Assembly: GCA_024137785.1 (NCBI GenBank)
Contig: JAHRHZ010000095.1
Span: 3,691,640-3,755,639 of the forward strand
Source of the DNA: Ginglymostoma cirratum
Lineage: Eukaryota
Reading direction: 5' to 3'
DNA length: 64,000 nucleotides
Part shown: positions 1-64,000 of the stretch, piece by piece
How the letters are laid out: each line of letters starts with the position of its first letter
How positions within the stretch are numbered: the stretch's first letter is position 1
Position numbers and translations under genes: made by a program
The notes under the pieces: model-generated
The model's database searches: none
The model's input: the letters and a program-made list of their open reading frames with translations, nothing else
What the model was told of the DNA's origin: nothing

Positions 1-677
1 TGACTTAGTTTTTTTAAATTTTTAAGTAATTCTGAAAATTATGGTCACCTTGTGCGGATACTCTGGAGTTTTACTCACAACTGCAGGTCTATATACAAAT
101 ATTCTATATATTTATGGGCAGTTCCTTTCATGATAATTAAAAACAATTTTTTAGTGAAATGCTTTCTGAGGAAACTTTGCTATACTTTTCCTTAAATACC
201 TTGACATTTTAAATTTTTTTTGTGCTAAATAGACATGAGTTCTGAGGTCTTTGCTGATAGCATCACTAACTCCTGATGTGATAATTTGCTGCAGTGAAAT
301 TAAAAATGATATTTCACAACAGTAAATTATCATTTAAACATCAGTATCACACGCTGTGCTCCAAAAATTTAAACCTAATCTAAAGGTCCCTGTTATCTGC
401 AGTCACAGGCTTTTAAAATATCACATCAAAGACACTGTCTGCTGTGTTCTCATTTTTTTCCCTGAAAATAGACTGTAAAATTCCCTCTTTTTAAAGAATT
501 TCTTCTATTTACATGTTCATTGCTATGCACCATTTACTGCCGTGAAGGCAAGGAACAAACAATCGATTTCCTTACATGAATTGTCAGCTTATGGAATGCT
601 CCTCCTCAAACCATTGTTGAATCAGAATCCATAAGTTTTTTGAAAAGGTATACGGTGATTGCTTAAAAATAAGCAGA

Positions 678-1028
678 GGCGACAGCCTAGTAGTATTATC
701 GCTGGACTATTATTCCAGAGACCAAGGTTTGAATCCCACATGGCAGATAGTGGGTTCTGAATTCAATTAAAATCTGTGATTAAGAGTCTAATCTCTTAAT
801 GGTCAAAAATGACCATTAATCAATTGTCAACTGTCAGGAAAAGTCCCATCTGGTTCATTAGTGCCCTCTAGAGCAGGAAATCTGCCATCCTTACCTAGAT
901 TGGCTTATATGTGACTCCAAACTCGTAGCAATGTGGTTGACTCTCGACTGCCCCTGGGCAATTAGAGGTGGGTAATAAATGCTGACCTAGCCAGCGATGC
1001 CCTCATCCCATGCACAAATAAAGAAAAA
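678..1028 (+). mobile_element. tRNA-derived SINE, family A (SacSINE1/DeuSINE-like), with LINE-derived 3' tail
   Basis: A-box-like (gcctagtagtattatcgctgg) and B-box-like (ggtttgaatccc) head, tail gggcaattagaggtgggtaataaatgctgacctagccagcgatgccctcatccc, A-rich end; homologous copies at ~1695-1920, ~6375-6720 and ~50950-51279. Confidence 0.75.
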
Positions 1029-1055
1029 AGTTTAAAAAGTCAACATCAATGGGAG

Positions 1056-1606
1056 ATAATAAGGTGTAGAGCTGGATGAACACAGCAGGCCAAGCAGCAT
1101 CAGAGGAGCAGGAAAGCTGACGTTTCAGGTCTAGACCTTTCNNNNNNNNNNNNNNNNNNNNNNNNNNNNNNNNNNNNNNNNNNNNNNNNNNNNNNNNNNN
1201 NNNNNNNNNNNNNNNNNNNNNNNNNNNNNNNNNNNNNNNNNNNNNNNNNNNNNNNNNNNNNNNNNNNNNNNNNNNNNNNNNNNNNNNNNNNNNNNNNNNN
1301 NNNNNNNNNNNNNNNNNNNNNNNNNNNNNNNNNNNNNNNNNNNNNNNNNNNNNNNNNNNNNNNNNNNNNNNNNNNNNNNNNNNNNNNNNNNNNNNNNNNN
1401 NNNNNNNNNNNNNNNNNNNNNNNNNNNNNNNNNNNNNNNNNNNNNNNNNNNNNNNNNNNNNNNNNNNNNNNNNNNNNNNNNNNNNNNNNNNNNNNNNNNN
1501 NNNNNNNNNNNNNNNNNNNNNNNNNNNNNNNNNNNNNNNNNTGTGTTCATCCAGCTCTACACCTTGTTATCTCAGATTCTCCAGCATCCGCAGTTCCTAC
1601 AATCTC
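1056..1606. mobile_element. Penelope-like element termini in inverted orientation flanking an assembly gap
   Basis: Left of gap ataataaggtgtagagctggatgaacaca...; right of gap its reverse complement tgtgttcatccagctctacaccttgttatc; degenerate 15-bp TSD caacatcaatgggag (1041-1055) / caatataaatgggag (1607-1621); same terminus as the GIY-YIG-coding copies at 38.0 kb and 45.5 kb. Confidence 0.8.
1142..1541. other. Assembly gap (400 N)
   Basis: Run of N. Confidence 1.
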
Positions 1607-1694
1607 CAATATAAATGGGAGGAAGTGGCTGTACTACTTCATGGAAGTCCTTAAAGTTAACTCTCTTAAAGACCAGGTGTACACACAGCATCTC

Positions 1695-1920
1695 TGGCAA
1701 GGCCTTTCCTTCCCTAAAAGATATTAGTGCATGATCATTATTACCGATAATAGTTTAATATTCCAGATTATATTTATTCAATTTAAATTTCACCAGCTGC
1801 TGTGGTGGATATTAAGCCATATGTGGCCTTTTTCCTTCCTGTAGGGATTCAATGATTCTATGATCTACAATGTATTATTCAGTGCCTCTGGATTACACTT
1901 TCAGCAACACTGCTACTATA
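1695..1920 (-). mobile_element. Degenerate family A SINE
   Basis: Reverse-complement similarity to 678-1028 (ttccttccctaaaagatattagtg, ttccagatt...attcaatttaaatt). Confidence 0.55.
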
Positions 1921-1995
1921 AAATCGAACATATAGCATGGCTTCATGCACCATTGTGCTTTATTTAATCTATTATGTGTTTGCCAATTTAGGATC

Positions 1996-3200
1996 AGAAA
2001 CTAGAAGGTGTTGGCCAATTGGGCCTTTGCGCCTACTCCACTGTTCAATGTGATCATGGTTGATCCTCCATCTCAACACCATACCCCTATTTTTTCTCCA
2101 CACCTTTTGATGCCTTTAATATCTAAAAATTTATCTATCTCTTTCTTGAACATTGTCAATGACCTAGCCCCCACAGCCTTCATAAAATCCATAGGTTGAT
2201 GCCACTCTGAGTGAAGAAATATTTCCTCACCTCATTCCTAAATGGACTCCCCAACCCAGATAAGCACCCTCTCTGCATATAGTCAGTCTACCCCTGTTAG
2301 AATTTTGTACATTTAATTAGATCCCAACTCATTCTTCTAAGCTCTACTGAATAAAGGCTCAGCCTAACTAATGTCTCCTCATATAACAGTTCTGCCATCC
2401 TCAGTATCAGCCTAGTGAATCTTTGCTGCACCCTTTTCATGACAAATATATCCTGTCTTAGGTAAGGAGACCAAAATTGGACACATGCTCCCGGTGCAAT
2501 CTTATCAAGACCCAATATAACTGCAGTAGGACAATCCTCCTTCTGAACTCAAATCCTCTTGCACAAAAGGCCAACACACCATTTGCTTTCCTAATTGCTT
2601 GCTGCACCTAGATAAATTCATTGACTGACGTAGAAGACGCAGATCCTTTTGTACATCCACATTTCCCAACGTATCGCCATTTAAATAATACCGTTTTTTT
2701 TGTTTATCATACTGAAGTGTACAACTTCACAGTTATCTATGTTGCATTGCTTCTGCTATATGCAAACTCAACCTGCCTAGATTGCCCTGAAGCTTCCTTG
2801 CATCCTCCTCATATCTCAGAAGCCCTCCAAATTTATATCATCAGCGAACTTGGAAATATTGCATTTGATTCCTTAATCCAGATTATTTAGAAATATCATG
2901 AATAGCTGGGGTTTAAGCAATAATTCCTGCCAGAACACTGCTAGCCACTGCCTGCCACCCGGAAAAAGACCCATTAATACCCACTCACTGTTTCTGGTCT
3001 GTCAACCAATTCCAAATCCATGCCAATACATTACCCCTAATGCCATGCGCTTCAATTTTGCCCATTAGCCTCTTAAGTGGGATCTTATCAAAAGTCTTCT
3101 TGAAATCCAAACACCACATCTACTAGTTCTCCCTTATTTATTCTGCAAGTTTACATCCTCAATAAACTCTAGTGGATTAGTTAGCCATGATTTCCTCTTA
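1996..3200 (-). mobile_element. CR1 LINE, 3' part of RT plus 3' UTR, decayed
   Basis: Minus translation CVQFWSPYLRQDIFVMKRVQQRFTRLI...RLSLYSVELRRMSWDLI, typical of the CR1 ORF2 C-terminus; frameshifts and stops. Confidence 0.9.
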
Positions 3201-3374
3201 TTACCTTTCCTGAAGTCTGTTACTATCCTACTGACTATTTACCACAATTCTGATTTTTCATATCACCCTGCAAGCTTCAAAATTATGTCCTTAATACAAA
3301 GTGAAGATCATGAATTTATGACACTGGCAGTAGTCCTGGTGCTGCAGATCCCTGGAAGCAATTTGGTATAATAG

Positions 3375-3650
3375 TCTGAAAAACAACCATTCACTGTTAC
3401 TCTCTGCTTATCCAATTTTATATCCTTGGTGTCACGATTTCTCTGATCCTTTAATTTTGCTATCAAGTCTATTATGTGGTAGTTTGTCAAATGCTTTTGA
3501 AAGCCCATATGTACAGTATTAACTGTAGTGCTCTTATCAACCATTTCCATTATTTCATTAAAGAATTCGAACAAGTTAGTCAAACATGATTTGATTTTAA
3601 CAAATTCATGCTGAATTTCATTTAGTAACCTATATCTTTCCAAGACATAT
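3375..3650 (-). mobile_element. CR1 RT fragment
   Basis: QHEFVKIKSCLTNLFEFFNEI...MGFQK...QRVTVNGCFSD (CR1 RT motifs QHGF, SCLTNL, QRVVxNG). Confidence 0.85.
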
Positions 3651-5739
3651 AGTGCAGCATTAGTACATATCACATTTTCTCGCCAGCTAAATAGATGATT
3701 TCAATTCAATATTCTTTGAAGATGGAAATGTCATGTTGAATACTAATATTTCATTTATTTTAGAGGGATTATCACTCCCTTTTTAGAGCTAATGGATTAC
3801 ATTACCAATCACATCTTTATGTGTACCTTTGACTTGCAACTTAGCTAGTCACAAACCCACTTAATAGTTTGTTTTTTTCTAAATTTCCAGTTGAGAGGCT
3901 GAAGCCTGTGGTAAGGAGCAAAAGAGAGAGTAAGTTAATTGAATGATTGAAAACCTTAACATGGCTTTAAAATGCCCTGATTAAAATAGGGAAGGGGTTG
4001 AAAAAGTAAGAACTTCCAGAAACACAATTGTAACATCATAATGCAATTGGAATGGATTTTAGCACAGTAGAAATACAACTCGGAAGATTACTCCATAATT
4101 AATTGGTGATACTGATGGCTTTATCTGTGGTATTGGCATAGAAGACATGAAATGATAAAATATAACTCTTGTCTTCATAAAAGTGTAAACCAATTATTCT
4201 GATATTACATTTGTTAATAAAAAGAAAAGATTAGAAATATACAGGTCTGGCTATAGATTTGCTGAATAATCTTAAACATGGTACAGGGAGATCAGCTTTT
4301 CTGGTGCCTTTGTAGATTAAAATAACTTTCTCTATAACTATCCATTATTCTGGGAAAATAGACAATTATTGTATGTGCTCTAGAAATTCTGAGGCATAAA
4401 CCTGAGTGATTTTTATCTGTTGCAGTGCAAATGGATCAGGAACCTGGGTGTAGTAAGCTTAATATACTGAATGGCATTTACTGTCTTCAGATTTGGCACC
4501 ACCCCGCACCCATCCTCCCTACCCTCCACCCCCACCTCCAGTCCATGGGTGAAATAATATCAGGTCCACTTAAGGGCCTCTTTAGGTCCGAGAGCAGACT
4601 GACGCCTTCTCTGCTCTCCAAATGAATTTCTTTCAGTTTGGTAAATAGTGAAACTGACAGGAAGCTCACCCACTGCATTTTATGTACTCAAGCACCCTTC
4701 AAAATCCAGCTCTGTGCTTCTACTTTGTTTATTGCTGCATAATGGGCCAATTAGTTTCAATTCACTACTGTCTGAAAAAGTTCTTAAATTAAACTAAATT
4801 AAACCTCTTTATGTGTTGTTGCTTCCTTGTTACCTCAAAAGTTTTCCTTCCCTAATGAACATATTGTTTCATTTTTGCCTGTCAGATATGACAAGTGAAG
4901 CTTCAATATAACTGTCCTACTGTCTACTGCATCTCATTGGACACTGGACTGTTTTGGCTTCAACATTGTTGGCTATAATGTGATTCAGCATTATTTAAAA
5001 ATGTAGCTCATATAAGTAGAAGAATGGACTCCAATGCTAAATTGATGGTATGAGTAAAAAATGAAGTACAGTTTAAAATAATATGAGTGCTGTTAAAATA
5101 TGCACCTTTATGTGTAGTATTTTTGCCTAGATTTTGTCTTGAAGTGAACTACTATTTACAACAGGAATTACTAGAAAACAGAGACTAAAAATGTGGGGAG
5201 AGAAGAGAGGAAGGAAACAGAAATAAGAATGAGCCACTGAAAGAAGTGAAGAAAGAATAAGATTATCAGAGGCAAAAACATGCATGCAGGAAGGATTTAG
5301 GGCATTCTCATTAACATTCACAAATTGTTTCAACAGTACAGTACAAGGTTTCCCAAAACTACCACAGAAAAACAGTGCTGCTATGAAAGACATTGGTATT
5401 GAAATAAACACTGTAGAATACATAAAAAAAACAATGAAGACTTAAGTGCCGATGTCAATGTAAGCTTTCATGATTCCACAAATACTGTCATCTGAACAAC
5501 AATATGCCTGTAATTCTCTCAAACTGTATATCCTCATTTCCTAAATTTGACTCTAATGGAAATTGAAATAATTGGAAAGAATAGAAGTCAGCCTGTGCCC
5601 TACATCCCATTATTTTAATGGCACACTGCAGATGGTAAGAACATACAAGATTTTAGAGAATATTGTTAATATATTTTAGTCCTGCTCATGGATTAAACGT
5701 ATAAAACAATGAACCTCCATTTCTGTAGGGTTGTTCATG

Positions 5740-5832
5740 TTACCAGGATGTCACAAAAAACCTCACAGAAGAGATGGACCTTTGAAGTGCAGTCACCATT
5801 GCAATGAAGGAAAATGTAGCAGCCAATTTGCT
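5740..5832 (-). mobile_element. Fragment of DeuSINE/L2-type 3' tail
   Basis: Reverse complement gcaaattggctgctacattttccttcattgcaatggtgactgcacttcaaag resembles conserved DeuSINE/L2-partnered tails (from memory). Confidence 0.45.
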
Positions 5833-6374
5833 GTGGGATCCAAACTGCGAGGCTGAAAACCCCTTAAGAAGGAGCCAAGTCAGGGCTAGCAATCTGTTGT
5901 CAGGATTGCTATGCAGCTAGAAGTAGTTCTGTTCCTCATGATCCCCACTGAGGTGTGTTTTTCTATATATAAGCCTGTCTATTTTGGTGGTGGCCTCCAC
6001 TAGTAGGCCTAGACATCATTATCCAAAATGCAGCTAGACAAGAACCTACTGCATTTAGGGTTGTGTATGTTTTGGAGAAAGTTCCAAAGAGGAGTTTGAC
6101 CCTCTATTTAAATGTGCAAATTAGTGGCTTAATACTTATTTCAAGTTTAGGAATCTATTCACTGGAGGAATTAATGATAGAATCACTGGAGCACTTGCAG
6201 TATGAAGTATGCATATGCACATGGCCTACTGGAAGCTTATGTGTCAATCTTATGTTCAGTAAATATGCTTAGCATCAAGATACTTTCTCAGCCTTTCAAC
6301 ATGCCTGTGCTTTAATCCACAAGGTTCAAGAGGTCAGAACACTGTAATACTAGATACCAGACTAGTATCAAAGG

Positions 6375-6720
6375 AGACACAGTAGTGATAATGTCATGAG
6401 AGCTATAATCAGGAAACTCAGGCTAATGCTTGGGAAACACGCACTCAAATCCTACCACAATGATTGGTGTAATTTAAATTCAATTAATAGAATCTGGAAT
6501 TGAAAACTAGTTTCAGTACTGGTGACCATGGAACAATCATTGATTGTTGTAAAAACACATCTGTATCCTATATTTTAGTTCTTGGGAAATAAGTTTTGCA
6601 CAGTCTCACTTTTAATTGTCATTGGAGATAGTCTGACAACCACTCATTCAAGGACAATTAGGAATGGACAACTAATGCTGACCTTACAAGTGATGCATAT
6701 GCCCCATCAAAAGATTAAGA
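6375..6720 (+). mobile_element. Family A SINE, older copy
   Basis: Similar to 678-1028, including tail ggacaattaggaatggacaactaatgctgacc. Confidence 0.65.
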
Positions 6721-7064
6721 AACACTTCAGGTGGACCTAACTAGAAATCAGACAAATGTCATTTTTATCCAGTTACATGGAGGGTTTCTGCCTGAACGGC
6801 CTAGCGAGTTTTTTTGTGCATTCATCCCAAACTCACCATATTAAAGAGGTACCAGGTCCCTGTGGTGACCTTCTTGTTCAATTTTAGCTTGCATCTCCTG
6901 AACATTGAAAATGCAAATACTCACTACTACAATGGCATCGGGGGAGTACATGTCACTGGCAACATATTTAAAAGACCATAGAGTACCTGGTGAAGCACTG
7001 GCAGTATCGAACTGCACAGTATGGTTCATGACATTAGCATCAGACATGGAAGATAAGCTTTGCA

Positions 7065-7850
7065 GACAGGGCTCGGTGCTGGGTCTCTTGCTGTTTGTGA
7101 TGTATATAAACGATTTAGACATGAGTTTAATCAATAAATTTGCAGGAGACATGAAAATCTGTGGTGTGGTAAATAGCAAGCAGGGAAGCCTTAGCCTACA
7201 GGATGATAGAGATCAGCTGTCAGATTGGATTAAATTCCGAGAGTGGCACTAAAATATATGACATTAACCCTGCTCCCTAACTAAAATCTTGTAAGTTTTT
7301 ACCATCTGTAGTGTGCCATTAAAGCAATGGGATGTAGGCCAAGGGCTGAATTCCACTCTTTTGAGAGGGTACATAAATGATTCACCAGGTTGTTGCTTGG
7401 ACTGGAGCATTTTAGCTCTGAAGAGAAACTAGATAGACTGAGATTGTCTTCCTGGCAACAGGGAAGACTGAGGGAGGACCTGACTGAGGTATACAATATG
7501 ATGAGGGGCATAGATATGGTAGACAAGAAAAAAAAATCCTCTCAGTAAAAGAGTTAATAACCAGGGGGCACAGATTTAAAACAATATACAGGGGTTTTAG
7601 AGGGGATTTAAGGAAGAATTTTCTCACACAAATGGCGATGGACATCAGGAACAAACTACCTGAAAGGGTGGTAGAGGTAGAAACATTCATAACATCTGAG
7701 AAGTATTTAGAAGAATACGTGAAATGCCCTAGGACACAAGGCTGCAGACCAAGCACTGGAAGGTGGGCCTGCAGCATATAGCCACTTGATGACTGTCATG
7801 GAAATGATAGGCTGGGGGGCTTATTTCTGTTCTGTAAAACTCTATGACTC
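7065..7850 (+). mobile_element. CR1 LINE fragment, internally deleted or interrupted
   Basis: QGSVLGLLLFVMYINDLD...NKFAGDMKI...LQDDRDQL; downstream CR1 C-terminus and ...ctctatgactc tail. Confidence 0.9.
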
Positions 7851-7856
7851 CATAAT

Positions 7857-8450
7857 CTGGAGATCTTGATGGTCACAGTGATGCAGAAGAGGACCATCCT
7901 TTGCCCCCAGAACTGGCAGAGACGGCCAGAATACCAACCATGCCAGCTTGATCCAATGTTGCCAGTCAGGTTAATGAAATCTCAGTCAGATGAAGGAATG
8001 CCCTGCAGTGCCTATTGAAGATCAATAACCTTCTCTGTTCAGCCAGGATAAGTGCCACCATCTTCACCCTACTGCCTCACACTCAGTCTATCTATGCCAC
8101 TGCATCCATTTCCCACCAAGGCTAATGGTCTACCACTCCCACACTTGCATGTTACATCTTCCCTCCCTCACTTTCAAATCTCTCACCCTATTTTACCCTG
8201 CACGGCAGCTACACTGCCTGCTTACTCATTTAAGTCATCTCACCACCTTTCCTCCCAACTGCATCTGCACCAACAGAGGTGCCACTCACTTTCACCTTAC
8301 TCAATCCCTTTTTCTGTCTTATTCCAACAGAAAATGGTCCACAGTAAGGCAGAAAGAGCCAAGATGGGTGCTGGGTGTGCACTATTTTGGCACCTCGCCC
8401 CCTATGAGGACAGGGTCCTGGCCATGACAGCCCCAAGTGGCTGACAAACC
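7857..8450 (+). mobile_element. Harbinger/PIF Myb/SANT-like gene remnant with intron
   Basis: LEILMVTVMQKRTILCP...QVNEISVR*RNALQCLLKINNL, degenerate donor (ataagt ~8048), pyrimidine-rich intron, acceptor ttccaacag, then KMVHSKAERAKMGAG...PYEDRVL. Confidence 0.7.
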
Positions 8451-9024
8451 ATGCCCAAGATAGATAATATTAGAGATTGCCCTTGCTGTACTGTAACATG
8501 ATCCATGACTGATGACTGCTGATAAGCATGACAAGCAGCCTGGCTTTGTGTCCACACTGAACAGCAAAGCAAGATAAGAAGTACTATGAGCCTGTAAACT
8601 GTAGCTGAGAGGAGGACAATCACAAAAAGTCAAGGTAGCGGTGTTGTGAGCATCTAGGTAGGTGCGAAGTGACTGTGTTTTGAGAGAACAAATACACACT
8701 CTGAAATGCATCCTGGTCCAGCCGTGAACGGGGTCCCTATGTGCAGAGTCCTTGCAGTAGCATTCCAATGAAAGGCGCCAGTGTGCTCCAAAGTGCAACT
8801 TTGCATTGTAGAAGTGCACTGTAAATAGAACAGAGATGCGCCATAGTGATGCACTGAGGCTGGTACATTTTAGATGCCAAAATCTGTGAATGTGGGGTGC
8901 ATGTGGCCACTACTCATGGAGATGATAATGAACAATAATGCATACCAATATGCCACTGTTATATCTTCCCTCACTCATCTTGACCCCTCACGCTACTAAC
9001 AAATGCAGCTCATCTGATACCACT

Positions 9025-9140
9025 TTGACTTCTGAAAAATGATCTGCATCTGAAACATTGACCGATCTGCCTTCCTCCACAGACATTGCATGAACTTTGG
9101 AAGGATTGCAGCATTTCCTGTTTTGTTTCAGATTTCCTGT
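9025..9140 (+). mobile_element. Degenerate PLE terminus with eroded hammerhead-like core
   Basis: ctgaaaa...tgaaacattgac...ctccacagacattgc...cagcatttcctgttttgtttcagatttcc, same layout as 10139-10240. Confidence 0.5.
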
Positions 9141-9799
9141 GTACAGGTTGATGTGATCAGGTACGTCAGGCTGACTTAAGTTGAAAAAGATTGCCCAGTG
9201 CATTTCTCTAGCAAATATTGTATTTGAAGCATATTTCTTTCAGTTGTGGAATGTTAAAAATCTTGAAACTGTAATCCACTTCACTCATTTGCATAGCTGT
9301 AATATTGGACATTTTGCTCCACTGGTTTAAGTGCACAGAGGTTTACAGGGGTTAAAATGGTGTGAAACTAATTTTAGCATAACCTCTGCCAACTGTCATG
9401 CTTATAAAGGTGTGTTGTGTTGTGTGCGCAGAGTGGGCTGGGTGTGATGCCAATGTCGAACACTGATTTGATGCCCAACCTGTCATTTTAGAACCTGCAG
9501 GTCTGAATGATGTGCTATCTTGAACAGTCACAGCTGAACATGTATATGGGGGTCTCCCCATCAGCTAGATCTATTTGAAGCGTGGGACTTTCAGTTGAGG
9601 TTCTTTTTACATCTGTCGCAGAGTGAGCGTAGTATAGTATTTTGCATTATTGCAAGAGCTCAAAAGAGTTGATGAATTAAAAGGAATATATTATGTGGAA
9701 TTTGATAACTTCCAACATTTAGCATGCATCAATTGATGGGCACTAATATTGAACTTCCTTTGGCCTATGGCACAATATGGGAATAAATCACAGAAAACA

Positions 9800-10900
9800 G
9801 AGAGGGGAAGCTGAAATAGGAGGAAGAAGATGGCTTTCAACAAAAACCTCTACTCATGTAAAATATCCGCAGTATACGTCTCATACCTGTAGCTCAGGCA
9901 GGAGCAAAGTCTGAGGTGGCTATAATACCTAAAAAGATAGTCAGTTAATTTTGGCACCTCTGTTAACTGAGCCTGTAGGCTGGCAAGGCAATAATGGTAC
10001 TGTCTGTGGCTATCAATGACACTTTGCCAACAGTTTGTACATCTCAGGATTCTGCCAGATTGAAGCTGGCAAAATTGCATAATTTTTCCTCCAACAAAAG
10101 TCACCATGGTTCTGTAGTTGAGAAGACAGAATTTTGTTAGTTCTGAAAAAGGGTCACTGGACCCAAAACGTCAACTTTGATTTCAAGCCACAGAAGTTAC
10201 CAAACCTGCTGCTCCAGAAATTTCTGTTTTTGTTTCAGATATTGTTGATTCTCTTTTAACAAAGAGATACTGGTGGAGTGGACACAGCCTTTCCAGGGCA
10301 GCAGGATTCCCAATCATGTCGGGAACCTTGAAGCATTATATCTCAATGGAGAGATACACAAAATTTGCAGTGCATCAGTGCAGAAGTGTTTCAATCTTTT
10401 AAAGTGTATTTATCGCGTGACTCATGAACAGAACACCACGCTCCTATCCTGGCAGCCTCCACAATGATTTTATCCTGTGCCAATTAGCCTTTGCTTTCAT
10501 CTACCAACCACTGCAACAAACCACAGGGAGGCTGCTCGTTCTAAAGTTGGCTTAGGATTCTCTTCAGCTACCCAAAAACACAAAGACGGCATTCATCCAA
10601 TGAGAAAAATGTAGTAACCAGGAATTATGTGAGGCAATTCTTGGCATTCTAAATAAAACTTTTGATATCTGGTCCACCCAGGGAGAATTCTGCAATGCTT
10701 GCCAGAGTATGTTTCCAAATTCATGTTTGCATTCTATACAATATGGCTCTTAAGAGCCTTTGGCAGAGCTACTCAGGAACAGGTTGAGGAGGATGAAGTG
10801 GTAAATAAGAAATGGAGGTTGCACCTGGGACACCTTCACTCCTGACAGGATACTCATGCGTTGCTCACCATATACTCTATTTCCCTTGATCATGTCTTCA
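9800..10900 (+). mobile_element. Harbinger HARBI1-like DDE nuclease remnant(s)
   Basis: Decayed matches to HARBI1 motifs: QPFQGS (SGSFQ), ILGILNK...RYLVHPGRILQC (GxLKxRFRCLDRSGGxLQY), VCILYNMA (CCxLHNxA). Confidence 0.55.
10139..10240 (+). mobile_element. PLE family 2 terminus with mutated minimal hammerhead
   Basis: agtt-CTGAAAA-a-GGGTC-actg-GACCC-AAAA-CGTC-aact: stems I (agtt/aact) and II intact, core G8 and G12 changed to A. Confidence 0.75.
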
Positions 10901-11141
10901 GATCACTGTTGTTCCACTCTTCCATCCATCTGCCTCGGACAGTCTCAGGAAAATACTGAAATAAAAGATGTCAAAGAAACATTATTCAATTAAAACTTTG
11001 TTCAACAATATTTTAAAGTAACTGTTTACCCTAGTATATTCCCACAACGCCTGTCTTCCACATGGCTGCCTAATGTAATGACCCTGTGCAGTACTCACCT
11101 AGTGGTTACCACATGGCCAGTGGAAGGCTGCTCAGTTTTAA

Positions 11142-11264
11142 TTAGTTTTTAATGAATCTATTCAGACATATTATAACATACCTCCAAGGAGAGATGGGAC
11201 TCAAACACCCACATCTTCTGGTTTAGAAAAAGTAATACAAATGCTGCACCACTAGACACTCTTA
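11142..11264 (-). mobile_element. Short tRNA-derived SINE, family B, with TSD
   Basis: Homologous to 19775-19902 and 43922-44192; TSD tgctcagttttaa (11129-11141) / tgctcaattttaa (11267-11279). Confidence 0.7.
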
Positions 11265-11309
11265 AATGCTCAATTTTAAAATGAACAATTGATCTAGCCA
11301 CATTTACCA

Positions 11310-11600
11310 TTTCCTGAAGAGTATTCTACACTTCTGGCACCCTCTGTGTTCAGAAGAATTCCATGATTTCACTCCTGAAAAATCTGACTCCAACATTTTG
11401 CCTCTGTCCCATAGCCTTGGACTTTGAAGTTAGCAATCATAATTTCTCCTGATATACTGTATCTTGGAAACGTTGATTAAATCACTCTTAATCTTCGAAA
11501 GTCTAAGGAATGCAATTCTAGTTTGTTTAATCTAACTTTGTAGCTGAACTTTTGGGATCCAGGTATCATTCTGGTAAATCTATACAGCCGTCTCTTCATG
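11310..11600 (-). mobile_element. Old CR1 3' fragment
   Basis: Similarity to the other minus-strand CR1 3' ends (ttctggcaccctctgtg..., ccaggtatcattctggtaaatct). Confidence 0.55.
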
Positions 11601-11864
11601 GTCTGTCATGCAAGTTAGTGGGAAGAGTGTCAGTGAGTGCATTGCAACGTATTTGAGTGACGTACCTGACAGAGCTATATAGAATTACTTAGACGTAATG
11701 AGAAATGTGTATGAAGCTTGTAGCAGCAGCACATGTATTAGGGTGATGTAGAGCAAATGAATGTTAGTTGTGTGTCCTGACTGTGGGAGATTGAAGATGG
11801 GAAGCGTTGCATTGTGTCATTGTGAGATTGTTGATATAGTTGGTAGGAAATGTCATATGTAGAT

Positions 11865-12070
11865 AACCACTTGAGTAAGATCACTGAATTTTGTGCAGCT
11901 CTGCAGCCAGTCCCTTGGAGTCCAACTCCTTGCATTGACCTTGGTGGACACTTGCACCCACTCTCTATGCTCTTTATACCGGAGAGTCTCTTCACTCCAT
12001 CTGGAAGAATGATATTTCTCTTCCTTTCCAACTTTTGTATTAAAAGTTCACCTATTTAAGAATGACATGT
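11865..12070 (-). mobile_element. Harbinger Myb/SANT exon 1 remnant, convergent with the HARBI1 remnant at 9.8-10.9 kb
   Basis: LERKRNIILPDGVKRL, then after a frameshift EWVQVSTKVNARSWTPRDWLQSCTKFSDL (W..V...VN....R.W.Q..K..DL motif). Confidence 0.7.
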
Positions 12071-12849
12071 TGCCTTTAACAGGAGTAAGTCAGTTTTAAT
12101 TTATCTTAACCACTTAACTGGGTCGGCTGCTGAGTGCGCAACTAACTGACATAAAGCACCGGACTACAAAGCATAATCATAGAGAAAAGCAAACAGCATG
12201 AAGTTTTCATGAAAAGGAACTGTGTTTTCTCTTCCTGATTTATTTTCCTCTTCATTTTTTTTGTCATTTACTTATGTGTAATTCCACAGTCTCTGGTTCT
12301 TTCATGCATTGGCAGGTGGGCCTCTCACACAGTTCAGCAAATTCTTAGCCAACTATATTCTTTGGTTGCCTGGTGATGATTTACCTCAAAGACTGAAGGT
12401 TTTGTTTTTTGTTATACTGTATTTGACTTTGAAGTTTAAATCACCTAGACAAATATATTTATTAAAGACAGTTGAATCAATCTCATCTCACACAGGTCAA
12501 TTATGTGACGTTTTCATGAGAATATTTCCAAGGAATGAAATCAAATAAAGTATCTCAACTGCAACCTTTGCACCAATTGGGAACTGAATCTGCGATTTTC
12601 TAGTTCAGGATTGTTTGACAATCCCAGTAAATCAATACATATCTCTGATGAAAATGCTGTCCTTGGTTTATTAGTTTTGTTCTCCAACGTATAGCTTATT
12701 TAAAAATTATTTCATGTAAATATCAAAACTTTAGAAATCTAAAAGTAAGTTGAGAACAGTTTGGATAGATGGGAATATTGTTTGTTAGACTAAATCAGAA
12801 TAAGGCCTATTTGCCGCTAGTCTACCCTCAAGTAGATCAAGTCTACCCA

Positions 12850-14063
12850 AGATCATCAATAAAGTTATGGAAGGTGTCATTAACAGTGCTATCAAGCCAT
12901 ACCTGCTCAGGGATAACCTAATCAGTGATGCCCAGTTTGGGTTCCACAAGGGTCACTCAGCTCCTGACCTCATTACCACCTTAGTTCAGACATGGACAAA
13001 AGAGCTGAGTTCTTGAGTGATAACGTTTGAAGTTGACCAAGAGTAGCATCAAGGAACCTGAGCAAAACTGCAATCAATGGGTATCAAGGGGCAAACTCTC
13101 TGCAGTCATATCTGGTACATAGGAAGATGGTTGTGGTTTCTGGAGGTCAGTCATCTCAACTCTGGAACATCGCCGCAGGAGTTCCCTAGCTAGCATCCTA
13201 GGCCCAACCATCTTCAGCTGCTTCATCAGTGACCTTCCCTGCATCATAAGGTCGGAATTGAGGAATTTTGCTAATGATTGCACAGTGTTCAGCTTCATTC
13301 ATGACTCGTCAGATACTGAAGCAGTCCACGTCCAAATGCTTGGCTTGGAAAGTGTCAAATAATATTTGCGCCACATAAATGCCAGGCAACAACTATCTCC
13401 AACAACACAGAATCTAACCATCATCCATTGACATTCAATAGCGTTACTATCACTGAATATCCCATTATCAACATGCTGGAGGTTACCATCGACCAGAAAT
13501 GAACTAGACTAGTTATGTAAATACAGTACCTTTAAGAGCAGGTCAGAGGCTAGGAATCCTGCAACAAGTAACTCACCTGCTGACTCCCAAAAACATGTCT
13601 ACTGTCTACATCTCACAAGCTAGGAGTGTGTTGGAATATTCTTCAATTGCATGGATGAGTACAACTTCAACAGCAGTCAAAAAGCTTGACCAGCTACAGA
13701 CAAAGCTACCCACTAATTTGGCACCACATCCACAAGAATGCATTCCCTCCACCACCAAAGCTCAGTAGCAGTGGTATGTACTGTCTACAAGATGGGATGC
13801 GGAAATTCACATCTCCTTCCATCTATAAGGATAAGGTCTCCTTCAAGCCACTCACCACTGAGAAACATATCACCATTCCTTCAATGTCACTGGATCAAAA
13901 TCCTGGAAATCCTCCTTTATGACATTATGGACTTATCTACACCAAATAGACCGCAGCAATTCAAGAAGGCTGCTCACCACCATCTTCTGAAGTGCAACTA
14001 GAGAAGCGCAATAAATGCTGACCCAGCCAATAATACCCATATCTAACCAATGAATTAACAAAA
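12850..14063 (+). mobile_element. CR1/Jockey-type LINE (second family), RT and 3' end
   Basis: IINKVMEGVINSAIK...DAQFGFHKGHSAPDL...GVP*.SILGPTIFSCFISDLP...FANDC; tail gcaataaatgctgacccagcca. Confidence 0.85.
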
Positions 14064-16249
14064 TCAACAGATTTAGCACTAAGCTCAAAATTAATTTGAA
14101 ACTTTCCATGGAACATGTAGAAGTCCCCAAATGTGCTAGATTGAGCATTTCTTTGACTAGAGATATTTCTGAGGTGAAAATCCTGCCAGCTTGTTTCATC
14201 TTCTAATTTGACATTAATGTTATTTCAAAAAAAATTCTGATAACACCAATAAACAGGCTGCAAGTAGCCAACCATATTTACTTACTTCTGATGTTACTCA
14301 TTTTTTACACTACAGGGAAAACAACAGCCAAAGGTGTTGGCAGTCATAGCAGGGAAGGGACCTTGTGATGTGAATAACAGAAACTGTGAGCTGCAACTGG
14401 TTACAAAAATGTGTGCCTCGTGTTTATGGCAAAAAATTCAAGATAATTCAAAAAGTTTTTGAAAATCAAAAGCAAAACTGATCCAATAGTGGTCCATGGG
14501 ATAAAAACATCTCAATTAAACAGCTATCATCGAACAGAAAGTTTTTCATTTTCCGGAGTTTGCAGAAAATTGGTGAAATTGAAGTTTTCCCCAAGTTTGT
14601 TTTCTGAACTAAACTCAAACTACATTAATAGTGATTGCACATAACTAGATACAAAGTGGAAATGTTTTAAAGTTGTAAAGCAGATTACCTTTGTAATTAA
14701 GGTGGCTTATTTGAAGTAAAACTGCAGATGATTACAACCCCAGAAATCTAGCAAGTTAAATGAATTAACTATGTTGAAATCAGATTAGCTTGCGATGTCC
14801 TTACAAAATCACATGCATAAAATAAAGGGTTATGTCACTCGGACGTTACATTCATTGCTAAGTCCTATAATCTGAATCCTGGAATTAGCTTTCTAAAATG
14901 AACATTGAAAACTGGTAGAAAACTGAACTGTTGAACTGTTATCGATTTACCAGGTCCAAATCTCCCAGTCAGTGACAGCAGGAAGTCTTCCCACCATCTG
15001 CCTCTTTGATTTGAATTTTATTTCCAGAAATAAAGGATTCCCTAGAGAACCCCTTTTTCCACTCCAAATGCAAGAGAGTAATATTCAAAACATTGCTTTT
15101 ATTATCAATATTAATGTGTTTATTCTGGAGTACATGATACATCTTGTCCCAAATCCTGATCAGCCTCCAAGTGTCCAATTTCATCTCTGGCTGAGAAGTG
15201 TAGAAAATATGTTCCTAAGACTCTGCCTGAGTCAATCTATGACTAGCAAATGACAAGAAAATGCAAAACAATGGTAGGAGTAATTTTCTTTTCATTTTCT
15301 CTGACTCCCAAGGGAGGAATTAATTCTGCTTCATACCTCCTCACAAGAAATTTTAGGCTATGTTAGCTGTCATCATTAACTGCAACATTTGAACAATTTC
15401 CTTTTGGAGTTGAGGGCTGATTTCAGCTCAGGGACTCCTGCAAGAAATGTCTTTCAATATGTCGAGTCTGCCATTGCTGCTGATGGGCCAGGAGTAGAAA
15501 GAACAGGAAACAAGAGTGCAAGAAGAAGGGGACAAAAAAAAAATGTTGGAGGAGACATATTTTAGCCAATACAAAACAAGAATATTAAATTTCCAGTTGG
15601 GTGAGGATCAATGTGTCAGGCAGCATTGTTTCAGCAAAGAGGCTGTTACAAAGCTATGTGTCAACACATAAAACTGTTCAGCACCAGTTTGCACACTTCA
15701 TTGCTTGTGATTCTGAAAGAACTTTGTCCTCATGTTTCTAAGTCCAGGTAGTGCAGGTAGCATTAGCATAATTTTAACTACTTAAAGTAGACAGTTCACT
15801 TTAAGTAGACAATCAATTCTCCAAAACATTGTCCAAAATGATTCTTAGTTCCCAAGGATTTATTTCCAATTGTTTCCTTTCCCAGTCATTAAAAACATTG
15901 AACACTGGCACTTTCTTTCATTATGTGAGTTTTGGTGGAGACTTCTCGCAACAGCTAAGCTTCGATTAATCTTTCAACCACTTTTTAAACGTCTCATGAA
16001 TGTAATATTTTCAATCCAAGTCATAGCTCCCAACCACATTTCTGCATGGCAAACCATAGGGTTTTTCGGTCTGTTGATGTTGATCTCCCAGACCCTGGCC
16101 GACTAATCCATCTGTGATATTCAATGGTATTTTATGTGAATCTCAGCCTGATTCCACAACGTATTCCTCTGTACCCTTCCCTTCTCAAAGACAATCACTA
16201 CAGCAACATGAATCATACCGGTCTTCCATCCAGGTGGAAATTGAATACA

Positions 16250-17598
16250 CCGAGTTGGGTAGGAGAGAACTTGCTCTGGTGTGGAGCCCATTGGCCTTGG
16301 TATTTAGGTAGGGTGACCCTACATTGTTCATGTCTAGATAGGCCAGACAAGCCAAGAGTCACATATGCATGGTTCTCCCGCCAGACACTGAGGGTGCTGA
16401 GACCGGGTCTCCATGGCACCCACCAACCTGTCCATGGAGGGAGCCAGATGGTCACAGGATTCACTGCACCAATGCAATTTCTGGGCAATGAGACCCATTA
16501 TAACTGACATGCATGGCTGCAACTGCTGCTCTGCCTTGCAAATTTGGAATGTATCCCTGATTGCCGACACAAGAGGGGTCTCACCCAGCTGGGGCTAAGC
16601 AGGTGTCTCAATAATCCTCCAAGTGCCTTTCTTCCCTTCAAGGCCATTTCGTCCTTGGCTAGCTATGGAGCTGTTGCAGTGAAGTTCTCACCTCATTGCC
16701 TACCCACACTCTTATTGCCTACAGTTCCCACAGAAGTGTCTGCATTCAGCCATGGAGGAGGAGCAGAAGGCACTTTTGCCGATGTTTCCTTGGAAGTCTC
16801 AATACTCAGAGGCCTGGGGACTAGTTTTTCTGCAGCCGGCCACTTATTCACAGAGAAGACAAAAGAGAGAGAAAGCATTGAAACAAGTGTTTAGAAGTGG
16901 TGTGCAATGACTGAGAGTGATAGCAGGTTTAATAGGAGAGTAGCATAAGCGTGTGGAGTGAATCTTACTCATTTGGCAAGACATAAATGTCTCAGCATTC
17001 CTGCATTATTCATTCCAAACGTCTGCTATGTAGGCCAGGATTCTATCCTCATAGAAGGTGAGGACACAGACCCATTTGTATGGGTTACTGCTGCACTCTT
17101 ATGGGCTGTCTTCACCTGTAATGAGCAAAAAGAGGTGAGGGGGTGAAATTGAGTGAGATGATCGTTGATGGCACTGTTCGTCCCAGTGCATGTGGGTGAA
17201 AGGTAGTGAAAGTCTTCTGAAAATCTGAGGAGGTAGCCCAGAGGGTATGCAGACTTAGTGGTGTGGGAGCCCTGAGGGGGATGAACAGGTGAGGCAATGT
17301 GCTGCAGCCAACAATGTGAGAGGTGAGGCATGAGGCTTGGTGGGAGGTGTGCGTGGTGGCATTGATCGAGTGAGTGTGTGCTTCCCCCAGTAGCACAAAA
17401 AAAAGGTCATTGAGATTCTTTCTACACTGCTGGCCATTCTTCCACATCCTGGAGGTGTCACTGACATGGATGTTGACCTCAGACCAGGTTAGCAGGATTA
17501 GGACAATCTCCAGGAAGAGGATTCCTCTTTGTTATACCACCCCATTCACCAGGACCCCTGTCATGGAAACGCAGTGACAATTTCCCCTTCTCTGACAT
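16250..17598 (-). mobile_element. Harbinger Myb/SANT-like gene remnant (multi-exon)
   Basis: ATG at 17598: MSEKGKLSLRFHD...VLVNGVV*QRGILF...WKNGQQCRKNLNDL; downstream region homologous to 24660-24780 (tggtgcagtgaatcctgtgaccatctggct). Confidence 0.7.
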
Positions 17599-19169
17599 GT
17601 TCCAAATCTGTCCATCAATGAGCAGGACAGCTTTGAATGCCAAGGGCCCTGTGGCCTTTTAAAGATAGTGTGTGTGTGTGAGGGATGTCAATCTTTGGGT
17701 GGATATCTGCTGAGTGACAAGTTGTTCATGAATGGCACATGGAAAAAGGAGTAGAAATCAGACATAAGAGACACCATGGGGGTATGGTAGGTAATTAATA
17801 AGATGACATGGATAAGATGGGTGAGAAAGCCCACTAAACCTCGCAGTAAGAAACACTCATAAAAACTCAACACAAGCTGGAATGGCTGTTTTCTTTCTTG
17901 GAAAGTTGATAGTTAAAATGAATCTTTCCCTCCAGAAATCAATTTTGATCTCTACTCTCACTGACAAGGTGGGTGTAATTGTAGAAAATGAGTGCCGGCC
18001 AGGCCTCACAATAATTCTTGAACATTACATTAACGACAATGTTGTCCACATTAAATTGCAAAGCCTTAGGCAAGGTCATCAGTTCAAGGATCCCTGACAT
18101 GTGAAATTATCTTCAATCAGAGAGGCTGTTGCTTGTGAGGGATGAACAATGCTTGGTCATCAACTTCTTTCATGCTTGGGATTTCTGAAGAGGTTGTTCA
18201 CATCCCACAAGGGAGTGACTCAACCAGGTCCGACAGGAAGAAATGCACTAGAACAGACATTTTAAGAGTGCAAGCATATATATATTTATGACAGCACAAG
18301 GTTATTTACAATTATGAGTCACTTGTGTCACCTAGCCTCAGTAAACATTGTTCTCTCTCCCTCTCAGTAGGTTTATGTGGAGTCCCAACTGATTCAGGTG
18401 GGGTGGAGGAAGCCTGCTCTGTATTTGGTTTTGTTCAACTGGAAGACTTGGGCAGTTGTCCCTGTGGACCTTTATGACTACAGGGCTCAGGCCTACTGAA
18501 AGATTCCTGTGTAGATGCAAGCTCAGCCTCCTCAATTGGAACTTCCGCAGGCTTGGCATCAGGCAGGGGAGAGGTGAAAGTGTTTGGCACCTCTGAAGTG
18601 TCCTGAGTGGAAGTTTCTGAGGGTTTGTGTGTGACTCCTCCTCATATGGATGCCTGCTGGGCCCACCCTGTCTCCTTGAGAGGAAATGGCACTTAAGTCA
18701 AGATCTCTCATCCCCCCTTGACCTGCCATTGACACTGGTCACCTATGGCTACAATTTAGGACTGCTGGTCCGAGCATATAACCAACAGACATGATATGGC
18801 TTTGGCTCTCCATGGCAATTGCCAAACTCTCCAAGCAGAGAGACAGATGCACATATGAAAGGGTCAGTGTAGTTCACAAAATGTTTTTGGACTTTCTGTG
18901 TCCTTCGATCCAGCATTACCAACTGCCTCTGACAAACCTGTCTGAGTAATCGTGTTTCACTGACTTCCATGCAAAATGGGAAAATTCAACCCTTTATTTT
19001 CAAATATTGTAACAGTTTCCAACAGTGTCAGCTGGCATATTATCAAAATTCAGACTAGGACGCAACTTACAACTTCAGTCATCATTAGGCAAATCCATTT
19101 TGTTAATGCTTCAAAATATAAATCATTGGTTAGTTCTCCTGGATTAATAGTCTATTTGCCACAACATCT

Positions 19170-19370
19170 AGCGGGTTGAATAGGTCAGTTGGCTGTATGG
19201 CTGGTTGTAATACCAACAATGTAGATTCAATTCCTACATTGGCTACATGGCTCTCCTTCTCAATCTCCTGCTTGCCTGATGTGTGGTGAATCTCAAGTTA
19301 AACCACCACTAATTGTCTCTCTAATGAGACAGCAGCTGTATGTTCTGGCAAGACTACGGTGACTTTACTG
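19170..19370 (+). mobile_element. tRNA-derived SINE, family C
   Basis: A-box-like taggtcagttgg, B-box-like gattcaattcc, body ending gactacggtgactttac. Confidence 0.5.
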
Positions 19371-19777
19371 CAATGATTCAAGAAAGTCTATGGCTGTTAA
19401 CCTTCTCAGAGAATCAGGGAACAGGAAATAAATTTGACTCTGCAAGATCACCCAATATCAGTGTCAGACTTCTTGAATAGACTAAAGTTTTAGCCAGTGT
19501 TTTCTCTGAAATTTGCCAGTGTCTTTTTTGTACACGGGGGGAAATTGCCGTAACAGGGGCATTGAAATATGTTACCAACAATTGTTTGATTCAATTCATC
19601 AATATGTGAAATAAATAGAAGGAGAAGCCAAAAAAAAATTTAAACACTGGTTTATTACTTTAACATTTCATTTAAGAGAAAATGTCTCATGATTAAAGTC
19701 AGTTGATTAAAGATTTCCAATCCACAGAAGAACAGTGATTCAAATCATTCGGTAAACCAATAAACTGCACCGCAGGG

Positions 19778-19902
19778 TCCTAGATATTTTCCCAATCAAT
19801 CTGTTCAGATTTGTTATGACATACCTCTGGTGCAGCTGGAAATTGAACCCAGGCCTACCTGGATCAGTAGTAGGGACACCATAACGGCACCACAAGAGCC
19901 CT
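19778..19902 (-). mobile_element. Family B short SINE
   Basis: Reverse complement gggctcttgtggtgccgttatggtgtccctact...cctgggttcaatttccagctgcaccagaggtatgtcataac with A/B boxes. Confidence 0.75.
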
Positions 19903-20499
19903 TTACCACTTAGTTCTAAGATGTGACATTGCTTCCATAATTTGCACAATCTGGATCATTATTCTCCTTGAGCATTAAACAGAGGGATACTGCTTTACCC
20001 ATGAGATGAAAGGAGGGATGAGGGAGCAAGGCAGCCTGCAGTTCTCTCGTCAATCTAACAGTGGTTGGTCAACAGCATCCAAATTTAAGTGTTAATTTGT
20101 AGTAAACATACTCAGGGAGGCCATATCAGTTTTATATCCAGCTTGTTAATTTGTCTTTAATTTCATTTACTCATTTTTAATACTCCCTTTTCCAAAATTT
20201 GGAGCAGCATCTTCCATTGAAGAGTCAATGTCCCGCGAGGGGTCTGGGAGTGGCAGTCATTTCCATTTGGACTTTTCTCTCACAATCACATAATTCTCTG
20301 CTCATTACATATACATGTTAGTTTTAGCACATGTACAATGGCAAACTTAATGACGGTGGGATGAACAGGAATTTTCCAACCTCACCACACCTACTGGGGT
20401 CAAAGTTCCTTGTGCTGTTTTTAAAGGCACCCATATACCCATTAATCACTGCAACATCCAGCTTACGTTGGTTGCACAGACCCTCCTGAATTTGTCTAC

Positions 20500-20950
20500 G
20501 TTGGAGCTAAAACTGTCCCTAAAACTTAGCAATGCCTTCCGAGAGGTTCTGCATCACACTGTCCAGGTAAGGCAAGACACCCCCTTCCCCAGGGATGACA
20601 GCAGGAGGCCTGCCTTTCTGACCAAGGTGGCCTGAACCAAGGCTCCAAGTGCAGGAAAGGGATAAACAACCCACTGATCTCTGCAAAAATATTTGGGAAG
20701 CATCTACTCACTGCAAAATGACACACAAAGAGGATCATTCTGTCCAGCTATGCCAGTTCAGAGGCATGTTAGATTGGATGATTGCAAGCAAGTTTCATGA
20801 CCACTTGGAATATGTGCACTGAATGGGTTAAAGCCACTTCATGCTGTCGATGCCCATTAATTGAAGAACAATGCATTCCCAGTTACCTCTCAGGGACGTC
20901 TCAGGACTTGGCCTGACTGTGTGTAGTTATGATAGGCCCATGTAACCATA
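20500..20950 (-). mobile_element. Harbinger HARBI1-like remnant
   Basis: Heavily decayed N-terminal and GxLLxDxGY-like segments; weak by-eye match. Confidence 0.35.
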
Positions 20951-21538
20951 GTAATAGAATTATATCCTGTTTTCTGTTTGCAGGATACAAAAGGAGGATG
21001 CAAAAGGAGGATACAATCTCATACAGGCTTGGGGTGAGGGGTTGTCTCGGGATGGACCATTGCCAAACTGGCTTGTCGGGAGCGATGAGCACGATATTCG
21101 CATCCTCACACCATTTGAAGTGAGAGCCACAGGGCTGGCAGGGGAGGACTGAGCCCATGACTGCTCAAATAGAAGACAGCACTCTTACAGAAAACCAATG
21201 AAAATACCTTCAATCTGCTGTTGTTAGTGTAGTGGAAATTAAATATGATTTTATAAAAAAGGGATTGCAACAGGAGTCAGACAAGCTAGACCCTTAAGAC
21301 ATATTTTAGCAGGCAAAATTCTCGGGCACCCTGTTGCTAAAATTCTAAGCACTTATGTCATCAGAAATCACTGGAGAGGAACCTATTATATCCTAAGGCT
21401 TGTATCGGCCTTGAGAGCAGACTGGAGAGTATAAGATAAATATACAGGGTGGAAGATTACTGTTTATTATACAAAAATGAAAAGTAAACTCTGTATACGT
21501 ATAATGGTTGATATTTTTCAATATGCATTTGGAAGACT

Positions 21539-21832
21539 GCGGCACAGTGGCTCGGTGGTTCGCACTATTCATCACAGTGCCAAGGACCCAGGGGTCAATT
21601 CCACGGTTGGGTGACTGTCTGTGTACAGTTTGCACATTCTCCTTGTGTCTGCGTGGGCTTCCTCCAGGTGTTCTGGTTTCTCACAGTCCAAAGATGTGCA
21701 GGCTAGGTGGATTAGCCACAGGAAATGTAGGGTTATAGGGTAGGGGGTAGGTCTGGATGCGATGCTTTTCAGACAGTTGGTGTGGACTGGATGGGCCAAA
21801 TGGCCTACTTCTATACTGTATGGATTCTATGA
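21539..21832 (+). mobile_element. HE1-like V-SINE
   Basis: tRNA head ggcacagtggctcggtggtt...ggtcaattcc, V-domain gtttgcacattctccttgtgtctgcgtggg...cacagtccaaagatgtgcaggctagg, CR1 tail gggccaaatggcct...gattctatga. Confidence 0.9.
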
Positions 21833-21949
21833 GTGGGACAGAGATTGGGTCACAGCCAGCTTAGAATATCAGGTATAATTTCTGTTTAGCCAGTGTAAGT
21901 CTGAGCTTGTTTGAATGAACACAAAGTTAACATGCATGCATCAGTTCTC

Positions 21950-22430
21950 CTGTGGTTTGTGCCAGGAGAATAACTCCAACATCTTCACTGGTGTCATAGG
22001 CAGGTTTCTGTAGACGGCCCCTGTCTCCCAGCAGCTAGTCCTATAATTAATCAGGTGCACTAAAGACTTCCAGAATGTAGTATTGTAACAGTTCCATGGA
22101 CATAGTGTGCAAACCCACAGTATCTGGTTGGTATGGTCATAGATAATTTGCAAATTAACATCTTCACAAAAATCAAGTTACCCCATGGAGCTTGAATGGT
22201 TCTAATATGAGCTGGTCTAAGATTATTGCACCTAATCGCACTTGGCCACCTGGGTCTCTTTATCCAAGGGGTCTTGAAATCTGGGCGTTTTGAGATGAGA
22301 GCATCACAGTTGTGAGTGAGTGTCCCAAAGAAGTAAATGGCTGAGATTATTTCAGCTAGTAAGGGATTGCCTCCCAATGTCTGCAGTTGTAGGTCCTTGT
22401 AGTTGTACAAATAGGATAAATGACATGTCA
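21950..22430 (-). mobile_element. Harbinger HARBI1-like DDE nuclease remnant
   Basis: GGNPLLAEIISAIYFFGT...NLQIIYDHTNQILWVCTLCPWNCYNTTF (cf. NVQxxCDH...VxARxPGSxHD). Confidence 0.7.
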
Positions 22431-22489
22431 AAAATTTTGCAAATGAAGAATAGTGTGGGTATAATGCGAACTTGTCCAGTAGGTCAGGA

Positions 22490-22785
22490 AGAATAGAAGA
22501 GCAGCAAATTATTTAAATGGAGAGAGATTGCCAATCTCTGAGGTACTGGATGTCCTAATACATAAATCACAAAATAGTAGTATGCAGGCACACCAATTTA
22601 TGAGGAAGGCAACTGATTTTATTTTATTGCAAGGAGAGTGGATTTTAAAAGTAAGAATGTTTTGCTACACTTGAATAAGGCCACATTTGGATTTCTATGT
22701 ATAATTTTGTCCGCTTATTTGAGAAAATGATCTAAAGTTGTTGGAAGCAGTACAGAAAAGGTTCATTTGACTAATGCATTGGCTT
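22490..22785 (+). mobile_element. CR1 fragment
   Basis: YLNGERL...ARRVDFKSKNVLLHL...RPHLDF...AVQKRF. Confidence 0.7.
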
Positions 22786-22789
22786 CATG

Positions 22790-25700
22790 GATGACATGAA
22801 ATTTTCCCAACTTTTAGGTGAAATATTTTGACAAATGAGATTCATGGTATCTGATCCACCATGCCTCGGAACGACTTTCTCACATAATCTCCTACTCTTC
22901 ACCTCATTATTTATGCAACTGGGCTTTTAAGCACCTTTCTCAAGGAATCACATAGCAAGAGAGGCAGTAGTGCTTACAATTTCTGGGGCTTTCTGGGGTA
23001 CATGCCTCTGGCACCATAGTTAAGGCCCAGCTTCATATCACTTCATAACACTGCAAGCCAAGAATGACCCCTCATATTGTAATACTTGATTCTCACTATT
23101 CAAGACATGGCTGAGAGAAAGGAAAGCTTACTTCTACCTTTAGAGAGAACCTAGAAATATTGATAGATGGGCTGGTGGAAAGAAGCACAGTCCTGCTAGC
23201 TATGTGGAAAAGTTTTTTTTTTCCTCAACTGGTACTTCCTTATTTCACAAAACATTTTAAAAATGTTCCCACTGATTCTTGACATGTTTATGAGTGGGAA
23301 CAGACTCGCCCTATCCATTCTGTCCAAACCCCTCATGATTTGAAAGCTTCTATCAAATCTCCATTTTGTCTTCCGAAAATGGTCACAACTTCTCTAATAT
23401 TTCCTCATAACTTAAGCATCTCATCCCTGGCACCGTTCTCATAAACCTTTTCTGCACTCTTTCTAATACATTCACATCCTTCCTATATTGGGATATAGAG
23501 AACAATGCACAATGCTCTAGTTGAAGCCTAACCAGTGTCTTATATGAATTCATCATAACCTTTTTTGCTCTTGTAATCTATGGCTCTATTTATGGAACCT
23601 TGAATACTGTAAGATTTACTGCCAACTTTCTCTACCTGTCCTGCCACTTTTAATGACGTATGTATACATATTTTCAGGTCTCCCTGTTTCTGCACACCCT
23701 TTCAACTGTATCCTTTGGTTTATGCTGTCACTCCATGAAATTTGCACCAAAGTGATTATCTCACACTTCAACTGCTTGTCAATGTTCATTTGAAGTTTTA
23801 CACTGTCCACATCACAGTTTACAATTCTCCCAAGTGCTTCTGCCAGCAGATACAACACCAACCTAGAAGATGCTCAAGAATTTCAGGATAATTTACTAGT
23901 CTATACACACTCAGAATCATTAAAAGATTGCCAGTGATGGCAGCCTTCCCAACTTCGTCAGAACACCTTTCATCCAGCTGCACCAGCACTAATATTCATG
24001 TCACCCATCTCCACCTCACTCAAATCCAATGTTTTTCTCATTACATGAGAAGACAACCAATAACAAAGAGAGCCCAAAAGGGCAGAGGGATGCCTGATTC
24101 CCTACAAGGAAAGAATATTGATTCTCTTAGGAAAAGATCAGAGCGGCTCCTGTGGAGATGCAGAGATGTCCATGTCCTGACACCAGGTAATTAACACTCT
24201 TCATCCCACTACAACTTTCATATTAACACCGCTGTTGGTCTTATTCATTGCACACCACTTCTAACTACTGGCCTTTATGTATTCTCTCTCTCATGACTTG
24301 CAGGTGATGCCAACATCTCCACCACTGCCATATATATATGGCTAGTTCCCTTGGAAACCACATCCTGGACCTCTGAAGATGAGACAACTGAAGCGTCAGT
24401 GGAAAGTTGGATAGTCTGCTTCCTGCATCCCTGATAAGCCAGATACTGAGGCCACAATGTGTGGAAGAACAATTTCAGTCTGACAGCTCTATAACTGAAG
24501 GAAGAATAGATGCCCCAGGCCACTGGCATGTAATGGACTGCCGGGAACCAGGCACCTGCTCAGCCTCAGGCAGGAGAGGACCCTGTTGTGTCAGCAATCA
24601 GGGACTTCATCCATATGCACAAAGAGGAACAGGCGGAGAGATTTGTGTGAAAGCAAAGGCCCTCATTGCCCAGTGGTGTAGTGAATCATGTGACCATCTG
24701 GCTGGCTTCATGGTCAGGTGGCAGTCTCCATGGAGAGACAGATCTAGACCTCAGTGTCTGCTGGTGACATGCATATACCGTACCTGCACTCCTCAAGACC
24801 AAAAGCACAACAACTGGGGTGAAGGGACACATGGTAAGCACTCCAGGTACTTCTTTTTCTCAAGAAGACTGGGTGCTATCAGAATATACCGAGCCAGAGG
24901 TGCAACTAAACACATGCCCCTCAGACATTTCCCCTCAGGATACTCTAGAGATAGCTGGGCTTCCACTTTTAGCTCTACCCTGCCTGTCCCCTCAACTTTA
25001 GAGGTTAAAACCAAGGACAGTCAACTTGCTTTTGGCAAGAACACCCTTGGAATGTGCATCCATATACAAGCAGCCCTGGGGTCACCATTCAAACCTTCAG
25101 GGCCATTGGGTACACTGATTGTGTGGGTGACAGTAGATTGGAAATGATTCTGCGCCTTTTATAAATTTCACTGCTTAAAGTTTACATCTGGCTAGTGGAC
25201 TCTCTGTGGTTAGCAGCCTCAGGCATCACATACGTGGCCACAGAAGAAATTCCATGGATGGAAGTCCATGCTAAGAGACTGCTGCACCATCTGGAAGCAA
25301 GAACAATGTGGAGAGGTTACATGAGGTCATGCTGACACCTACGACCCACTTTGTATCGCATCCCTATTTTTTCACAGTCTCGGTGACCAAAGATCCAGCT
25401 GTGAATGGGTCATTAAGCAATGTCTGTGACAGGGGAATGCACATACAGAAGGCAGCTGTGCATGAGGATATCCAGGGATGAGGGACCCTACAAGTCAGTA
25501 CCATCTGCAGTACATGGGTCTGTATGCAATGTTTTTTTCCCCCAAAAGCCCTAACATTAGTGGGATCTGCCGTTCCCTCTCTCTCAGGTTGAGGCATTTA
25601 GCCCACCCTTTCTGAGTGTGGGCACAGCTATTTTCTTCCCCATTGTACACTTTCCATTTCCAGCCTGATGAAAGATGACAATGGGCACACCCCGCCTCAT

Positions 25701-26347
25701 GGTTTGCAGTCTCCAGTGTATTGGTATGCCTCCAAACACATAGATCCCTTTCCAGATCCCTTTACTTTTGTGAAACCCATTAGTTTTGCATCCCTCCAGG
25801 ATCCCAGAAAATCGATCTACATATGTGAACCTACCTACATTACTCCCAGCCCCTAGCTTATGAGGTGATCATGCTAAACATGGTCAATCACTAACCCCCT
25901 CCTGGAAGTCTAGGCACACTGCCAGTGCCATAATGGTAGTGAGGGCTTGGCAAATAATCGATGCCAATGGCTATGAATGAGGGACGCATGTGGTTGACGC
26001 CCGTAGATCATGATCTAGTTTGCATTTGGATTGAATGCAACATGGAGGTTGCTCAGAGTGAGCAGTGAGCTAAATCTGCTGGTAGCTGTTCTAGTTTCCA
26101 TGTTGAGATTTCTCGATATCTAGCTTGTTCGATAAGGTTGGTCAGACAGCAAGCTGAACATTGATAAAGGCAAGTTGGGCTGTTAAGATACTTAACAAGC
26201 AATAACTCTTTGATTGGCAACTTGCCGGTGCCTAGCAAGAAACCCAGTGTGAGATGATCTGTAGTCAATTTCAGCCTTATCTGACTTTTTGTCCAATCCT
26301 GCCACACATCTCACAATATGCTCAGACCCCTGTAAGGTTTCAGCCTA
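22790..26347. mobile_element. Near-complete decayed Harbinger element (Myb on +, nuclease on -), interrupted by CR1
   Basis: Myb start atggctgagagaaagg...ctagaaatattg (23107), exon 2 EKTTNNK...GRGMPD (~24045), weak nuclease motifs on - at 25.2-25.9 kb, terminal ...aggtttcagcc followed by TA. Confidence 0.55.
23215..23845 (-). mobile_element. CR1 fragment inside the Harbinger Myb exon
   Basis: LGRIVNCDVDSVKLQMNIDK and CR1 C-terminal DNA motifs. Confidence 0.75.
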
Positions 26348-26647
26348 TATTTGCTTCTGACTCCAGTCATGTCTCTTCCAAAATTGCCCCAAAAACTTTC
26401 AGTCACTGGGTATTCGAAACTAAGATCAATCCTTGATTATTCTAAACTAAACACAAACTAATAAATTCAATATTTACACGTCTTGTCAGAAATCCCATAG
26501 TATTAGCAATCATCCATTAACATTGCAGCCATTTTGCAATCACCTGCTCTCTGACACATACTGGATTAGGACTCTAAAAAAGATACTTTGTCCTTGTTTT
26601 GTTTAGTCCTTTCATGAAAGTAACTAACACGCATAAGCCACTAGTTA

Positions 26648-26724
26648 ACATATATGTATATATTTTATGTATATATGTGCGTATGTACGTATGTGTATAT
26701 ATATATATGATATAATATATATAC
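26648..26724. repeat. Imperfect (TA)/(TATG) microsatellite
   Basis: atatatgtatatat...gtatatatatatatga. Confidence 0.85.
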
Positions 26725-27149
26725 AGCTTTTATTACATCTGACAATCTTTACTTTAATAACACTCAATGTCTGAGCTTCCACAAGCCTATTTGTGAAGTA
26801 AATATGAGATAGTTAGCCTCGATGACCACAGTGTGGTATAGATTAATATCAAAAATGAGGGTTTGATTTTTTGATTGACTTTGAAGTAGACTCGGGACCT
26901 TCTTTCCTGCCCTTTTCTTGTCCTACCCCTGAGAGGTGAAGGCACTTTCATTCAAGAACTGCCAAGAAAAACAACTCAGGATGAATCATCAGTAGACAAT
27001 ATTTCAAAGACCTGCCTGCAGGCAGATTGCAAATTAATAAATGAAAGATCCTGTAGGTTTGATGAACTACTCTCTCAAGAAATCGTGCCACCTTCAAAGA
27101 AGGGAATATGAACCTCCAACTCTTATTTCTTTTAGAAATGTGTCATTTA

Positions 27150-27880
27150 GTCTAAATTGTTGCTCCCTGTTTCTTCTGCCATATTACATCACCTCACATT
27201 TCTCTGAATTATTTCTGCCCATTCCGCTAGCCTTTAGATATTCTGTTGCTGTCGATTAGCAGTATTCTCACTGTCAGTCAATTTGGAATCTTTGGTAAAT
27301 TTTGAAAGTTTATTTTATATCTCAATATCCAAATCACTTTCATATATCAAAAAAGTGGCTCCAGCACTGACCTTTTGGGAATAGCACTTCTAACAGCCTA
27401 CAGTCTGAAAACTAAGCATTTACCATGACACATATATTTTCTGTTATGAAGACAATTGTTTAAAATTCTATCTAATGCTGACCGATCTATTCTATGAGCC
27501 TCAATTTTGTTTATTTCCAGTTCTTACTAAATGTCATAGACCTGAAATGTGAACTGCTTTTTTCTGCATAAATGCTGCCTCATTTGCTTAATATTTCCAG
27601 GCTCCTATATGATACTTCATCAAACAGTTTTTATAATCTGTGTAAGACAGCATCCATTCCATTTCTTTCATCAGTCTTCGCTGTTACTTCTTTCAAAAAA
27701 AATCCGATTTGTGAAGCACGATCTGCCTTTTACAATTCCATGCTGGTATGCTTAATTAACACAAACCTCTCCAAGAGTCTGTTTTTGTTTCTTTGATCAC
27801 TGTTTCCAAAATCTTTCCCACGCTGATGGGAAACTTGTCTATAATTATTAGCAATGTCCTTATTCCTTGTCTTGAATTAG
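27150..27880 (-). mobile_element. Old CR1 RT fragment, with a small PLE piece at ~27530-27610
   Basis: Reverse-complemented QHGIVKGRSCFT motif (27710-27750) and ccccaaaaggtcagtgctggagcc (PQGSVLGP). Confidence 0.7.
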
Positions 27881-29044
27881 CAGGGCATGTTAATCAAACA
27901 GCTGAAAATCCAAATAAATTTTACTGGTTAGCACTCAACTAGTTTCTCTTTCAATGGTTGCCAAGAGTGAGTAATCCATCAAAATCCATGCTGAGCATTA
28001 TGGTCTCCATGTACATTAGATGAGCACTGATAAACCCTTGAAACTGCAGCTTAAGTCTCGAAGAACAATTCAGAATTTATAAAGACATAGATTAGGATTC
28101 AGCACGATGTGAGGCCAAAAGGCTGTTTGAGAGTTGGTTGATTATGTTCTTTTCAATAGGATGTAATTGCACAAATTAATTGTTATTTTCACATTTGTTA
28201 TAGTCTGTTCTACATTAACATTGAAAATTCATCTGGGCTAATGCAAACTATTATCTAATTGTGCGATCTTCAGTGATTTTGGGATTTGGAAAGACAATCG
28301 TACTGTGACAGTATCTGACTCCAGTTTAAGAACTTCTTATTATGGCAGGGAAGTCAGCAAAGCATACTTATCAAAAACTGGAATTCTACAGATGCTAGAA
28401 AGCTGAAATAACAAGAAATTTTAAGCAAATGAGGCAGCATTTATGGAGAAAAAAACAGTTTACATTTTAGTCTTACGACATTTAGTAAGAACTGGGATGA
28501 GGTAGAAAAAAATAGATTTTGAGCAAAGGGTGGTTGGGAAAAGGATGCAAAGAAGATTTGTGGTTGGTTGAAATATACTGCTTCCTAGTTCTAATGAAAG
28601 ATGTGGCGATTTGTCATGTTTTCTGCAGAACTGATGATCAAGAAACTCTCCCAACTTTGTCACCTGTCATATTGAATTGTCAGCTGAAAATCAACCACAG
28701 AGACTTTGCATGGGACTCAGATCCAGAGGTTCTGGCTGACAGAAAGGGGTGATCCACAAAAACTTATCTCATTGTGTATGAACACTTATACATCTGTTAA
28801 ACTGCTGATGTAGATTAGTCAGGACCTTGATTTGGAATGTGGTGATTTGGGGTTTCTTAGGAATGTCTGAGACCCAGATTTTCAAAGCAAAGTTAAACAT
28901 TGACAGGATTCCATCTACTGAACTTAAGTATTTTCTCCACCACAAATATTTCAGGAATTTGTCTCTACTTGCTAATTTATATCTTGAAATTACTTTGAGT
29001 ATCAGGTGAACATTCCTGCCACAACATTTGTTAAATATGTCCAA

Positions 29045-29555
29045 ATTACTCTTACCAAATTTTACAGATGCACCATAGAAAGCATTCCATTCGGATGCAT
29101 CACAGCTAAGTATGGCAACTGCCCTGCTGAACACCGCAAGAAATTTCAGAGACTTGTGAATGCAGTCCATCACAAAAACCAGCCATCCTTCCATTGACTC
29201 TGTCTACACTTCCTGCTGCCTTGGGAAAGAAGCCAATATAATCAAAGACCCCTCCCATCCCTCTTATACTCTCTTCCACCTTCTTCCAGCGGGCAGAAGA
29301 TACAACAGTTGAGAATACCTACCAACAGATTCAAGAATAGCTTCTCCCCTGCTGTTATCAGACTTATGGACAGGTCCCTCATATATTAGAGTTGATCTTT
29401 CTCCGCTATAGCTGTAACATTAAAGTCCACATTCTGTTCTATTACCCTGATACACGGATATAAGGTATGATTTCTCTGGTTAGCATGCAAAACAATACTG
29501 TTCACTGTATCTCGGTATGTGACAGTAATAAATCAATTCAAATCAAATCAAATCA
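29045..29555 (+). mobile_element. Rex1/Babar-type LINE 3' end
   Basis: TKFYRCTIESIPFGCITAKYGNCPAEHRKKFQRLVN...IIKDPSHP...LLPAGRRY...TNRFKNSFSP; tail (aaatc)n at 29530-29555. Confidence 0.85.
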
Positions 29556-29761
29556 GGGTATTACATAATTTTTCTATCATTTACTTGAGAGTTACATGCT
29601 GCACCTCATTAGGTACAGGAACCTGCAGTCTGTTTTTATTAAAATTAGTGGAAATAGAATTTCATGAAATTTATTATTTTCATTCAGTCTGTATTTTTAG
29701 TTCTACTGTCTTTTTATGGGTAACTAAGGCTCCTTAGTATTCAACTAAAACTGGACCAGGT

Positions 29762-29860
29762 CTGAAAAAGGTTCACTGGACTTGAAACGTTAATTCTGTT
29801 TTCTCTCCACAGTTACTGCAAGATCTGCTGTACTTCCCCAGCAATTTCAGTTTTTGTTTG
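29762..29860 (+). mobile_element. PLE family 2 terminus with degenerate hammerhead
   Basis: ctgaaaaaggttcactggacttgaaacgttaattctg...cagcaatttcagtttttgttt. Confidence 0.7.
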
Positions 29861-29934
29861 ATTCAAAATCTAACCTGTGATCTGCAATCTGCCTCTTTAT
29901 TTATTTCTTATCTCTTCTAACTCTTCTAAAGTTT

Positions 29935-31030
29935 GGATACAGAATTGGCTGTCCAATAGAAGACAGATGGAAAGTATTCAGCCTGGAGCTTGGTGACCAG
30001 TGGTGTTCCGCAGGGATCTGTTCTAGGACCTCTGCTCTTTGTGATCTTTATAAATGATTTGGATGAGGAATTGGAGGGCTGGGTTAGTAAGTTTATTGAT
30101 GACACAAAGGTTGGTGCAGTTTTGGTTGTTGTGGAAGGCTGTTGTAGATTGCAATGGGACATTGACAGGATGCAGAGCTGGGCAAAGAAGTGGTAGATAG
30201 AATTCAACCCAGAAAAGTGTGTAGTGATTCATTTTGGAAGGTCAAATTTGAATGCAGAATACAGGGCTAATGGAAGGGTTCTTGGCAGTGTGGAGGAACA
30301 GAGGGATCTTGGAGTCCACATCCACAGATCCCTCAAAGTTGCCACACAAGTTGATAGGGTTGTTATGAAGGCGTATGGTGTGTTGGCTTTCATTGGCAGG
30401 GGAATTGAGTTTAAGAACCGTGAGGTTATGCTGCAGCTCTATAAAACCCTGGTTAGACCACACTTGGAATAGTGTGTTCAGTTCTGGTCGCCTCATTCTA
30501 GGAAGAATGTGGAAGCTATGGGGGGGGGGGGTGGGGGGGAGGTGGTGCAGAGGATATTTACCAGGATGCTGCCTGAACTGGAGGGCGGGTCTTATGAGGA
30601 AAGGTTGAGGCAGCTGGGGCTTTTCTCATTGGAGCGAAGAAGGATGAGAGGTGACTTGATAGAGGTGCACAAGATGATGACAGGCATAGATAGAGTGGAT
30701 AGCCAGAGACTTTTTCCCAGAGTGGAAATGACTATTACGAGGGGACATAACCTTAAGGTGATTGGTGGAAGGCATTGGGGAGATGTCAGAGGTAGGTTCT
30801 TTATACAGAGAGTGGTGGGTGCGTGGAATGCGCTACCAGCGGTGGTAGTGGAGTCAGATGCATTAGGGACATTTAAGCGACTCTTGGATAGGCAGATGGA
30901 TGATAGTAAAATATAGGGTATGCAAGGTGCTTTGATCTTAGATCAGGATAATAGGTCGGCACCACATTGTGGGCCGAAGGGCCTGTATTGTGCTGTACTG
31001 TTCCATGTTCTATGTTCTATGTTCTATGTT
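29935..31030 (+). mobile_element. CR1 (HER1-like) LINE 3' 1.1 kb, relatively young
   Basis: VTSGVPQGSVLGPLLFVIFINDLD...KFIDDTK...EQRDLGVHIHRSLK...LYKTLVRPHLE*...LFSLERRRMRGDLIEV; tail (gttctat)n. Confidence 0.95.
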
Positions 31031-31164
31031 TGTATGCGTTCTACCTAGTACATTTTATTTGCTTCATTAAATCTGTTACAGTGGCTAAATCTTACTTGAA
31101 ATCAGTGTCATTTTGACAAGAAACTTACTGACGCAGCCACATAATATCGTGCACTACAAGAGTA

Positions 31165-31745
31165 TTTCAGAGGTCAGAAATCCTGCAGTGAGTAACTCAC
31201 TTGCCTGTCCACCATTGCAAATCAAGAATGTGAGAGAATACTCTCCATTTTCTTGGATGAATGCAGCCTCAACACCACTCTGGAAGCTGAACACCATCAA
31301 GGACAAAGCAATCGGTATGGTCAGCACCCAATCCTTTGTCTTTTCAGGCAATCCTTCAAAATGAAAGATTATTTGCTTCCACGTTGACTTGTTGAGCTAT
31401 AAGGCTGAGAGGTCCAGTGCAGAACTGCAGACTCTGCCACAGATTAGGCAGGTGGGTCCATTCACTACCTTAAACATTCACTCTCTTCACTACTGTCACA
31501 TAGTCACAGCAGAGTACATCACCTACAAGATGTACTAGAGCAAACTAGGTTCCTTCAACAATGCCTTCCAAACCAGGTACACCTGTCACCTTGGGAGAAA
31601 AGAGCAACAGACAGTTGGGAACACCACCAGCCTGCAAGTACCTCTTCAAGTTACACACCATCCTGACTTATCATCATTCCTTTACTGTCACTGGCTCACA
31701 ACCCCTTTCCTGTTAGTGCTGTGGTGTACCTACAAAACACAGAGT
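31165..31745 (+). mobile_element. Second LINE family 3' fragment
   Basis: Homologous to 13540-13960 (aatcctgcagtgagtaactcac; VREYSPFSWMNAAS). Confidence 0.75.
31335..31457 (-). mobile_element. RTE-type LINE 3' tail fragment nested in the LINE above
   Basis: Reverse complement cacctgcc...tgtggcagagtctgcagttctgcactggacc...gtggaagcaaataatc...gattgcctgaaaag (C-x2-C-x-R-x-C terminal zinc-finger region and 3' end). Confidence 0.5.
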
Positions 31746-31859
31746 GAAACACCTCCCAGATCCATACCCATCTGCACCAGAACTTCATGTCTGAATTCTT
31801 CCAATCAGGTTTCCACTAATGCCACAGGACTGAAGCTTCAAAGTCATAAGCAACATCCT

Positions 31860-33012
31860 ATGTTACTGTGAAAAACATAAACTTTTCCCTCTGAATCTAT
31901 CTGCAGCCTTTGACATGGTTGACTATTCCATCCTCTTCCAACACTTCGCTGCTGCTGTCCAGCTGGTTGAGATTGCTCTTATAGCTCGATTACTTACCAT
32001 AACCAGTAGATTACTTGCAAACACTTCCTATTCACACATTGTTACCTCTGGTAACCTCTGGTGAATCAATGTTTTCACCCTCCTATTTCTCAACCACAAT
32101 TGTCCCTTAACCACATCATTTGATTTCATATGTATGCTGATGACATCCAGCGCTATCTCAAAACCAGCACCTTGACTCCTCTATTACTGTCATATTATTA
32201 AACAGCTTACTAGTACAAGAAGAGTAGAATTTTCATCCACCTAAATATTAGGAAGACTGAAGTGATTATTTTCAGACCTCACTGTGAACTGCATTTGGTA
32301 GCTACTGATTCAATCCCTTTTCCTGACAATACTCTTACAGTAAGCTGGTTTGCTTACACCCTTAATGCCATATTCAAAGAGGAGGTGAACTGTCAACGTC
32401 ATGTTTGTGCCATCACCAAAACCACCTATTTTCACCTTGTTCCTTCATTACCTCTGGACTCAATGATACCAACATACCTTGGCTAATCTTTCATGTGCTA
32501 CCCTCAACAGACATGAGGTCATCTAAAGCTCCATTAACTATGCCTTAACTTGCAGCAAGTCCTGCTTCTCTATCATACCTGTGTTTGCTGACCTACAATG
32601 TTACTCATTTGTGCATGGTTTTAAATGTCTCATCCATTCTCTTTTCAAGTCCCTTCACAGCCTCAACCCCTATTCCCATAATCTCCTCCAACGCCACAAT
32701 CCTCTGAGATTTGCACTCTTCTAAATTTGTAGATGGCCAATGATGGAGCAATAAAATTTGACAATGTCTTCAGTTGCCTAGCTCCTAAGCTTTGAAATGC
32801 ACTCTCATACCTCTCCACCTTGCTACTTCATTTTCCTCTACTAGGATGCTCCTTAAAACCCATCAGTTTGATCATGCCTTTGAACACTTGACCTGATAAT
32901 GTCTTGTGTGTTTTCGCACCATACTCTGTTTTATAATCCTCCTGTGAAGCAGCGTGGATGATTCATTATATTACAGGTGCTATATAAAATATGCAAAATA
33001 AATTCTGTTGTT
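31860..33012 (+). mobile_element. L2 LINE, RT and 3' end
   Basis: NLSAAFDMVDYSIL, FHMYADDIQRY, LNIRKTEVIIF; tail gtgctatataaaat...tgttgttg. Confidence 0.85.
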
Positions 33013-33139
33013 GAAAGGTTATTAAGGGATGAGGGGCGAGTGCAGGCATATGAAGCTGGATCACAGATCAATCATAATCTTAATTAGTGATGGAATAGGC
33101 ACAGGGGACTAAGTCGCTTACTTCTGTTCTTATGTTCCC

Positions 33140-33620
33140 GTTATCTCCTGTTATCCAAGTCTCATTTGTTCATCACCTCCGTATTTGCTGACCGACACTG
33201 GATCCCAGCCTGACTCTGACATAATTTTATTATCATTCTAGTTTACAAATCACTTCTGGATGTTTCCCCAACCCCAAACCCTCAACTCAATCCCTGTAAC
33301 CCTCTCCCACCTTCCAATCCTTCAGTATCTCTTCAATGCTTCAATTCAAGCATCTTGCGCACCTCAGATTTTAGTCACCCACTGTGACAACTGTGCTTTC
33401 AGCTGCCTTGCTCCAAGACTCTACCCAGTCCCAAACGTCTCCATAATCTTTCACCTCTTTTAAAGATGCTTGTAAACCATGCATCTTTGACTAAGTTTTT
33501 GGTCATCAATCCTGATAACTTTTCACACTATGCCAAAACATTTTTATTGATATCATCTTGCTATGCACCTTGTCATATTTTGGTACATTAAATATGTCAT
33601 CTAGCTGTAATTTGTTGATG
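33140..33620 (+). mobile_element. L2 3' fragment
   Basis: HHL..FADRHWIP...AFSCLAPRL; homologous to 32570-33010. Confidence 0.6.
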
Positions 33621-35479
33621 ATTAGTATACTACATGGTGGGGATGTGTCTGCCTGTATTTAACATAGTGCTGACAACGACTATGACCTGTAAGCCCTCCG
33701 CTTCTAATATGTCAACAAACACAAGATCAAACCAAAATCAATAAATCATGAGGAACTTCTTCTGTTAACTAAAACTGCAATTGTGATAACTGTTTATCCT
33801 TTTTAGTCTTCACTATGTTTTCTCGAATGCATCTTCATCTAACCATATTTTTAAATATTTTCCCTGATATTTATTGCAATAAATGTTCTCTTTGGATTCC
33901 TCATAAAACATGTCATTCTTCAACCACTGCCAAATGTCAGCTGCTTAGAGACATGTTTGCTGGGCTGACACACCATTTAATAGATTTTCACCTCCCATGC
34001 GAGAGGCCTATCTAATTTTTGTGCTTCCTTTCAGAGTACTGAATAATCTGGGGCTTTCAGTAAAAACAATCATGAAGTAGCTTTGTGTCATGAACAGCTA
34101 CCAACTGAACATTTGCATTATCCTTTAGGCTTGTGATTTTTTTTTTCATCTTAAATAGTAACGGTGTTCAATGGTTTGTTTACAGTATTAAACTATGGCT
34201 ACTACAAGCTTAACAGTAAAAGGAAGTCAGCTGGGAAAGCATTTCAGACTTGTTTTTTTTATGACTTTGTATCTGTTGGTTAATGATATCCTCAGATCCC
34301 AAATGGTGTCTGTTTATCTGTCCAATATTTATTTATCCATATTTTAATTTGTGACAATTAAGAACAAAATTGGAGACAAACTACATCCCCCAACTGTTTT
34401 ACTGATCACTTAAATCCACTGGTCATTTGCAAACAGCTTTTGTGATAGCATAAATGTTCTTTATAATGTGATTCACATTCATTAGAATTCCAAATGTTGT
34501 CAGGTTCATGATGAATAGGGTCAAACGCTTAGTATTAATTATTGAATTGTGAATGCTATCAATATTTTGCTGTATTTATCACAGGGTAGCTATTTCATCA
34601 ATGCATTTGCTGTTGACTCTATTCACAGTTCCTCTGAATTTACATATGACGGCAATGCAGGAAATACTTGCCATGGCTTCAAGATGTCCAAAGTTTTCAT
34701 TGTTTAGCAATTCTGTGCTAATTTGTTTACGTATATCTAAATCACCAGACCATTAACTGATTTAATTATAAATGATCAAACTCACATTCCTAACATCTTA
34801 ACTTCTTTACTATTATGTTTACAATGTTCCTTATATACGTAAGGGTGATATGAATTTACCTAATACATGACTATTATAAATATAAAGCTCAATATATGCA
34901 TGTATAACATCAGCTTTAGCACTGCATTATCAGTAGCAGAGTTGTTCTTGGTTTTTTTAAAGTTCCTCTAAATCTTACAATTATGCTATGAGTAAGATTA
35001 ATATTATTATCAGAACAGATTCAAGTAATCCTGTGAACATTGATAATTATCATAACTCACACATCTCACTTAAACTGACAGTCTAGAGTCTTGACTCTGA
35101 AATTTTCCATATTCTGGCTGCTAAATTTGCTCTGAAGTCATATTGATACAGTACAATATTAGAAGAAGCCAATTATTTGTTGTAATTTTGTACATTATAA
35201 TGCATATGTCGACCTATGAAGCTTTAAAAAATTCTTTAAAAACTGACTGTATAAAGTGAACACCTTGATGAAGATGGTCACCATAATAAATTATGAAAAA
35301 TAATGACACCGGTAACTAAAATTAAATCAATATGTCATTTTTTTCAATGAAATAATCCACAAGGATTGTTTGAACCACAATCATACTGTTTAAAAACAAT
35401 CAAATATAGTATTGGTGATGTAAGAGTTCTTTAAATTCATTCTGAATCACTTTGGCAATGACATGTTCATAAGATTCTC

Positions 35480-36500
35480 ACTCCTAAGCAGATTCCAGAG
35501 TTTCCAGTTTCATAATGATCCCTCCATAGCAAATCATCTTCCTCTCCATCTTTTGAATTGGATATTCCATCTAATTTGAATGACTTGATGACAGATTGTA
35601 CATTACTAGCATTCCATGATTTTATGACAAAACACACTAAATGTCAGCCTTCCTGCTCCTCTGATGCTGCTTGGCCTGCTATGTTCATCCAGCTCTACAC
35701 CTTGTTATCTCTACACCAAACAGCAAGCAGGGAAGCATGCATATTTCCACTCTTAGTGAAGCTCTTTCTCAGACAACCATCCAGCTATTTCATCTAGTAC
35801 AAATATAATCTTTGAATAGCTTGTTGAAGTATATACCCAAAAGTTGAACTACACATTAGACACCCTGGTATATCTGCAAATTGACCGTTGCAGGAGCCTC
35901 TTGATCCGAGCAATTGTATGGGATCTAAACATGTCCCTCATTAGTAAGATGCATTCTTTGCAAAGGCCAGGGGGTGATTATTCCATACATTATCAATCTA
36001 TAATCCATCCTTATCCATCCAAACATTGTAATGCACAAATGTTCCTGCGGAGAATTTGAATTTTGAGAAGGTTTTATGGTTGTAATTGTTATTTATTTAA
36101 TTTTGTTTTGTTCACCATTGAGGTTGGTAGCAATGCGAATCTTGTCCTTTTAATGTCCTGTGATTATCTTTAGAATTATTTTCACACCATTCCACTCCAC
36201 AGTTTATTTACATGAACATTTCAATATGCCAATGTGAAAGAATAGGTACTTGTGTTTTTGCTGCTGTCTGATGATGTGCCATTGGAAATTTGTAACATCG
36301 TCATTAAAGTATTTTGGAAATTTCTAAGCAATCTTAGTTTTCTGTCACAAAACATTTCCACTTCAAAAAGTGGCTATACCAACTAGATGTTGTTCTTAAA
36401 TCTTTTCTAGACTCAATGTTGATGTGGCCCATTTAGCAACAATATTGTAATATTGTACTGACTAAGGCTATAACATCAGATCACCTATGGATATATCAAA
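35480..36500 (-). mobile_element. pogo/Tigger (Tc1-mariner superfamily) transposase remnant
   Basis: Minus translation fragments SSWYSHFLKWK...KTKIA*KFPKYFNDDVTNFQWHIIRQQQKHKY...NKTVEWNGVKIILKIITGH*K...VQLLGIYFNKLFKD...SFTKSGN...VIKSFKLDGISNSKDGEEDDLLW (CENP-B HTH + DDE_1 + GISN.xDGxEDD tail). Confidence 0.8.
35640..35712 (+). mobile_element. PLE family 1 terminal fragment inserted in the pogo remnant
   Basis: aaatgtcagccttcctgctcctctgatgctgcttggcctgctatgttcatccagctctacaccttgttatct. Confidence 0.85.
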
Positions 36501-36578
36501 TGTTAATTCCAACATGTGTTTTTAAAAGAGGACTGACACATCCATAGTTACTGAGTGTAAATTCAATGCTCCCGGGGG

Positions 36579-36637
36579 ACAGAAAAAAAGAGAGGGAGAG
36601 AGAGAGATAGGGATAGAGGGGGAGGGAGAGAGAGAGA
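36579..36637. repeat. (GA)-rich microsatellite
   Basis: agagagggagagagagagatagggatagaggg...gagagagagaga. Confidence 0.85.
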
Positions 36638-37387
36638 CCCTGGAATATCACACCTGACAAGGTCTGAAGGAAGCTTCAAAGTGAAGATTTTAAAAGGTAG
36701 AAATGGACTACAAATGGAATGTAATCTCTGGGAGTCAATCTATTCTATGAACATGATGAGAGAAAAGATAGCAGTCAGGGCAACAGGTATTTCCAGGTCT
36801 TCCTTTTTCAATAGAGTATAGGAACAGGATTTAAAACCAAAATTCAACTCTGTTCTATATGTGCTGGTGGCCTGACAAACTAATGTGTGGACTAGTGTGA
36901 TCAGAAGATCACAGCTGGGGGAACAGTCATTAAACATTCCTAAACTGCAAGTAAATAAAAGGAAAAGACTGTCTCTCACTCAGAGTGCTGACAAAAAGTT
37001 ACAACTTCACTGATAAAGGTGTGTTGATAATTGGGCCCCACTGTTCCTCAAGTTGTCCTAAAATGTATAAAAATCTAATTAGATGACCAATTGTCTAACT
37101 GGCTAAAATTCAGGACAAAGCAACACTAGGTTTCCTCATTAACAGAAAATAGTTCTATTTATAGGAATACATTTAATATGAACAAAAGGCAGAGGAAAGA
37201 AATAAATTCTACTCTACTACATTGCAACTTATCTATAACACTTCAGATACACACCCATTTCACAACTGAGTATGACAATTTGACATATCCTATGGGTGGA
37301 AAAAGGATGTCAACAGGGTGATCAAAATTCAACATCAGAAGTCCAGATTTAAAGCTGAGTTAAACATTCTCACACAGTCCTTTCTGA

Positions 37388-37663
37388 AGGCATGGTGGCT
37401 CAGTGGTTAGCACTGCTGCCTCACTGTGCTAGGTACCCAGGTTTGATTCCAGAGTTGGTTGGCTATATATGTGGAGTTTGCATGTTTGCCCCATGTCTGC
37501 ATAGATTTCTGCCAGGCGCTCTGGTTTCCTCCCACATTCCAAAAATGTACAGATTAGATGGATTGGCCAAGGTAAATTGCCTCATAGTATCTTGGGACGT
37601 GTAAGATCAGTGCAGATTCGATGGACCAAAAGGTCTGTTTATGTACTGCAGGGATTCTATGAA
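37388..37663 (+). mobile_element. HE1-like V-SINE
   Basis: ggcatggtggctcagtggttagcactgctgcctcac...gtggagtttgcatg...ggtttcctcccacattccaaaa...gggattctatga. Confidence 0.9.
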
Positions 37664-37989
37664 TTATGATGACGCATTTTGTCTCTAATGTGTTGATTGT
37701 TCTTCACTTCAATAATTATCAGACAGACTAACGTCTTCTTTTGTTATAATTCTTTCTTTTAAGTTTGATTGCTTTTTTCTGCCTTTTCCCCGCACAATGG
37801 GGGAAGGATAGGGAGGGAGAGATGGATGCTTTCATTTTGCAGAGTCTTGATGTTTTCTCTGCTGTGCTGGCAATAAGTTGCAAAACTCTCCAAGTAGTTC
37901 AAACATATTGCAGTCCAACTTCCATTTCAGTTTGTAATCCTCTCAAAAAAAGCATGGTCTCTGTTAAAAAAAACAAGAATCTCAAAATC

Positions 37990-38527
37990 ACTGCTTCCTG
38001 CAGTGCCACAACGATGCTACCCGAAGGTTGCAGGAACAGCATCTCATATTCCACTTGGGAACCCTGCAGCCCAATGGTATCAATGTGGACTTCACAAGCT
38101 TCAAAATCTCCCCTCCCCCTATCGCATCACAAAACCAGCCCAGCTCGTCCCTGCTTCCCTAACCTGTCCTTCCTCCCACCTATCCCCTCCTCCCACCTCA
38201 AGCCACACCCCCATCTCCTACCTGCTAACCTCATCCCGCCCCCTTGACCTGTCCGTCCTCCCTGGACTAACCTATCTCCTCTCTAACTCCCCACCTACAC
38301 TCCCCTTTACTGGCTCCATCCCCACCTCTTTGACCTGTCTGTCTCCTCTCCACCTATCTTCTCCTCTATCCATCTTCTATCTGTCTCCCCCTCTCTCCCT
38401 ATTTATTTCAGAATCCCCTTCCCCGCCCCCATTTCTGAAGAAGGGTCCAGGCCCGAAACGTCAGCTTTCCTGCTCCTCTGATGCTGCTTGGCCTGCTGTG
38501 TTCATCCAGCTCTACACCTTGTTATCT
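37990..38527 (+). mobile_element. PLE family 1, 3' end: GIY-YIG C-terminus, C-rich UTR, hammerhead terminus
   Basis: QCHNDATRRLQEQHLIFHLGTLQPNGINVDFTSFK; homologous to 45547-46218. Confidence 0.9.
38431..38466 (+). ncRNA. Minimal hammerhead ribozyme motif (PLE-type)
   Basis: CTGAAGA-A-GGGT-ccag-GCCC-GAAA-CG-TC: complete core, palindromic ACGT in place of stem III, GUC cleavage triplet; stem I is weak. Confidence 0.7.
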
Positions 38528-39659
38528 TAAAATCAACTGTTCAGTACAGATGTCAATACTACCAGTAGCATCCACTGTATGGGCTACAGAATTCTATTAT
38601 TCACACTTCATGAGTGATTCAGAGGCTGGCCCTATTTTTTCTATGGTTTATTCACGGTTTATCCTTTTTTTATATTTACTTCCTGTTCCTAATCTGTGTA
38701 TACATGTTGTGTTATTGTCTTTTCTCTCATTTAGTCATAACAAATACATCCTTTTGTTAATTCAAGAAAGCCTGGTTGAATAAGAGATAATAAACAGCTT
38801 TTCAAACAAAAATTAATTCAGTTTGGGAAGAAGGTATCCAAAACAGAGGGAATCCTTTCTAAATTAGCTTGACTCTGATTAACTGAAGGAGGTGGATAAA
38901 TAAAGAAGGGAGCCAAATAATCCCTTCACACCTGGGAGTTTAAAATGTTAATGTGTCTTGTGTGGAACCACAGTAACTTGGGAAATGTCACCCAGGATCT
39001 GGACAGAACACATTGAGGACTTATCTATGATCTGGCTGTTACAATACACATTCAATTTGTTTTATTATTTTGGAAGATCCATTCTGGTACAAGCTTCTCA
39101 ATAACAGGCCAGTGGCTTGTCCCTGTTCTCAGGGAGCATTAGTTGTAGATGCCTTCTTCCTTTTAGAATCCTTTTTCTTCTATTCTCACACCAGTTTTTC
39201 AAAACAGCTCATATTATGACTTTAAACTTGAAGTCAATTTAACACTTCATTCTATTTGCTAAGGGTCCACTTCTGTTGTTTGTTGTCATGTGTGGTCTGG
39301 TCTGTGGGGTCATGTTAAAACTCCCACACTTTCTTTTGACAACATAGCCTTATTGCTGCTTGATCCCATTTGTCAATTGCTAAGTAGCGTATAACATTAA
39401 ATGTGTAATTCTGAGCTGAAAATTTAAGACAACTTCAAATGTGAGCATAACCTTAAACATACATTTATTCATTAAAATGAGAGGTTGACTTTTATTTCAG
39501 GAGTAAACTTAAGCATACATTTTGGCACTGAAAAATCAGATGATCTTATACAACCTGTCAGTTTATATGCCATGATACAAAATATACATGTTAAAAATGT
39601 TGAAATATTTTGGAATCTAATGCATTGCATGTTAAATATTGGTGTATGAAAATTTGATG

Positions 39660-40865
39660 TTTAATTTTTTGAGGAAGTAACCAAAAAGATTGATGAGGGC
39701 AGTGCAGTAGGTGTTGTTTTCGTGAACTTCAGTAAAGCCTTTGATGAAGTTCCGCATGGTAGACTAATTAGTAAAGTTAGAGCACATGGGATTCAGGGTG
39801 AGCTTGCTAATTGGATACAAAACTGGTTTTATGGTAGGAGACAGAGGGTGGTGGTGGAAGGTTGTTTCTCAGATTAGAGGCCTGTGATCAGCGGTGTTTT
39901 ACAGGTATCAGTACTGGGTCCACTATTGTTCTTCATTTATATAAGTGATTTGGATGAGAGTTATGGAGGCATGGCTAGTAAGTTTGCAGATGATGCGAAA
40001 ATTGATGGCATAGTGGACAGTGAAGAAATGTTAGTGACAGTGTTATCCTAGATTACAAAGTGATCTTGATCACTTGGCTCAATCAGCTGAGGAATGGCAG
40101 ATGGAGCTTCATTTAGATAAAAGCAAGATATTGCATTTTGGTCAATAAACCAGGGCAGGATTTATACAATTAATGGTAGGGCCCTGGGTAGTGTTGTAGA
40201 ACAGATAGACCTATAGGTTCAGGTAATAATTCTTGAAATTTGCCTCACAGTTAGACAGGGTGGTTAAGAAAGCATTTAACACACTTGCTTTCATTGCTCA
40301 GATCTTTGACTACATGAGTTGGGATGCCATATTGAGGTTGTACAGCGTGTTGGTGAGACCTCTTCTGGAGTAACGCATGAAATTCTGGTTGCTCTGTTAC
40401 AAGAAGATATTATTAAACTGGAGAAGGTTCAGAAAATATTTACCAGAATGTTGCCGGGGTGGAAGGTTGAATATAAACATATTTTTTCACTGGAACATAG
40501 AAGGCTCAGGGGTGACTTTATAGAGATTTATAAAATCATGAGAGGCATATCTAAGGTGAATAGCAAATGTCTTTACCCTAAATTGGAGGAAATCAAATCT
40601 AGGGGGTATATTTTTAAGGTGAGAGACGAAAGATTTAGAAAGAATGTGAGGCACGTTTTTACAAGTGGTTAGTGTGTGGAATGAACTGTCAGGGGATGTG
40701 GTAGATGCAGGCACAGTTACAACATTTAAAAGGCATCTGGATGGGTATATGAATAGGAAGGATTTGGCGGGATATGGGCCAAATGCTGGCAAATGGGACT
40801 AGATTAATTTGGATATCTGGTCAGCATGGATGAGTTAGACCAAAGGATTCGATGACTATATGACT
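39660..40865 (+). mobile_element. CR1 (HER1-like) LINE 3' 1.2 kb
   Basis: FFEEVTKKIDEGSAVGVVFVNFSKAFDEVPHGRL...SKFADDAK...LEKVQKIFTRMLPG...SLEHRRLRGDFIEIYKIM; tail gactatatgact. Confidence 0.95.
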
Positions 40866-40879
40866 GTAATAGATGAAAT

Positions 40880-41590
40880 TAGCTGTTTCATGGCGCCAAT
40901 ATGCAGTAGTAACACAAGTGGTGCTCATTACTAACACTGGTGTCAATCCAAGAAGAGGTTCTGCCTATCACATAAATGAATCACGTAGCATGTGAATTTG
41001 AATGTTGGCGTGATGCCAAGTAAGTAGACCATAAGTTCAAAAGATTGTTGGATCATATTAAACATCATTCAATTTCAACTGTTCAAAAAAGGCAAGCTAT
41101 TAGTCATAAACAAACAATCCGCGCTTGCAAAACAGTATCCAAAATTAAATGTAACCTTTCAATTAGACAGTATTTACTGGATAATCCTGAGTGTACAAAG
41201 ATTTACACTGACAACCAATTTCAGATTGTCAATCAGACTTACAGTGTGGCACACTTACATGTGCTGAAGGATCCTGTTCTTTACAGGTAGAATGAGCATG
41301 TAGATGATGAGCCTATTTCATCAACAAAATAGTTGGTAACTATTCACCTGTTCATTTCTCACGGGAGCGCCCTGACAAATCAGAGTCAAACTGTCTGGTA
41401 TAAATTTTAAATAAACTTGGCAGTTAACTGTCAGTTATTATTAATGTCAATGCCTATCCCAATCAATGTCCACTTCCCAACCAATCAGCCACAAAGTTTT
41501 CCTCTAGAATTGTCCTTCTCAATTGCCCTGATAAGTACAAGTTGAAAAGCATTAGCTAAATTAGTTTTTGCAACAATGCTCAAGTCTTAT
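40880..41590 (+). mobile_element. PLE family 3 remnant (GIY-YIG domain + terminus)
   Basis: EVLPIT*MNHVACEFECWRDAK*VDHKFKRLLDHIKHH...IRQYLLDNPECTKIYTDNQFQIV...HLHVLK; eroded hammerhead cctgataagtacaagttgaaaagcatt at 41527-41553. Confidence 0.7.
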
Positions 41591-42804
41591 CATGTATCTC
41601 CTTTTCCTCCAACCAGTCTTTCTTTAAAAATTAACATGGACTCTACTTAAATAACAGCCCCACAAATCTCTCTGTAAAAAATGTTTTTCTTGTTCTCTGC
41701 CCTTGAGATGGTCCATAAGTCTTTTCTGTTCTGATGAAACAAATCTCAAGTTTTAAAAGTAGATTGCATTTTGTAGACAATTTTATTTCCTCATGCCAGG
41801 CATCATTTATCACTCCAGTTGTTTTCAATTATGGACCCTAAATAAGCTGGATGGCACATTTGCCCCAAATGCCATGCAAGACAGTACTCTCCAATTCTCT
41901 GGTGATAAACTAATGCAAACATTTGCTATGAACTCAACTGAATCCTTTGTAGTGAACATAGTAGAAAATTAGAAACAACATAGCAAATGGATATTTCTGC
42001 CCTAAAGGAAAATCTGCCTGCATTTGTGTCTCAATTTGTCAATAATGCTTGCTTCTTGAAAATGATATGCTGAACAATCCTTATATATCTTAAAAAATGA
42101 TAGATTTTTAACTAAGCATAGCATAAAAGCTTGTTTTAGATCATCTTCATTCACTTCATCAGAAATTCTTACTAGAAATTATTATACTTGGACACACTAC
42201 AACTTAATTTAAAAAACCATGAAATCCATATTTATTGGGTGGCAACACAATTTTCATCATTTTTCAAATATAAAAGGCAAACATATTTTAACATCCTTGA
42301 AAATTATTTCTGCACGATAAAATACTTGCAATGCCTAAAATACAACACAGCACAGTTGAACAGTTAAACAGTTGAATTCTCACCCTTTGAAAAACTTAGA
42401 AAAAAGATAATTGGGAACCATCAGCATGGTTTTGGCAAAAAGATTTCATGTTAACCAATTTATTGGAGCTTTTTGAAAAAATAACTTGCACTGTGGAAAA
42501 CAGGGAACATGTTGATGTGTGTACTTGAATTTTCAGAAAGCATTTGGTAAAGTGCCACATCAAAGGTTATTGAGGAAAGTAAAATGAATCATTGCATAGA
42601 GGTAATGTATGAGCTTGGATAAAACTTTAGCTGGCTGGCAGAAAACAGAGAATATGTACAATGGATCTTTTTCTGATCGTTAAGATAAGATAACAGGAAT
42701 CCTGCCGCGGACTGTCTCAACATTTTATTATTGCATCAATGAGTTGAATGAGGAGGCCAAAGGGAAAATAGGTAAATTCACAGATAACACCAAAGATAGA
42801 TAGC

Positions 42805-43555
42805 AGGCTAGGCCAGAATTTAGTGGTGGTCTCTAGTTGCCCATGAGAAAGTGGTGGTGAGCTGCCTTCTTGAAGCACTGCAGTCATTGGTACAGTGTAG
42901 ACCCATAAAGCCTGAAGGGAGAGAATTCCAGAATTTTGATTCAGCCTCCCTGACAGAGTGGTGATGTATTTCCAAGACAGAATGGTGAGTGCTGGGAGAG
43001 AACCTTGCAGATGGTGGTGTTTCCACATATCTTTCCATGTTGCCCTTGTCTTTCTAGTTGGTACTGGTTGTGGGTTTGAAACATGCTGCCTAAGGAGCCT
43101 TGGTGAATTTCTGCAGTGCAACTTGTAGGTGATGCACTCTGCTGCGACTGAGCTTCAGCAGTGGAGGGAATGAACGTTTGTGGATGTGATGCTGATTAGG
43201 TGGGCAATATTGTCCTAGGTGGATTCGAGCTTCTTGATGCTCCTGGAGCTGTATGTAACCAGGAAAATGGGGTGTATTCCATAAAACTCCTGACTTATGC
43301 CTTGTAAATTTTGTGGAGTCAGATGATGAATTATTCATTGCAGGAGTCTTGGCTTCTGGCCTGCTCTTGTTGCCACAGTATTTATATGGGTTATCTAATT
43401 TAGTTTCAGGTCAAGGATACCCCTCCAACACTACCAATCCCCACCCCCATCCCCAGCACCCCCCACCCCAGGATGCTGATAGCAATGGATTCAGTTATGC
43501 TGATACCATTGAAAGTCAAGGAGAGAAAGTTTCTCCCTTGTCAGAGATGATCATT
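42805..43555 (-). mobile_element. Second LINE family 3' fragment, inserted antisense in CR1
   Basis: Reverse complement of 13400-14030, including caagaaggcagctcaccacca and tail ctggcctagcc. Confidence 0.85.
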
Positions 43556-43921
43556 GCTAAAGTATGTTGTAAACAAGATGTAAGGAAGTTGCAAATGGGT
43601 ATAGATAGGTTGAGTGATTAGGCAGAAGTCTGACAGATGGAGACACTGTGCAAAAATATGAAGGTGCACAGAATAAGGAAAAAATTAAAAAATGTAAAAA
43701 TAAAGTATTTCAACAAAAAATGATTTAAGAATTCTGAGGGTTCGATGCATGAGTCACAAAATATTAATATGTAGGAACAGCACATTATCAGAAAGGTTAA
43801 TAAGATAGTATCTTGTGTTACAAGAGGAATTGAACAGAAAAGTAAGGATATTACACTTCAATTTTTTGGGCATTGTGAGGCCATATCTTAGATACAGTGT
43901 GTAGTTTTAGTCTTTTTTTAA

Positions 43922-44040
43922 AACTATTTTTCTAATCGACCTGTTCAGAGATGTTATTATACACCTTTCAAAAAGTGGGACTTGAACCCCAGCCTCCCAG
44001 TCCAGGGATAGGGATACTACCACTGTAGCACAAAGGGCCT
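43922..44040 (-). mobile_element. Family B short SINE (copy 1 of tandem pair)
   Basis: Reverse complement ggccctttgtgctacagtggtagtatccctat...ggggttcaagtcccac. Confidence 0.85.
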
Positions 44041-44056
44041 TGGTCTTCTTATTTAA

Positions 44057-44193
44057 TTTTCACTATAATTTTACCTATTTTACTAATCAACCTATTTAGG
44101 GGTGTTATTACACACCTCTAGAGCAACTGGGACTTGAACCTGGGCCTCCCTGTCCATGGGTAGGGACACTACCACTGAGCTGCAAGAGGACTC
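44057..44193 (-). mobile_element. Family B short SINE (copy 2 of tandem pair)
   Basis: Reverse complement gagtcctcttgcagctcagtggtagtgtccctacc...ccaggttcaagtcccag. Confidence 0.85.
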
Positions 44194-44990
44194 TTGATCT
44201 CCTTACTTAAAGAAAAATATAAATACATTGCGGGTAACTCAGAGCAGGTTTGCTAGATTGATACCTGGAATGAGTGGGTTGTCTATTCTAACAAGGATAG
44301 GTTAGACATGCTAGGCAAGTTCCCACTGGAGTTTAGATTAGTGAAGAGTGACTGAATTGCAGTACATAATATCCTGAATCCTTTTGCTTCCTCTCATGGG
44401 TCTGTCCAAAACTAGGAGGCATTGTTCTAAAATTAGGCATTGTTCTTTCAAGATAGAGATGAGGATTCCTTTTTTCTCTCAATGGATTGTAGGACTTTGG
44501 AATTCTCTGCCTCAGAAGACGATGGAGTCGGAGTCAGAGTCACTGAAATATTTGTAAGGTTAGAGGTGGATAGATTTTTGGTGGGCAGGGGAATCAATAG
44601 TTACCAGGGATAATTTGGCAGAGCAGGTTCAATGGACCAAATAGTCTACTTCTGCTCCTGTTATGAATATTTTTATTAGAGAAAACAGAAAGGCGGTAAA
44701 TTAAAACAGCTATCTTTTTAGGTACATGTACATTAGTTTCACAATTATAGACCTGAAAAAGGAGCATTTGTAAAAATACGGTAATAAATTTATTCAATGT
44801 CTAATAACAATATACTAGATTCAGAAACATTTAATTTCCTATTATCACTTTTTATTGTGTTTCAACAGCAGTATTGTGATGTTGGCCATTTCAACAAAAA
44901 TAAGAGTAGGAAATTTAAAGGATATGAAAAAAAAAGTTTTATTTTTAGCAGATCAATAGGGACGATGTAATGAATGTACACAAACCCATG

Positions 44991-45143
44991 AACAAAAACG
45001 GAAGTTGCTGAAAAAGCTTAGCAAGTCTGGCAGCATCTGTGAAGAAAAATCAGAGTTGACATTTCAGGCCCAGTGACTCTTCCTCAGAACCAATGGTAGC
45101 TAGGAAAATAGTTTTTCCCAGTTTTTCTTTTGGCTTCTATTTG
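44991..45143 (-). mobile_element. PLE family 2 terminal fragment with perfect 15-bp TSD
   Basis: gtacacaaacccatg at 44976-44990 and 45144-45158; hammerhead-like gttctgaggaagagtcactgggcctgaaatgtcaac on -. Confidence 0.85.
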
Positions 45144-45546
45144 GTACACAAACCCATGTTGCTATTTCCCTCTCTCATCTTCTTGCTCGGATTTTTTTGA
45201 ATAATACTAATGGATCCTCACTGAATTAGACTGTTATTAAACAGTTAAATCATCTTCAAATCTATTCGGTGTATGAAGCTTACAGCACAAAATGAAGGAA
45301 ACGTGCCCTTTGAGCCTGTGCAGCCATCTTCAAGAGCAAATTAGCAAGACCCAGTCCCAGTCTTTTCCTACAGCCATATGCTTCTTTTTTCTCTTTTGTC
45401 ATGTGATTATCAGTTTACTTTTAAAAAGTCATAATTGAATCTGTTTCCATCAGGTTCTCAGCCTATCTACTTCACATCCGAACCACTAAATAGGTAGTAC
45501 TGAACCTAAACATTACTAAAAGGAGAAAAAAGGTTGATTTTTTTTG

Positions 45547-46218
45547 TGATAACAAGGTGTGAAGCTGGATGAACACAGCAGGCCAAGCAGCATCATAGGA
45601 GCAGGAAAACTTGACGTTTCGGGCCTAGACGCTTCATCAGAAATGGGGGAGGGGTAGAGGGTTCTGAAATAAATAGGGAGAGAGGGGGAGGCAGATAGAA
45701 GATGGATTGAGGAGAGGATATGTGGAGAGGAGGCAGACAAGTCGAAGAGGCGGGGATGGAGCCAGTAAAGGTGAGTGTAGGTGGGGGGGTAGGGAGGAGA
45801 TAGGTCAGTCCAGGGAGGACGGACAGGTCAAGATGAGGTTAGTAGATAAGAGATGGGGGTGGGGCTTGAGGTGGGAGGAGAGGATAGGTGAGAGGAAGAA
45901 CAGGTTAGGGAGGTGGAGATGAGCTGGGCTGGTTTTGGGATGCGGTTGGGGGAGGGAAGATTTTGAAGCTTGTGAAATCCACATTGATACCATTGGGTTG
46001 CAGGGTTCCCAGGCTGAATATGATTTGCTGTTCCTGCAGCCTTCGGGTGGCAACACTGTGGCATTGCAGGAGGCCCAGGATGGACATGTCGTCTGAGGAA
46101 TGGGAGGGGGAGTTGAAATGGTTCGCGACTGGGAGGTGCAGTTGTTTGTTGCGAACTGAGCGCAGGTGTTCTGCAAAGCGGTCCCCAAGCCTCCGCTTGG
46201 TTTCCCCGATGTAGAGGA
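45547..46218 (-). mobile_element. PLE family 1: GIY-YIG endonuclease region, UTR and hammerhead terminus
   Basis: LYIGETKRRLGDRFAEHLRSVRNKQLHLPVANHFNSPSH...RRLQEQQIIFSLGTLQPNGIN; minus atttCTGATGAagcgtctaggcccGAAAcgTCaag at ~45610-45644. Confidence 0.92.
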
Positions 46219-46479
46219 ATTTTTTTTGTCTTGTGCTAATCAAAATTAGGATGCAAGAAACAAACCTGAAAAAAGACAGATGCTATTTATACAGCACAAC
46301 AAGAGGGTGCTGATTGTTCCATCCTCCACAAATGCTTCTGCTTTTGTCCCCTCCTTTACACCCCCACATCCTTTGGCAGTGTTCCTACTTCCCCTCACAG
46401 AACTTCTTTAACAATCGACTGATACTTCCCCAGGATTGTACTTCAATGAGCAGTCCCTAGCAATAACTGACCAGACGCC

Positions 46480-46800
46480 TGAGGGGTCTTGACATGGTTG
46501 ATGTTGAAAGGAGGTTTTCTCATGGGAGGTGCTAGAATTGGGGAATATAGAGCTTAAAATAAAGGGTCTCCCAATTAAGATGGACATTAGGAGATTTTCT
46601 TTCTCAGAGAGTAATATGTCTTTGGAACTCTCTTCCCAAGACAGCTGTGGTCATTGAATACATTTAAGGCAGAAATAAATATATTCTTGACTAACAACGG
46701 AATCAAAGGTTATCGAAGTAGTTCAGAATGTGAGGTTGTAGCCAGAATCAGATCAGCTATGAGGATAGAGAAGTTAAATGTTCAAATCCTGCTCCTAATT
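46480..46800 (+). mobile_element. CR1 3' end
   Basis: RGLDMVDVERRF...LWNSLP...LNTFKAEINIFL. Confidence 0.8.
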
Positions 46801-47557
46801 ATATTTTACATAATTTCACAAACACAATATGAACCTTTATGTTGCAAATTTTCTGAGGACTTCACCTGAAGAAAATCAACATTTGCTAAATGTACCGTAT
46901 CGGAGATCATTTAGAAATTACCAGGACAAAGTGAGTGCTTGCTCATGGGGATATTGCTAAGTATCGCCTTGTTTAGGAGGAGTTATAGAAGGCAGAAATG
47001 AAGCTTGCCAGAATAGCATCAAAATCTGGAGGAAAAAATGGGAGTTCCCTTTGCTAAGTTGCTGAACTTTGCAGTTCTAGTAATCATGACAGCAATTAAG
47101 CAAAATTATCAAGAGAAGGAACATCAAAATGAGTGAACTAGGGGACCACCTGTCAGGTTCCAAATAGATGTCTCCCATGTTTGGGAGTAAACACATGGTA
47201 TCCTCTATCTTCAGACTCTGGTCCAGGATTTCTTCAGATTCCTCATTTCCCACATCAATGAGTTCATATATTCACACTCAATCCCATTTCTTTCCTCATG
47301 AACAACAACAATAAGAATGACTAACAATTCCAGTACTATCTTGTCCCAAACTCACTTCTTATCTAAGCTAAAACAAACAATGGAAACATGATACAACCGA
47401 GATTGCTTAAAACTAATGATCGAGTCACCACATGCTAATCCTTAGTGGCCATCCTCTAAGGTTTTTCCCACTCTAGAGTTTCTACAAATTTCAACCTTCG
47501 TGGTAGCAGCATGCAAGTTAGATGGCTGCTGAGGTTCAGAAACAACAGTCCAAATAT

Positions 47558-47679
47558 CCGAGATAAAAGGTACTGCAGATGCTGGAGAATCCGAGATAAC
47601 AAGCATGGGGCTGGATGAACACAGCAGGTCAAGCAGCATCATAGGAGCAGGAAAACTTGACGTTTCGGGCCTAAACCCT
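47558..47679 (-). mobile_element. PLE family 1 terminal fragment
   Basis: actgcagatgctggagaatccgagataacaagcatggggctggatgaacac...gacgtttcgggcctaaaccct. Confidence 0.88.
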
Positions 47680-48864
47680 CCTCCAGGGACATCCTTTACT
47701 GGCTGTGAGCCATACAGGCCTGCCTCAGACACCACTATCTTTGTATGGATTTAGTTGCCTGGGCAACCTGGCTGATTGACATTCAATCCATTTCCCTTGC
47801 TGTTGCCTAAACAGAGAACTTCATTGTTGCCATGCAAAGTGAAGCTAGCTTCCTTTTCCATGATTTCTACACCATTACTTCAGTCTGGAAGCCAAATTAT
47901 CTACTGGAGAACAGATATTTGTGCAGCTGAGACAATCTGTAAGCCCCTTTCAACCAGAGTGTCACAGGTCACTATTATGACTGCCTAAATTTCCATCACA
48001 ACACTTCGTTATTTTATGAAAGACATTAGTCATGCAATAGAAATGATATAGGGTCCAGCTGTAGGACTTTTTCATTCTTTAAGAATTTGGCACTCCTTTT
48101 AAGTTATTATGAAGGCAGTGGGGCCTGCAACCTTAATTATAGTTACATATTTAGGGAGTAGAGATCAAGAATAGTTACGGCCATGTAAGAAGCCAAAGTT
48201 GCAGAATCCTCTAAGTAGAAAAAGACTATTGATTGTTAATGGGTGTATTTTCAAGTGTGTATGTGTGGGTGTGAGTATGAGCATACATGCATTTGTATGT
48301 GATGCCACACATAGTTGAAGATCTGTGAAAGGTGTCTGAGGTGCGAGGCATGTCTATGAAAGGTGCACTAGTATGAAGTACATTTCATGCTTATATATAG
48401 GTATGTATTGTAAAATTATTAATTGTACAAAAAGGTAAAAACTGTGTTATAAGAGTAACACTTCAATGTAAAACTTGAAGTTTGTCAACTTTTCCTGATC
48501 TCGTGATCATATATCCAAGTGGAGAGGTGACAGTTGTTTTTTGCACTTGTTTGGCAACTTTTTGTCTTACTACCAATTGCTGTCTTTCAACATCATTGTA
48601 AAATGATCTTTAGCATTTTATTTCTCACTGTTTTACATGCATGATTGCTTCATCATACATTGGTCTGAACTGGCTTCTGTTCCTTCCCAATATAACCCGA
48701 TGATCAGGAATTACTTTGTATGTTCTGGGTTGGGTCCATTTTCTGGACACTGCTGGTATGCAAGTATTTGGATTTGGATTTCTGACTCACACTGTCTGAT
48801 CAGTGTACAGTTTTGTTAGTTCTCTTCCTACTCAATTACATTTGCTAGGGAAGCAGTACGAAGC

Positions 48865-49435
48865 AAGCTGATGGAACTGTGAGTTGACAAGTCTCCAGAT
48901 CCAGATGGACTTCATTTTAGAATTTTAAAAGAGGTTACGAATGAGATGTTGTATTTAATTTTCCAAAATTTCCTGGATTCATGGAATATTCCATCAAACT
49001 GGGAAGTAGCAAATGTAACTCCTCTTTTCATGACAGAAGAAGGCAGAAAACAGGTACTATGGGCCAATTAGCTTGTGGCCTGGAATAGGAAGGTATTGCA
49101 ATTGATCATTAAAGAGGTTGTAGTTGCACACTTAGAAATACTTAAGTTAACTGAAAGAGTCAGCAGGGAGATTCTTTTTAATCAATTGCACTCTATGCAG
49201 TTTTGGTCTCCTTGTAAAAATATGAAAATGCACTGGAAGTGATTCAGAATAAGTTTACTGGATTAATAGCTAGAATGAGTTGATTGTCTCATGAAGACAG
49301 GTTGGACAGGTTTCCACTAGAGTGACAGTACCTAGGAGAATGAGGGATAACATGATTAAAGCGTATACAATCTTTAATGGTCTTGACAAGGTGGATGCGG
49401 AAAGTATGCTTCCTTTATGGGTCAGTCCAGAACTT
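48865..49435 (+). mobile_element. CR1 fragment, internally deleted
   Basis: DKSPDPDGLHFRILKE...IFQNFLDSWNIPSNWEVANVTPLF joined to C-terminal CR1 motifs. Confidence 0.8.
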
Positions 49436-49437
49436 AG

Positions 49438-49565
49438 GTGCTTGTTCCACCTTCTCAATACTTTCTTCCAAATGTGAATAGGATATGATTCAGATTTTGT
49501 AATTACATTCACTTTGCAATAGTCCACAAATAATTGTTGGCTACCATCTTGTTTTGGCACTATTG
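49438..49565 (-). mobile_element. Gypsy RT fragment
   Basis: VPKQDGSQQLFVDYCKVNVITKSESYPI; homologous to 54150-54280. Confidence 0.75.
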
Positions 49566-50759
49566 TTCCTACTTAAAATTCCAAGCCCTCACAAACTGTT
49601 TACACTAATAGCTCTGAGTAGGCCGCTCAGCATCTCTCTGAACTTTTCTTCATTAAAAAAATACCCACGACAAAATACACCTCTTAAGGTGATAGTATTT
49701 TCACAGTTTCTTTCATATCAGGCTAGGCAAGTTTTCTTGGCTATTATCTGAAACTTGCCTCAGTACATATGCACCATGGCCCTACAGTGCTTCACCTGTT
49801 ATACTGTATTTGCTGTTGTACATCAAGGGATCCCTAGCAGCAGCACCATCCCATCTTTAAAAGACCATTGTGCATCTGGTCAAGAGCTAATAGTCTCGAG
49901 CAGTTCTATGCAATTTGATTAACTTGCTCCTGACATGACAGAGCAGGGGAAATTGGCTCCTCACTTAGCCTGGAGGTCTTGGTGGACAGAGTGCTATAGT
50001 GGAGAGCCTTTCTATTCCTCCAGGGCTGGCAGAGGAAGCCACAGCATCAGACTCTGCCAGCCTCATCCTAGGTTGCCACATGGGTCAGTGAGGTCTGGTA
50101 CCAAATTGGTAAGAAAAAAATTTTTAGCAGGCTTCCGGGTATAGATTTTAAGTAATTTTTAGCTATATTCTCTTTCTTGAGGGCTTTGTACTCATGCTAT
50201 GACAAGTCATTTACTGTCTTTTTTAAGAACTGCAGGACCCCAAGCTTATTTTTAAAAAGAGACATGTCTTCTAACTTGAAAATACTTCCTAATCAGAAAT
50301 GAAGTAGTTTTTGCAGAACAATGCCTATCTACACTTCTTGCTTACAGAAACAGATACTGTTGATCATCCAAATTCTGTGATGCCCAGAGCTTTTGTAGTT
50401 GATCTTTAAATTTAGTTTTGGGTATCTACTACTGAAATCTTAGAGTCATTTCTTTTTAGATGGCCACTGCTGATAATCATGATGATGAATCTTTTATCTC
50501 TGGCAGGATATCTTTACTTGTTGCAGTAGTTCTTATGTTATCTCCCCATTACAGGCACTTTACTACCTGAGCTATTTGCTTACAGAGTGGGGCATGCTTA
50601 CATCAGCTCATCATGCTTCAACTGGCTCAAGTTAAGATGGAATCTGAGACATTATACCCTTAGGTCACATGCTTTGATACAGAGATGATACCATGAGGAT
50701 GTTTCTGAAAGGTATATTGACATACTCGCTTAAAAATTTGAGCACAAATTTATAGTGTA

Positions 50760-51470
50760 TGAAATGTGTTGAAATATGCAAGATTCTGAGGAGTCTTGAC
50801 AAGGTGGATATTGAGATGATATTTCCACTTATGCAGGAATCTTGAATTAGTGCACATAGAGTAAGGGGACACTACTCATTCAAAAATGAGACACAAAAGT
50901 AATTTCTTCTCAGAGAATCATGAATATCCAGAGTTATCTACACCAGAGCGAAGGCAATAGCCTAGTAGTATTATCGCTGGATTGTTAATCCAGAGAGTCA
51001 GATAATGATCTGGGGACCCACGTTTGAAACCCACCACAGCAGATGGTGACATTTGAATTCAATAAATATCTAGAATTAAGAATCTAATGGTGACTGTAAA
51101 TCCATTTTTGATTGTTGGAAAAGCCTGTCTTGTTCACTAATGTCTTTTAGAGAAGGAAACTGCCATCCTTACCCAGTCTGGTCTACATGTGAGTCCAGAC
51201 CCACAGCAATGTGGTTGACTCTTATGCTGCCTTGCCAGTGAAGCCCTCATCCTGTGAATGAATAAAGGGAAAAAAAAAGAGTTCTGGCGTCTAGATCACT
51301 CAAAGTACACGAACAGGAGATATCTGTATTTTTGAAATATCAAGGAGGCAGTGGCAATAAGGATCTGGCACAAAAGAGGATTTGAGACCATGGGCACATC
51401 AGCCGTGAGCATATAGAATGACAGGGCTTGCTTGAGGAGCTGAACGACCTCTTTCTTTTGCTGTTATATT
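50760..51470 (+). mobile_element. CR1 3' end interrupted by a family A SINE
   Basis: KILRSLDKVDIEMIFPL...FFSQRI..., resumes after the SINE poly-A. Confidence 0.7.
50950..51279 (+). mobile_element. Family A SINE
   Basis: ggcaatagcctagtagtattatcgctgg...gccatccttacccagtctggtctacatgtgagtccagacccacagcaatgtggttgactct...poly-A. Confidence 0.85.
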
Positions 51471-52034
51471 AGTGATTCACCAAGCACCTGTTTTGATCTT
51501 TCAAAATAATTCCTTTGGTCTAGGCAATATTATTTTTGAATGTGCTTTAATCATTTCACAAATGCAAAAAAAAAAGCTTATGGATAAGGTTGATTTTTTT
51601 TTTCTAGAGCGGCATTTAGAAAGAACTTTCATGCTACTTTTAATGTTTATTGGCACATATTGCACATACCAGACTGATTCATTCAAATTTCAAATTGTAT
51701 AAATTTCAAATCCTATGTTATAAACTGGTTACAGTTGCTGGTGACTACAAATAGCCTGGACATTGCTGTTGTCAAAAATATTTATGACAGCAGCAAATAT
51801 GAAATTCTGAGCAGCATGTGTAGAGTCTGTTATATAATTTAGTTCCTGACTGACCATGACTTGGTTCAAAAATTACTGTCTAAGCATCGAGGATATCATA
51901 CATTATTTGGCATGTCCACGAACTTGTAGTGCTTTTTATTTCTTGAACAACTGCTGATTAGAGGGTTGTGGGGAGTGTAATCTACCTGATTCCAATTATC
52001 ATGCATTATATTTTCAAGTTGCTTGACTACCGAC

Positions 52035-52991
52035 TGTTATGAAGGAGCAGTTGACCCCCACTCCAATAACTAAAACGAAAACGCCCATAGAAGCTCACCT
52101 CACCTCATAATCTATTAAAGGAAGTGTGAAAAGTGGGATAACATGCCTCTCACCTCCCAATCTGTAATGAAGGGGTGGTTGAATGAAAGAAATCCCTGAT
52201 ACTCACTTTATAATCAACAAGTAACAATTTATTTATCTAACTCTAACAGTGAACAAATTAACAGAACTGCTAACAAACTGAACAGTTCTCCATTAACTAC
52301 TAACTATTCCCAAGTAAACAAAATTCCAAGTAAATAAACACAAGCCCCACTTATATAAATTAAAGTAATAAGAAAAATAAATTAAAACTTAGCGTCTCAA
52401 AATTACAGTCAGGATACGTCTTCTACGACGCTTTGTGCTGTCTCTGCTGATCCTCGGTCAGGAACACCTTTCTCCATTGAATTCTCACGTCAGGAATATT
52501 AGCTAAGAGTGCCGCTGAACTTTTAGTTTAGATAATGGTTTTCTGAGAGCTTAGAGAATTCTGTGAGAGCCAGTGATTCTTTCTTTTATAGCTGACAGTT
52601 GTCTCTTGACAGATGACAGTTGACTCTCACATCAATTTTCAAATGCCCTCTTCTTTTATACCCTTGATGACCTATTAATTTCCTACAATGGGATTGCTCT
52701 TAGGTTATCAAAACCATCAGATTTAAATGTAATTGTGTTTTGGTATCTAGGGCCTGGTTTAAATTAATTAGCTAAATTCAGAAATCTGTTGTCTTGGTAA
52801 AAATGCTGCTTTGCCTGCTAACAATATAGCAGCTTGATACAATGTTTCAATTTCAAGAACTGTCTGTGCATCTGCTGCTGCCTGCAGACATTTTTAAATC
52901 TCCTAGCCTAAAAAAACCATCATCTTTTAAAGGGACCACACATGCTTTCCCCATCCCTCTACAAACATCAAATACTCTACCCAACTTAACA
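52035..52991 (-). repeat. 3' LTR (957 bp), TGTTA...TAACA termini
   Basis: 5-bp terminal inverted repeats; polypurine tract AGGGGGTGG immediately inside (52992-53000 on -); first ~160 bp homologous to 55708-55867. Confidence 0.85.
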
Positions 52992-55363
52992 CCACCCCCT
53001 TGAGAAGAAAAGAACCATCATGATGAAAAGTTGGTGTTTTTTTTTCTCAAAACCTTAACACCATTACTACTAGATCCGTAGGTCATTTCATACTAATTCT
53101 ATATGCATATATAACATTGAACACAAAGGTTCATATTTGATATACACATTTTTATTTTTAACCCACAACAACATATCCGCAATAACATTGTCACAATCTG
53201 CAAATGTACAGTCTATAAATTTAATGCTTGTAACATCAGACTCCAATGAAATAGTCTGGTGTTCTTGAATTGAAATCTTCAAAAATGTCAACAGGTTATG
53301 ATCAGCATACACAACCATCTGTGATATATTGTTTGCCACATAAACATTAAAATGTTATAAGGCCAGTACCAAACTCATTCAGTCCTTTTCAACAGCTGAA
53401 TATTTTCTCTGGTGGATATTGAGTTTCTTTGAAAAGTAACTGATTAGTTTTCAATTCCACAATGATTGTCCTGTAACAACATAGCTCCAGCCCCTAGATC
53501 ACTTGCTTCAATGGCGGACTTCAAAGGGTTTCAAGAAATTTGGCAAGGCTAAAACTGGTGCAGCAGTTAACACTGTTTTTAAATTCTCAAATATCTCCTG
53601 GCATGGTTCTGTCCATCAAAATCTTCTATTCTCCTTCAACAAATCCGTCAGTGGTGCCGCCAGGCTACTAAAGTTTGATATATACTTCCAGTAGGTCCAT
53701 TCAGTCCCAAAAATCATAGCACCTCTTTCTTCGAGGATGATGTTGGAAATTCCTCGATGGCTTTTGTCTTCACATTCCTCCGTGTCATCGTTCCATGTCT
53801 GAAGTTTTGCTCTAAGAATGTCTCTTCCCCCTTCTCGAATTCTGTTTTTGCTAAATTTATGACCAGCTTCACCTTCTGTAGTCTCTGGAAAAGGTCTGCT
53901 AAATGCACCATATGATCTTTCCATGAGTGGTTAAAGATCACTAAGTCATCTCTGTAGATGTCACAAGTATTGAATTCTGCCACAACTCTGTTCATAAGTC
54001 TTTATAATGTGGCTGGTGCATTCTTCATTCCAAGGGGCATTACTTTAAATTGATACAGCCCATTTGGGGGTTACAAATGCAGAAAATTCTTTCGCTCACT
54101 CTGACAAAGGTGTTTGCCAGTAACTGCAAAGTAAGTCCGACTTTATGATGTAAGTGGTTTGTTCAACATTTTCCACAGTCCTCCAGCCTTGGAATTGGGT
54201 ATGAGTCTGATTTAGTCACAGTGTTAACCTTTTGATAATCTATGCAGAATCATTGAGCACCATCAGGTTTGGCAACCAAAACAACTGGCGAACTCCACTT
54301 GCTCTGCCTCGACTTGGCGATGTTTTCTTGGAGCATTGCTTCCACTTTCTTCTGTACCTGTGCTGCTTTGAGAGGATTAAGCCTATAGGGGTATTGTTTC
54401 ATTGGAACAGCATTCCGTTGTCAACCTCATGTACTATAGTATGAGTCCTCCCCATTCTTTTTCTACAAATGTCCTGATAGTGCTGCAACAAGTCTTTCAA
54501 TTCAGTTCTCCATTCCTGAGACGGATAGCTTACTACCCTACCTCATTCTTTAAGCACTTCGTCATTATTCAACTTATTCTGAGTCAAATTGAAATCCACA
54601 TCATCTGCATTTGATTCCTCACTCCAAGTGGCAGTGACTAATACCTGTTTCTCCAGTTCCCTTTCCTGTCAGAGTAAGGTTTCAGCATGTTCACATGACA
54701 TACCTGGCAATTTTTTTTAATCTGGCATCTTTACGAGATAATTCATCTGACTTAGCTTCTTATCAATCTGATAGGGACCCCAAAACCTTTGAAGGGATCT
54801 CCTACCACTGGTAACAATACCAATACTTTATCCCCATGAGCAAATGTATGAATTTTTGATTTCTTATCTGCTTCTATCTTCATTTGATACTGTTCCACAT
54901 TCAAGTGCTGTCTAGCTAATTCACTACACTGTTTAATCTTTCTCTCACTTCAGATACATAATCTAACAATGAGATCTCTGACTTCAGGCCTATCAACTTT
55001 TCCTTAATTAATTTTAAACGCCCTCTTACTTTGTGTCTGACTATCAATTTAAATTGGGTAAACTGAGTTGATTCATTTGGAGTATCTCCAATGGCAAACA
55101 ATATAAATGGGATACCATTGTCTCAATCATTTGGGTAATCCTGGCAATAAGCCCTCACCATTGACTTTAGGGTCTGATGCCTTTCCAATGTTCGCTGCGA
55201 TTCAGAATGGTATGCATTCGATTTAGAGTGTTGGATGTCTAAACAATCCATGATCTCCTTACATAATTTGGCCATAAAATTGGACCCTTGGTCTGATCGA
55301 ATCTCACTGGATAATCCATAATGGGTAAAGAAAGCAAGCAACTCCTCCACAATACCTGGGAAG

Positions 55364-55553
55364 CAAGCATGGGGCTGGATGAACACAGCAGGTCAAGCAG
55401 CATCATAGGAGCAGGAAAACTTGACGTTTCGGGCCTAAACCCTTCATCAGAAATCAGATTTCTGATGAAGGGTTTAGGCCCGAAACGTCAAGTTTTCCTG
55501 CTCCTATGATGCTGCTTGACCTGCTGTGTTCATCCAGCTCTACACCTTGTTAC
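55364..55553. mobile_element. PLE-derived fold-back palindrome with two opposed hammerheads
   Basis: Perfect 82-bp arms 55374-55455 / 55457-55538 around a single A at 55456. Confidence 0.92.
55458..55493 (+). ncRNA. Minimal hammerhead ribozyme motif (mirror copy on - at 55419-55454)
   Basis: attt-CTGATGA-A-GGGT-ttag-GCCC-GAAA-CG-TC-aagt: intact core, stem I attt/aagt, stem II, palindromic ACGT. Confidence 0.78.
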
Positions 55554-55684
55554 CAAAGTTAAACAGATTTTTTTCACTTCTTACCTAAATTTTATTTTAA
55601 CGATCTCAGACTCTAATCCACAGGTCTGGTTAAATCTGCCCAAGTTATTCAGGTCCATTCAGATCCCATACACGAACTGGCCAT

Positions 55685-55705
55685 ATCCCGTACTTGAGCC
55701 CTTAA
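55685..55705 (-). promoter_or_regulatory. Degenerate tRNA-Pro primer binding site
   Basis: Just inside the LTR end on -: TTAAGGGCTCAAGTACGGGAT vs canonical tRNA-Pro PBS TGGGGGCTCGTCCGGGAT. Confidence 0.55.
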
Positions 55706-55707
55706 TC

Positions 55708-55867
55708 TGTTACGAAGGAGAGGTCGACCTCCCCTCTGATAACTAAAACTGAAGCACCCACAGAAGCTCAATTCACCTCGTAATCTGTTGAAGGAAGAGT
55801 GAAAAGTGGTATAACCTGCCTCTCATCTCCCAATCTACGATAAAGGAGTGGTTGAATGAAAGAAATT
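55708..55867 (-). repeat. Truncated 5' LTR
   Basis: Direct repeat of 52035-52195, differing at roughly one base in six by eye. Confidence 0.85.
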
Positions 55868-57499
55868 CATCAACGTGGTTGTGCTTCCAGAAACCGCATG
55901 GATATAATTAAATATTTTTGCATTTGTTTCAGAAAGACCCACAGAGTATGTAATGTCACCAGATAGCCCAGGCCCTGAACAGCTGCAGCCTAAACCAGAA
56001 TGGGCAACCTTTCAGCAGTCAGGTCCGATGGGACTTTCAGGACAAGTCAAGCACAAAGCATCGATTTAAGAAAAATGCAGGCAAGGACATGCCCGGACTT
56101 GCCCTGGAAAACAAGACTGGTTGGTGTTATTGGAGTATGGTGAGCAGACTTACTGGTGCCCGTGTTCCTGTCATGACCATGTGTGGCGAGGGGAACATGC
56201 CCTTGATACATCAGAGGATGAATGTTAAGGGTAGCCCGAGCATCTTCCATATTTGATATCAGGGATCTCATTGGCTGCCGTGTCCTTGACCTGGAAGATT
56301 GATGGGCTGAGGGCCAGAGAACATTCTGAAAGGATGGAGCAAGGAAGAATAAGAAGGGATCCTTGGTGGCCATTCCCACAGCAAAGACTCGACCTGGCTC
56401 TGTAGCAGATCTCAGACCACCTGGTATGAGACAGAGATAATCACATGCAAGTCCAACCTTCACCAAGTTCATGAGAACTGAATACATGGCCTGGCCATGT
56501 TCAACTGCACGAGTAGTACCTGGTGTTAATCAGGTAGCCAGTAGTCATTTAGATATATTGTGACCAAAATTTAATGTTACAATTGGTCGAGTAATTAATG
56601 TAAAAACCTGGAGTTTATCATGAAAGAGCAGAATTTATATAATATTTGGCCCCTTTTGTGTGTTAGTATATTTTGTGAATAAAATTGCTTTAAATTGCTA
56701 GTCAACACTGACCCTTTTGTTCATCTCACTAGGACATAAGTAAAACCAATTTACGTAGAAATTGATCAAAGTGTCCAAAGCATGGACCACAGAGGAGCAA
56801 CACTATCAGTACATATTGAAGGAAGCACAGTCTTAATGCTTGTGCCTCTTGCTTTTTCTAGACCAATACAGAGGATATGAATTGTATCAATGCTAGGTAT
56901 CTTAAACAGGTAATTGATACTCTGTTCAGGAGAACCAACCTCTCAATCTTACCAACAACCAAAACAGAGTTGCAGTATTTCACCAAACTGATGACTTTTT
57001 ATCATGATTGATGGTATCCACATTGCTTTCCAATGCCCCAGCCATAATGCAATTTTCTACATGAACAGAACAGAATAGATTATTCTATATGTACAACTGA
57101 CCTGTAACCACATTACATAAAAACTACATCAGAGAATCCAGCCATTTGGTCCAAACAGTTTGTGGAAGTGTTTATATTCCAGACAAGCCCAATGTTAGTC
57201 TAAAGACACCTCTCTGTCTGCCCTCAGGCCCTTTTATTGCCTTCTCCCTCTTGTTTGCATCAAGTTTCCTATTAATCAATTAATTAATCAATGTGTCCAT
57301 TTTATTCCTTTCATGTCAATGTCAGTTCAAGATTATCATCAATCTCTTGTGCAAAGAAATCCCTCTGAAATTCTTTATTTCATTGGTAGTAGTCATCTTT
57401 TACATTTACCCCTTGTTCAGTACTCAGTTTCTATAAGTGGATACAATAGAACGCAGTCAGAATTATAAATACCTCTATTAGGTGCTTTCTTCGTCAGTT

Positions 57500-59005
57500 A
57501 TAAAGTCATTGAGGCATTGAGCCACATAGCATGGAAACAAACTCTTTGGTCTAACTCATCCCTGCTGACCAGACATCCCAATCTGATCTAGTTCCATTTA
57601 TCAGCATTTGGTCCATTTCCCTCTAAACCCTTCCGAAACATATACCCATCCAGATGCCTTTTGAATACTGTAATTGTACTCGCCTCTACCAGTTTCTCTG
57701 GCAGCTCGTTCCATACATGCACCAACCTCTGAATTAAAGAGTTACCCCTCAGGTCCTTTTTAAATCTTCCCCCTCTCATCTTAAACCCATGACCTTTAGT
57801 TTTAGACTCACCCATCCTCAGAAAAAGGCTTGGCCATTCACCATGCCACTCATGAATTTATAAACCTCTATAAAGTCTCCCCTCAACATCTGACACTCCA
57901 GGGTAAACAGCCCCAGCCTATTCAGCCTCTCCCTTTAACTCAAACCTTCCAGTCCTGGCATTATCCTTGTAAGTCTTTTCTGCACTTTCTCAAGTTTAGC
58001 AACACCTTTCCTCTAGAAGGGCAACCAGAATTGTATGCAGTATTCTAAAAGTGGGCTCACCAATGTCCACAGTATGACATTCCAACTCCTATCCTTAATG
58101 TTCTGGCCAATGAAGGCAAGTGTGCCAAACACCTTCTACACCACCCTGCCTACCTACGACTGTACTGTCAAGGAACTATGCACCTGCACCCAAGGTCCCT
58201 TTGTTCAGTAACACTCCTCAGGGCCCTACCATTAACTCTATAAATCCTGTCCTGGTTTGCCTGATAAAAATGCAACACCTCACGTTTATCTAAACTAAAC
58301 TCTATCTGCCACTCCTTGGCCTACTGGCCCATCTGATCAAGGTCTCATTGTACTCTGAGATAATCTTCTTCACTGTCCACTATACCACCCATTTTGGTGT
58401 CATCTGCAAACTTACTAGCCAAATCTACTATATTTACATCCAAATCATTTATATAAATGGCAAAAAGCAGTAGACCCAGCACTGATCCTTGCGACACACC
58501 ACTGGTCACAGGCCTCCAGTCTGAAAAGCAATCCTCTACCACCACCCTCTGTCTTCTGCTATCAAGCCAATTTTGTAACCAATTGGCTAATTCTAACACC
58601 CCCTCCCCCTCCTACCCTCCACTCCCCGACTCCGGATCCCATGTGATATAACTTTACTAACCAGTCTACCGTGCGGACCCTTGTCAAACACTTTGCTGAA
58701 GTCCAGATAGACAACGTCTCCTGCTCTGCCTTCATCAATCTTCTCTGTCACTTCTTCAAAATCGCAATTAAGGTATTGAGGTACGATTTCCCACTCACAA
58801 AGTCATGTTGACACTCTCTAAATAGTCTTTGCCTTTCCAAATACATGTAAATCCTGTCCCCTAAAGTGTCCTCCAACAACTTACCCACCACTGACATTAG
58901 GCTCACCAGTCTATTGTTCCCTGGCTTTTGCTTACAGCCTTTCTTAAATAATGACACCATAGTAGCCAACCTCCCCTTTTCCGGCACCTCAGCCGCGGCT
59001 ATCGA
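57500..59005 (-). mobile_element. CR1 (HER1-like) LINE 3' 1.5 kb
   Basis: SLFKKGCKQKPGNNRLVSLMSVVGKLLE...RQRVVVEDCFSDWRPVTSGVSQGSVLGLLLFAIYINDLD...KFADDTK...VWNELP. Confidence 0.95.
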
Positions 59006-60839
59006 TGAATTATATCATTTCAACTCTGGTAACATCCATATAAATCTTTCTGCACTCTCTCTAGTGCTTAATTTCTTTGCAGTGTGGAGATGTACGAGTA
59101 CACAATGTGGTGTAAATAGCACAATGTAAAAATAATATTACTTCCTTTATCTAGCATTTTTTTCCTCCACAAATAAACTACAGACCTTTGTGGCCTTATC
59201 AACATATGCTGCTATTTTTAATGATTTATTCAGCTGTAATCTCTGATCTCTTATCATTTATTCCCACTGTTTCCTACCTTTGAAGAACTAGGTGACCTCT
59301 ACATATCTGCTACCGACATGAACACCTCACATTTCAATTATTTTTCCAACCCCTCTGCAGGTCTGTTTTTTTACTCCCCGCACTTTTAGTTTGTTCTACA
59401 AAATCATTAGTTAAATATCCCCTTTGCTGGCGTTGTTGCCTACCTTTGCCTATAAGAGATTTTTCGTTTAAAACTCAACGGTGCTATACAAATACAAGGG
59501 AGCAACCCTGTATATCAGTTAATCTAACTGGGAATTTGTAGGCAGTGCATGCTGAAACCAGTTGCTCTGTTGTAAAGTTTGTTTTTGAACTTGCATTGTA
59601 CTGTTTAAATAAGCAGGGACAGAGTTAATTGATCTCCGATGAGTGACTGAATATTAGACCACTACCATTAACATGAAAGTCTTATTTGCATATTTAGAGT
59701 CCAAATTATTTATGCATAAGGTGAACAATAGTAGTTCTAGTGTGGAAACTTGTGGGTCACAATTTCCTACTTTGTGTCAGTCTAAAAAATATTCCTTCAC
59801 CACTATTCTCTGATTTCTGTTTCATAGCAACCTTTCAACGCATTCTGCTACCTGACCTCCGAATGCAGACATTTGTACTGACTTTCTGATGTGGCACATG
59901 TGACGCAACTGTAAGAAAAATTTGCAATTACTTTAAAATAGTTGGAGAATCTGTGATTGTTTTTAAATGTTTGAGTGGGTCTTTTAAAAGTTTAACCAAT
60001 TATGAAAGAATTATCTCATAATATTCTTGAATAATGAAGGTATTTGTCCAAGTGATCTAGTAATACTTGACCTCAAAGCAAGACCAACAAGAAGGAAGTT
60101 ACAAGATGAAAGCCATGTGGCTAGACACAAGGCAAGGTGAAAGAAAGCAGAATATGAGACAGAAGCTGATCGGTATGTACATGCAGACATAAAGAAAAGG
60201 CAGACAAAGAAAGAAAAAGGAACACAAAATTTGACAGTGGAGAAGCCAGTAAATATCTCTACAAAAGATCAGTGTTCTGTTTGACAGTAAGAATTCTAGA
60301 AGCTCTTGGGGAAGTGATATATGTGTGAATTAAAAGGGAACAAAATCCTAAAAGTACTGAGAATAACTCCGGGAGATAACATATTAGAGAACAAAATCAC
60401 AAATTTCCTAGTTCACCAGTTGAAAAGGAACTCTGAAAATCCGTGTCAGAACTGGTACGTCCCAAGTGTAAAAGAGTTCATTTGTACATGCCTCATTGGT
60501 GTTCAGGGACTTTGAATGGAAGGTTACTACCATCGAATGTGTCTCAAGGGCTGTATTGGTATATAGGATCTCCTGTCTTCCTACAACATCACAGACCAAA
60601 TCAGAGAATTTTGAAACAAAATGCATGTGATGCCATATGTGCACAGCAAATGATGCTCTGCTGATAGTTGTACAAGACATATATTTATTTCTTTGACTAC
60701 TTAAAGTGAAATTTACTTACTTTTATTTGAAATGTCATTGGTTCATTAGTTTATGTTTAATTTATGTTGGTTATAATTGTGTTAAGATAGAAGTTACTAA
60801 AAGTGAAATCTTGCCAGAGATTTGTTTATTTAGGCAAGT

Positions 60840-62680
60840 GGAAACATAGGAACAGGAGTATGCCATTGAGTTGTTTCAGCCTGCTCCACCTTTCAATTAG
60901 ATCTTGGCTGAAAATCTAACTCAACGCCACTTTCATACTCTATTACAATATCCCTTGTCATCATCAATCCACAGAAATCTATCGACTTTTGTCATGAACA
61001 TTGAGAATAGAGATGATTAATATATGCATTATCATTTGGGATTTGGACCTTAAAATTGAGGCAGGTCTTTTGGTTTTAGTTCTGTAAAGGTAATTTTTTT
61101 GTTTAAGTGACTAGAAGGTTATTTTGAATAACGAATTAAAATCATTGCTTCCAAGGTGAAACGCAACTTTAGCTATTCCTAGGTAGGCACCTATGTGATG
61201 TTAATGGATAAAATGCCAATACTGCTGAGTTTATGACAGATAGGGAAAACAAATCAAAGCCAGTAGTTTAGTTTTGGCTTTAGTACAGAAGGTTCAAGAT
61301 TTCAGTTCTGGGAAATCAGTCACCCAAGTAAATCCGTGAAATATACATGTTATGGAAGTATGAAGAAGTTTTCAAGATATATGAACTCAAAAGAGATTTA
61401 GGCCAACAGAATTTAAAACAAAAACGTTTCTGCCAGAAAACCCAGAACTATCTCAGCAGTCCAACAAAATGAAATGAACTGGCAAGAGTCAGTTAAGAAA
61501 GAAAGAATTGAAATAGGTGTGATATTTTTCTTGAATCAAAAATCTGTAAAAGGATAGTTTTGGGAAGCAGGTTGAAATTTTGTTTTCCTATTTAAATTTC
61601 TTATTTTTCTCTTCCTTTGTGACAAACTTGTTACTTTTGTAATCTTGTGTGAATATGTTCAATGACTAACTTCTATAGTAATCAACTATAAAAAGGAAAC
61701 ATGTGATCTATATATATAGGTTTCCTTCCAGTATTAGACGCGTTCAGGACTGCCGTCAGCTAGGATCGTAAAAATATGTTCCATAATTAACCTTTCACAA
61801 CCTTCTGGGGTAGAGAATTCCAAAGATTCACCAGGCACTGAGTGAATAAATGCTTCCTAACTTTATTCTTAAATAGCCAACATCTTAATCTGTGATTATT
61901 TCCCCTGGTTTGAGACACACCAACCAGAGGAAAAATTCCATCAACAGTCACTCTATCATCCCTTGAAAAAATTTTGTATGCTTCCGTGAAGTCATCCCTC
62001 ATTCTTTGAAACTCTAAGTAATACAGAAGTAGTTTCTTCAAGCTCTCCTGATAAGACAATCGTGCCAACTTCATAATTAACCTAGTGAGCCTCCTTCAAT
62101 AATGCAGAAAATCATAACACTCCAGGTAAGGTTTCACCAAGGTTCTATATTATTAGGGCCATTCTATCTAGGTTAGGACAATTATATTTCCGTACTCAAA
62201 TCCCATTGCACTCAAGGTCAAAACATCGTTTGCCTTCCTAATCACTTGCTGCACTTGCATGCTAACTCTTAGTAACATATGAACATGAACAGGGAGGTCT
62301 TTTTGCAGATGCACACTTCCTAATGCTTCATCATTTAAGAAATATTGTCTCTTTTCTACCTATATAAATAATCTTGCATTGATTTACATCATATTGTATC
62401 TGCCATATTCTAGCCCATTCATTTAGTTTGTTCATGTTATCTAAAAGGTTCCTTGCATCCATCTTACAATTTATGTTCTCATCCAATTTTGAGTCATCAG
62501 GAAACTTGAAAATGTCACAACTGGAGTCCAGATTCAGGTCATTTATACAGATAGTAAAATTTGACAGCTGTAAACAAGACACTGACCGTTTCAACCAGTC
62601 TGTAACAGGTTGAAATGCTGAGAATTTTACATTTGTCAGTGATCTCTGTTTCTGTCTGTGAACTAATTCTCAATCCATGT
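60840..62680 (-). mobile_element. CR1 LINE split by a ~780-bp insertion
   Basis: FTICINDLNL...FKFPDDSKL; LSYQESLKKL...LWNSLPQKVV (61787-62074); 3' UTR resumes at 60840-61010. Confidence 0.85.
61012..61785 (+). mobile_element. Non-coding insertion in CR1, probably a solo LTR
   Basis: Interrupts a collinear CR1; no ORF; ends ...cagctaggatcgtaaaa, resembling an eroded LTR ...CGTAACA end. Confidence 0.4.
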
Positions 62681-62703
62681 TTTCTCAACAGGATTATAAT
62701 ATA

Positions 62704-62887
62704 AAAATAAAAATAACTGCAGATGCTGTAAATCAGGAACAAAAACAGAAGTTGCTGAAAAGGCTCAACAGGTCTGGCAGCACCGGTGAAGAAAATATCA
62801 GAGTTAATGTTTCGGGTCCAGTGACCCTTCCTCAGAACACTCCAGGTAAGGTTCTGAGGAAGGGTCACCAGACCCGAAATGTTAATT
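62704..62887. mobile_element. PLE family 2 insertion with inverted hammerhead arms and TSD
   Basis: Arms 62804-62838 / 62851-62885; TSD aggattataatata (62690-62703) / aggcttataacata (62888-62901). Confidence 0.88.
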
Positions 62888-63439
62888 AGGCTTATAACAT
62901 ACTTTACTAATAAGCACTTGAATAGTGAATCCGCCCTTGCCTCTGTTTCATGTACCCATTATAATAAAGAATAAATAATCCCAGCTAATATATGGTAGTA
63001 CAAGTGGTGTCTGACTGCAGAATGAGTAAGCTTGTCCTAGTGAACACATCTGCAGGAGCTGTCTCCATCTCACATTTCTGTCTCAGAGCCATTGAACTGA
63101 AACATGAGTTGGCAAGACTCCATTACAAATGGGAGAAGTGCCACTTGGATAATTTGGTCATATCTCAGCAAGATGCAGGATCAAAATGGGATTAGTGTAT
63201 CTGATATTTACAGCGTAAGGGGATCCTAAGATAGGTGAGATAGAGACCAATAATGCACAGAAAATAATCCTATCCAAATGGTACAATATAAGTATAACGT
63301 GAGGATAAAAGCTGATTTTTTTTTGGCTGTGTGAGCGATTCTCACTCCAAGGTCAAGTTATTTGACCATACCTTACAAAATGTGCACCCAGAGAAGTACT
63401 GGCATTCCAAAGCTGCCTTTTTCGGTCAAGTATGGAATT

Positions 63440-63730
63440 GGAAGATGTCGGAGAAGGAGAAACTAGAATGATTCTCCAACAGGGATCTGGAGGTCCTAGT
63501 CAAGAGGAGGGCTGTCCTCTTCCCCTATGACCAGCAGAGGGGGTCTGGAGGCAGCTTGTTTTGAGGTCACCATCTGGGTCATTGCAGTCACCTGGTTTGA
63601 AGTAATGGTCAGCAGTGTTTGTAAAAAGGTCAATGTCCTTCTCTGATTCACCAGGTTAAGTGTCACACTTATCACTGCTACATCACATCTATTCTCTGTG
63701 ATACAGAACCTACCTCTCTGCAAGACTCAT
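63440..63730 (-). mobile_element. Probable Harbinger Myb-gene C-terminal region fragment
   Basis: Composition and weak similarity to the 16.3-16.9 kb and 18.4-18.9 kb segments. Confidence 0.3.
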
Positions 63731-64000
63731 GTTCAGCCACTTTTATTGTTGCATGCAACATTTTCCCTCAATTGCTTGTGAATCAACCCATTCAGACATT
63801 TGGCATCGGTGAGATTTGCATGAAATGTTACATTTAATCAAGGGTAATTTTGTTAGAACTTTTTTAAGCTCACAGAAGCTTCCTGCTGAAGTTACTTATT
63901 TGGAACACATACTCAAAAGGACAAGAAGATGCATACCTCGTTCATACAAAACATACTGATAAGGGACAGTCAGCGAACACAAATTCTATTCGTGACATAG

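Follow-up and report, generated by a model that had tools for sequence, protein, structure and literature searches.

A perfect palindrome of two hammerhead motifs in Ginglymostoma cirratum DNA as a probable by-product of PLE insertion

How does a stretch of DNA come to carry two hammerhead motifs back to back, each arm the exact reverse complement of the other? The question is raised by a unit at 55.4 kb of the window, which is used here to mean the whole 64,000-nt stretch of Ginglymostoma cirratum DNA that was analysed. A first-pass annotation had described a perfect palindrome with a one-nucleotide centre, and this description holds. Positions 55374-55455 and 55457-55538 are exact reverse complements at 82 of 82 positions around a single central A, while the longest perfect arm in shuffled versions of the window (n = 8) is only 8-10 nt. 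The 82+1+82 structure is the longest short-spacer palindrome in the window and the 62.8 kb unit is the next. There is good reason to regard the 55.4 kb unit as a dead, 5'-truncated insertion of a Neptune-like Penelope-like element (PLE) with an adjacent inverted copy of its pLTR, made once on site as a by-product of insertion. The unit consists of the following parts.

55364..55455, minus strand: left arm, an inverted, 5'-truncated PLE 3' end (pLTR) that runs from the hammerhead 5' edge to the element end; 80 of 80 positions identical to the copy at 47600-47679
55455..55457, no strand assigned: centre, CAG, absent from the normal element
55457..55552, plus strand: right arm, a directly oriented copy of that PLE 3' end, from sequence comparison

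The normal element reads CCCC-ATTT ahead of the core, both in the copies at 38.4 and 45.6 kb and in the loose ends at 55458 in contigs of relatives. Measured against this C run, only 81 nt of each arm derive from the element, and the centre is the 3-nt CAG. CAG and the next base repeat 4 nt of the arm, a repeat that weakly fits slippage or a short snap-back. It had also been claimed that the unit, at about 190 bp, reads nearly the same in both directions. The outer ends contradict this. The outer left 10 nt (55364-55373) belong to tail variant A and match the 47.6 kb copy, and the outer right 14 nt (55539-55552) belong to tail variant B, the family's common end. Variant A also occurs as a loose end at 55538 in the relatives' run X19 and, judged by this sequence match, is a real variant of the family. 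Since the outer ends are two different family variants, two templates contributed to the unit. No target-site duplication (TSD) was found at the unit (TSD score p 0.98) and no 30-40 bp tail was found at either end.

The origin of the arms can be read from other copies in the window. The arm is present at six places (1.1, 35.6, 38.4, 45.6, 47.6, and 55.4 kb) and the family reaches a density of about 1 copy per 10 kb, in both orientations. At 38.4 and 45.6 kb the arm runs on upstream into a reading frame. Two of the copies are central to what follows.

45546..46282, minus strand: longer copy of the parent PLE, a GIY-YIG frame followed by the same hammerhead and 3' end, from Pfam and sequence comparison
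47555..47679, minus strand: separate truncated copy with an extended tail, 80 nt of it identical to the left arm 7.7 kb away

The frame at 45908-46282 matches Pfam GIY-YIG with an E of 3e-4 and 21.4 bits, just under the cut-off of 22.6. The best of 31 longer homologs are a whale shark protein with 93% identity and a zebra shark protein with 87% identity. The whale shark homolog (P0001) carries RT motifs and a C-x4-C-x2-C linker; the window copies are truncated and without the linker. A CX2-5CxxC linker between RT and EN is given for Neptune and Nematis in the available text of PMC8557442. From these sequences the host is shark-like, and the arm is the pLTR 3' end of an EN+ PLE, probably of the Neptune type. 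The PLE origin put forward in the first-pass annotation is supported by the same end following the GIY-YIG frame at 45.9-46.3 kb and by the close homolog with RT motifs. No host gene was found in a Pfam scan of 43 of the 58 long frames of the window. A weak Exportin-5 Pfam match below the cut-off was disregarded. Left of the 47.6 kb copy there is a short stop-free frame (46980-47200, minus strand) that is either a host exon or chance.

An intact hammerhead core had been claimed for each strand, and both cores were found, one motif of the form CTGATGA-A-stem II-GAAA-CG-TC on each strand. The ribozyme call was made by inspection against the description of minimal HHRs in PMC4209133, without Rfam support.

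55457..55494, plus strand: minimal type I hammerhead; core 55462-55468, extra A, stem II 55470-55481, GAAA 55482-55485
55418..55455, minus strand: mirror hammerhead; core at 55450, predicted cleavage after 55423

The hammerhead on the plus strand has a predicted cleavage site after 55489 and, in place of the absent helix III, a self-complementary ACGT. With Rfam there is no match at the gathering score anywhere in the window; at E<=10 the region 55300-55620 gives 11 matches, all below gathering and none a hammerhead, the best being generic miRNA hairpins. The motifs resemble the minimal PLE hammerheads of PMC4209133 in the core, the extra base before stem II, the G-C first pair, the short helix I, the missing helix III, and the self-complementary segment. 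They differ in stem II, which is 4 bp in both motifs compared with 7-8 bp in the published minimal hammerheads. The minimal metazoan PLE hammerhead is inactive as a monomer and has low activity as a dimer (PMC4209133). The 55.4 kb unit contains no second same-sense hammerhead and therefore could not cleave as an internal dimer. Pairs of metazoan PLE hammerheads are known on opposite strands at distances of 100-700 bp (PMC4209133), whereas the motifs at 55.4 kb abut, so that each strand holds one motif and its own antisense copy. Shark PLE hammerheads may already be listed in the supplements of PMC4209133 and PMC8557442.

The unit lies in the remains of another element, and these flanks bear on two other readings of the locus.

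52034..55363, minus strand: left flank, a decayed Gypsy-type LTR element with integrase, then RT, then the 3' LTR (52034-52193), from Pfam
55553..55866, minus strand: right flank, the matching LTR (55707-55866) and about 150 nt of leader, from sequence comparison

In the left flank the Pfam match to RVT_1 has an E of 2.6e-7 and that to rve an E of 0.002, which is below the cut-off. The two LTRs are 83% identical. Judged by sequence, both flanks are parts of one Gypsy-type element in the right order. The order of integrase before RT presumably makes it a Gmr1-like Gypsy element, and a primer-site-like stretch left of 55707 may resemble a tRNA-Pro site. Across the palindrome the Gypsy leader meets the middle of the integrase, and gag, protease, and the start of the integrase are missing. 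No gag-like frame was seen by eye left of 47553, and none of 36 candidates is a longer relative of the integrase piece. At the left junction a 9-nt word (55361-55369) repeats about 30 nt upstream in the integrase sequence (55332-55340); from the sequence, a templated or microhomology junction is possible.

The copy at 47555-47679 and the left arm at 55364-55443 are identical over 80 nt, have the same orientation, lie 7.7 kb apart, and neither has a TSD; a 5-nt direct match flanks the whole 47555-55552 span. Judged by this identity, the 47.6 kb copy and the left arm may come from one event. Could the whole span then be one large PLE-driven insertion of captured DNA, with two direct pLTRs, one inverted pLTR, and a tail at one end? 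Besides the two identical direct copies and the match at both outer ends, the layout is that of a rotifer NRPS gene case in the available text of PMC3846280. However, the Gypsy LTR pair straddles the right end of the span in the order of one deleted element, the clear TSDs in the window are 12-15 bp, and several end pairs were tried, so that the 5-nt match is weak. A single large insertion has only a very slim chance of being correct.

The perfection of the arms raises the question of whether the assembly itself is at fault, with real inverted PLE ends collapsed, homogenised, or joined across a repeat, hiding a missing Gypsy segment. The arms are 100% identical, while the other copies of the family, apart from the one at 47.6 kb, show 90-96% identity in this core. 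A sibling unit at 1056-1606 has a run of N in its centre, and assembly problems at such structures are noted in PMC8557442. The order of the Gypsy flanks stands against this, as do the unlike outer ends, which a plain fold-back chimera would not give. In addition, fold-back centres at one and the same position are spanned by contigs from four independent runs. An artefact of assembly is accordingly held to be improbable, and a true by-product of insertion is still the preferred reading.

The contigs just mentioned come from 4 of 24 listed runs, with no RNA run among those listed, and were compared with 55430-55720 at 88% likeness. They represent relatives and not the 55.4 kb locus, as no run holds more than 0.10 of the locus words and the locus's own flanks are absent; the flank at 55570-55640 has little or no contig cover in the four runs. 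The arm drew 17503, 12415, 38358, and 4666 contigs in the four runs, of which only 54, 57, 118, and 12 can be placed twice. Of the 12 indel rows, eight fall in the centre (55450-55456), with 1-7 contigs per run, and six of the eight centre variants occur in at least two runs. At least 10 joints (10 of the 15 among those listed) link 55452-55454 to points between 55501 and 55527, and 2 of the 15 listed change strand, each with one contig per run. The left breakpoints of these joints are forced to the hammerhead edge because only 26 nt of the left arm were compared, and with joint sides of 21-32 nt at 88% likeness the short-sided joints are unreliable. The contig tables record differences only, so that the exact CAG centre of the 55.4 kb unit is beyond their reach. 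These contigs show that fold-backs at the hammerhead edge recur, with centres that vary, in DNA runs from organism A and organism B; organism C yields a trace. Some single contigs have a depth of 69-135 against 13-22 for long single-copy-like contigs; some centres may therefore be multi-copy, although depth is no copy number. A separate kind of joint goes back from the element end to 55467-55505 in the relatives' contigs, in some cases with a depth in the hundreds, and points to head-to-tail tandems of the pLTR end, possibly retrozyme-like, in these relatives.

Similar fold-backs in two PLE families had been reported in the first-pass annotation. The recurrence in two families stands; the likeness is incomplete, as the 62.8 kb unit is asymmetric and the centre of the other sibling cannot be read.

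62704..62887, no strand assigned: second-family fold-back, a long arm with tail on the minus strand, a 12-nt spacer, and a short arm, from sequence comparison
62116..62133, plus strand: host DNA identical to 62836-62853, that is, to the 62.8 kb centre and 3 nt of each arm end; exact 18-mer
1056..1606, no strand assigned: first-family unit with inverted ends, a tail on the right only, and a 15-bp TSD with 2 mismatches, from sequence comparison

The middle of the 1056-1606 unit is a run of 400 N. In the 62.8 kb unit the short arm is 35 nt long and agrees with the long arm at all but 4 positions (31 of 35); these 4 differences all lie within two CpG sites and are uncompensated. This unit has a 14-bp TSD with 2 mismatches (62690-62703 and 62888-62901). 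The TSD p values are 0.007 for the 62.8 kb unit, 0.002 for the 1.0 kb unit, and 0.004 for the 38 kb unit; these are the 3 of 10 units tested with p below 0.01, and one more has p 0.02. The 1.0, 47.6, and 62.8 kb units each carry a tail, in every case on one side. The 18-mer at the 62.8 kb centre has one other occurrence in the window, 720 bp upstream, and shares 3 nt of microhomology with either arm end; of 20000 18-mers drawn at random, 41 have a second copy within 1 kb. Since its centre is an exact copy of host DNA 720 bp away, the 62.8 kb unit was probably made on site. The short arm (62851-62885) ends 2 nt past the hammerhead cleavage site; in this one case it looks as if reverse transcription had begun at the end of a self-cleaved RNA. 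Of the 5 second-family arms in the window, at least 4 begin no more than a few bases from the core, and from these starts the hammerhead 5' edge looks like a preferred stop.

Do such units move by themselves? MITEs are short and non-coding, with terminal inverted repeats that include the very ends, an internal non-repeated segment, and a short TSD of fixed length; they occur in many copies of uniform size and structure and have a partner DNA transposase with the same ends. The 55.4 kb unit is short, non-coding, and folds back on itself, but it is without an internal spacer, its outer ends are not inverted copies, it has no TSD, its parent is a retroelement, and the centres of its kind vary. 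The two sibling fold-backs have TSDs of 14 and 15 bp, and the only partner element seen is an RT/GIY-YIG element. A more general form of this proposal is that a MITE-like or non-autonomous PLE derivative propagates itself as a fold-back copied whole, centre included. Several centre variants recur across runs and species labels at a depth above the single-copy level, and non-autonomous pLTR derivatives do exist in the form of retrozymes (10.64898/2026.07.22.740005) and Chlamys MRC1 (PMC8557442). Against this, at least 8 symmetric and at least 10 asymmetric centre forms are present in the relatives, the 62.8 kb centre was copied from local host DNA, and the CAG centre occurs once in the window, in a unit with unlike outer ends and no TSD. 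Recurrence of centres may also arise without mobility, because few symmetric centres are possible at one stop site. The comparison of centres that had been proposed as a check gives a divided answer, as centres do vary in the relatives but some variants look multi-copy. Taken with the published PLE layout, these observations lead us to set aside the MITE-like class of the first-pass annotation, and self-propagation in any form is unlikely to account for the unit.

An explanation of the unit as a by-product of PLE insertion starts from what is observed: the arm is identified as a PLE 3' end, the two copies lie head-to-head with outer ends that differ, host sequence has been lost, and there is no TSD. 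The PLE enzyme would nick the target and reverse-transcribe from an internal start near the tail; target-primed reverse transcription of this kind is described in PMC11167929, where a PLE protein nicks and extends both strands in vitro. Synthesis of cDNA would stop at the hammerhead 5' edge, and the 3' end of the cDNA would fold back by pairing of a few bases, in some cases having first switched to host DNA close by. Copying of the folded end would produce the second arm. It is proposed that the copied strand then finishes on a second PLE template of another variant, which may be a copy already present in the Gypsy leader or a cDNA begun at another nick, and that this step would remove the intervening host DNA and leave no TSD. 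At 62.8 kb the growing strand would jump to nearby host DNA and then fold back on its own cDNA. The clue to snap-back comes from this one sibling of another family and not from the 55.4 kb unit. If the unit is a by-product, snap-back of nascent cDNA is a slightly favoured route.

The same identity could be reached by another route, in which both target strands are primed on two PLE RNAs and the two cDNAs stop at the hammerhead edge and are end-joined. Arm identity would then be due to a young subfamily or to later conversion between the arms. The presence of two tail variants at the two ends would follow readily, and cleavage and extension of both strands, a predicted protein dimer (PMC11167929), and the action of minimal hammerheads as dimers (PMC4209133) are in keeping with this route. 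However, two antisense cDNAs are not complementary and the exact symmetry needs a stop on the same base, while the microhomology at the 62.8 kb junction fits one continuous strand that folds back. End-joining is a rather doubtful route, though one to be taken seriously.

It had further been claimed that a read-through transcript would form a hairpin that sequesters the ribozyme, and the predicted folds agree. The hairpin energy is predicted to be -172 kcal/mol on the plus strand and -168.5 kcal/mol on the minus strand. The fold of the plus transcript, with a 3-nt loop, is 60 kcal/mol better than the best fold that keeps the ribozyme helices. The pairing probability of stem II is about 1e-19 in the full hairpin compared with 0.44-0.49 in a single arm, where that of helix I is at most 0.02. 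Any transcript through the unit would be predicted to form a hairpin of at least 82 bp with an inert ribozyme, as a consequence of the structure and not as a selected function.

Might such hairpins persist as substrates of Dicer or ADAR that serve to silence the parent family? The predicted hairpin is stable, and read-through is possible because a Gypsy LTR, a putative promoter, points into the unit on the minus strand from 150 nt away. PLEs are also small-RNA targets in rotifers (PMC3846280), but according to the available text of the same paper these small RNAs are mostly piRNA-like. Other observations disagree with silencing. The older arms at 62.8 kb differ at CpG sites only and without compensation, so that selection on the hairpin is not apparent; antisense RNA is already available from the copies dispersed in both orientations; and no host gene was found among the 43 of 58 long frames scanned. 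Retention for silencing is very improbable. It is similarly hard to credit, if not quite to the same degree, that some shark PLE fold-backs are copied whole and form a non-autonomous class, with a hairpin RNA that keeps its own ribozyme shut and is a source of small RNAs directed at the parent family. If this were true, the subfamilies of that class would be those centre variants that are shared between runs and exceed single-copy depth.

The unit as a by-product of insertion has close counterparts among known PLEs. Many PLE insertions lack their 5' part; an inverted, truncated copy directly abuts them at the 5' end, and one of their ends bears a tail of 30-40 bp (PMC8557442). Head-to-head inverted structures with palindromes at the junction are abundant, self-priming on an antisense template has been proposed for them, the tail is optional, and TSD-less copies are reported (PMC3846280). 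The 55.4 kb unit is a further instance of this published inverted-pLTR structure. It shares with the EN+ PLE units of these two papers a GIY-YIG parent, a hammerhead in the pLTR, and a head-to-head inverted copy with a junction palindrome, and its siblings share the one-end tail and the TSDs. It differs from them in that its arms are less than 100 nt with no ORF left, it is without TSD or tail, its outer ends come from two variants, and host DNA is deleted at the site. Non-LTR retrozymes are also short, non-coding, pLTR-derived units with type I hammerheads, and one is reported from a chondrichthyan (10.64898/2026.07.22.740005). According to the available text they form head-to-tail tandems that allow dimer cleavage and are marked by abundant circular RNA, whereas the 55.4 kb unit is head-to-head and buries its ribozyme; assignment to the non-LTR retrozymes was rejected for this reason. 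Fold-backs at yeast breaks are likewise inverted duplications made by microhomology-primed fold-back (PMC11724301), and host DNA is likewise copied into LINE-1 junctions (PMC11702581). These are, however, products of repair or of L1, and twin priming of L1 yields an inversion in which the same segment is not fully duplicated.

The feature is thus ordinary for PLEs and its value is a modest clue, in the junctions only, to how fold-backs form. The origin of PLE head-to-head inverted ends is called undefined in PMC8557442, and PMC3846280 leaves open which antisense template self-primes. Because the 62.8 kb centre was copied from host DNA 720 bp away and the two ends at 55.4 kb come from two templates, our comparison suggests that nascent cDNA at the target serves as the antisense template. 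In the literature consulted, mostly titles and the beginnings of abstracts with subscription papers outside its scope, no report of palindromes in shark PLEs, or of PLE centres with a local template, was found. Shark genomes hold many such junctions.

Palindromes and repeats of other kinds were also encountered. Fold-back centres at 38 metagenome loci (L001-L038) were considered and rejected as unrelated palindromes, as none of the 38 matches the arm or the PLE by BLAST. Many of these 38 contigs share the same perfect 24-nt palindrome, which matches the search pattern. Another repeat of about 1.2 kb is present in the window in two copies on opposite strands (39667-40845 and 57544-58761); these are 70% alike and are probably LINE 3' ends.

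What the first reader, a model, noticed from the sequence alone, without database searches (positions are those of the whole stretch)
62116..62887. Penelope fold-back insertion whose loop exactly matches DNA 720 bp upstream
Seen: the PLE insertion 62704-62887 has a 14-bp TSD and inverted arms separated by a 12-nt non-PLE spacer. The spacer plus 3 nt of each arm, aacactccaggtaaggtt (62836-62853), is identical to 62116-62133 inside the neighbouring CR1. It matches this copy's own variant (ccaggtaaggtt), which differs from the CR1 copies at ~30455 and ~58040. The terminal aac and gtt are shared by the donor and the PLE arms, i.e. 3-nt microhomologies at both junctions. Inference: during integration the PLE reverse transcriptase or a repair polymerase jumped onto nearby chromosomal DNA, copied 12 nt, then jumped back to copy its own cDNA and made the inverted arm. 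That would be a record of how PLE inverted termini form, which is incompletely understood. The donor CR1 also appears to have a short deletion/substitution immediately left of the copied segment.
Basis: partly seen in the sequence, partly recalled or inferred. Interest (0 to 1): 0.8.

Follow-up and report, generated by a model that had tools for sequence, protein, structure and literature searches.

The report
Retroelement palindrome patched with nearby DNA
A short jumping-gene insertion forms a hairpin whose 12-letter loop was copied from an older repeat 720 bases away, a repair scar of a known kind that hints at how this element family makes its mirror-image ends.

Summary
62836-62853 equals 62116-62133 exactly and occurs nowhere else in the window (expected about 2e-7 within 2 kb). 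The donor is a decayed CR1 copy: the 18-mer reads K-P-Y-L-E-C where related CR1 proteins read R-P-H-L-E-Y, and the four other window copies match only 7-11 of 18. All four arm mismatches are CpG transitions, so the palindrome is old DNA and not an assembly artefact. Corrections: the TSD is 12 of 14; the donor's 39-nt loss cannot be tied to the event.

The loop is a locally templated insertion with 3-nt microhomologies at both joins, the SD-MMEJ / polymerase-theta pattern. A direct-orientation donor on the left fits better if the right arm already existed and its 3' end copied the exposed plus strand. I favour two arms sealed head-to-head during integration (0.45) over jump-then-fold-back (0.3) or a later centre break (0.2). 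It is one event; no genome-wide test was possible. Snap-back and templated inserts are known for R2 and L1; ten literature searches showed no Penelope case.

The parts
61690..62680 (-). Old, decayed CR1-type LINE fragment (reverse-transcriptase C-terminal region) that holds the donor; ends approximate
   Evidence: 59% identical (554 of 938 aligned bases) to the CR1 copy near 2040-3060; minus-strand frame reads LVKPYLECYDF against LVRPHLEYCVQF in CR1 proteins
62095..62123 (.). Interval that contains the junction of a net 39-nt loss in the donor CR1, with about 20 nt that fit neither side of the alignment
   Evidence: breakpoint not pinned; no local exact source longer than 10 nt for the unaligned stretch
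62116..62133 (+). Donor 18-mer: AAC microhomology, 12 copied bases, GTT microhomology; 62112-62115 adds 3 of 4 further matches
62690..62703 (+). Left copy of the target-site duplication
   Evidence: 12 of 14 match to 62888-62901; 7 of 20000 by chance
62704..62737 (-). Optional 'tail' of the Penelope-like element (start of first-strand synthesis); right boundary approximate
   Evidence: absent from the copies at 45.0k, 29k and 10k; a similar tail precedes the copies at 47.6k and 1.6k; tail described in PMC11167929
62738..62838 (-). Pseudo-LTR segment, element sense on the minus strand; its inner 35 nt (62804-62838) are the left arm and carry a hammerhead-like core motif
   Evidence: close to the sister copy at 44991-45090; nhmmer E 0.002-0.05 to termini of the family that carries a GIY-YIG fragment; the hammerhead reading is by eye from a recalled motif, Rfam gave no hit
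62839..62850 (+). 12-nt spacer (hairpin loop) copied from 62119-62130
   Evidence: not seen after the equivalent position in 10 of 10 other element ends printed
62851..62885 (+). Right arm, inverted copy of 62804-62838
   Evidence: 31 of 35 complementary; the four mismatches sit at two CpG sites
62886..62887 (.). Two unassigned bases between arm and TSD
   Evidence: read from the sequence
62888..62901 (+). Right copy of the target-site duplication

Best explanation
A Penelope-like element inserted at a staggered cut (14-nt TSD). SHOWN: the insert is a 135-nt antisense arm with tail, a 12-nt copy of the local CR1, and a 35-nt inverted arm, with 3-nt microhomologies at both ends of the copy. INFERRED: during integration two DNA ends faced each other, both ending in the same element sequence (CAGAAC-3'): the first cDNA on the left end (+ strand), and a minus-strand end carrying the short arm on the right (a second cDNA primed from the other target strand, or the second strand being filled in through an earlier fold-back). 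Two identical 3' ends cannot pair. The left end was resected by about 575 nt or more, leaving the + strand single-stranded. The right-hand 3' AAC paired with GTT at 62131-62133, a repair polymerase (polymerase theta-like; enzyme not shown) added about 15 nt and let go, and the new 3' GTT paired with the AAC at the tip of the first cDNA (up to 6 of 7 pairs); fill-in and ligation closed the palindrome. This is trans SD-MMEJ sealing a head-to-head junction: the spacer was written after both arms existed.
For: Local, copy-specific template: exact unique 18-mer; K, Y, C at positions where 15, 13 and 16 of 16 CR1 proteins have R, H, Y (K seen 0, Y 1, C 0 times); 7-11 of 18 to four other window copies. 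Primer repeat plus insert plus microhomology repeat is the SD-MMEJ motif, and loop-out junctions are equally explained in trans (PMC5728401, passages); in C. elegans most mappable inserts are direct copies primed across the break and snap-back is a minor class (PMC5068794, passages). Strand logic (established: resection leaves the 3'-ended strand): on the left end that is the + strand, the template this model needs. A Poseidon protein cleaves and extends both target strands in vitro and is modelled as a dimer (PMC11167929). In this window the palindrome at 55357-55555 has arms identical for 82 nt but different outer ends, each matching a different family variant, which plain self-copying does not give. 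Other copies of the same subfamily appear to stop near the same base (10k, 29k), so two cDNAs could end alike. TSD, arm and 18-mer divergence are of one age class: chance of an intact 18-mer 0.10-0.42.
Against: Single event. The distance is far beyond the usual range: about 85% of C. elegans inserts prime within 10 bp and SD-MMEJ was scored within 30 bp. The site is not the nearest or best microhomology: 39 GTT sites and 20 AAC-GTT pairs lie in 60838-62700, four pairs closer than the donor. The first priming step would rest on 3 bp, while the 6-of-7 match sits at the junction that the rival model uses first. The right arm starts inside the pseudo-LTR, not at a terminus or tail, and shows no microhomology to the target end, which a second reverse transcription does not readily explain; exactly symmetric inner ends come for free with fold-back. 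A preserved TSD fits a protected target end, yet the model needs long resection of the other end. The 55k evidence may be gene conversion or assembly collapse (this assembly has a 400-N gap in another palindrome). The 34 nt after the native end of the sister copy (45110-45143) have no local exact source over 10 nt within 3 kb, so local templating is not the rule here.
Confidence: 0.45

Rival explanations
1. [quoted passage not shown] The jump created the arm.
For: 6-of-7 match at the first junction; symmetric inner arm ends need no coincidence; snap-back onto the cDNA, less often onto nearby target DNA, and jumps to a second RNA are documented for R2 (PMC11371274 and PMC11331408, passages); self-priming was proposed for Penelope inverted junctions (PMC3846280, passages); the short arm ends at an arbitrary internal point, as aborted copying would.
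Against: Needs the minus strand about 575 nt inside the left flank; a 720-nt loop-out is far outside described SD-MMEJ. Four other direct sites in 60838-62700 match 6 of 7 as well, one with a perfect 6-nt run. No host exon was found to indicate a minus-sense transcript (150 of 166 ORFs of 70 aa or more scanned). The 3-bp stem competes with the element's own hairpin (whole intermediate -4.6 kcal/mol). Short fold-backs at 9 of 11 element ends tested were no better than background (p 0.09-0.94).
Confidence: 0.3
2. Later repair: the element inserted as a near-perfect 70-bp palindrome, which later broke at its centre (cruciform or hairpin nicking) and was rejoined by templated end joining, which wrote the spacer. 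The loop then says nothing about integration.
For: Same sequence outcome and same favourable strand geometry as the best explanation, with no need for a second cDNA. Centre breakage of palindromes with small asymmetric repairs is established (recalled; no paper read on it). The 55k palindrome has a 1-nt centre, so near-perfect palindromes do get inserted.
Against: Needs a second rare event at the same place; 35-bp arms are short for extrusion (recalled); the 99-nt-arm palindrome at 55k has kept its tight centre; ages of TSD, arms and 18-mer cannot be told apart.
Confidence: 0.2
3. Not local: the spacer came from another CR1 copy or CR1 RNA, is carried by a master element, is chance, or is an assembly artefact.
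For: CR1 copies are abundant in this window; a genome-wide count of the 18-mer and raw reads could not be checked; the assembly has a gap inside another palindrome.
Against: E about 2e-7; three non-synonymous changes at a conserved motif; 13 of 18 to a four-copy majority (read); spacer absent at 10 of 10 other ends; independent CpG decay in both arms and two TSD mismatches show aged DNA.
Confidence: 0.05

Closest known systems
SD-MMEJ / polymerase theta templated insertions (PMC5728401, PMC5068794; passages)
   Same: Short insert copied from the flank, with a primer repeat at one end and a newly made microhomology at the other; direct orientation, readable as loop-out or trans.
   Different: Template about 720 nt from the junction instead of within 10-30 nt; the junction joins two inverted retroelement arms; enzyme not shown.
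R2 snap-back and extra-template 5' junctions (PMC11371274, PMC11331408; passages)
   Same: The cDNA 3' end region is followed by antisense element sequence and by sequence from near the target before the 5' junction forms.
   Different: R2 snap-backs are scored as opposite-strand matches; here the genomic piece is a direct repeat lying between the arms; the element is Penelope-like and a 14-bp TSD is kept.
Penelope-like inverted pseudo-LTRs with palindromic junctions (PMC3846280, PMC8557442, PMC2377424; passages)
   Same: Inverted 5'-truncated copy next to the main copy, tail at one end only, TSD; mechanism stated to be undefined.
   Different: In the passages read, junction palindromes are attributed to self-priming and the captured host spacers (0.9-1.5 kb, Adineta Pen1) have no mapped local donor; no short loop traced to a neighbouring locus.
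L1 twin priming, local inversions and templated genomic inserts (PMC11702581 and its 2026 version; passages)
   Same: Both target ends can be extended; inversion junctions are sealed by end joining with microhomology; templated genomic DNA occurs in inserts; resection of hundreds of bases to kilobases is inferred.
   Different: Twin-primed L1 segments abut with 1-10 nt overlap or gap; here the 35-nt arm duplicates the end of the first cDNA completely.

Membership tests
Penelope-like element (EN+), short derivative | Belongs to an element with a GIY-YIG endonuclease / RT ORF | tested here: inconclusive
   No ORF in the 184-nt insert. Indirect: nhmmer E 0.002-0.05 to termini of a window family whose copy at 45908-46282 has a GIY-YIG match, E 3.2e-4, 21.4 bits against a cut-off of 22.6.
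Penelope-like element (EN+), short derivative | 30-40 nt tail at one end only | tested here: met
   About 34 nt at 62704-62737, absent in three sister copies, similar tail in the 47.6k and 1.6k copies.
Penelope-like element (EN+), short derivative | Hammerhead ribozyme motif in the pseudo-LTR | tested here: inconclusive
   Core motif and stem II seen by eye (motif recalled); stem II predicted but folding z-scores not significant; no Rfam hit.
Penelope-like element (EN+), short derivative | Inverted 5'-truncated copy at the 5' end, and TSD at an AT-rich site | tested here: met
SD-MMEJ / TMEJ templated insertion | Insert identical to flanking DNA, with primer repeat and microhomology repeat of at least 1 bp | tested here: met
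   12-nt insert with 3 nt on each side
SD-MMEJ / TMEJ templated insertion | Template within about 30 bp of the junction (operational criterion of PMC5728401) | tested here: not met
   720 nt. It works like SD-MMEJ but fails the distance criterion.
SD-MMEJ / TMEJ templated insertion | Dependence on polymerase theta | not testable with these tools
   Needs genetics.
R2-type snap-back junction | Antisense element sequence follows the cDNA end | tested here: met
   35-nt inverted arm
R2-type snap-back junction | The arm was primed by the cDNA's own 3' end | tested here: inconclusive
   The arms carry no private non-CpG variants that would show their ancestry.
L1-type twin priming | Inverted segments abut (small gap or overlap) and the outer junction shows microhomology | tested here: not met
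   Complete 35-nt overlap; no microhomology at 62885-62888.

The most novel reading that the evidence does not exclude
Penelope inverted termini arise because both target strands are primed, giving two cDNAs that end at the same base near the hammerhead motif, and host end joining seals them head-to-head; the loops are then a fossil record of strand and length of resection at each integration. Genomes rich in these palindromes would let one map the unsolved late steps of Penelope retrotransposition from sequence alone.
Probability: 0.25. Interest if true: 0.7.

Novelty: new member of a known kind. Interest (0 to 1): 0.45.

Why it matters
How Penelope-like elements form inverted termini is named as an open question (PMC8557442, passages). 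This copy shows that the inversion junction can hold a short insert traceable to one nearby locus. The side, orientation and distance of such donors separate self-priming from two-ended priming plus end joining, so the observation turns the question into a genome-wide count. On its own it is one repair scar of a class known from R2, L1 and polymerase theta repair, unusual mainly for the 720-nt reach.

Tried and rejected
1) Reciprocal exchange: the unaligned stretch left of the donor resembles the element's tail, but 35-67 of 337 random window tiles score as well; rejected. 2) Second break at the donor: the net 39-nt loss has its best breakpoints at 62115-62118, but the score is flat over 62095-62120 and the pairwise alignment shows several other gaps of 13 nt or more in this 1-kb copy; inconclusive, and it may predate the event. 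3) Routine short fold-backs in other copies (45.0k, 29k, 47k) looked suggestive by eye but 9 of 11 ends were at background; not used as support. 4) Local sources for other junction fillers: no exact match over 12 nt in 10 of the 11 stretches tested within 3 kb; the 12-nt one near 47.7k matches another element copy. 5) Host gene and transcription direction: no host exon among 150 of 166 ORFs; only RT, GIY-YIG, integrase and weak sub-threshold matches; unresolved. 6) Rfam: 5 matches at E up to 1, all below gathering score, none a hammerhead. 7) The alternative placing of the deletion just after 62127-62131 scores lower (35.7-36.7 against 40.25). 8) No eukaryotic DNA collection was available, so the genome-wide spacer test, the 18-mer count, reads and orthologous sites stayed unchecked; the bacterial, phage and plasmid collections were not used as they do not bear on this.

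Full report
Observation. The 18 bases at 62836-62853 are identical to 62116-62133 and occur only at these two places on either strand of the window. Allowing one mismatch the match is 21 of 22. Under an order-3 Markov model the expected number within 2 kb is 1.7e-7 for the 18-mer and 4.4e-4 for the spacer alone, so both the spacer match and the two 3-nt microhomologies exceed chance. Of 91 non-low-complexity exact matches of 14 nt or more in the window, 12 lie within 3 kb, and this is the only direct one of 18 nt or more under 1 kb. The arms (62804-62838, 62851-62885) are 31 of 35 complementary; the four mismatches fall at two CpG sites, one transition per site per arm. An assembly or library fold-back would give identical arms, so the structure is aged genomic DNA. 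The TSD is 12 of 14 (7 of 20000 by chance); a sister copy has an exact 15-bp TSD.

What the parts are. The window is repeat-rich with no host exon found (150 of 166 ORFs of 70 aa or more scanned). The insert resembles several other window segments. It is weakly similar (nhmmer E 0.002-0.05) to the termini of a second family whose copy at 45908-46282 encodes a GIY-YIG fragment on the minus strand, just under the Pfam cut-off. It has a tail of about 34 nt at one end only, as described for Penelope-like elements (PMC11167929, parts 1-2 of 4 read; PMC8557442, passages). The assignment is therefore indirect but consistent. It fixes the polarity: the + strand from 62704 to 62838 is first-strand cDNA primed at 62703. 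The arms span a hammerhead-like motif (recalled motif, by eye; no Rfam hit; folding not significant).

The donor is this copy. On the minus strand the donor reads LVKPYLECY. Of 42 CR1-like proteins examined (the best 50 of 120 listed hits, keeping those with at least 60% identity), 16 covered the motif: R in 15, H in 13 and Y in 16, with K 0, Y 1 and C 0 times at those positions. The four other window copies match 7, 9, 11 and 11 of 18. The spacer is not the element's own continuation: it follows none of 10 other ends printed. A non-local source is thus unlikely, though the genome-wide count could not be run.

The donor's deletion. The copy lacks a net 39 nt against four others. The best single breakpoints are 62115, 62117 and 62118, at the left edge of the copied piece, but scores hardly differ across 62095-62120, and about 20 nt there fit neither side. 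The copy has other sizeable gaps. A resemblance of the unaligned stretch to the element's tail is at background (35-67 of 337 tiles). I cannot tie the deletion to the event.

Mechanism. [quoted passage not shown] Sequence alone does not give the order, but strand geometry is informative. In the reverse order a minus-strand 3' end that already carries the short arm reads the + strand, which resection leaves single-stranded, adds about 15 nt, and re-pairs with the tip of the first cDNA. The authors of PMC5728401 state that all loop-out junctions can be explained in trans. The second end could be a second cDNA, since a Poseidon protein cleaves and extends both strands in vitro, or a second strand filling in through an earlier fold-back. 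The palindrome at 55357-55555, whose arms are identical for 82 nt but end in two different family variants, points to independently templated arms, though conversion or misassembly could mimic it. I give this 0.45.

Jump-then-fold-back keeps 0.3, helped by R2 snap-back and extra-template junctions (PMC11371274, PMC11331408, passages) and by the self-priming proposal for Penelope palindromes (PMC3846280, passages). A later break at the palindrome centre gives the same sequence (0.2); ages cannot separate it. Short fold-backs are not demonstrably common here: 2 of 11 ends tested were significant (62k and 55k), the rest at background, and a third palindrome near 1048-1578 has a gap at its centre.

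Novelty. Local inversions, inverted duplications and templated genomic inserts at L1 sites are described (PMC11702581 and 10.1101/2024.12.14.628481, passages), as are short fold-back duplications at yeast breaks (PMC11724301, abstract). PMC2718515, PMC2377424 and 10.64898/2026.07.22.740005 (passages) added background only. Ten searches of the held library listed no report of a Penelope inversion loop mapped to a nearby donor; most subscription journals, the older Penelope papers among them, are not in that library, and no supplements were read, so a prior description is possible. I file it as a new member of a known kind. It is real and clean, and it suggests a cheap genome-wide test of an open question, but it is one event that three mechanisms can produce. 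Interest 0.45.

Noticed in passing
window 55357-55555: Near-perfect Penelope-like palindrome (99-nt arms, 1-nt centre). Inner 82 nt identical, outer ends match two different family variants (left like the copy at 47.6k, right like those at 38k and 35k); no TSD found. It sits beside an integrase-core fragment (55126-55392 minus, rve E 0.0024, below cut-off).
   Followed up: partly
window 1048-1578: Another inverted-arm copy with a 400-N assembly gap at its centre, tail on the right arm only, and a possible 15-nt TSD (13 of 15).
   Followed up: partly
window 27517-27597 and 28415-28495: Two Penelope-like termini, 89% alike, with their 3' ends facing inward around 817 nt of host DNA; the reverse of the usual arrangement. 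Could be two linked insertions or capture of a fragment; no TSD found.
   Followed up: no
window 44991-45143: Sister copy with an exact 15-bp TSD and about 34 nt of unexplained sequence at its 5' junction, including a weak 9-bp fold-back (p 0.13) and no local source over 10 nt.
   Followed up: partly
window 47562-47715: Tail-bearing copy whose 5' junction is followed by a 12-nt inverted match to element sequence about 100 nt further in (seen in the copy at 45760-45771); possibly a small twin-priming-like inversion.
   Followed up: no
window 62559-62640: About 80 nt inside the donor CR1 align poorly to another CR1 copy and form an imperfect nested palindrome (arms 62582-62599 / 62605-62622, 78%); origin unknown.
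   Followed up: no
window 62150-62165: About 15 extra bases in the donor CR1 just right of the copied segment; no local source over 8 nt.
   Followed up: partly
window 62838, 10140, 29760, 55453: Several copies appear to stop within a few bases of the same point, the 5' edge of the hammerhead-like motif, suggesting an RNA 5' end or a reverse-transcription stop; read by eye, not tested.
   Followed up: no
window 62883-62885: The short arm ends about 2 nt past the position where a minimal hammerhead would cut (site placed from a recalled motif); may be coincidence.
   Followed up: no
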